Shown here in pieces: positions 1 through 35,759 of a stretch of DNA of 35,759 bases; positions within the stretch are counted from its first letter, which is position 1; each line of letters begins with the position of its first letter. The translations under genes were made by a program, and so were the position numbers. Source of the stretch: Gammaproteobacteria bacterium (GTDB taxonomy: Bacteria > Pseudomonadota > Gammaproteobacteria > SZUA-229); NCBI GenBank assembly GCA_029881425.1, contig JAOUMO010000002.1, forward strand, positions 1 through 35,759, given 5' to 3'. Below the pieces are notes generated by a model. The model was not told the DNA's origin. It was given only the letters and a program-made list of their open reading frames with translations, and made no database searches.

Positions 1-21
1 CACAGGTGGCGTGTAGTTATC

Positions 22-2778
22 CTAGTCAATTTTTACCGCATTATTACGCGCGTCATCGATACTCGCCCATTTAGTCTGGGCACGACGACCGGCATGGTTA
101 ACACGCACCTGCTCATATTCATTCCGCAGTTCGCTTACAAAATTTTCTTTATATTCTTTGGAAATTAAATTCTGCGCCACACCAACGGCACGGGAGGCAT
201 CTTTTACCCAGACACAGGGACCGGCGTAATTGGGTTCAATCTTAACAGCCGTATGCGCCTTTGATGTGGTGGCACCACCCAGCATTATAGGTGTATCAAA
301 CTCGAGTCTTTGCATTTCTTTGGCGATATGCACCATCTCATCCAGTGATGGTGTAATCAGCCCACTCAAACCAATAATATCGACATTCTCTTCTTTTGCC
401 TTTTCCAGTATTTTATTGGCGGGCACCATAACGCCCATATCGATAACTTCAAAGTTATTACATTGCAGCACGACACCAACAATATTTTTACCGATATCAT
501 GCACATCACCCTTGACCGTGGCCATGAGGATTTTACCGTTACTGGAGCTACCCTCGGTCTTTTCTGCTTCAATGAATGGCAGCAAATGCGCCACTGCTTT
601 TTTCATCACGCGCGCTGACTTAACCACCTGCGGCAGGAACATCTTGCCATCGCCGAACAGGTCGCCGACCACGTTCATGCCATCCATCAATGGGCCTTCG
701 ATAACTTCGATCGGGCTCGCATACTGCAACCGTGCCTCTTCGGTATCCTCGATTACAAACGTATCGATACCTTTAACCATGGCATGTGCTATACGTTTCG
801 TCACGGGCAACTCGCGCCACTCCATGGTCTCTTCTTTTTTAGCGCTGCCATCACCTTTATACTTTTCGGCGATATCCAGCAGGCGTTCGGTAGAATCATC
901 GCGTCGATTTAACACCACATCTTCTACCGCATTACGTAGTTCTTCCGGCAGGTCATCGTAGATAGCCAGCTGGCCCGCGTTGACTATACCCATGTCCATA
1001 CCGGCCTTTATGGCATGATATAAAAACACCGCATGGATGGCTTCACGCACCGGGTTATTACCGCGGAAGGAGAAAGACACATTACTTACGCCACCACTGA
1101 CCATGGCATAGGGCAGGGTCTTTTTAATTACACGCGTCGCTTCGATAAAGTCGTTACCGTAATTATTGTGTTCGTCTATACCGGTGGCAACCGCAAAGAT
1201 ATTCGGGTCAAAAATAATATCTTCCGGTGGGAAGTTCACCTGCTCGGTGAGGATCTTATAGGCGCGTGTACAGATTTCGATTTTACGCGCCTGGGTATCG
1301 GCCTGGCCGGTTTCATCGAAGGCCATGACAATAATAGCGGCACCATAACGGCGACAGAGTTTGGCCTGGTGAATAAAGTTCTCTTCGCCTTCCTTGATCG
1401 AAATCGAGTTCACCACGCCCTTGCCCTGGATACACTTCAGGCCGGCCTCGATGATGTGCCACTTACTGGAATCAATCATCACCGGTACGCGGGCAATATC
1501 CGGTTCACTGGCGATAAGATTGAGGAAGGTGGTCATCGCCTTTTCGCCATCGAGCATGCCTTCGTCCATATTGACATCGATAACCTGTGCACCGTTCTCT
1601 ACCTGCTCGCGGGCAACACTCAGGGCTTCATCATATTGCTCTTCGAGAATCAGGCGTTTGAATTTTGCAGAACCGGTAACATTGGTACGCTCACCAACAT
1701 TGACGAATAAAGATGCATCATTAATGTTGCAGGGCTCTAAACCGCTTAAACGACACTCGGTGGCGACTTCGGGAATCTTGCGTGGTGGATACTGCTTAAC
1801 AATGTCACTGATAGCCTTGATATGCGCCGGGCCCGTACCGCAACAACCGCCGACAATATTCAGGAAGCCATTCTTTGCCCAGTCACCAATTTCTTCTGCC
1901 AGCATTTCCGGGGTTTCATCGAAACCACCAAAGGCATTGGGCAGGCCGGCATTGGGGTGCACATTGATATAGCAGTCAGCAATACCGGACATTTCTTCGA
2001 CGTGGGGTCGCAGCTCTTTCGCACCCAGTGCACAGTTAAAACCAAAACTGATCGGTTTGATGTGGCGTAATGAGTTCCAGAAGGCCTCGGGGGTCTGGCC
2101 GGTCAGTATGCGACCACTGGCATCGGTAATGGTGCCGGATATCATCACCGGCAGGATATTACCTGTCTCTTCGAAGTATTCATCAATGGCAAACAATGCC
2201 GCCTTTGCATTTAGCGTATCGAAAACAGTTTCCACCAGGATGATATCCATACCACCCTCGATCAACCCCCTCAGGGAATTGGCATAGGCGAGACGCAACT
2301 GGTCGAAGCTCACATCACGGGCACCGGGATTATTCACATCCTTGGACATCGAGGCGGTTACCGGCATCGGCCCCAGCACACCGGCGACAAACCGGGGTTT
2401 TTCAGCCGAGGCCATGGCATCACAGGCCTCACGTGCGACACGGGCGGCAGCGACATTCAACTCATACACCAGGTCTTCGGCCTCCATGCCATAATCGGCC
2501 ATGCCGTAGTGATTGGCATTAAAGGAATTGGTTTCGATGATATCGGCACCAGCCTGCAGGTAGGCGGTATGAATATCCCTGATAATCTGCGGCTGGGTCA
2601 GTACCAGCAGGTCATTATTGCCCTTCAGGTCGCTGGGCCAGTCTTTAAAGCGCTCGCCTCGATAGTCTTCTTCATCCAGCCCGTAGGTCTGGATCATGGT
2701 ACCCATGGCACCATCCAGGATCAGGATGCGCTGTTCGAGGGCGGCTTTAAAATCGGCGATGCGTTGTTCTGTACTCAT
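22..2778 (-). CDS. metH: Cobalamin-dependent methionine synthase MetH (homocysteine-binding, pterin-binding, cap and B12-binding modules). The ORF is closed by an in-frame TAG just before the AdoMet reactivation module.
   Basis: 918-aa ORF collinear with E. coli MetH from residue 1 ([43 protein letters not shown]12-binding motif). The same frame continues after the TAG as DNYTPPV to the window edge. Confidence 0.9.
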
Positions 2779-2880
2779 TCTACGGACCAGATATTATGAA
2801 AAATAAAGTCGCGAATTATATCACGTTAGTTTGTGTAGACTGAGTAATGATTCAGTAACATCGGTGTTAAACTGCAGACT

Positions 2881-3594
2881 ATGAATGCCGATCAACTATC
2901 ACTCTATATAACCGCGGAACACAACTGCGGTTATTACGATGACCGAAATTCTGCCAACCTGGTTCCGGACCCACAGGTGAGCATGAATAATGGCCTCTAC
3001 AGCCTGCTGGTGAGTCATGGCTTTCGCCGTAGCGGTGATTTTGTCTACCGTCCCCACTGCAAGACCTGTAGCGCCTGTATGCCCTGCCGCATTGATATTG
3101 CCCAATTCAGGGCAAACCGTAACCAGCGCCGCTGCCTGAAAAATAATGCCGATTTAACAATGCATATCAAAGATGCCCGCTTTAGCGATGAATACCTGGC
3201 GCTGTACCAGCGCTATCTCAATCGCCGTCACAGTGATAGCAGCATGGCCAATCCACAGGCCGATGACTTTACCAAATTCTTACTCAATGACTGGGGGAAG
3301 ACCCTGTTTATTGAATCCAGGCTGGAGGGCAAGCTAGCCTGTATCGCGGTGGTGGACTACCTGAATAATGGCCTGTCTGCTGTATACAGTTTTTTTGATC
3401 CTGATCTGGGGCACCGCAGCCTGGGGACCTTCGCCATTTTACAGCAGGTCTGGCTGGCCCGGCTTTATCGCCTGCCCCATGTTTACCTCGGTTACTGGAT
3501 ACAACAGCACCCAAAAATGGATTACAAAAAACACTTCCAGCCCCTGGAATACTTACAGCACGATCACTGGCAAACATTCAATAATGCATCTTGA
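2881..3594 (+). CDS. bpt: Aspartate/glutamate leucyltransferase (bacterial ATE-family aminoacyl-tRNA protein transferase, Bpt)
   Basis: 237 aa with GFRRSG..YRPHC..C..C motif and a C-terminal YLGYWI block typical of Bpt/ATE. Confidence 0.85.
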   Translation: MNADQLSLYITAEHNCGYYDDRNSANLVPDPQVSMNNGLYSLLVSHGFRRSGDFVYRPHCKTCSACMPCRIDIAQFRANRNQRRCLKNNADLTMHIKDARFSDEYLALYQRYLNRRHSDSSMANPQADDFTKFLLNDWGKTLFIESRLEGKLACIAVVDYLNNGLSAVYSFFDPDLGHRSLGTFAILQQVWLARLYRLPHVYLGYWIQQHPKMDYKKHFQPLEYLQHDHWQTFNNAS

Positions 3595-3600
3595 AAAATC

Positions 3601-3614
3601 TTGATTTACATCAA
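3601..3614. promoter_or_regulatory. Perfect FNR/CRP-family box TTGAT-TTAC-ATCAA
   Basis: Exact match to the E. coli FNR consensus TTGAT-N4-ATCAA. A TACACT -10-like hexamer lies at 3641-3646. fnr itself is encoded about 630 bp downstream. Confidence 0.6.
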
Positions 3615-3649
3615 ATACTCACATCAACTTCCCCGATAAGCTACACTCC

Positions 3650-3759
3650 ATTGAAAGACAAAACCATTCAATATAAGTGGTTTTGTAAAGAATCTCCTGG
3701 GGGGGAGTAAAAGAGTTGATTCAAAAAGCCCTGTGCTTTGTGGATCAACTCTTTTTTTT
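3650..3759 (+). ncRNA. Candidate FNR-dependent small RNA (or structured bpt 3' UTR)
   Basis: No ORF. Contains a 9-bp hairpin (3658-3666 / 3678-3686), a UCUCCU plus G7 segment, and a long terminator hairpin with T8. Sits downstream of the FNR box and -10-like hexamer. The 5' end is only predicted. Confidence 0.3.
3709..3759 (+). terminator. Rho-independent terminator
   Basis: Arms aaaagagttgat (3709-3720) and atcaactctttt (3744-3755), with an inner caaaaagc/gctttgtg extension, followed by a T8 run. Confidence 0.75.
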
Positions 3760-3842
3760 GTATATAACCCTATAATTTGCCCGATGTTAACGCATATGAT
3801 TCAGTGCTATTATCAGCCATTCAATACTTCCGGTAGCTCATC

Positions 3843-4151
3843 ATGTCTGTAGAAGACGATATCACCTTAAAACTAGAAAATGCACTACATCCCCAGCACC
3901 TGGATGTCGTTAATGAAAGCCACAAGCACAATGTGCCAGCGGGCTCTGAATCTCATTTTAAGGTGGTCATTGTCAGTGATGAATTTAATGGCAAAATGCT
4001 TGTTGCCCGACACCGCATGATCAATAAAATCCTTGCAGAGGAACTGCAGGCTGTTATCCATGCGCTCGCGCTACATACCCTGACCCCCGAAGAATGGGCC
4101 GAAAAGGGTGTGGCGCCCGCATCCCCTCCTTGTATGGGTGGTGGTAAATAG
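3843..4151 (+). CDS. bolA: BolA family transcriptional regulator
   Basis: 102 aa. The block VVNESHKHNVPAGSESHFKVVIVSDEFNG...RHRMI...HALALHT is near-identical to the E. coli BolA core. Confidence 0.85.
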   Translation: MSVEDDITLKLENALHPQHLDVVNESHKHNVPAGSESHFKVVIVSDEFNGKMLVARHRMINKILAEELQAVIHALALHTLTPEEWAEKGVAPASPPCMGGGK

Positions 4152-4241
4152 CATTAAACCCGTGCTAATTAGGGCTTTTACTGAAAAAAACTTGGCAAAC
4201 ACCCATTTCCTTCATATGCTTGTAAACAGGAAGGGACTTTT

Positions 4242-5027
4242 ATGAAAGATAATGTCATGACTTCACTGCAGCCAATAAAATTATCAACACTTAAAACCGC
4301 GTGCAAAAGCTGTAGCTTACATGACCTGTGCCTGCCGCTGGGGCTGGACCTGAGCGATATCGACCGGCTGAATGAGATCATCAAACGCCGCAAACCCCTG
4401 CAAAAGGGTGAATACCTGTTCCAGAATGGCAATACCTTTACATCTATATATGCCGTTCGCAGTGGCTCTATCAAAACCTACACTGAAAGTGAGCAGGGTG
4501 ATGAACAAATAACCGGTCTCTATTTACCCGGTGAAATACTGGGCCTGGACGCGATACACAATAATCAACACCCCTGTTCAGCCATTGCCCTCGAAACCAC
4601 CAGCCTGTGTGAGATCCCCTTCAATATCCTGGAGGAATTGAGCGAGGCCGTGCCAGGCCTGTATCACCAGCTATTTCGTATCATGAGCAAGGAAATTGCC
4701 TCAGATGAGGCTCTGCTGATGCTCATGGCACAGAAAAATGCTGAAGAGCGACTCGCCGCCTTCCTGATCAACATGTCAACACGACTTAAACAACGGAATT
4801 TCTCAGAGACTGAATTTCACCTCAGCATGTCGCGCAAGGACATAGGTAATTATCTGGGATTAACCATTGAAACTATCAGCCGTACATTTAGCCGTTTTCA
4901 GAATGATGGCCTGCTAACAACGCAACGTAAATACGTCAATATTTTGAAACTCAATGAGCTAAAGGCTATTGCCGGCATAGGCCGCCATGCCGCTGAAAAC
5001 AGTGCTGATGATTCAGTCGCCGGCTAA
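4242..5027 (+). CDS. fnr: FNR/ANR-type oxygen-sensing CRP-family transcription regulator
   Basis: 261 aa with an N-terminal Cys cluster (CKSCSLHDLC) plus the Cys in LCEIPF. Contains EQGDEQITG, and the C-terminal HTH RKDIGNYLGLTIETISR matches E. coli FNR. SD ggaaggga lies upstream. Confidence 0.9.
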   Translation: MKDNVMTSLQPIKLSTLKTACKSCSLHDLCLPLGLDLSDIDRLNEIIKRRKPLQKGEYLFQNGNTFTSIYAVRSGSIKTYTESEQGDEQITGLYLPGEILGLDAIHNNQHPCSAIALETTSLCEIPFNILEELSEAVPGLYHQLFRIMSKEIASDEALLMLMAQKNAEERLAAFLINMSTRLKQRNFSETEFHLSMSRKDIGNYLGLTIETISRTFSRFQNDGLLTTQRKYVNILKLNELKAIAGIGRHAAENSADDSVAG

Positions 5028-5104
5028 CAATATATTGTCACCATCCAGTTATCACCCCGAATACCTGGCAATTAAGCCGTATTAGAACAACTATCGGTTA
5101 ATCT

Positions 5105-5635
5105 ATGGATAATACAAAAAATATAATCCACTCACTGGGTAAGATCCCCGTCCTCTACGGCCTTGATGCCGACGAACTCAAAGTTGTTCTCTCCATCTGC
5201 AAACCCGAAACCTATAACAAGGATATGACCCTGTTTCACCAGGGATCACCCAGCCATGACATGTACATATTACTGTCAGGGCAGATTGAGATAGTTACCG
5301 AACAACAGGGCTGTATCTGCACCCTGGGTAGCTGTGATCTTTTTGGTGAAATCGGACTGATTACCCAGCAGACCCGCTCTGCCAGTGCCGTCACCCTGAC
5401 CGAGTGCAAATTATTAAAAATAAACCACGTACAGTTCAACCTGCTCACCGGGACACACCCTCGTATCAGTGCGATTCTAATGAAAAATATCAGTACCAAC
5501 CTGGCATCCCATGTATTGCGCATGAACAATGCCCTGGCACTGGAGCACATCCCCCAGGAAAAGCATGACACCCTGTCGGAGCATGAATCACTGATCCTGT
5601 TCAGCCAGTCCAGTGATGATGAATCGAGCCATTAA
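5105..5635 (+). CDS. Stand-alone cyclic-nucleotide-binding (CAP effector) domain protein with no DNA-binding domain
   Basis: 176 aa with the LFGEIGL...RSASAV phosphate-binding-cassette motif. The C-terminus is an acidic, low-complexity tail. Confidence 0.75.
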   Translation: MDNTKNIIHSLGKIPVLYGLDADELKVVLSICKPETYNKDMTLFHQGSPSHDMYILLSGQIEIVTEQQGCICTLGSCDLFGEIGLITQQTRSASAVTLTECKLLKINHVQFNLLTGTHPRISAILMKNISTNLASHVLRMNNALALEHIPQEKHDTLSEHESLILFSQSSDDESSH

Positions 5636-5806
5636 TACCTATTTTTTCCCCACTTAGACACCTTTCTTTTACAGTTTTTAAACTTGCGACTACAAGTGTT
5701 TGATTCGTTTGTACGGTAAAAAAAATTGTCTATTTTTTTCATTTTCATATTTCATGAGGCCTGTTTTATAGGGTAATATGACTCGTCCATGCAGACGGAC
5801 ATCGCA

Positions 5807-6793
5807 ATGCAAATTGGCCCTTATCATTTAACATCACCTGTTTTCCTCGCGCCCATGGCAGGCGTTACGGATCGCCCCTTCCGGCAGCTTTGCCGCCAGC
5901 TGGGCGCAGGGCTAGCAGTATCTGAAATGGTCAGCGCCGACCCGACACTGAGAAACAGCCGCAAAACCCGGTTACGCCTTGACCATGAGGGTGAGCAGGC
6001 CCCTGTCAGTGTACAGATCGCGGGGACCGAACCCCTTATAATGGCCGATGCCGCACGCTTTAACGTGGATCACGGCGCCCAGGTTATTGATATCAACATG
6101 GGCTGCCCGGCGAAAAAAGTCTGCAATGTTCTGGCGGGGTCCGCACTGCTTAAAGATGTAGACAAAGTGGCCGCTATAGTTGAGTCCGTGGTCAATGCGG
6201 TAGAGGTGCCCGTCACCTTAAAAATCCGCACTGGCTGGGATAGCAACAATCGCAATGCGGTACAGGTTGCTCGTATAGCCGAGGAGGCCGGTATACAGGC
6301 GCTGACTATCCATGGTCGTACACGGGCATGCGCCTACCGGGGTGAGGCGGAATACGAAACCATTGCCGAGGTAAAATCACGCATCAATATTCCGGTGATA
6401 GCCAACGGTGATATTACCTCAGCGGATAAGGCAAAAAGGGTGCTGGATCAAACCGGTGCCGATGCCATCATGATTGGCCGTGCGGCCCAGGGACAACCCT
6501 GGATTTTCCGTGAGATCAATCATTTTTTGCAGACAGGCGAATACCTGCCTGCTGCCACTATCGATGAAATCGGCCAGTGGCTGGAAGGACACCTGTACAA
6601 CCTCTATGCATTTTACGGGGATTACATGGGTGTACGTATTGCCCGCAAGCACATCAGCTGGTATTGCAAGACCCAGCCCGGTGCCGAGGCATTCCGTAAA
6701 CACATCAACCAGGTGGAGACGCCTGAACAACAAATAAATGATGTGATGAACTTTTTAAAACAAATAATTAGAAATGAGTCATTCGCTGCATGA
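5807..6793 (+). CDS. dusB: tRNA-dihydrouridine synthase B
   Basis: MQIGPY..LAPMAGVTDRPFR..SEMV aligns with the E. coli DusB N-terminus. An alternative in-frame ATG lies at 5789. Shows the conserved dusB-fis arrangement. Confidence 0.9.
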   Translation: MQIGPYHLTSPVFLAPMAGVTDRPFRQLCRQLGAGLAVSEMVSADPTLRNSRKTRLRLDHEGEQAPVSVQIAGTEPLIMADAARFNVDHGAQVIDINMGCPAKKVCNVLAGSALLKDVDKVAAIVESVVNAVEVPVTLKIRTGWDSNNRNAVQVARIAEEAGIQALTIHGRTRACAYRGEAEYETIAEVKSRINIPVIANGDITSADKAKRVLDQTGADAIMIGRAAQGQPWIFREINHFLQTGEYLPAATIDEIGQWLEGHLYNLYAFYGDYMGVRIARKHISWYCKTQPGAEAFRKHINQVETPEQQINDVMNFLKQIIRNESFAA

Positions 6794-7077
6794 ATACAAT
6801 AAAAAATAATGTTATTCCCATGTCCATTACCAAGAATATTCCCGAATCAAATAGCCTGAGTGAAACGGTTAGACGTTCCCTGGCGCAATTCCTGGACGAG
6901 ATGGAAGGTGATCAGCCCGAGAACCTGTACGACATGGTATTACAGCAGATAGAAGAACCAATGCTGGAACTGGTGATGCAATACGTCGATGGCAACCAGT
7001 CCCGTGCCGCCGACTGCCTGGGGCTCAATCGCGGCACCCTGCGCAAGAAGCTAAAAGCCTATAACCTGCTCAAATAA
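6790..7077 (+). CDS. fis: DNA-binding protein Fis
   Basis: 95 aa with a C-terminal ..VMQY..GNQSRAA..LG(I/L)NRGTLRKKLK motif. The start overlaps the dusB stop (ATGA). Confidence 0.9.
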   Translation: MNTIKNNVIPMSITKNIPESNSLSETVRRSLAQFLDEMEGDQPENLYDMVLQQIEEPMLELVMQYVDGNQSRAADCLGLNRGTLRKKLKAYNLLK

Positions 7078-7090
7078 ATCCATCAGTAAC

Positions 7091-7131
7091 GGCCAAAAAT
7101 TGGCCGATTCCCCCCTGCGCGAGAATGATTT
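7091..7131. repeat. Hairpin ggccaa-aaa-ttggcc followed by a degenerate REP-like palindrome (gattcccccctgcgcgagaatgat)
   Basis: Lies directly after the fis stop. The second part resembles the better-formed REP at 25126-25150. Confidence 0.35.
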
Positions 7132-7176
7132 ACGTTATAATCCGCAACCTAATTTAGAGTCATCCGGAAACCGATC

Positions 7177-8748
7177 ATGAGTAATAACAATCCAAGTCCC
7201 GTGAAACGGGCATTGATCAGTGTGTCTGATAAAACAGGCGTTATTGAACTGGGCAGGGCACTGGCTGAGGCTGGTGTAGAAATTCTTTCCACCGGCGGCA
7301 CAGCCAAAACACTGACCGAAAACAATATCCCGGTAAAAGAGGTTTCCGAGCACACCGGTTTCCCGGAAATGATGGATGGTCGTGTAAAAACCCTGCACCC
7401 CAAAATTCACGGCGGCATCCTGGGTCGTCGCGGTATCGATGATGAAGTCATGAAGATCAATGGTATAGACCCGATCGACCTGGTCGTGGTCAACCTCTAC
7501 CCGTTTGAGGCCACAGTGGCCAAAGACGACTGTTCACTGGACGATGCCATAGAGAATATCGACATCGGTGGCCCGACCATGGTACGTGCTACCGCGAAGA
7601 ACCATGCCTATGTCACGATCGTGGTGAATCCTTCAGACTATGATCGTGTGATCGCAGAAATCAACACCGGCGGCATCACGGCGGCAACCCGTTTTGACCT
7701 GGCGGTAAAAGCCTTTGAGCACACCTCTAACTATGACGGTCATATTGCCAACTACCTGGGACGTATCCAGGATGATGGCACAAAATCTGACTTCCCACGC
7801 ACCTTCAATCTACAGTTCGATAAGGTGCAGGAAATGCGTTATGGCGAAAACCCTCACCAGAAGGCCGCATTTTACAAGGAAGCCCATCCGGCTGATGTAT
7901 CTGTTGCTTCGGCAGTACAGGTCCAGGGCAAGGAACTATCCTACAACAATGTGGCCGATACCGACGCCGCACTCGAGTGCGTAAAATCCTTTGATGAGCC
8001 TGCCTGCGTGATCGTCAAACATGCCAACCCCTGTGGTGTGGCGATTGCTGATAATTCAATGGCCGCCTATGAGCTGGCCTACAAAACAGATCCGACATCG
8101 GCCTTTGGTGGCATTATCGCCTTCAACCGCACCCTGGAAGAAGACGTCGCCGCTGAAATCATCAAGCGCCAGTTTGTCGAAGTCATTATTGCACCGGCAA
8201 TTAGCGACGCCGCAAAAACTGCTTTAAAAGATAAACCCAATGTCCGCGTGCTTGAATGCGGTGAGTGGCAGTCAGCCACACCGGGACTGGATTTCAAACG
8301 CATCAATGGCGGCCTGCTGGTACAGGATCGTGACCTGGGCATGGTTGGCCAGGACGACCTTTCCGTGGTGACTGAACGCAAGCCCACCGACGATGAATTA
8401 AAAGACCTGATGTTCGCCTGGAAAGTGGCCAAGTTCGTGAAGTCCAATGCCATTGTCTATGTCAAAAACCAGATGACTATCGGTGTCGGTGCCGGCCAGA
8501 TGAGCCGTGTCTATTCAGCGAAGGTAGCCGGTATAAAAGCTGCCGACGAAAAACTGGAGGTTAAGGGTTCGGTCATGGCATCAGATGCCTTCTTCCCTTT
8601 CCGTGACGGCATCGATGCCGCCCATGAAGCGGGTATTACAGCGGTGATCCAGCCCGGTGGCTCGATGCGCGATGACGAAGTTATTGCTGCCGCCAATGAA
8701 CACGGCATGGCCATGGTGTTTACCGGTATGCGTCATTTCAGACATTAA
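7177..8748 (+). CDS. purH: Bifunctional AICAR transformylase / IMP cyclohydrolase
   Basis: 523 aa with the N-terminal [12 protein letters not shown]-like domain. Full-length collinearity with PurH, ending ..TGMRHFRH. Confidence 0.95.
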
Positions 8749-8765
8749 TCGATTGATACAGTATT

Positions 8766-8802
8766 GCGGGGATACGGGATTTTATCATCCGGCTATCCCC
8801 GC
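8766..8802 (+). repeat. Intercistronic hairpin between purH and purD
   Basis: Perfect 9-bp arms gcggggata / tatccccgc around a 19-nt loop. There is no T-run, so it is not called a terminator. Confidence 0.4.
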
Positions 8803-8835
8803 CTCCCTGTGTCCCAGCGTCAAAAGAGAATCAAC

Positions 8836-10113
8836 ATGAACATATTAATCATCGGCGGCGGTGGCCGCGAACATGCACTGGCATGGAAATCAGCCCAGTC
8901 TGCCCAGGTTGAAAAGGTATTTGTCGCCCCCGGTAATGCGGGTACGGCCCATGAAGCCAAAATGGAAAATGTTGCGATAGCCGCCGATGATATTGCCGCC
9001 CTCAAAGACTTTGCACTGGATAATGCTATCGGCCTCACCATTGTTGGCCCGGAAGTACCGCTGGTGATGGGTATAGTCGATGAGTTCAAGGCTGCTGGCT
9101 TAAAAATATTTGGCCCATCCCGAGCAGCAGCCCAGCTGGAAGGCTCCAAGGCCTTCAGCAAGGACTTCCTTGCTCGCCACAATATACCAACCGCGGCCTA
9201 TGGCAATTTTTCCAGGGAAGATGAGGCCATTGCCTATATCAAACAACAGGGCGCACCGATTGTAGTCAAGGCTGATGGACTGGCGGCCGGCAAGGGCGTC
9301 ATCCTGGCACAGACCGAAGACGAAGCCATCGCTGCAGTAAAAGATATGCTATCGGGCAATGCCTTTGGTGATGCCGGTGCACGCGTCGTCATTGAAGAAT
9401 TTTTGCAGGGCGAGGAAGCCAGTTTTATATGCATGATAGACGGCAAGAATATTCTCGCCATGGCCACATCACAGGACCATAAAGCAAGGGACAATGGCGA
9501 CAAGGGACCTAACACTGGCGGCATGGGCGCCTACTCACCCGCACCGGTAGTCACTGCCGAAATACATCAACGCGCAATCGATGAAATCATTCGCCCCACG
9601 GTCGATGGCATGGCTGCAGAAGGCAATGATTACACCGGTTTCCTCTATGCCGGCCTGATGATTGACGCTGATGGAAACTCTAAAGTACTGGAATACAATG
9701 TACGTTTCGGCGACCCCGAAACCCAGCCTATTATGCTGCGCATGAAATCTGACCTGGTGGAACTCTGCCTTGCCGCAACCGAAGGCAAGCTCGATCAGCA
9801 CAACACGGAATGGGATCAACGCTGCTCGCTGGGCGTGGTACTGGCTGCCGGCGGCTACCCTGATCACTACAACAAGGGCGATGTCATAACCGGCCTCGAG
9901 AGCCTGGACAGCGATAGCACGAAAGTCTTCCATGCAGGTACGGCAGAACAGGATGGTAAGGTCGTCACCAGCGGTGGACGTGTACTCTGTGCCTGTGCAC
10001 TGGGCAACACGGTTGCAGAAGCCCAGGCTACCGCCTATGCTATGGTTAAGAAAATACAATGGAACCAGGTATATTACCGTACCGATATTGGCTACCGTGC
10101 AATTAACCGTTAA
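8836..10113 (+). CDS. purD: Phosphoribosylamine-glycine ligase
   Basis: Homology begins at MNILIIGGGGREHALAWK. The 24 upstream codons in the ORF track read through the hairpin and are not conserved sequence. Confidence 0.95.
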   Translation: MNILIIGGGGREHALAWKSAQSAQVEKVFVAPGNAGTAHEAKMENVAIAADDIAALKDFALDNAIGLTIVGPEVPLVMGIVDEFKAAGLKIFGPSRAAAQLEGSKAFSKDFLARHNIPTAAYGNFSREDEAIAYIKQQGAPIVVKADGLAAGKGVILAQTEDEAIAAVKDMLSGNAFGDAGARVVIEEFLQGEEASFICMIDGKNILAMATSQDHKARDNGDKGPNTGGMGAYSPAPVVTAEIHQRAIDEIIRPTVDGMAAEGNDYTGFLYAGLMIDADGNSKVLEYNVRFGDPETQPIMLRMKSDLVELCLAATEGKLDQHNTEWDQRCSLGVVLAAGGYPDHYNKGDVITGLESLDSDSTKVFHAGTAEQDGKVVTSGGRVLCACALGNTVAEAQATAYAMVKKIQWNQVYYRTDIGYRAINR

Positions 10114-10126
10114 CTAAGTACATAAC

Positions 10127-11041
10127 ATGGATGACAATAACTACCAGGTTATCATCACCAACAGTATCGGCACTGACCAGGATACAGAGACAGTCATCGC
10201 CAAGCTTGCAGCGCTGTTCAAAATTGATACTGCAAAAGCAGCCAGAATCATGCAGCAAAGTCGCACGGTTATTAAAGATAACCTCGATGAAGCCACTGCA
10301 AAAAAATACTGCCTGGCGATCCAGAAAACCGGTGCCCATTGTGAATTAATCGATAAGTCAGCCGAGCCACTACCTGAACTGTCCATACCCGATCAGCCGC
10401 GCCCTGATATTGAACCCAAACCCTTTATACAAACCGCCCGGAAATCAGCAGACAAACAGCAATCCCTCAGCCTCGAGGCAAGGGATGAGCAAAGCCTGAA
10501 AAATCTGGACCAGTTTACAGCGCAGGGTTTTTGCGCCGAATGCGGCACCATTAAAGAGTCTGCTGACTCGATTTGTATTCACTGTGGTCTTAGAGATGAC
10601 CTGGCCAATCAAACAAAGACAACCATCAAAAAAGCCCTGCTGGCATCGGTAGCTGCAGCGGTATTATTCGTCATATTAGGTTTTGCATTAAAACCGTTTT
10701 ACCTGCAATACACACAAAAGACAAAAATACAGGACGGCCTGCAACTGGCGATTGAAACAAGAAACAGGGTGACGACATTTATCCTCGACACAAACTTCTG
10801 GCCCAACCAGAATATCGATGCCGGGCTGCCAAAATCAATCCAGAATGAGATTATTGAATCGATTAAGGTAAGCGAAAATGCCGTTATCACCGTCATCATC
10901 AGGGCAGAGGCCCTGGGCTCCAGCCAGTCTCAGGACCTCATTTTTACCCCAAGGCTCTTCAAGGATAAAATAACCTGGAACTGCCTTAAGGGCAGCCTAA
11001 GCAATAAATTCAGGCCTGATGCCTGCAAGGTGCCTGAATAA
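10127..11041 (+). CDS. Chimeric membrane protein: L7/L12-CTD-like N-domain, CxxC-x11-CxxC zinc ribbon, one TM helix, and a type IV pilin-like periplasmic domain
   Basis: 304 aa. The C-terminal half (PFYLQYTQKTKIQDGLQLA...FWPNQNIDAGLP...ITWNC...RPDAC) follows the type IVa pilin pattern. There is no G/FTLIE prepilin cleavage motif. Confidence 0.7.
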   Translation: MDDNNYQVIITNSIGTDQDTETVIAKLAALFKIDTAKAARIMQQSRTVIKDNLDEATAKKYCLAIQKTGAHCELIDKSAEPLPELSIPDQPRPDIEPKPFIQTARKSADKQQSLSLEARDEQSLKNLDQFTAQGFCAECGTIKESADSICIHCGLRDDLANQTKTTIKKALLASVAAAVLFVILGFALKPFYLQYTQKTKIQDGLQLAIETRNRVTTFILDTNFWPNQNIDAGLPKSIQNEIIESIKVSENAVITVIIRAEALGSSQSQDLIFTPRLFKDKITWNCLKGSLSNKFRPDACKVPE

Positions 11042-11248
11042 GGCTGCTGAACAACACACGATCCGTTTTTTATAGTATCTATTGCCATTCACAATGAACC
11101 AATTAAACATATAGTCATCTTAATACTGTATTTTTTATTGTCATAAATGAGATACTTACGAAAATATACCACTAAACCGGCTGCACCCTATCAACGACTA
11201 CATGCATAATATTGCCGGCCAACAGATTATCGAAATCAACACGTAATT

Positions 11249-12919
11249 ATGTACCAGAAATTTAAAGCAACACTCCAGGCGATCCATAACAGAAGCAACT
11301 TCAACATAAGCCCATTCCTGCTGGGCCTGGTTTCATCGATCCTGCTGATACTGCTTTACAATAACAGCCTGTGGCGTGCAATCCTGGAACGCCAGGATAG
11401 CCTGAACATAGAAAACGCACTCTTCATCACATCTTTGTTTATTACCCTGGTCCTGCTGACCAAGCTTATAATTTCTATTGTCAGCATTCGTTATCTCTTC
11501 AAACCCATGCTGATTATTTTATTTATCGCATCATCCCTGGCATCCTATTTTATGGATAGCTACGGAATAATGATCGAACAGACTATGCTTGAGAATGTAC
11601 TGGCTACGGACATGTCTGAGTCACTTGAGTTATTTAATTCCAGCCTGTTTTTTAGCTTTATTATTTATGGTTTACTACCATCCTATCTAATTTATCGATG
11701 CACAATAAATTACAAACCAGTAATCAGGGAAACACTAACCCGAATCGGCATTATCAGCATTACCGCCTTACTTTTATTCGGTAATATTTTTTTACTCTAC
11801 CCCGAATACAGCTCCTTTACGCGTGAGCACAAGGTGCTACGCTTTCTCGTAAACCCGATCAATTACCTATGGGCAGTTGGTCTCTCATCCGTTAACCAGC
11901 TATCGAATGCCATGCCTCAGCAGCTAACAGCCATTGGTAGTGATGCCACACTGACAAAGTCCTGGCAGCAACGTGGCAAAAAATCTCTCAGTATCCTCGT
12001 CATAGGTGAAACGGCTCGTGCAGAAAACTTCTCGCTTTATAATTACGCACGAAAAACCAATCCCGAGCTGGCAAAAAAAGACATCATTATATTTAATAAT
12101 GTATTTTCATGCGGCACCACGACAGAAGTATCCTTACCCTGTATTTTTTCTCACCATGAACGCCAGGGCTTTAAAACTTCGAGCGCAAAGTACAATGAAA
12201 ACTTGCTGGATATAATCAAAAGATCGGGCATATCCGTACTATGGCGTGAAAATAATTCAGGGTGCAAGGGCATATGCGATCGCATCGATACCAGTTACAC
12301 GGCCCATCAAAAAAATATTCCATTTTGTAATGATAGAGAATGCTTCGATGAAGCCCTGCTACATGACATCGACAACTATATCCAGCAACAAGATGGTGAT
12401 ATATTTCTCGTATTCCACCAGAAAGGCAGTCACGGCCCTGCATATCACCTGAGATACCCTGAAAAATTTGAGCGCTTCACCCCTGTCTGCCGCTCTAACC
12501 AGCTACAGGACTGCACGCGCGAACAGGTGGTTAATGCCTATGACAACACAATCTTATATACCGACTTTTTCCTGTCAAAGGTGATAGATTTTCTAAAAGA
12601 TCGATCACAGGAGTTCGACACATCTATGATTTATGTTTCCGATCACGGCGAGTCACTGGGTGAACAGAATTTCTACCTGCATGGCCTGCCCTATACCTTT
12701 GCACCTGACACGCAAAAACACGTACCCATGATGATGTGGTTTTCAGAGGGCTTCGAAAGGAGCTACGGCATCCAGCGCTCGTGCATCGACAACAAACGCG
12801 ACGGCGCCTATTCCCACGACAATATTTTCCATTCCGTACTGGGCATGCTGGGCATTACGACAAGTGCATTAAATAAAGAACTTGATATATTCAGTGACTG
12901 TAAGACGGAAAATCCTTAA
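11249..12919 (+). CDS. eptA: Lipid A phosphoethanolamine transferase (EptA/MCR family)
   Basis: 556 aa with five N-terminal TM helices. The sulfatase-fold domain carries VIGETARA (catalytic Thr), HQKGSHGPAY, FTPVC and YVSDHGESLGE, collinear with EptA/MCR-1. Confidence 0.85.
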   Translation: MYQKFKATLQAIHNRSNFNISPFLLGLVSSILLILLYNNSLWRAILERQDSLNIENALFITSLFITLVLLTKLIISIVSIRYLFKPMLIILFIASSLASYFMDSYGIMIEQTMLENVLATDMSESLELFNSSLFFSFIIYGLLPSYLIYRCTINYKPVIRETLTRIGIISITALLLFGNIFLLYPEYSSFTREHKVLRFLVNPINYLWAVGLSSVNQLSNAMPQQLTAIGSDATLTKSWQQRGKKSLSILVIGETARAENFSLYNYARKTNPELAKKDIIIFNNVFSCGTTTEVSLPCIFSHHERQGFKTSSAKYNENLLDIIKRSGISVLWRENNSGCKGICDRIDTSYTAHQKNIPFCNDRECFDEALLHDIDNYIQQQDGDIFLVFHQKGSHGPAYHLRYPEKFERFTPVCRSNQLQDCTREQVVNAYDNTILYTDFFLSKVIDFLKDRSQEFDTSMIYVSDHGESLGEQNFYLHGLPYTFAPDTQKHVPMMMWFSEGFERSYGIQRSCIDNKRDGAYSHDNIFHSVLGMLGITTSALNKELDIFSDCKTENP

Positions 12920-12941
12920 CCATTGTTTATCTGGTGTAAAT

Positions 12942-13120
12942 AAAAACGCAAATGAACGCGAATATGCGCCAATAAAAAATCAATGAATTACTTATCGCCC
13001 TGAACGAAACCGAAGAATCATTCTACACGGACATTTAAAACACTTTGAGCTCGACCGAATAATCCATAAATAATGAACATCCATTTGTCATTTACATTGT
13101 TTGCGTTTATTTGCGATTTC
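12942..13120. repeat. MITE-like inverted-repeat element (core CGCAAAT(G/A)AAC), copy 1
   Basis: Left arm aaaaacgcaaatgaacgcgaatat versus the reverse complement of ttgtttgcgtttatttgcgatttc matches at 18/24. Both termini are shared with the 25003-25196 locus (14/14 and 11/11 nt identical). Confidence 0.5.
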
Positions 13121-13188
13121 TGTTGATTTCCATAATCAAAAACAACCGCTCCTGGCTAGTCGAGGCCACCGACAACTAAAATTTGTCA

Positions 13189-13219
13189 AAAAAAAACAGG
13201 CTATAAAAGCCTGCTTTTT
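13189..13219. terminator. Putative bidirectional terminator downstream of rho
   Basis: A9 run, then caggc-tataaaa-gcctg stem-loop, then cttttt. The stem is short. Confidence 0.45.
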
Positions 13220-13242
13220 CGAGTTCATCCAGGTTTGAAAAA

Positions 13243-14502
13243 CTAACCGCGCTTCATCAAATCAAAGAAATCGTCATTGGTCTTGGTGGGCAGTAATTTT
13301 TCCAGCATAAATTCAATTGCACCCAGCTCGTCCATGGGATGTAATATTTTACGCAACACCCACATCATCTGTAATTCATCGGGCTTGGTAAGCAATTCTT
13401 CACGACGTGTACCTGAACGATTGATATTAATCGCCGGATAAATACGTTTTTCAGCGATACGGCGATCCAGGTGGATTTCCATATTACCGGTACCCTTGAA
13501 TTCTTCGTAGATAACTTCATCCATCTTTGAACCCGTATCGACCAGTGCTGTTGCCAGGATGGTGATACTGCCGCCCTCTTCGATATTACGTGCCGCACCG
13601 AAGAAACGCTTGGGGCGGTGTAATGCATGCGCATCGACACCACCGGTTAATACTTTTCCGGATGAGGGAATAACCGTGTTATAGGCACGTGCCAGGCGGG
13701 TAATCGAATCCAGCAGGATCACCACATCTTTTTTATGCTCTACCAGGCGCTTGGCCTTTTCGATAACCATTTCAGCAACCTGGACATGACGACTGGCGGG
13801 CTCATCAAAGGTACTTGAAACCACTTCGCCACGGACCATACGCTGCATTTCGGTAACTTCTTCAGGGCGCTCATCTATCAGCAGTACGATCAGGTAGGCA
13901 TCCGGGTGATTATGTGAAATGGACTGCGCGAGATTACTCAACATCATCGTCTTACCCGCCTTAGGCGGTGACACGATCAGGCCACGCTGACCCTTACCAA
14001 GGGGGGCAACCAGATCGATAATACGTGCGGTGATATCCTCGGTGCTACCATTACCTCGTTCCAGGTTTAAACGATCGTTTGGATGCAATGGCGTCAGGTT
14101 TTCAAAGGCTATCTTGTTACGTGCATCTTCGGGGGCGTCGAAATTAATCGTATCCACCTTGAGCATGGCAAAATAACGTTCACCGTCTTTTGGTGGCCTG
14201 ATTTTGCCGGAAATCGTATCGCCGGTCCTTAAGCCAAAACGCCGGATCTGGCTGGGTGATACATAAATATCATCCGGACCTGCCAGATAGGAACTATCTG
14301 CCGAGCGTAGGAAGCCAAAGCCATCCTGGAGAATTTCCAGCACGCCATCACCAAATATATCTTCGCCGTTTTTGGCGTGGGATTTAAGTATGGCGAATAT
14401 AATGTCTTGTTTTTTTGCCCTGGATAAATTTTCCAGTTTCATGGATTGGGCGATTTCAACCAGCTCAGCTGGTGATTGGGTCTTAAGTTCGGTCAGATTC
14501 AT
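13243..14502 (-). CDS. rho: Transcription termination factor Rho
   Basis: 419 aa, MNLTELK...GFGFLR...RFGLRTGD...PPKAGKT (Walker A). Full-length collinearity with Rho. Confidence 0.97.
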
Positions 14503-14702
14503 AACAGAATAGTTTTTTTGGATGGATTAATGTTAAACAGAAAGGGTTATTTGTAACTTATTATATTGCTTGTATCGGCCTGGAATTGGCCTGATGTTAA
14601 TGATCGCAGGGTATTGCCGGTGTGGCGAGTGCTGCTAACGATAGAGGGACTCTAGCATGTTTATAGCAGGCCGTCCAGTTTTATGGACGACCCGCAACAA
14701 GA
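14503..14702 (-). promoter_or_regulatory. rho leader region (C-rich, G-poor on the transcribed strand)
   Basis: 200-nt untranslated gap between trxA and rho. The plus strand is conspicuously G-rich and C-poor, so the transcript is rut-like, consistent with Rho autoregulatory attenuation. Confidence 0.4.
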
Positions 14703-15026
14703 CTAAAGATTACTGTCCAGGAAAGCCGTCAGTTGTGACTTGGATAGGGCGCCTACCTTAGTCGCTTCAACCTCACCACCCTTAAATAGCATTAATGTAG
14801 GGATACCACGAATGCCAAATTTTGGAGGCGTACCTGGATTTTCATCAATGTTCAGCTTGGTGATTTTAACTTTACCGTCATACTCGCTGGCAATTTCTTC
14901 CAGGATAGGTGCAATCATTTTGCAGGGACCGCACCAGTCTGCCCAGTAATCAACCAGCACCGGTACATCAGAACCCAGTACATCACTTTCAAAACTGTCA
15001 TCGGATACATGAACAATATCACTCAC
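14703..15026 (-). CDS. trxA: Thioredoxin 1
   Basis: 107 aa with the WCGPCK active site. Near-identical blocks to E. coli TrxA. SD ggaggc lies upstream. Confidence 0.95.
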
Positions 15027-15208
15027 GTGTTAGCCTCCAGAGTAGCTCGTTAACCCACCGAACCATTATAAATACCATTTGTATTGCTTAAACAGACATT
15101 CGGCATGGAAAACAGGGCGGGATTTTTTATTTAAAATTGTACAGGCCAATATATTAACTAATTTCCAGCATTTGTACAGCATCGCATAGTGCTTTATGCT
15201 TAACCACT

Positions 15209-16525
15209 ATGAGCACACATCTAACTGATAAACGATTCGATCAATATGACCTGCCTGAAACCTTGTTACAGGGGCTTAAACAGGCCGGCTTTGAGCAATG
15301 TACACCGATCCAGGCCGAAACCATGGCACTGTCGCTGGCCGGGCAGGATATGGCGGGGCAGGCCCAGACCGGCACCGGTAAAACCATAGCCTTCCTGATA
15401 GCGGTATATAACAGGCTTCTCACCGAGCCGCCAATGGAGGGCCGCAAGGCCAACCAGCCCAGGGCACTCATCCTCGCACCGACACGTGAACTGGCGATAC
15501 AGATCCATAAAGATGCCGAGCTGATTGGCCGCTCTACTGGCCTCAAACTGGGCCTGGTATACGGTGGAACCGGCTATGACCAGCAACGCAACCAGCTCAC
15601 CGAAGGCGTAGACATACTCATCGGCACACCGGGCAGGCTAATCGATTTCTTCAAACAGCATATTTACAACCTGAAAGCGGTGCAGTCGCTGGTGCTGGAT
15701 GAAGCCGACCGCATGCTCGATCTGGGTTTCATCAAAGACATACGTTATCTCATCAGGGCCTGCCCTGAAGCCGGAAAACGCCACAGCATGTTATTCTCTG
15801 CCACCCTCTCCTACCGAGTGCAGGAACTCGCCTACGAGCAGATGAACAACCCAAGCCATGTCATGATCGAGTCAGAAAAACGTACCGCTGACAAGATTGA
15901 AGAGAAGGTCTATTACCCGGCCAATGATGAAAAAATCCCCTTATTGCTCGGCCTGTTCCAGCGCGAGCAGCCGCAACGCAGTATTATTTTCGTCAATACC
16001 AAACGTGCCGCCGAGACCATTTATGCCTGGCTCACCGGCAATGACTACCCCTCGGCACTGCTCTCCGGCGATATCCCGCAGAAAAAACGCCAGAGCCTGC
16101 TAAAAAGCTTCCAGGATGGTGAATTCAATATCCTCGTTGCAACTGATGTGGCTGCACGTGGCCTGCATATTCCGGAAGTAAGCCATGTCTTTAATTTTGA
16201 TCTGCCACAGCTTGCGGAGGACTATGTACACCGTATCGGTCGTACCGCCCGTGCCGGTGCCAGTGGCCATGCACTCAGTTTTGCCTGTGAGGACTCGGCC
16301 CATATGCTGCCGGAAATTGAGGCCTATATCGGCCACAGTATTCCCAATGAGTCAGTCAGTAGTGAATTGCTCATCACACCAAAACCGCGCGCAAAAATCG
16401 AACGCTATAAGTCACCCCGGCATAACAGTGGTGGCCGTTCTTCATCCGGTTCTTCTTCACGACCGCAGCGTCGACACTCCGGCAACCGACAGGGGAAGAA
16501 ACCGGCATCAACCAATAACACTTAA
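15209..16525 (+). CDS. rhlB: ATP-dependent RNA helicase RhlB (DEAD-box)
   Basis: AQTGTGKT, DEAD, SAT and HRIGRTAR motifs with an Arg/Ser-rich tail. The N-terminus aligns with E. coli RhlB, and the gene is divergent from trxA-rho as in E. coli. Confidence 0.9.
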   Translation: MSTHLTDKRFDQYDLPETLLQGLKQAGFEQCTPIQAETMALSLAGQDMAGQAQTGTGKTIAFLIAVYNRLLTEPPMEGRKANQPRALILAPTRELAIQIHKDAELIGRSTGLKLGLVYGGTGYDQQRNQLTEGVDILIGTPGRLIDFFKQHIYNLKAVQSLVLDEADRMLDLGFIKDIRYLIRACPEAGKRHSMLFSATLSYRVQELAYEQMNNPSHVMIESEKRTADKIEEKVYYPANDEKIPLLLGLFQREQPQRSIIFVNTKRAAETIYAWLTGNDYPSALLSGDIPQKKRQSLLKSFQDGEFNILVATDVAARGLHIPEVSHVFNFDLPQLAEDYVHRIGRTARAGASGHALSFACEDSAHMLPEIEAYIGHSIPNESVSSELLITPKPRAKIERYKSPRHNSGGRSSSGSSSRPQRRHSGNRQGKKPASTNNT

Positions 16526-17325
16526 TGCCCGGACTGGATAGTTACCTGCTGATCTACCTGGCAGTAGGTGCCATTGCAGGCCTATCTGCCGGCCTGCTGG
16601 GGATAGGTGGTGGCCTCGTTATCGTGCCAGCGCTCGCCATTGTTTTTCAGCACCAGGGCATACCCCCTGGTATCATCATGCCCCTCGCCCTGGGCACATC
16701 ACTATCAACCATTGTTTTTACCTCCATCGCATCCATACGTAGCCACCAGCAACACCGGGCCATTATCTGGCCCCTGGTCAGGCAATTAACCCCGGGGATT
16801 TTACTCGGGGCATGGCTCGGTAGCTGGCTGGCGGTACAAATTGATAACAATGGACTGAAACTCCTGTTTGCCCTGTTTGAGATCGGCGTTGCGCTACACC
16901 TGCTGCTAGACAAACAGCCACATGGCCATAGCCCACTGCCAGGCAGGCTCACCACCAGCCTGGCCGGTGGCATTATCGGCGGACTGTCCTCCCTGCTGGG
17001 CATAGGTGGTGGTACCCTGACCGTGCCCTTTCTCAGCTGGCACAAGGTGCTATTACGTAAAGCCATTGCCAGTTCTGCGGCCTGTGGCCTGCCCATCGCC
17101 CTCTCGGGGGCACTGGGTTATATCGCTAATGGCTGGGATATACCTGAGCTACCCGAAAGTAGTTTCGGTTATCTTCACCTGCCTGCCTTTATCGGCATTA
17201 TCTGCAGCAGCATGTTACTTGCCCCTGTCGGCGCAGGACTGACACACAAGCTGCCGGTACAACACCTCAAAAAACTTTTTGCCGCCTGCCTCATAATTAT
17301 TGCTATAAGGCTATTACTTTCCTAG
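16525..17325 (+). CDS. TauE/SafE (DUF81) family anion/sulfite exporter-like membrane protein
   Basis: 266 aa, polytopic, with duplicated G-rich GIGGG segments. The ATG overlaps the rhlB TAA by one nt (TAATG). Confidence 0.85.
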   Translation: MPGLDSYLLIYLAVGAIAGLSAGLLGIGGGLVIVPALAIVFQHQGIPPGIIMPLALGTSLSTIVFTSIASIRSHQQHRAIIWPLVRQLTPGILLGAWLGSWLAVQIDNNGLKLLFALFEIGVALHLLLDKQPHGHSPLPGRLTTSLAGGIIGGLSSLLGIGGGTLTVPFLSWHKVLLRKAIASSAACGLPIALSGALGYIANGWDIPELPESSFGYLHLPAFIGIICSSMLLAPVGAGLTHKLPVQHLKKLFAACLIIIAIRLLLS

Positions 17326-17330
17326 CAAAA

Positions 17331-17344
17331 CCGATATTTATCAA
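17331..17344. promoter_or_regulatory. FNR-like box CCGAT-ATTT-ATCAA (8/10 to consensus)
   Basis: Lies in the 100-nt gap between the TauE gene and the cytochrome cassette. A TAATTT -10-like hexamer sits about 30 nt downstream. Confidence 0.3.
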
Positions 17345-17427
17345 ACTTGCAAACACCCTTTCTTGTGGGAAGTAATTTTGTATGCTATTTACTTTTATTA
17401 ACAGTCAATAATCATGACCTGCCAAAT

Positions 17428-17943
17428 ATGTATAGCGGAATTATTACCAGAATATCTCTGTCCATTTGCCTGATAACAGCATTCGTATTGCTGATCATGC
17501 TCTCTATTGTATTTGTGAATACTAATGGCAACTATACCGACTTCATCCAGTCACAGGCTATTACCCAAAAGAATTTGCAATTTGCAATAATTATTGCCAG
17601 TCTCGTATTGATATCGGCAACGGCTCTACTTAGCTGGCTTATCAGCTTATACAGCAGCTTCCGTATCGCCGGCCCCCTGTACCGCTTCACCCATAACCTT
17701 AGGCATTTTTCTAATACAAAAAAAATAATACCTATTCGTAGTCATGATCAGCTACAGGTACTATCACAAAAAATCATTCATGCCGCAGAAAAAATTGATA
17801 GCCATAAAGAGTCCCTGTTAAACCATATTGATGCTTGCCAACAATTACTAAATGATCACGATAACCCACAGAAACAACAACAACTTGCTGAACTACTGCT
17901 ACAACTAAAGCAACTTGATACCAAGATCAAACTCAATGAATAA
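17428..17943 (+). CDS. Two-TM membrane protein with a HAMP-like domain and no output domain
   Basis: Two hydrophobic helices, then RIAGPLYRF...IPIRSHDQLQVLSQKI (HAMP AS1/AS2-like), then a coiled-coil tail. The start is uncertain: the track begins at TTG 17347, and the first ATG is at 17428. The stop overlaps the next start (ATGAATAA). Confidence 0.6.
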   Translation: MYSGIITRISLSICLITAFVLLIMLSIVFVNTNGNYTDFIQSQAITQKNLQFAIIIASLVLISATALLSWLISLYSSFRIAGPLYRFTHNLRHFSNTKKIIPIRSHDQLQVLSQKIIHAAEKIDSHKESLLNHIDACQQLLNDHDNPQKQQQLAELLLQLKQLDTKIKLNE

Positions 17944-18715
17944 GTTCATCTATTTCATCCTGGTGAGTTTATTTTTTATTACTGGCATGGAAATCATTAT
18001 TGCCGAAATTAATACCGATAACTTCCACCCCAAAGACACCGACTGCCAGCAGTGCCACCTGGCAAGAGGCGAGATCACAGCAGGAAACGCTACACAATTA
18101 TTATCGACACAGGAAAAACTATGTGCACGATGCCATGAGAGCGCCCTGAAGGTTAGCCATCCTAGCGGATTCAATCCTGGCCGTGACATACCCGGCGATT
18201 TCCCGCTGGACTGGAAAAATGAAATTACCTGTAGCACCTGCCACAATGTCCATACAGGGAAACACTCTTCGATCCGTGGCGGCATAAGCGGCAAAGAACT
18301 GTGCCTGAGTTGTCACGATATGTCCTTTTTCAGGGCGATGGCTGATAGCGGCCTGTCAATCCAGCAAAACGCACACATGGGAAAAACCACAAATACACTT
18401 TCTGCTATTGATAACTACTCGATGGAATGTATGAGCTGTCACGCAAACCAGGGCGACACGGTTGATATTTCAATAAATAGCAGGGGCATAGTAAAACACG
18501 CCAGCGGTGCCGTTAATCACCCTGTAGGCATGATTTACGCCAATGCATATAACAAGGGTGGATACCGTGCAATGTCCGAAATATCTGACAATGTCATCTT
18601 GCCAGATGGCAAGGTAAGCTGCCTGTCATGCCATAAGGCCTACACCAAAAAACACGGTGCGACGCTAAATAAAACAACCAGGACATCCCTGTGTTTTGAA
18701 TGCCATGACATGTAA
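17936..18715 (+). CDS. Periplasmic heptahaem c-type cytochrome
   Basis: Signal peptide MNKFIYFILVSLFFITG. Seven CXXCH motifs (CQQCH, CARCH, CSTCH, CLSCH, CMSCH, CLSCH, CFECH) in about 259 aa, plus two HPxG motifs. Confidence 0.85.
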   Translation: MNKFIYFILVSLFFITGMEIIIAEINTDNFHPKDTDCQQCHLARGEITAGNATQLLSTQEKLCARCHESALKVSHPSGFNPGRDIPGDFPLDWKNEITCSTCHNVHTGKHSSIRGGISGKELCLSCHDMSFFRAMADSGLSIQQNAHMGKTTNTLSAIDNYSMECMSCHANQGDTVDISINSRGIVKHASGAVNHPVGMIYANAYNKGGYRAMSEISDNVILPDGKVSCLSCHKAYTKKHGATLNKTTRTSLCFECHDM

Positions 18716-18735
18716 CTGAAAATGGAAATAAACTA

Positions 18736-19254
18736 ATGACCACAAACAAGAGACACATACACTACATCAATCCAGATATTCAAAATCGGCTGATTATCAG
18801 CTTTGTTATTTTTGAGCTGTTATTAATCAGCATCACGGTATTCATACTTTATACGGATATGAGCCAGATCATCGAAGACAACATGTTCAGGAGCCATATT
18901 AAAGAACCATTGAATATTGAATTCTTTAGTATTCGATTATTACAGGCTGTTGCCATATTACTGGTTATTAACCTTATCGCGGCTTCCTTTATCGTGTGGC
19001 GCTGGCGCAGTTACATAAATAATATCACTCGCCCCCTTGAAACCATTATTGATTCGATCAATCAACTGGATTTTAGCATTGATGCTGAAACTGAAAAAAA
19101 TCATGAGACACTGGTGCTGGCGGAAAGCTGGCTAAATACAGAAAAGGAAAGATTCACCAAAATCAGGCAACTTATAGCCGAGATGGACATTAATAATCCA
19201 TCGCATATGATCGAAAAATTAAATATTTCGCAACAATTTATTAAAGAGAAATAA
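18736..19254 (+). CDS. Two-TM membrane protein with a HAMP-like domain and no output domain (paralogous architecture to 17428-17943)
   Basis: 172 aa with two TM helices, NITRPLETI...EKNHETLVLAESWLN, and a short helical tail. Lies 20 nt after the cytochrome gene. Confidence 0.6.
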   Translation: MTTNKRHIHYINPDIQNRLIISFVIFELLLISITVFILYTDMSQIIEDNMFRSHIKEPLNIEFFSIRLLQAVAILLVINLIAASFIVWRWRSYINNITRPLETIIDSINQLDFSIDAETEKNHETLVLAESWLNTEKERFTKIRQLIAEMDINNPSHMIEKLNISQQFIKEK

Positions 19255-19257
19255 CCA

Positions 19258-19677
19258 CTACTGGCCCTCACCCTCGGTCGACACACCTGGCTCCTGTTTT
19301 AAACCCGACTCATAACGTGTCGGATAAAGTATCTCCGTTAGGCGTGCCACTGCATTAATAAATAACTCGCGGGGGAATTTCTGGCAATGATTCTGTAACC
19401 AGACCTGGACCGTAGGGAAGTCCATGTCACCTAAAATATTATAGGTACTGGGCACAATGACATTGAATGCCGATAAATATCCCATGATCCAGTCATTAAA
19501 TACATCCAGCTCAGCACTACCCTTTTGTGCCGCATCCAGATACACCCCACAGGGCTGAGCGCCTACACCAAAAACCGCATAGGCATTCTCAAAATCACGT
19601 GCCTGTACTGTAGTAACACTCAGGCATACAAACACCAGGTAAATTCTTATTTTCTGCAACATTATCAATTTATCCAT
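19258..19677 (-). CDS. Hypothetical secreted protein with two cysteines
   Basis: SD aggtga lies 8 nt before the ATG (MDKLIM...). Signal peptide ends ..TVQA/RD. Pattern G..PCGVYL...W(I)MGYLSAFN...W...HC. No recognised family. Confidence 0.55.
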   Translation of the reverse strand: MDKLIMLQKIRIYLVFVCLSVTTVQARDFENAYAVFGVGAQPCGVYLDAAQKGSAELDVFNDWIMGYLSAFNVIVPSTYNILGDMDFPTVQVWLQNHCQKFPRELFINAVARLTEILYPTRYESGLKQEPGVSTEGEGQ

Positions 19678-19778
19678 TCGTGCACTCACCTGTTTAATAT
19701 AGTCTCAAATTACAACAAATTTGCATATAACATAAAATAAGACTATTGTCTGATTTTCAGGCTCGGAGGATCGACGTT

Positions 19779-20420
19779 ATGACCAACACAAAACCTGAAG
19801 TAAAGATTTCGGTCATCAGTGATTATATTTGCCCCTTTTGCTATATAGGCCACAAGCGCCTCGAATCACTGCGTGAAGACTATGTGCTCAAAATTAACTG
19901 GTGCTTTGTAGAGATTCACCCTGAAACGCCCGCAGAAGGCCAATCGGTCAAGCTTTTAAACTATTCAGAAGACTACTGGAACGAACTGATGCAAAACCTG
20001 CATCAGATGGCAGAGGCCGAAGGACTTAAACTATCCGAGCACACCATCACCACCAACTCACGCAAGGCCCTGCTGCTGGCAGAGGCCACTAAATCACTGG
20101 GTGCCGATCTCTTCTATCCCTTGCATGAACGCCTGTTCGAGGCCTATTTTGTCGATGCACTCAATATTGGCGATGAACAGGTATTGCGCGATATTGCCGC
20201 CGAATGCAATATCAGCAATGAGATTATCGAGCAGGCCTGGCAGGATCCCTATAGCCACGGCCCCGAGGATTCGGTACCTGCCCCGCTGCTACCCTACCTC
20301 CAATATGCAGGCAGCATCCAGGCCAGCAGTGTACCTACCTTTGTGTTTGGCACCGAGATGCTTACCGGGGCGGTTAGCAAAGCCGCGCTTAAACAGGCTG
20401 CTAAAAATTTCCTGGGATGA
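19779..20420 (+). CDS. DsbA-family (FrnE/HCCA-isomerase-like) thiol oxidoreductase
   Basis: SD ggagga lies 8 nt upstream. The N-terminal VISDYICPFCYIG carries the CPFC active site. There is no signal peptide. Confidence 0.8.
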   Translation: MTNTKPEVKISVISDYICPFCYIGHKRLESLREDYVLKINWCFVEIHPETPAEGQSVKLLNYSEDYWNELMQNLHQMAEAEGLKLSEHTITTNSRKALLLAEATKSLGADLFYPLHERLFEAYFVDALNIGDEQVLRDIAAECNISNEIIEQAWQDPYSHGPEDSVPAPLLPYLQYAGSIQASSVPTFVFGTEMLTGAVSKAALKQAAKNFLG

Positions 20421-20477
20421 AATCTCCCAGTTTTTGGTCTAGGCTCAGGAAAAGGACGAAAAAAGCTGCCAATTATT

Positions 20478-21035
20478 ATGAATTTTCCTGATAGCAAATT
20501 CTGGGACTTCTCAGTCAACACCTACCGATCGGGTGATGTAGAAAAGGTCTGCCTGCAACTACAAAATGAATATAATGCTGACATCAACATCATCTTATAC
20601 TGCTGCTGGGCAGGACATAACCACGTCGGCCTGTGTGACATAGATATTGAACAGCTTATTTCCACCACATCGCCCTGGCAAAGCAGCATACTTAAACCCC
20701 TTCGCGCAGCCCGAAACACACTGAAACAACACATTATTGCAATGCCTGCCGATATGATTGATCAGACACTCAGCAACCTTTCGGAAATGGAACTCAATGC
20801 AGAGCGCATGAGCCAGCTAGCAATGGAAAAAACGATTAAACTGCATGATCGCGACTGCTGTAAAGATAAAACAGCTTTGCAATGTACAATGCATAATCTT
20901 GAACTGTATTTGCAGACACTGCCCATAGACTCCATGGACAGCGTAGATGTGCAAATTGATACCATAATCAGTGCTGTCTTCCACGATAAAGATACGGGGA
21001 AAGCCGTCGCAATGCCTGCCGAGGCGACAAGCTAG
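20478..21035 (+). CDS. TIGR02444/DUF2390 family protein
   Basis: FWDFS...Y....VE..CL.LQNEY.ADINIILYCCW...PWQ....PLR..R follows the pattern I recall for this family. Confidence 0.7.
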   Translation: MNFPDSKFWDFSVNTYRSGDVEKVCLQLQNEYNADINIILYCCWAGHNHVGLCDIDIEQLISTTSPWQSSILKPLRAARNTLKQHIIAMPADMIDQTLSNLSEMELNAERMSQLAMEKTIKLHDRDCCKDKTALQCTMHNLELYLQTLPIDSMDSVDVQIDTIISAVFHDKDTGKAVAMPAEATS

Positions 21036-21102
21036 AACAGCAATTTATAAACCCGGATAGCGTAAATACTGACACAAGCCAGGAACATCACCTGATTTAG
21101 CT

Positions 21103-21807
21103 ATGTTTGATAAAGTCACCCGCAACGCCAGTATTTATATTTTTTACATACTGGTGTCATCGATACTCACAGCAATCCTCAACATTATCCATTCACAACT
21201 GATCCATGCTGAAATCACGACCATAAACTTTATTATGCCGACCGTGGCGGGCTGCATTTTTGGTGTACTGCTAGCAGAAATAAAACTGCTAAATCGGCAA
21301 CTCAATAGCATTGCAACCACAGATCAACTTACCCAGACCTTTAATCGAATGCAGTTTGATAATTTTCTCGAGGCCGAAATTGACAGGGTGAATCGCTATG
21401 GGCAGCCATTTACTTTAATCTTTATGGATATTGACCACTTCAAAAATGTTAACGATCAATATGGCCACCATACTGGTGATATTGTCCTCTCCAGTATCGC
21501 CCAGTTAATTAAAAGCAATAATAGAACAGCTGATATTTTTGCACGCTATGGTGGCGAGGAATTTGTCATTCTCTCACCGTCATCACAGCTTGAAAATGGC
21601 ACACAGCATGCGGAACGACTACGGAAAATAATTGAACAGCACCACTTTAATAAATTAAACAATATCACCTGTAGCTTTGGGGTTGCTGAATATAATAAAG
21701 ACACTAAAGATAGCGATAGTATTTTAATTCGAGCAGACCGCGCCCTCTACAGGGCAAAAGAAGGCGGTCGCAACAGGGTAGAACAGGAACAGAAACCGGT
21801 TCAATAA
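21103..21807 (+). CDS. Membrane-anchored diguanylate cyclase (GGDEF)
   Basis: Two N-terminal TM helices, then D.DHFK.VND..GH..GD and RYGGEEF, with an RTAD I-site 5 residues upstream. Confidence 0.85.
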   Translation: MFDKVTRNASIYIFYILVSSILTAILNIIHSQLIHAEITTINFIMPTVAGCIFGVLLAEIKLLNRQLNSIATTDQLTQTFNRMQFDNFLEAEIDRVNRYGQPFTLIFMDIDHFKNVNDQYGHHTGDIVLSSIAQLIKSNNRTADIFARYGGEEFVILSPSSQLENGTQHAERLRKIIEQHHFNKLNNITCSFGVAEYNKDTKDSDSILIRADRALYRAKEGGRNRVEQEQKPVQ

Positions 21808-22163
21808 AACAGGACCAACAACCAGACCACGGCGAGGTTGAGCAATGCAAACATCACGGCAGCCGAGCCCATGTCCTTGGCTCGCCCACACAGCTCATGA
21901 TGCTCCATCCCAATCCGGTCAACCACGGCCTCGATAGCCGAGTTTAGAATTTCGACTATCAACAGCAATATGATGCTGGCAATCAAAAAGGCAATCTCCA
22001 GCCCGGTATCACCCAACCAGAAGGCCAGCGGCAGCAGGATGATGGACAGCAGTACCTCCTGCCGAAACGCCTCCTCATGCACAAACGCCGCCTTAATACC
22101 CTGCGCAGAATACTGCGTTGCCTTGAGTATGCGCGTTAAGCCTTTGTTACCACTATATGCCAT
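21801..22163 (-). CDS. dgkA: Diacylglycerol kinase
   Basis: 120 aa. EAFRQE...EILNSAIEAVVDRIG.E.HEL.GRAKDMGSAAV is collinear with E. coli DgkA. Lies 13 nt downstream of gcvPB. Confidence 0.9.
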   Translation of the reverse strand: MAYSGNKGLTRILKATQYSAQGIKAAFVHEEAFRQEVLLSIILLPLAFWLGDTGLEIAFLIASIILLLIVEILNSAIEAVVDRIGMEHHELCGRAKDMGSAAVMFALLNLAVVWLLVLFY

Positions 22164-22176
22164 GATATATCGTCAC

Positions 22177-23634
22177 TTATGTCCGGGGTATCGAGCCCCA
22201 GGCCAGATCCAGTTGTTTGGCTGCACGCACCTCATCCAGCCGCTTCACCGGCAAGGTATAGGGCGCACCCTTGACCAGCTCAGGATTGGTTTCGGCTTCC
22301 TGCTGGATCTGTACCAGCGCCTCAATAAAGCCATCCAGTGCCTCTTTTGCCTCTGATTCCGTCGGTTCAATCAACAGGCACTCGGGTACCAGCAGGGGGA
22401 AATAGGTGGTAGGGGCATGGTAACCCAGGTCCAGCAGGCGCTTTGCAAAATCCATGGCGCTCACATGCAACTCTTTGGCCTGCGACTTGAGCGTAATAAT
22501 AAACTCATGTGAGGCATGGCGATCGGGAATCGCCGCCTCAAAACCACGCGCCTTCAATTGCGCCATCATATAATTGGCATTGAGCGTGGCAAACTCAGCC
22601 ACACGGTGCATACCCTCACGACCCAGCAGGCGCATGTACACATAGGCTCGCAATAGCACACCGGCATTACCCATGAAGGCAGACATACGGCCAATACTTT
22701 GTGGGCAGTCTTTTTCTGTCAGCCAGCGATAGACATCATTATCTTTAGTGACCATGGGCAGGGGTAAAAAGGGCAGCAGGCGTTTCGATACACCCACCGC
22801 ACCGGAACCGGGACCACCACCACCGTGGGGTGTCGAAAAGGTTTTATGCAGATTCGAATGAATCACATCAAAGCCCATATCACCGGGACGTATCTTGCCA
22901 AGAATCGCATTCAGGTTGGCGCCATCGTAGTACAACAGGCCACCGGCTTTATGAATGGTGGCCGCAATCTCTTCGATGTTGCGCTCAAACACACCCAGCG
23001 TAGAGGGATTGGTTAGCATCAGGCCGGCCGTTTGTGGGCCGACCGCTGCTTTCAATGCAGCAACATCCACATCGCCATTATCCAGTGTGGGGATTTCTTT
23101 TACCGTGTAACCGCACATGGTGGCGGTTGCCGGGTTGGTACCGTGTGCCGCATCGGGCACGAGTATTTCCTTACGCCCGAAATCCTCGCGCGCATCATGG
23201 TAGGCACGCATCATCGCGACACCGGCAAATTCACCCTGGGCACCGGCCATGGGCGCCAGTGAAAAACCGGCCATGCCCGTAACATCACATAACATCGCCT
23301 GCAATTCATACATACAGGCCATAAAGCCCTGGGAGTATTGCTCCGGCGCCAGCGGATGGCGCGATAAAAATCCGGGCAACATCGCCAGCGTGTTACAGGC
23401 ACGTGGATTGTGTTTCATGGTGCAGGAACCGAGCGGATAAAAATGCGTATCGATTGAAAAATTCTTTTGCGACAGGGAGGTGTAATGACGCACCACCTGC
23501 ATCTCGGAGACTTCAGGCAAAGCGGCCGGCGTGGCACGCAATAAGGCCTGCGGGATATCCTTGATCGCATCAGCCGATGTGGGCGCCTGGATTTTTGTAC
23601 TGCGACCCTTCGTACTGTGTTCAAAAATTAACAT
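22177..23634 (-). CDS. gcvPB: Glycine dehydrogenase (decarboxylating) subunit 2
   Basis: 485 aa, MLIFE.S..GR..., with the PLP-lysine region [15 protein letters not shown]. Confidence 0.95.
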
Positions 23635-24986
23635 AGGATTGCCTCCAGTGCCTGTGCATAGGTATTGATTTCATCATCACTACGCATCTCGGTAGCGCAG
23701 ACCAGGATGCAGTTGTCCAGCTCGGGGAACTCGCTCGATAAATCATAACCACCCAGGATATTTTTATCCGCCAGCGCAGCCAGCACCTCGGCTGCCGGTT
23801 TATTAAATTTCAAAACCGCCTCGTGGAAACGCGCACCATCAAAGATGACTTCAACGCCGTTAATGGCCGCCAGTTTTTCGACCAGGCTGACCGTATTCTG
23901 GTGACAGCTTGCCGCAACCCGTGCCAGCCCCTGAGGACCCAGCAGCGCCATATGAATGGTCGATGCGGTCACTACCAGGCCCTGGTTGGTACAGATGTTG
24001 GAGGTCGCCTTGGAACGGCGAATATGCTGCTCACGCGCCTGCAGGGTCAACACGAAACCTTCACGGTCGTCCTGGTCCAGGGTGCACCCCACGATACGGC
24101 CCGGCATCTGCCGTACATGCTGCTTCTGGCAACACATGAAGCCGTAATAGGGACCACCGGAGGACATAGGTGCACCCAGCGGCTGGCCATCGCCACAGGC
24201 AATGTCGGCACCCTGCTCACCCCATTCACCGGGTGGTTTTAGCAGCGCAAGACTCAGGGGATTAACCAGCGCAATCACCAGCGCACCCTTTTCGTGGGCC
24301 CAGTTGGTGAGGGCATCCACATCTTCCAGGTTACCGAAGAAGTTGGGCTGGGAAATCACCAGTGCGGCAATATCATCATCCTGCCAGGGCTGCAGCGCAT
24401 CCAGTGTGGTCAGGCCTGTCGATGTATCTATATCCACAGTCACCAGCTCTATATCCTGGTGACAGACGATAGCGTTACAGGTTTTCTGGTACACCGGGTT
24501 CACGGAACGCGGCATTAAAATACGCCGTGATTTTGACTTGCGATTGGCGCGCACCGCCATCAACACCGCCTCTGCCAGGCCCGAGGCACCATCATACAAA
24601 GAGGCATTGGATACATCCATCGCCGTCAGTGCTGTCATCATGCTCTGGTATTCATAAATCAGTTGCAGCGTTCCCTGCGAGGCCTCTGCCTGGTACGGCG
24701 TATAGGACGTATAAAATTCACCACGCGTGGTAATCTGCCATACCGCCGCAGGGATATGATGGTCATAGGCACCGGCACCCATAAAACACAGCGGGTGGCC
24801 ATCGGCTGCAGCACGTGACGACATCAGTCGAGTGATTTCCATTTCGGTCATTCCCTCAGGAATGTTTGCCAGCCCATCAATTTTTAAATGGGCAGGAATT
24901 TCATCAAATAGATTATCGATCTTATCCACCCCTATGATGGATAACATGTCACGTATTTCTTCTTCGGTATGGGGTACGAATGGCAT
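23628..24986 (-). CDS. gcvPA: Glycine dehydrogenase (decarboxylating) subunit 1
   Basis: Homology begins at [15 protein letters not shown]. The 33 upstream codons in the ORF track read through a dispersed repeat. Overlaps gcvPB by 7 nt. Confidence 0.93.
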
Positions 24987-25002
24987 AAAAAACTCGTTTA
25001 TA

Positions 25003-25196
25003 TTTCCGCAAATGAACGCGCATAAACGCAAATGTTTGTCCTGGCAGAAGACACCGATTAACGGCTCATCCGGGACAGGCGCCACGCCAGACCCGACAAG
25101 CCGATAGTTAAATTAAATACCGGCCGGATTCCCGCTTGCGCGGGAATGATCTGGGCCAGGTTAATCAGTAGTGTACTGACAGGTTTATTTGCGGAT
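25003..25196. repeat. MITE-like inverted-repeat element, copy 2, inserted between gcvH and gcvPA
   Basis: tccgcaaatgaacg (left) versus the reverse complement of ggtttatttgcgga (right) matches at 12/14. Shares its termini with copy 1. Carries an extra aaacgcaaatg repeat and a REP palindrome. Confidence 0.45.
25126..25150. repeat. REP-type palindrome ggattcccgc-ttgc-gcgggaatgatc
   Basis: 7-bp GC-rich arms ttcccgc/gcgggaa. The reverse strand reads IIPAQAGI, the signature of a common proteobacterial REP family. Confidence 0.5.
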
Positions 25197-25205
25197 GATT
25201 AAAGG

Positions 25206-25595
25206 TTACTCGTCTTCAACTTCAGACTCATAGCTGCTGGCATCCAGCAATTGCTCGATATCGTCTTCATCATCGGGGGTGATTTTAAAAATCCAGCCAT
25301 CATCATAGGCCGAACCATTGATCATTTCCGGCTCGTCTACCAGCGCCTGGTTGGTATCGACAACGGTGCCGCTAATCGGCATATACATATCCGATGCCGC
25401 CTTTACCGATTCGATAACACAACAGGCATCTTCTGCCGCATAGTGCGTGTCGACTTCAGGCAGTTCAACAAACACGATGTCACCCAGTGCATTTTGCGCA
25501 TGGTCGCTGATGCCAACGGTTACTGTACCGTCGTCTTCCAGGCGGACCCATTCATGGGATCGTGTGTATCGCAGATCAGTTGGTATTTCACTCAT
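25206..25595 (-). CDS. gcvH: Glycine cleavage system protein H
   Basis: 129 aa with the lipoyl-lysine motif ESVKAASD. Confidence 0.95.
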   Translation of the reverse strand: MSEIPTDLRYTRSHEWVRLEDDGTVTVGISDHAQNALGDIVFVELPEVDTHYAAEDACCVIESVKAASDMYMPISGTVVDTNQALVDEPEMINGSAYDDGWIFKITPDDEDDIEQLLDASSYESEVEDE

Positions 25596-25647
25596 AAATC
25601 ACCTCAAAAAATTTGTTTTAATTTTTTAAACAAATACTAATAAATTC

Positions 25648-26751
25648 TCAATCAATACAGGACTTGCCGTCACGGACAAATACCGGCTTAACCACCCGCG
25701 CATTTAACAGCTTACCGCGAATCTCTACCTGGCACTGCTCAGCCGTTGCCGCTGGCACGCGTGCCAGTGCAATCGCCTGTTTCAGGCTAGGGGAAAATGT
25801 ACCACTGGTGGTCTCACCTTCGCCAGCCCCTGCCACAATTACTTTCTGGTGTCCGCGCAGCACACCTTTATCTTCCAGCACCAGCCCCACCAGTTTCTGG
25901 GCGACACCCGCCGCCTTTTCCTGCTCCAGTGCCTGGCGACCAATGAAGTCCCTGTCTGCGGGCTCCCAGGCAATGGTCCAGCCCAGCCCGGAGATCAGTG
26001 GCGATGTGGACTCATCCATATCGGTACCGTAGAGGTTCATGCCCGCTTCAAGACGCAGCGTATCGCGCGCACCCAGCCCACAGGGTTTAACCCCCGCTTT
26101 AAACAGGGCATCCCAGAAGCCCATAGCCTCCGAGTCAGGCAGGATAATTTCAAAACCATCTTCGCCGGTATAACCGGTACGGCCGACAAACCATTCACCA
26201 CTGGCCGCGCCTTCAAAACGCCCCAGCCCGGCCGCCGCCTGGCTCACATCCAGCGGCATCACCTTCAGCGCCTTCTCGATCGCATTTGGCCCCTGCACCG
26301 CGATCATCGCCAGTCCGCTACCTTCTTTAACATCGACATCGAATGCAGCGGCCTGTTTTGTAATCCAGGCCAGGTCCTTATCACGGGTACCGGCATTCAC
26401 CACCATACGCACCCAGTCCTCCGCACTGTCATTGATCGCCATACCATAAATGATAAGGTCATCAATAACACCGCCCTGTTCATTGAGCATACAGCTATAG
26501 AGCGCCTTGCCCGGTTGTTTCAGGCGAGCCACATCATTGGCGAGCAAATATTGTAGAAAGGCTTTTACACGGCTGCCGGTCAGATCGACCACGGTCATAT
26601 GGGAGACATCGAACATGCCTGCATCCTGTCGGACCTGGTGGTGTTCCTCGATCTGGGAACCATAGTTTATGGGCATCTGCCAGCCGGCGAAATCGACGAT
26701 TTTGCCACCCTGTTGCACATGCTTATCGAATAATACAGTTTTTTGACTCAC
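25648..26751 (-). CDS. gcvT: Glycine cleavage system aminomethyltransferase T
   Basis: 367 aa, collinear with E. coli GcvT ([31 protein letters not shown]). GTG start with SD ggaga 7 nt upstream. Confidence 0.95.
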
Positions 26752-26789
26752 GGCAGTTCTCCATTGTGTTTACAATGACCATCACTGCC

Positions 26790-26990
26790 CCTCTGTCCTG
26801 ATACCTGAGAGATGTCGACAGATACGCGATCTGTACTCCCCTTCGGTGGGCCACTGGGCCGCTCTCCAGAGTCAACCTGCCCCTGCTAAAATATTCAAGG
26901 GACAATCGGCTGCAGTCCTTTTACCTGAGCGTTTCCGGGCGGTTGCGCCTTCGGTGGTAGACTATTATTCTACCCTCTCCCACAGCCAGT
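26790..26990 (-). promoter_or_regulatory. Tandem glycine riboswitch (two aptamers) in the gcvT leader
   Basis: On the minus strand, aptamer 1 reads GGGAGAG...CACCGAAGGCGCAA...CUCAGGUAAAAGGAC. Aptamer 2 reads CUCUGGAGAG...CACCGAAGGGGAG...CUCUCAGGUAUCAGGACAG. Confidence 0.88.
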
Positions 26991-27106
26991 TTGGTCGAGC
27001 GGGGAACTATAAACCAGACAGCAGCGGATTACCATCCGCCATACTTAATTATATTTGTCGGCCGTGACCGCAAATCACCGAGAGACAGCAAAGGATAACA
27101 ACGACC

Positions 27107-28177
27107 GTGGATCTATTTAACAACGCACAGCTACAGAATTTCCTTCACCTGTTCAGCGACAACCCCTATTACCAGGCCTGCATTGTACTCCTGCTCGGCC
27201 TCATCCTGGCCAAGCTGATTAACCACCTGATGGCCAACGTGGTAATGAAAATTGCCCAACAGACCCGCAGCCACCTCGATAACCAGGTTATCCTCATCAC
27301 TCGTCCAACGCTGTTTTACAGTATCCTGTTGATCGCGCTGGCAATCGCCACCCACATTGTCGCCACTGCAGCGACAGAAGCACTCGTCTTCTCCCTGCTC
27401 AAAACCATTGCCGTCTTCATCTGGACCGTATTCTTTATCCGCATGGCACGCGTGATCCTGAAAGCCATTAGCCTGAACCCGAACCAGATCCCCGTCGTCA
27501 GCACGCAGACCCTGCCCCTGTTCCTCAATCTGGCGATACTCGTCATCATCGGCGCAGCGGTTTATTTCCTCTTCAGTGCATGGAATATCGACATGACCGC
27601 CTGGCTGGCCTCGGCCGGTATCGTCGGTATCGCCGTCGGTTTCGCGGCCAAGGACACACTCGCGAATTTATTCTCCGGCGTCTTCATCCTCGCCGATGCG
27701 CCCTACAAGATTGGTGATTATGTCGTGCTCGACAGCACCGAACGCGGCGAGGTAACCCACATTGGCCTACGTAGCACCCGCTTGCTGACCCGTGATGACG
27801 TCGAAGTCACCGTGCCCAATTCCATCATGGGTAACACCAAGGTCATAAATGAATCCGGTGGCCCACACAAAAAATTCCGCATACGCACCAAGGTGGGTGT
27901 TGCCTATGGCAGTGATATCGACCGGGTAAAAGCCCTGCTCATGGAGATCGCCCTGGATGATGCCGATGTCTGCAAAGACCCGGAACCCAGGGTTCGCTTC
28001 CGCCAGTTTGGTGCATCGAGCCTCGACCTTGAATTACTATGCTGGGTTGAAGAACCGATGCTGCGCGGCCGTATAATTGATCAGCTCAATACAAAAATTT
28101 ATAAAAGCTTTATGCAGGCAGGCATCGAGATTCCTTATAGCAAGCATGATATTTTTATTAAGGAAATGCCGAGATAA
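27107..28177 (+). CDS. MscS-family mechanosensitive ion channel
   Basis: 356 aa with N-terminal TM helices and the LANLFSGVFILADAPYKIGDYV pore/beta-domain signature. The GTG start is uncertain. Confidence 0.85.
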   Translation: MDLFNNAQLQNFLHLFSDNPYYQACIVLLLGLILAKLINHLMANVVMKIAQQTRSHLDNQVILITRPTLFYSILLIALAIATHIVATAATEALVFSLLKTIAVFIWTVFFIRMARVILKAISLNPNQIPVVSTQTLPLFLNLAILVIIGAAVYFLFSAWNIDMTAWLASAGIVGIAVGFAAKDTLANLFSGVFILADAPYKIGDYVVLDSTERGEVTHIGLRSTRLLTRDDVEVTVPNSIMGNTKVINESGGPHKKFRIRTKVGVAYGSDIDRVKALLMEIALDDADVCKDPEPRVRFRQFGASSLDLELLCWVEEPMLRGRIIDQLNTKIYKSFMQAGIEIPYSKHDIFIKEMPR

Positions 28178-28522
28178 GTGCCTTATATAAATAACTAATC
28201 CATTCGAATTTAGTATCAATAGTTTATTTAGCTTGATCTAGCGCAATGATAAGCAATGAATTATAAGGCATCTTTTGAGACATTAATCAGGCTCCATTCA
28301 ATGGAATACATTAAAGAGCCGGTTAATAACATTTCCAATTTTGGAATATATCCATTAAGACTCATTAACAAAAATAGGAACAGATCAAATTTAGGGACAA
28401 CACATCCTTACTAAAACCTGTTTGTAATCAACATAATATTTTATAAATAAGCTGCGGGATTCCAGACCACCAATGGGCATACGAAACCCGGCTTAAAATG
28501 ACAACAACTTATGGAGCGAGTT

Positions 28523-29185
28523 ATGAAAATGTTAAAAGCCACATTTGTCACCTCAACTTTTTTAATTTCCAGCATCACACAGGCAGCCACCGCTGTTTAT
28601 GATAACTTTGATGCCGGCCTCAACGGCTGGGGGGCAAATACAACCCAAACCAATGTCAACCACTCACTTGCAGGTGGCAACCCTAACGGCTATCTGGCCA
28701 CAGACAACCTTAACAATGAAACCTATTTTGGTGCTATCGGCAGTGTCAATACAGGTGCTGATTATTCAGGTGTATTTGCTGACGGTTTATGGACCGTCTC
28801 CGTTGACCTGAACTTTATCCGTGGCGATTTTACAGATGCCCGACTTCGCTACCGCTATCAGGATGCAGGCTTCAATGGCTGGTATTATTCACTCACCAAT
28901 AGCTTCGACAATTCCTGGACCAACTACAGTGTCACCTTTGATACCACGTGGAGCGATGCCGAAGCCATACTCAATGGCTGGACTCAGGAAGATACTAGTA
29001 GCAGCTTCGCCGCACTCTGGGACAATGCCTACACCTCGGAAATACGCCTGGTTGGCACCCCCAACACGAACCTTGTTGCCGGCATAGACAACTACCGGGC
29101 ATCGGTAGTCCCCCTGCCGGCTGCTGTCTGGTTATTCCTTAGTGGGCTGACAGGTTTGATTGCAATATCACGCAAAAAAGCCTGA
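28523..29185 (+). CDS. Secreted protein with a VPLPA-CTERM (PEP-CTERM-like) sorting signal
   Basis: SD ggag lies 6 nt before the ATG. Signal peptide ends ..ITQAATA. The C-terminus VPLPAAVWLFLSGLTGLIAISRKKA has the motif, a TM helix and a basic tail. Confidence 0.7.
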   Translation: MKMLKATFVTSTFLISSITQAATAVYDNFDAGLNGWGANTTQTNVNHSLAGGNPNGYLATDNLNNETYFGAIGSVNTGADYSGVFADGLWTVSVDLNFIRGDFTDARLRYRYQDAGFNGWYYSLTNSFDNSWTNYSVTFDTTWSDAEAILNGWTQEDTSSSFAALWDNAYTSEIRLVGTPNTNLVAGIDNYRASVVPLPAAVWLFLSGLTGLIAISRKKA

Positions 29186-29316
29186 TCCTGATCGCCGGGT
29201 TTAGAATGATTGTTCCTGGCCCGGTACATTTACCCTGATACAGGCCTGGCTTATTCAATAAAAGGGCTCTAATTACAGGCACTTTGTTAACTGATGACCA
29301 GGCATGAAGGAGATTT

Positions 29317-29928
29317 ATGATGAACTTTAAAAATATTTTTTCATTCACTATTATCTTTTGCTCACTGATATCTACAGCAGCAACAGCAAGCATCATTACA
29401 CCAACGGATATGACGGGGCTCAGGAGCTTTGATGGTGGAGCCAATGTACTTCTACTCAGTTTCGACGCAGTTAAAAGCGGCACAGAAGATCGCACTATTG
29501 CTCATTTTGACATTAGTAGCCTAACGTACATGCCACAATCCTCAATTTTCGATATCCCTATTGACAACATTGACCCCGGACTACCCGGCGGTATATTTGA
29601 AGTTTATGCCTTTGCAGGGGATGGCGTCGTTAGTATTGATGAATGGAATGCCGGCTCCCTCATACACACTTTTTACGGAATTGAAGGGGGGTACTCAACT
29701 TTATCGTTCGACATTACAACGCTTTTACAAAATGCATACACTAATGGTGACACATACCTGAGCTTTAATTTTCGCGCAGGTGACGGCACAGACCGTTTCT
29801 GGCTATCCGATGTAGTAGGCATAGCTGAACCCACAATAACAAGTACCGTTCCCGTTCCTGCTGCATTTTGGTTATTTGTTACAGGATTAAGCCTGTTTTA
29901 TGGTTTTTTCAGGAAAAATCAACATTAG
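29317..29928 (+). CDS. Secreted protein with a VPLPA/PEP-CTERM-like sorting signal
   Basis: SD aaggag upstream. Signal peptide ends ..STAATA. C-terminus is VPVPAAFWLFVTGLSLFYGFFRKNQH. Confidence 0.65.
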   Translation: MMNFKNIFSFTIIFCSLISTAATASIITPTDMTGLRSFDGGANVLLLSFDAVKSGTEDRTIAHFDISSLTYMPQSSIFDIPIDNIDPGLPGGIFEVYAFAGDGVVSIDEWNAGSLIHTFYGIEGGYSTLSFDITTLLQNAYTNGDTYLSFNFRAGDGTDRFWLSDVVGIAEPTITSTVPVPAAFWLFVTGLSLFYGFFRKNQH

Positions 29929-29934
29929 TAAAAA

Positions 29935-29973
29935 CCTCGGCCAGAACCAGAGCATCTCTGGCTTTGGCTGAGG
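29935..29973 (+). terminator. Long imperfect hairpin after the second CTERM gene (possible terminator or REP)
   Basis: cctcggccagaaccagag-cat-ctctggctttggctgagg forms an 18-bp stem with two G-U pairs and one mismatch. There is no T-run. Confidence 0.4.
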
Positions 29974-30139
29974 AAGCGACCTGTTTCTGACCTCATCCTC
30001 ATTTCGCCCATAATCATGCACCGGGTTAGAAACCTTCCACTTTTTATCCTTCTAATCAGTTTCACTGGACACTACAACTTTTTCTAATACCCTGCCAGGT
30101 TCGCTACATTGCCTGATGCAGCACACAGCCCAAAACTGG

Positions 30140-30168
30140 TTGCACGTACAACCATGTACGGCTATACT
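30140..30168 (+). promoter_or_regulatory. Predicted sigma70 promoter of marR with an overlapping near-palindrome
   Basis: TTGCAC, 17-nt spacer, TATACT. The predicted +1 coincides with the marR ATG at 30175 and there is no SD. GGTTGcACGTaCAACC (30138-30153) overlaps the -35 element and spacer. Confidence 0.45.
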
Positions 30169-30174
30169 TAATCT

Positions 30175-30594
30175 ATGTTCGAACGTTGCCTCTATTTCAA
30201 TATCAATGCACTCACCCGCGCTGTCAATCGCATCTGGGATGATGCCTTCGCCGAGTTCGGCCTTTCGCCTTCCCACGCCTACCTGTTACGCCTGGTACTA
30301 AGCAACCCCGGCCTTACACCCAAACAGATCAGCCAGGAACTCAAACTGGAAAAATCGACCGTGACACGCTTCCTCGATGCCCTGGCAAAAAAAGCATTCA
30401 TTATTAGAAAACAGGGTATTAGTGGTGACGCAAGGGAACAGGGTATTTACCCGACTAAAAAATCAGAAAAAATTACACTTGAACTGGAAGAAAAAGGTAA
30501 CCAGCTTTACCAGAAGATGATCGACAGTATTGGAAAAACCGAACTGACAGGCCTGGTAAAAAAATTACGCAACACCGAAACCCGTATTAAATAG
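30175..30594 (+). CDS. MarR family transcriptional regulator
   Basis: 139 aa with a winged-HTH region (LTPKQISQELKLEKSTVTRFLDALAKKAFI) and typical MarR length and layout. Confidence 0.85.
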   Translation: MFERCLYFNINALTRAVNRIWDDAFAEFGLSPSHAYLLRLVLSNPGLTPKQISQELKLEKSTVTRFLDALAKKAFIIRKQGISGDAREQGIYPTKKSEKITLELEEKGNQLYQKMIDSIGKTELTGLVKKLRNTETRIK

Positions 30595-30604
30595 TATTTT
30601 TTTA

Positions 30605-30627
30605 TACAACTAGTTGTACATACAACT
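30605..30627. promoter_or_regulatory. Probable MarR operator: perfect 14-bp palindrome TACAACTAGTTGTA plus an adjacent TACAACT half-site
   Basis: Lies between the marR stop and the SnoaL-like gene start. The same hexamer recurs at 30073 and 30147, upstream of marR. Confidence 0.55.
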
Positions 30628-30639
30628 TAAGGGACAGGC

Positions 30640-31113
30640 ATGATCTTAATTAATAAAGCCATAACTGGTAAGGAAACAGCAACGGGCATAGCATCACCCT
30701 TCCAGGCGCTGCTAAATTTTTATTCCGCATTTAACAACCAAAACCTTGAATCAATGGAACGCAACTGGCTACAGACCGATGACGCCTCCATGTCTAATCC
30801 ACTGGGCGGCATAAAGCGCGGATGGGATGAAATAAGAGAGGTATACAAAAAGATATTTAATGGCGAAGCCAGGGTCTATGTAGAGTTTTATGACTATTCG
30901 ATACACCCCACGAAAGATATGTTCATCGCTGTCGGCCATGAAAGGGGCTTGCTGGAGATAAATAACCAGCAAATAGAACTTGCCATCCGCACCAGCCGAA
31001 TATACCAACTGCATGACAGGCAATGGAAACAGATTCATCACCACGGCTCTATGGATAATCCAGGGCTATTGAAAACCTACCAGGCTACCCTGCTCAACAA
31101 TCATCAGGAATAA
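30640..31113 (+). CDS. SnoaL-like / NTF2-fold (ketosteroid isomerase-like) protein
   Basis: 157 aa with FY.AFN..NLE.M...W...D..M.NPLGG...GW.EI...Y..IF and W...HHHGS, as in DUF4440/SnoaL-like proteins. Confidence 0.7.
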   Translation: MILINKAITGKETATGIASPFQALLNFYSAFNNQNLESMERNWLQTDDASMSNPLGGIKRGWDEIREVYKKIFNGEARVYVEFYDYSIHPTKDMFIAVGHERGLLEINNQQIELAIRTSRIYQLHDRQWKQIHHHGSMDNPGLLKTYQATLLNNHQE

Positions 31114-31117
31114 CACC

Positions 31118-31525
31118 ATGAATACCTCGCTTACGATCGAAATATACTGGCTAATCGCAACCCTGTTAATGACATCCCTGTTCTGGCTGCCCTACATCCT
31201 CAACCGCATGTTAGAGCAGGGAATAGTCAACGCACTATGGGATCCCCTTGGTGACACCCGCACCGAAAAACCCTGGGCCAATCGCATGATGCAGGCCCAT
31301 AACAACGCCGTTGAAAACCTGGTCATCTTTGCGCCACTGGCGATACTGGTTCAAATTACAGGCACCAATTCAACAATGACGGCAAATGCCTGTATGATTT
31401 ATTTCATATCGCGCCTGTTACATTACAGTGCCTTTACCTTTGCAATCCCCTTATTAAGAGTCATTACATTTTTATGCGGGTTTGGCGCACAATTAACACT
31501 GGGAATCAGTTTACTAAGCGCATAA
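31118..31525 (+). CDS. MAPEG family membrane protein
   Basis: 135 aa with 3-4 TM helices and the H.NA.ENL..F motif. Starts 4 nt after the previous gene. Confidence 0.75.
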   Translation: MNTSLTIEIYWLIATLLMTSLFWLPYILNRMLEQGIVNALWDPLGDTRTEKPWANRMMQAHNNAVENLVIFAPLAILVQITGTNSTMTANACMIYFISRLLHYSAFTFAIPLLRVITFLCGFGAQLTLGISLLSA

Positions 31526-31530
31526 ATAGA

Positions 31531-31566
31531 AAAAGCCTGCTTTGGTTTAAAAGCAGGCTTTTATTT
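31531..31566. terminator. Bidirectional Rho-independent terminator
   Basis: Perfect 12-bp arms aaaagcctgctt / aagcaggctttt with an A-run on one side and a T-run on the other. Lies between convergent genes. Confidence 0.75.
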
Positions 31567-31587
31567 ATATCAGGACAAGTTTAAAAA

Positions 31588-31929
31588 TTAGTCATCAGGT
31601 TGCGGCATGGGCAGACCCGCCAGCTTACAAACTTCACGTGCAGGGTCTTTTGGAAAGAGTTTATAAATGTGTTTTTCATAGTCCTTCTGATCGTGGAAGT
31701 GAACATTCTTTTTACCTAGCTCACGCACTACTTTATGCATGGTTGGAATCTTTTCGGTTTCATGAAAATACGCCCTGAAATAGAGAATCAACTCCCAATG
31801 ATCGTTATATAGTTTTATACCATCCTGTTCAGCCATTTTCTCTGTATAGGATTCACTCCATTCATCGATATTACACAGGAAACCCTGTGCATTGGTCTCG
31901 ATGTTCTTACCACTAATTTCAAGCACCAT
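31588..31929 (-). CDS. DsrC/TusE-family protein lacking the penultimate catalytic cysteine
   Basis: 113 aa, collinear with DsrC/TusE (GFL....EW...., HW.(L/I)I.(F/Y).R..(F/Y), LFPK.PA...CKLAGLP). The C-terminus is ..PMPQPDD instead of ..PKPTGC(V/I). SD aggaga upstream. Confidence 0.85.
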   Translation of the reverse strand: MVLEISGKNIETNAQGFLCNIDEWSESYTEKMAEQDGIKLYNDHWELILYFRAYFHETEKIPTMHKVVRELGKKNVHFHDQKDYEKHIYKLFPKDPAREVCKLAGLPMPQPDD

Positions 31930-32164
31930 AGATATCTCCTTAATAGGGGGGGTGTATTGGTCTCTGGCCAGCCTGAATACTCACATTTTTTTAATGGAAA
32001 ATGACTTTTAGAGACAATTTGTAGCAGCATTAGCTACTTGATTGTAAGTATAGACTGTAATTTTAGCTTTAAATGTGATCGTAACTTTTTGTTAACAAAC
32101 AGGATGTATAGAGTGAACAAGAGTATGCTTAAGGACTACACACCCCTCCTCGGATTTGACTGAA

Positions 32165-32668
32165 TTATTTTGTTGCCAGGGCCTTGAGCTGATTCACTAT
32201 TTCATCTGAATCCCATTCAACGCCACCAAACAGGGTGTATTTTATATTACCCTGGGGATCGATAATAAAATTAGATGGCGCAGCAAAAACGCGCCAGCTG
32301 GATAAGGCATCACCCTGCTCATCCATGAGGATAGTAAACTCGGGCTTTACTTCATTCACAAAACGCATTACCTCTTTTTTGCTTTCACCCATATCCACCG
32401 CAAGAATTTTGAATGGCACATCACCCATTTTTTTGATCAGTTTGTTCATCGAGGGCATTTCCTTGCGACAGGGGGTGCAATAGGTTGCCCAGAATTGCAG
32501 TAGAACAACCTGGCCCCTGTAATCTACCAGGTCATGCGGCCTGCCCTGCAAGTCGAGCAACTTCAGCGCTGGTGTAGGCCCCGTCATGGTATAGGGCTTC
32601 AGATCAGCTGCACTGGCTGAAGCAGCAAATATAAAGAGCAGAGCTAGCAGCGCAATTCGATTAATCAT
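32165..32668 (-). CDS. Periplasmic TlpA/ResA-like thiol:disulfide oxidoreductase
   Basis: Signal peptide MINRIALLALLFIFAASASA. Active site is FWATYCTPC (CxxC). SD ggagg upstream. The ATG overlaps the upstream stop (ATGATTAA). Confidence 0.85.
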   Translation of the reverse strand: MINRIALLALLFIFAASASAADLKPYTMTGPTPALKLLDLQGRPHDLVDYRGQVVLLQFWATYCTPCRKEMPSMNKLIKKMGDVPFKILAVDMGESKKEVMRFVNEVKPEFTILMDEQGDALSSWRVFAAPSNFIIDPQGNIKYTLFGGVEWDSDEIVNQLKALATK

Positions 32669-33413
32669 AATGGTGGAAACCTCCAAGATAAAATAAGCTG
32701 ACCTTAATCAGGCCGGCGAGTTGTGAGGTAACGACTTCCTCTGAACGATTCGGGTCCTGGCGTTTAAAAAAATAGCCCCGCACGCCGGGAATCAATTTAG
32801 CCGTGACAACACTACCACCCTTCCCCAGCTCATAGGAGAGGCTCTTGATACCCCAGCGATTGGGTGTGCGCTCGCCTTCCAGCAACATTAAGGGTAATCG
32901 CGTCCTGCCGACATCATCGATATACTCAGGAATCACACCGGGTACTGGTTCCGACTTGAATAAACGCGGGAACATCAGCACCGCACCCGAGAGAGGCTGT
33001 TTATGGCTCGCTTCCCACAGCCGCGCACTACGTAAAACCAGCGCCGTATCAGGACCACTGGCTATCAGGTAGACTTTTTTACCGGTATTGATTGCTGCCT
33101 CGATCACTGCGAGCAGGGCATCCGAGGGAATTTCAGCACGGCTACTACGGACATTAGGCAACATGTAAGCCGACAAAAAATCGGTCATCCAGACCTCGAT
33201 ACCATCTTCCGCCAGTGCAGCGGCGGTTTTTTCCTCAGCCCGGCTCTTACCCTCATCGAAGGGAAAGCCCAGCAACAGGGCCTGGCCCTCGGCAGCAAAT
33301 ACACGCACCTCAATGCTGGCATCGGCCGTAGCAATGGTCCTGGTTTCCTTTGCCCATAATGCGGGACTCAATAACGCAAGCAACAGGAAATATAAAAACA
33401 GTCTAAAATTCAT
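32661..33413 (-). CDS. Hypothetical secreted protein (possible alpha/beta-fold, no clear catalytic motif)
   Basis: 250 aa with signal peptide MNFRLFLYFLLLALLSPALWA. Translationally coupled to the TlpA-like gene. No family recognised. Confidence 0.6.
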   Translation of the reverse strand: MNFRLFLYFLLLALLSPALWAKETRTIATADASIEVRVFAAEGQALLLGFPFDEGKSRAEEKTAAALAEDGIEVWMTDFLSAYMLPNVRSSRAEIPSDALLAVIEAAINTGKKVYLIASGPDTALVLRSARLWEASHKQPLSGAVLMFPRLFKSEPVPGVIPEYIDDVGRTRLPLMLLEGERTPNRWGIKSLSYELGKGGSVVTAKLIPGVRGYFFKRQDPNRSEEVVTSQLAGLIKVSLFYLGGFHHYD

Positions 33414-33467
33414 AGTGATTGATTTGATTTAACATCGATTTTCAGAGAATGATGATACTGTAAGCCT

Positions 33468-34103
33468 ATGATGATATATCGCACTTTACCAGCCCTGATC
33501 ATAGCACTAACCGGACTGATTCCGATTTGTGCCGCATCAAGTCCTGAAAAATTATCGACCACGCCAGCACCGGAAGCCAATATAGCCCATGGAAAAAAGA
33601 TCTACGCCCTGTGCGCCAGCTGCCATCTCAAGAATGGCTGGGGTAAAGTCGATGGCAGTTTTCCGGTCATTGCGGGCCAGCACCAGAACGTACTGATCAA
33701 GCAACTGGAGGATATTCGCTCCCGCAGCCGGGAAAACCCCACCATGTACCCGTTTTCAGATGCAGAAACCATAGGCGGTGAACAGGCCCTGCTGGATGTC
33801 ACCGCCTACATTGCCCGACTACCTGTCGACCCCAGCCCGGGCCAGGGCAGTGGCAAGCAGCTCGCACTGGGTAAGACTATTTACCAGCAACGCTGCACCC
33901 AGTGTCACGGCGATAATGGCCAGGGCAATAATGAAGCCCTGTTCCCCAAACTCAGGGGCCAGCACCACGCCTATCTACTGCGCCAGTTAAAATGGATCAG
34001 GGATGGCTATCGACAGAACAGCAATCCGGTGATGGTAGAACAGACCAAAACACTCACCGATGTAGAACTTGATGCGGTTGCGGATTATCTTTCACGGCGA
34101 TGA
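33468..34103 (+). CDS. Dihaem cytochrome c4-family protein
   Basis: Signal peptide. Two class-I c-type domains (CASCH...FP.IAGQH..(V/Y)L..QL and CTQCH...FPKLRGQHHAYLLRQL), each followed by a Met ligand region. Confidence 0.85.
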   Translation: MMIYRTLPALIIALTGLIPICAASSPEKLSTTPAPEANIAHGKKIYALCASCHLKNGWGKVDGSFPVIAGQHQNVLIKQLEDIRSRSRENPTMYPFSDAETIGGEQALLDVTAYIARLPVDPSPGQGSGKQLALGKTIYQQRCTQCHGDNGQGNNEALFPKLRGQHHAYLLRQLKWIRDGYRQNSNPVMVEQTKTLTDVELDAVADYLSRR

Positions 34104-34372
34104 AATAGAGAATCATTCCCATACAATCATTCATGATTTATCATCTGGAACTCAGCTTACGGAAACCCTGGCATCTCATTAACAGACACCAGCACGATTC
34201 ATTCAGTTACAGGGCATTTTAAAATGCCACTAATCCCTACGGGCATTAACGGTGTAATAATCGATTTACCTCAAACAGCCCATAAAAACGTAAATCAAAA
34301 AATAATTAACGCGGTGACAGCACGCTTATCTAAAAGGCAAGATATCTCGCATCCATGAAAGATACTGAAAAA

Positions 34373-35611
34373 CTAAAGACCTACACTCCTCGCCAACGCC
34401 GGCAAATCACCCTCCAGTCCCATCGCATGCCGGACAAACTTATACTTGACTGGCCCCAGGCCATCCACAAGGTTCAGGCCAAAATTCCGAACCAGGCTCA
34501 ACTCCGTCCGATCATTACTGAATAAATTTTTAAAGCCACTCATACTGAACATCATCAGCGTGTTTTCACCCCGGCGCCAACGCTCAAATTTTCTCAGGGT
34601 TTTATAATCCGCAAAATCTTTACGCTGGACTATCGCCTCAGTAATCACCTGTGCCAGGCTGGCCGCGTCCAGTATACCCAGATTAACACCCTGCCCTGCA
34701 AGCGGATGAATGGTATGTGCTGCATCACCGATTAACGCCAGCCCCGGTTTGACATAGGCCTTTGCATGACGACGGATTAAGGGAAAAGCAGCACGTGGAC
34801 CAACCGACTTCACTGCACCTAATGTATATTCAAACGCAGCTTCAAGTTCACGACAGAAAGCCGCTTCATCCATTGCAACAAGACGATCAGCCTCAGTATC
34901 TTCGGCTGACCAGACAATCGAACAACGGCCATCACCCAGCGGTAGAAACGCCAGCGGACCAATCGGTAAAAAGCGCTGCCATGCGGTGTAGTCGTGATGC
35001 TTTGTAGATTCAACCACACAGACCACACCCTTTTGCTGATAAGGCGCGGTTTCAAGTTCAATAGCGGCGGCTTCACGTACGCGGGAACTGGCACCATCGG
35101 CACCTACCAGTAAACGTGTTTTAATGATGCTACCGTTATCCAGTGTGACCGAACTACCACTCGCCTGGTAATCAATCGATTCCACTTTGAGTGGACACAA
35201 CCAGTCGACCTGTTGCAGTGTTTTTAACTGCTCCAGCAATGCCGCCTGCGTCACCTTGTTTTCTACAATATGACCGAGCGCATCTATGCCCAGGTCTGCC
35301 GCATCAAAATCTATCTTGCCATCACCGGTGGAATCCCAGACGTGCATGTGCTCATAGGGACTAACGCGCCTGCGCTTCATACCATCCCAGACATTTAGAT
35401 TCATAAATACCTGTTGCGAGCCGCGACTAATGGCCGAGACACGCAGTTCGTAATCATCGCCGGCATTTATATCGCCGGGCTCATAGGCCTCAATAACTGC
35501 AATACGTAATGGCGTATTTTGCCCCAGGGCACAGGCCAGGGTTAAACCCACCATACCACCGCCGAGGATTAACACATCATAGGATTGATTATTGTTTGTT
35601 GTTGTATTCAC
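34373..35611 (-). CDS. ubiI: UbiH/UbiF/UbiI(VisC)-family FAD-dependent ubiquinone-biosynthesis hydroxylase
   Basis: 412 aa with DVLILGGGMVGL (FAD dinucleotide fold) and GDAAHTIHPLAGQG. GTG start overlaps the stop of the upstream ubiH-like gene. The symbol is assigned only from ubiH-visC synteny. Confidence 0.75.
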   Translation of the reverse strand: MNTTTNNNQSYDVLILGGGMVGLTLACALGQNTPLRIAVIEAYEPGDINAGDDYELRVSAISRGSQQVFMNLNVWDGMKRRRVSPYEHMHVWDSTGDGKIDFDAADLGIDALGHIVENKVTQAALLEQLKTLQQVDWLCPLKVESIDYQASGSSVTLDNGSIIKTRLLVGADGASSRVREAAAIELETAPYQQKGVVCVVESTKHHDYTAWQRFLPIGPLAFLPLGDGRCSIVWSAEDTEADRLVAMDEAAFCRELEAAFEYTLGAVKSVGPRAAFPLIRRHAKAYVKPGLALIGDAAHTIHPLAGQGVNLGILDAASLAQVITEAIVQRKDFADYKTLRKFERWRRGENTLMMFSMSGFKNLFSNDRTELSLVRNFGLNLVDGLGPVKYKFVRHAMGLEGDLPALARSVGL

Positions 35612-35759
35612 AAACTGATCCTGCGCATCATCTTACCCATACGCCCAAGCAGACCCATGCTCTGCCGCGCCATTAAATGCCGTACTGATGGCATCAGATC
35701 AACCAGGATTAAACCGGCCGCACGCGCATGCGCCAGCGGTGGAAATGAATTCGAAAACA
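35608..35759 (-). CDS. ubiH: 3' end of a second UbiH-family hydroxylase (partial, runs off the window)
   Basis: The frame reads FSNSFPPLAHARAAGLILVDLMPSVRHLMARQSMGLLGRMGKMMRRISL*, resembling the E. coli UbiH C-terminus (FSN...PL...R..GL......P......R..G). Confidence 0.65.
   Translation of the reverse strand, partial: FSNSFPPLAHARAAGLILVDLMPSVRHLMARQSMGLLGRMGKMMRRISL

Follow-up and report, generated by a model that had tools for sequence, protein, structure and literature searches.

A conserved gene trio encoding a heptahaem cytochrome and two distantly paralogous two-helix membrane proteins: a possible split periplasmic redox receptor

What is the role of a secreted multihaem cytochrome whose gene lies between those of two small membrane proteins? 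The question was raised by three genes in a 35,759-nt stretch of gammaproteobacterial DNA (the window), which a sequence-only reading had interpreted as a redox-sensing or electron-conduit module outside any characterised system. ORF calling showed that the three same-strand genes, here termed A, B, and C, are real and as described. Gene A (17428–17943, + strand) encodes a protein of 171 amino acids that has two transmembrane (TM) helices in N-in/C-in orientation and, on the cytoplasmic side, a HAMP-like segment followed by a helical tail; its ATG start at 17428 was backed by N-terminal conservation among homologues. Gene B (17936–18715, + strand) encodes a predicted secreted heptahaem c-type cytochrome of 259 amino acids with a signal peptide of residues 1 to ~23, and gene C (18736–19254, + strand) a 172-amino acid, N-in/C-in 2TM protein that is a distant paralogue of A. 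The tight packing was likewise as reported: the stop of A and the start of B overlap by 8 nt (ATGAATAA, read directly at 17936–17943, + strand), and B and C are separated by 20 nt (18716–18735). The overlap is consistent with translational coupling of A and B, and an A/B overlap of identical length also occurs at four related loci (L001, L002, L005, and L008).

B had been read as a signal peptide followed by seven CXXCH motifs, and this was confirmed by a single N-terminal hydrophobic segment (residues 3–27) and by exactly 14 cysteine residues, all of which are used in motifs at residues 37, 63, 99, 123, 165, 229, and 253. In Pfam, B matched Paired_CXXCH_1 with 64.1 bits (cut-off 20.6), Cytochrome_C7 with 38.1 bits (cut-off 24.8), and Cytochrom_c3_2 with 35.9 bits (cut-off 25), and from the motifs and these above-cut-off matches it was assigned to the multihaem cytochromes c of the Paired_CXXCH_1 / cytochrome c3–c7 superfamily; only generic multihaem models of Pfam and NCBIfam matched it. 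Among 21 homologues the seven motifs were invariant, and seven histidine residues outside them were conserved: H31, H75, H106, H147, H188, H195, and H240. These are candidate distal ligands, and they could suffice for every haem. The proposed 4+3 internal duplication was also borne out, by a BLASTP comparison of one half with the other (E = 1e-7) in which SHPSG was the counterpart of NHPVG. The N-terminal four-haem half (18005–18340, + strand) is homologous to a tetrahaem partner cytochrome of spirochaetes (see below), and the C-terminal three-haem half (18341–18712, + strand) arose as an internal duplicate and no longer has the second haem site.

Sequence searches of the PDB matched B best with MtrA (6r2q_A) and with 7tfs_A, both at E = 7e-7 and through the paired-CXXCH motif. 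These wire-type cytochromes are its only database relatives, and B resembles an electron-transfer multihaem cytochrome with all haems predicted to be bis-His. Both observations speak for an electron relay, in which A and C would hold B at the inner-membrane surface, their cytoplasmic helices serving assembly and stability only, and B would shuttle electrons between periplasmic or outer-membrane cytochromes (e.g. Uet-like ones) and the inner-membrane respiratory complexes or quinone pool. We regard such a relay as somewhat unlikely. B shares paired-CXXCH repeats and bis-His haem packing with the decahaem cytochromes MtrA/DmsE, but its similarity to MtrA is limited to motif stretches of 30–45 residues, it scored 37.6 bits against TIGR03508 (cut-off 192), and it has seven haems and no adjoining porin partner in the window. 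Like NrfH/CymA/NapC and ImcH/CbcL, B is proposed to be a multihaem c-type cytochrome held to the inner membrane on its periplasmic side. Unlike them, it would be anchored, if at all, by separate 2TM proteins, and b-type or quinone-site residues are absent; nor does it carry the NapC/NirT signature (no PF03264 / Cytochrom_NNT match, and 16.7 bits against the NrfH model TIGR03153, with a cut-off of 134), which also counts against the relay.

The flanking proteins had been described as products of about 171 amino acids with two TM helices, and each indeed has two hydrophobic segments and a positive-inside topology. AlphaFold2 monomer models, with a pLDDT of 75 for A and 68.5 for C, gave the same arrangement for both: TM1, a loop, a long TM2 helix, a connector of ~10 residues, a helix, and a short tail helix. 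The second TM helix of A (17581–17652, + strand; approximately residues 52–75), delimited by conservation, AlphaFold2, and hydropathy, terminates in an invariant LYSSF. The periplasmic loop is 23–27 residues long in A and C. That of C (18853–18930, + strand; residues 40–65) is acidic, contains a conserved IIEDNMFRxH with invariant H54, and is a candidate docking site for B; single-copy relatives share E-x-N-L-Y-x-x-H, the counterpart of this loop motif.

In alignments of homologues the strongest conservation within A fell on its cytoplasmic motif, where S77, F78, R79, I80, A81, G82, P83, L84, Y85, R86, R104, and D107 were invariant. The RxxD formed by R104 and D107 did not vary among 26 sequences, and across 120 its conservation was 90% or higher. 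Such a cytoplasmic peak of conservation is not what a mere anchor should show, and it argues against the relay. The same alignments revealed no conserved histidine or cysteine able to hold a cofactor in the membrane helices of A or C, so that the electron-conduit alternative offered earlier was not supported; the membrane part likewise had no conserved His, Cys, or Met that could serve haem b, an iron-sulfur cluster, or quinone binding. C has one conserved polar pair, E27/N79, but it lies in the half of the bilayer nearer the cytoplasm and thus on the side remote from B, which counts against the relay.

Searches with Pfam and NCBIfam found no kinase, MCP, or GGDEF domain in A and C, as had been claimed, and both proteins thereby depart from classical HAMP transducers with a kinase, MCP, or GGDEF-EAL output. 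Homologues of A, clustered at 50% identity, amounted to about 130–290 clusters in all, nearly all of 170–200 amino acids and none with an output domain; 126 of these clusters matched at E ≤ 1e-30, again almost all with 170–200 amino acids. The best 150 matches of the family were nearly all of 145–206 amino acids, and the longer members examined were either an A–C fusion or carried unrelated, probably miscalled, N-terminal extensions. An apparent GGDEF–A fusion at locus L026 was rejected as an ORF-calling artefact because its two parts lie in different reading frames. His126 of A was discarded as a phospho-acceptor, being less than 90% conserved in the 120-sequence alignment and missing from the single-copy family A8 described below.

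The sequence-only reading had called A and C HAMP-only proteins. Position, helix–connector–helix order, and motifs fit that description, but a Pfam HAMP match was absent for both. By hydropathy and charge, the segment in question directly follows the last TM helix of an N-in protein, and in both AlphaFold2 models the TM2 helix is continuous with the AS1-like segment. HAMP domains are expected to show a helix with Pro near its start, a connector of 10–14 residues, and a second helix, with a/d hydrophobic periodicity over ~50 residues, and both proteins fit this order. The HAMP-like region of A (17653–17799, + strand; residues 76–124) comprises the AS1-like SFRIAGPLYRFTHNLRHF with P83, the connector SNTKKIIPIRSH (predicted at residues 98–107), and the AS2-like DQLQVLSQKIIHAAEKI from D107/L109, with hydrophobic positions L84, F87, L91, and F94, then I100, I101, and I103, and then L109, L112, I116, A119, and I123. 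That of C (19006–19155, + strand; residues 91–140) comprises NNITRPLETIIDSINQL, with P100, the connector DFSIDAETEKN (predicted connector at residues 111–120), and HETLVLAESWLNTEKERF, AS2-like from H123, and was placed by hhalign in register with SFRIAGPLYRF of family A8.

Neither A nor C, nor any of 120 A homologues, matched Pfam HAMP (PF00672 / PF18947) at E ≤ 1, and the consensus sequences of A and C gave no HAMP match. The best HAMP scores in the wider family were 21.1–21.7 bits, in an Omnitrophica relative (L034), and a spirochaete-type consensus scored 12.4 bits, all in the correct register and below the curated cut-off of 25 bits. The TM2+HAMP region of the NCBIfam BaeS model matched A with E = 0.002 and 17 bits. 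When profiles of the whole of A, the whole of C, and a restricted segment of A were searched against PDB sequences, they returned coiled-coil noise and no significant HAMP chain; Tsr TM2–HAMP was matched by the C profile only (E = 2.2, not significant). Foldseek comparison of the A and C models with the PDB gave nothing at E ≤ 0.001, only generic helical proteins. The HAMP assignment of A and C is partly supported, at the level of pattern and transitively. Since the models are moderate-confidence monomers, a parallel four-helix bundle is only conjectural.

A protein with HAMP as its only cytoplasmic domain would have a precedent, since Archaeoglobus fulgidus Af1503 was reportedly described by Hulko et al. 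in 2006 as such a 2TM protein. A and C resemble it in their N-in 2TM topology, the Pro-containing helix straight after TM2, the connector and second helix, and the lack of a kinase, MCP, or cyclase output. They differ in that the Pfam HAMP model recognises Af1503 but not A, C, or the 120 A homologues, and in that Af1503 is a homodimer, whereas the trio has two diverged paralogues with a periplasmic loop of the length given above, an obligatorily linked cytochrome gene, and an additional C-terminal helical tail.

That A and C are paralogues, as had been stated, could not be seen by comparing them directly: BLASTP gave nothing and hhalign 2%. The relationship emerged through an intermediate, the single-copy 2TM family A8 of Spirochaetes and other phyla, which hhalign matched with A at 99.6% (E = 1e-23) and with C at 94.3% over its full length (E = 1e-7). 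The two matches to one family indicated that A and C are old paralogues. In five of seven loci the A8-type gene directly follows that of a tetrahaem cytochrome, and this cytochrome matched residues 19–110 of B (hhalign, A9 vs A5; 97.9%, E = 4.5e-13). Because the partner of A8 is homologous to the N-terminal half of B, the trio arose by duplication from an ancient pairing of one cytochrome with one 2TM protein, and the partnership is older than the proteobacterial duplication. A–C paralogy, the internal duplication of B, and the descent of the three genes from one cytochrome and one 2TM protein are thereby established. Retention was complementary, with the ancestral N-terminal and periplasmic motifs kept in C and the ancestral cytoplasmic motif in A. 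A membrane subunit and a cytochrome duplicated in parallel, with motifs then kept complementarily, suggest a symmetric complex turned pseudo-symmetric. A natural A–C fusion of 413 amino acids (P0192) is encoded two genes from a B homologue with seven CXXCH motifs (35% identity, E = 1e-62), which we take as support for the view that A, B, and C may act together.

The order A-B-C was found in all 22 loci on sufficiently long contigs, L021 being the sole exception, and the trio loci are spread over Gamma- and Betaproteobacteria, with Sedimenticola, Noviherbaspirillum, Gallionella, and Rhodoferax among the hosts. The spirochaete cassette also holds an astacin-type lipoprotein protease and a 400-amino acid protein of no assigned function. 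The protease would suit an assembly, quality-control, or stress module, in which A and C would monitor or chaperone B in its apo- or holo-form, or cytochrome load in general, in the manner of envelope-stress 2TM proteins, and would not report redox state. The apocytochrome TorC binds the sensor TorS, which is a precedent for such a role. The window has a DsbA-like gene downstream of the trio, and in Pfam the membrane part weakly resembled the TM region of PspC/LiaF (E = 0.06) and further families of small membrane proteins related to stress. All of these resemblances fall far short of threshold, though, no Ccm/Ccs or Dsb linkage is conserved across loci (the DsbA-like gene has no counterpart elsewhere), and the parallel duplication of B and the 2TM protein favours a specific stoichiometric complex over a general chaperone. 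We consider an assembly role improbable.

The surroundings of the trio at related loci bear on both the relay and a signalling role. In 10–12 of 26 loci it abuts NHL and 11-haem Uet-like clusters, which include barrel and tetrahaem cytochrome genes; at L023 it forms the co-directional 3' end of a Uet-like operon. The UetA-like tetrahaem cytochrome at these loci matched PDB 7tfs_A over its full length (E = 1e-25), and the neighbour set also has a barrel-like protein of ~680 amino acids. A gene for a CcoG/FixG-like iron-sulfur membrane protein lies 3' of the trio in four Oxalobacteraceae loci. All these associations favour the relay, as does the published model of the Uet (undecahaem electron transfer) cluster, known from Tenderiales and Gallionella (10.1101/2022.05.06.490989; PMC10734462), in which the inner-membrane acceptor is undefined (10.1101/2022.05.06.490989). 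The trio lies beside Uet-like genes in about half of the related loci and is not part of the cluster itself: neither a heptahaem cytochrome nor a 2TM protein is among the published genes uetA-J, and the words 'Heptaheme', 'seven heme', and 'HAMP' gave no text matches in that publication (10.1101/2022.05.06.490989). In the window the trio lies among housekeeping genes with no electron-transfer or Uet-like cluster within 35 kb, and L001 likewise has no adjoining electron-transfer cluster, both of which weigh against the relay. The window neighbours (a 143-amino acid secreted ORF, DsbA-like, DUF2390, and TauE genes) had no counterparts beside the trio elsewhere.

Signalling genes were also frequent near the trio, with GGDEF genes in 8 of 26 loci, histidine kinases in 8, and sigma54 response regulators in 6; PilJ-domain, Reg_prop, and hemerythrin genes were further neighbours. 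The nearby GGDEF and kinase genes were of varied architecture and modest enrichment, and no output partner was kept across loci. The window encodes a sensor-less 2TM diguanylate cyclase (21103–21807, + strand; Pfam GGDEF, E = 1.6e-47), a speculative output partner that is 47% identical to a PilJ-GGDEF gene, the divergent neighbour of the trio in L005–7. A quite different role for the second messenger would be binding to the HAMP-like connector, making A a c-di-GMP-responsive membrane effector with B as its periplasmic partner. The conserved RxxD and the eight loci with GGDEF genes are compatible with this, and the top PDB match of the restricted A profile was a 'DNA-binding protein', 4oay (E = 0.4, not significant), which we take to be the BldD C-terminal domain, matched presumably across its c-di-GMP-binding RGD...RQDD region. 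That match reached only 13–14 bits, ordinary HAMP domains, too, typically have R..D(E) where AS2 begins, and the GGDEF enrichment is modest, so we think c-di-GMP binding very improbable.

The best of the available explanations, and the one in which the earlier redox-sensing proposal persists, is that the trio is a split three-protein periplasmic redox receptor, to which we assign a probability of roughly 40%. The cassette would most likely report the extracytoplasmic redox state to the cell interior. B would be exported by Sec and matured to a soluble cytochrome with seven bis-His haems, while A and C would enter the membrane in N-in/C-in orientation and form a pseudo-symmetric heterodimer, a four-helix membrane bundle running on into a HAMP-like cytoplasmic bundle. 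B may dock on the short periplasmic juxtamembrane helices of A and C, chiefly on the acidic His-containing loop of C. Its oxidation state would depend on electron carriers of the periplasm or on the traffic of extracellular electron transfer, and a change in that state would alter the contact and displace the TM2 helices. The HAMP-like segment would pass the movement to the helical tails, using the invariant SFRIAGPLYRF...R..D motif kept in A, and the tails would act by protein–protein contact on a separate cytoplasmic or membrane partner.

For this receptor speak the modelled succession from TM2 to a Pro-containing helix, a 10–13-residue connector, and a helix beginning R..D/HE (AlphaFold2), together with the in-register but sub-threshold HAMP scores of distant relatives, the tight conserved coupling of the genes, the A–C fusion, their common origin and complementary retention, the peak of conservation in the cytoplasmic motif of A, the signalling-rich surroundings, the nearby Uet-like clusters as something to be sensed, and TM helices without cofactor residues. 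Against it stand the HAMP, PDB-profile, and Foldseek nulls, the lack of a conserved output partner, the window without an electron-transfer cluster, and the protease and 400-amino acid protein of the spirochaete cassette, which do not point to redox signalling. Moreover, the conserved histidine residues suffice for all seven haems of B, so that no vacant coordination position or comparable site stands out at which sensing could take place. The earlier reading as a whole was thus partly supported: a conserved, coupled module stood, the HAMP assignment was weakened, and the FNR (see below) and electron-conduit proposals were not supported.

Known haem-based receptors offer partial parallels to the proposed receptor. 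In Desulfovibrio DcrA and Geobacter GSU0582/GSU0935, periplasmic c-type-haem sensor domains are fused to chemoreceptors, and the trio would similarly link periplasmic c-type haem with a HAMP-type transmitter that crosses the membrane. The fused receptors bind a single haem in a covalently attached PAS-like domain and have a full MCP output, whereas the proposed sensor of the trio is a separate seven-haem protein and no output is assigned; no sequence similarity to them was detected with Pfam, NCBIfam, or PDB profiles. Campylobacter CetA/CetB form a split sensor/transducer pair, and TorC contacts the periplasmic region of TorS. The trio is like the former in having input and membrane transducer in separate adjoining genes and like the latter in that a multihaem cytochrome would meet a sensor, but CetA and TorS have classical MCP or kinase outputs and A, B, and C show no homology to them. 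The statement that the trio belongs to no characterised system held: neither A nor C is covered by a family-level model in Pfam or NCBIfam, the proteins are named 'hypothetical' or 'cytochrome c3 family' in databases, and literature and family-database searches, which retrieved the Uet papers, turned up neither a paper nor a curated protein family in which the cassette is described.

A bolder extension, tentative and on balance rather doubtful, is that the trio and its single-copy relatives constitute an unrecognised multi-phylum receptor class. A detachable multihaem redox subunit would be combined with an output-less, HAMP-derived 2TM transducer that signals purely by protein contact via SFRIAGPLYRF...RxxD, and duplication in Proteobacteria would have yielded a pseudo-symmetric A-B-C complex that monitors Uet-type traffic. 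Little is understood of how bacteria sense periplasmic redox state and the electron flow that connects them with minerals and electrodes in either direction, and the inner-membrane end of Uet-type electron uptake is undefined. If the cassette is a sensor, it would represent a new receptor design with a cytochrome as trans-acting input, and would provide a role for 'output-less HAMP' proteins and a way to approach how extracellular electron transfer is regulated; should it prove to be an electron-relay anchor, it would supply a missing piece of Uet-type pathways. The cassette is compact and widely distributed, and its cultured hosts include Sedimenticola hydrogenitrophicus and Noviherbaspirillum sp. 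ST 5-3.

Regulation by FNR had been suggested from a box upstream of A. The 8/10 site is present (CCGATATTTATCAA, 17331–17344, + strand) and is probably not functional: the window contains 33 sites with at most two mismatches to TTGAT-N4-ATCAA against 23.6 ± 4.7 expected, and an FNR-like box upstream of A was conserved at none of 19 other loci. Membership of an FNR regulon was rejected, as the site occurs at chance frequency and is not conserved at related loci. A promoter and terminator scan around the trio gave sites no commoner than in shuffled sequence, and no sigma54 promoter was found upstream of A in the window. Elsewhere, sigma54 candidates were limited to a small number of loci (L029, Sedimenticola) and to the upstream regions of adjoining Uet-like operons, and so are no general feature of the trio. 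The trio had also been placed in an AT-rich patch. A and C are indeed AT-rich, with 37–41% GC as against 52–57% for rhlB/TauE, but B has 49% GC, and other segments of the window are as AT-rich as A and C. The low GC content had hinted at horizontal transfer; within the trio it is confined to A and C, and similar segments occur elsewhere in the window.

The trio consisted of three ORFs on one strand (17428–19254), in which genes A (ATG at 17428 to TAA at 17943, plus strand, 171 aa) and C (18736–19254, plus strand, 172 aa), both encoding two-TM membrane proteins, enclosed gene B (17936–18715, plus strand, 259 aa), encoding a periplasmic cytochrome with seven haems. A longer TTG-initiated form of A also appeared in the ORF list; MYSGI was the N-terminus in all close homologues. 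The stop of A overlapped the start of B in ATGAATAA (17936–17943), and B and C were separated by 20 nt, both exactly as stated in a sequence-only reading of this DNA. The same reading placed the trio in a patch that looked AT-richer than the upstream rhlB/TauE genes; A and C were AT-rich (37–41% GC), B was not (49% GC), and other parts of the window were as AT-rich as A and C. The trio was flanked by rhlB-TauE and by a small secreted ORF, a DsbA-like gene, DUF2390, and a 2TM diguanylate cyclase; the rest of the window was housekeeping, with no other multihaem gene in it. A 143-aa ORF at 19258–19689 (minus strand), convergent with C, had a signal-peptide-like N-terminus, and showed neither a Pfam family nor a counterpart in related loci.

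B had a single N-terminal hydrophobic segment and 14 Cys residues, every one within seven CXXCH motifs, and it scored 64 bits with Pfam Paired_CXXCH_1 (cut-off, 20.6), also passing Pfam Cytochrome_C7 and Cytochrom_c3_2. Its N- and C-terminal halves aligned in BLASTP (E = 1e-7), SHPSG being paired with NHPVG, and the second haem site was missing from the C-terminal half; therefore, the 4+3 internal duplication proposed earlier held, as did the count of seven motifs. Among 21 B homologues, the seven CXXCH motifs were invariant and seven further histidines (H31, H75, H106, H147, H188, H195, and H240) were invariant or nearly so, which is predicted to be enough for seven bis-His haems.

Database searches gave B homologues with 52–67% identity and A homologues with identity down to 27%, annotated throughout as "hypothetical" or "cytochrome c3 family". 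On all homologue contigs examined after these searches the A-B-C order was kept with similar gene sizes, and several retained the same 8-nt A/B overlap. A scan for the motif SFRIAGPLY in one genome per species gave 28 loci. Of the 26 loci analysed alongside the window, all had A, 25 had B, and 22 had C; where C alone was missing (three loci), the locus ran to a contig edge, and Aestuariirhabdus (L021) was the sole locus with an A-like gene without B and C. Hosts included Gammaproteobacteria, among them Sedimenticola hydrogenitrophicus SN1189, Chromatiales MAGs, and vent/sediment MAGs, and Betaproteobacteria, among them Noviherbaspirillum sp. ST 5-3 (a complete genome), Paucimonas, Oxalobacteraceae, and Gallionella and Rhodoferax MAGs. 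Exhaustive HMMER searching with the profile of A recovered 126 clusters (defined at 50% identity) with E ≤ 1e-30 and 289 with E ≤ 1e-10, and because nearly all A-family clusters were 145–206 aa long, the reported absence of an output domain is a property of the family and not a truncation. Neither Pfam nor NCBIfam had a curated model for A or C, and B was matched by generic multihaem models only; functional names for the cassette genes were absent from the source databases, and no description of the cassette was found in the incompletely covered literature.

A and C had been called paralogous, and direct comparison gave no BLASTP match between them and 2% in hhalign of the family profiles. The relationship emerged through stand-alone proteins of ~180 aa, also found in the genome scan (L032–L038), from Leptospirales, Spirochaetes, Omnitrophica, Planctomycetota, and unclassified bacteria, which combined an N-terminus (RRRxxxINxxFQ...) and a periplasmic motif (E-x-N-L-Y-x-x-H) like those of C with the A-type motif SFRIAGPLYRF...R..D. 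A8, the profile of this single-copy family, matched both families, that of A at 99.6% (E = 1.2e-23) and that of C, over its full length, at 94.3% (E = 1e-7); A and C are therefore old paralogues that kept complementary ancestral parts. In five of the seven single-copy loci, the 2TM gene directly followed a tetrahaem cytochrome gene (~150 aa), and hhalign matched the family of this cytochrome, as a homologue, to the N-terminal half of B (97.9%, E = 4.5e-13). The proteobacterial trio thus arose by duplication from an ancient cytochrome and 2TM pair: in B the cytochrome was duplicated internally, going from 4 haems to 4+3, and duplication of the membrane protein produced A and C. In Leptospirales and Spirochaetes (L032, L033, L035, L036, and L038, at about 5200–8500 each), a four-gene cassette encoded an astacin-type lipoprotein protease, a ~400-aa protein, the ~150-aa tetrahaem cytochrome, and the single 2TM HAMP-like protein. 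A natural A-C fusion (P0192, 413 aa), in which the motif had decayed to THLIAGPLARF, was followed by a gene for an FGE-sulfatase-domain lipoprotein and then, two genes downstream of the fusion, by a B homologue with seven haems (35% identity, E = 1e-62; L039:5001–7951 and L040:2709–5659). This Rosetta-stone evidence suggested that A, C, and B act together.

A and C each had two hydrophobic segments, and since the N-terminal and post-TM2 sides were basic and the loop neutral or acidic, an N-in/C-in topology with periplasmic loops of 23–27 residues was assigned. The HAMP assignment of the sequence-only reading agreed with the position of the segment directly after TM2, its opening Pro-containing helix (RIAGPLYRF in A and NITRPLETI in C), its a/d hydrophobic pattern, and, in AlphaFold2 models, a connector of ~10 residues (98–107 in A and 111–120 in C) followed by a second helix from R..D (A) or HE (C). 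The TM2-HAMP region of NCBIfam BaeS aligned to A (17 bits), and Pfam HAMP matched an Omnitrophica relative (21.1–21.7 bits; cut-off, 25), which HAMP_2 also matched, and a spirochaete-type consensus (12.4 bits), both in the correct register. However, the assignment was not borne out by Pfam HAMP in A, C, their consensus sequences, or 120 A homologues, by PDB profile searches with the A and C families, which gave no HAMP chain, or by Foldseek, which gave nothing significant for A or C. The cytoplasmic segment is thus HAMP-like, probably HAMP-derived and strongly diverged, and falls short of a proven HAMP domain. A block of 14 residues, LYSSFRIAGPLYRF, the same from Spirochaetes through Proteobacteria, was conserved far above ordinary HAMP sequence, a sign of some specific, conserved cytoplasmic contact. 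That the segment is a c-di-GMP-binding variant seems highly improbable; the sole basis for it was the RxxD motif and a non-significant match to PDB chain 4oay, which we take to be the BldD C-terminal domain.

The membrane helices of A and C contained no conserved His or Cys, so these proteins cannot carry electrons across the membrane; together with the placement of E27/N79, a conserved polar pair in C, in the half of the bilayer that faces the cytoplasm, this also made them unlike a quinol site next to B. A and C look like a membrane-spanning transmitter in which a separate protein has taken the place of the sensing domain. The most economical model, to which we give a probability of about 40%, is a redox transmitter in which A and C would form a heterodimer descended from a homodimer, and the tandem-duplicated B would rest on its juxtamembrane helices at the periplasmic side, each half on one subunit. 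A redox-dependent change in B would shift TM2 and the HAMP-like bundle, and the helical tails of A and C would contact a partner. The complementary retention suggested a division of labour in which C supplies the input motifs and A the invariant motif on the cytoplasmic side. The components, a multihaem cytochrome c and a 2TM transmitter of HAMP-like type, are of known kinds, and fused systems that sense in the periplasm through haem c are known; what is new is the arrangement, a trans-acting seven-haem subunit and two output-less paralogous transmitters, with both partners duplicated in parallel. The trio is directly testable in cultured hosts.

Some neighbours recurred across the 26 loci: 12 loci had NHL propellers, 10 had multihaem cytochromes (11-haem proteins among them), 8 had GGDEF proteins, 8 had histidine kinases, 6 had sigma54 response regulators, 6 had a ~680-aa protein, and 4 had CcoG/FixG-like proteins. 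In about half of the related loci (L023, L002, L005, L008, L009, L020, and L024–L030), the trio adjoined an extracellular-electron-transfer cluster of undecahaem electron transfer (Uet)-like type, made up of a tetrahaem cytochrome, NHL propellers, a ~680-aa protein resembling a barrel, and cytochromes with 11 and 9 haems. In L023 a co-directional array (L023:197–7840) ran tetrahaem, NHL, 682-aa protein, NHL, 11-haem, 9-haem, A, B, and C, and its tetrahaem protein was a full-length homologue of PDB 7tfs_A (E = 1e-25). This composition matches the Uet cluster of Tenderiales and Gallionella, with UetA (tetrahaem), UetC (barrel), UetH/I (NHL), and UetJ (undecahaem); the published descriptions include neither a heptahaem cytochrome nor a 2TM protein (10.1101/2022.05.06.490989; PMC10734462). 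A membrane docking or electron-relay role for Uet-type pathways, favoured by this adjacency and by the wire-like character of B, is somewhat less likely than the redox transmitter, and a role in cytochrome assembly or stress is unlikely.

Among other neighbours, the window carried a minimal diguanylate cyclase (two TM helices and GGDEF, without a sensor domain) three genes downstream of the trio (21103–21807, plus strand), which was 47% identical over the GGDEF domain to a divergent PilJ-GGDEF gene adjoining the trio in L005–L007. The Sedimenticola trio was preceded by a redoxin, a PAS histidine kinase, a sigma54 regulator, Sel1, two Reg_prop propellers, and hemerythrin and followed by HNOBA-GAF-GGDEF and PAS-GGDEF-EAL; on one metagenomic contig, a kinase, a sigma54 regulator, Sel1, cytochrome c, Reg_prop, and a PilJ-domain protein preceded the trio. 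In the Oxalobacteraceae (L014, L015, L017, and L018) a CcoG/FixG-like membrane ferredoxin (Fer4_18 and FixG_C) lay downstream of C, and in Noviherbaspirillum (L017:9916–13662) it was followed by genes resembling feoA and feoB in their N-terminal sequences.

FNR control of the trio had been proposed from an 8/10 FNR-like box, which was present at 17331–17344. However, the window contained 33 FNR sites with ≤2 mismatches against 23.6 ± 4.7 expected, and no FNR-like site upstream of A was conserved in 19 other loci; inspection of the sites thus gave the proposal no support. A perfect FNR consensus box, TTGATTTACATCAA (3601–3614), lay between an arginyl-transferase gene (2881–3594) and a Crp/Fnr-family gene (4242–5027), upstream of the latter, and may serve fnr autoregulation; a protein with a cNMP-binding domain alone followed this gene (5105–5635). 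No sigma54-type box was found near the trio in the window. Candidate sigma54-type -24/-12 boxes (≤2 mismatches to TGGCAC-N5-TTGCA) occurred upstream of Uet-like operons, the candidates lying at L009:5741, L021:8848, L027:12166, L029:7710 and 9902, L012:7357, and L019:7312, and in L029 and Sedimenticola also upstream of the trio or of the preceding hemerythrin gene. Elsewhere in the window, a MetH-like ORF (22–2778, minus strand, 918 aa) with Hcy-methyltransferase, pterin-binding, and two B12-binding domains, and without the C-terminal reactivation domain, may be a split or shortened methionine synthase. A type IV pilin-family protein (10127–11041, plus strand) was unusually long, at 304 aa, with the Pilin domain at its C-terminal end only.
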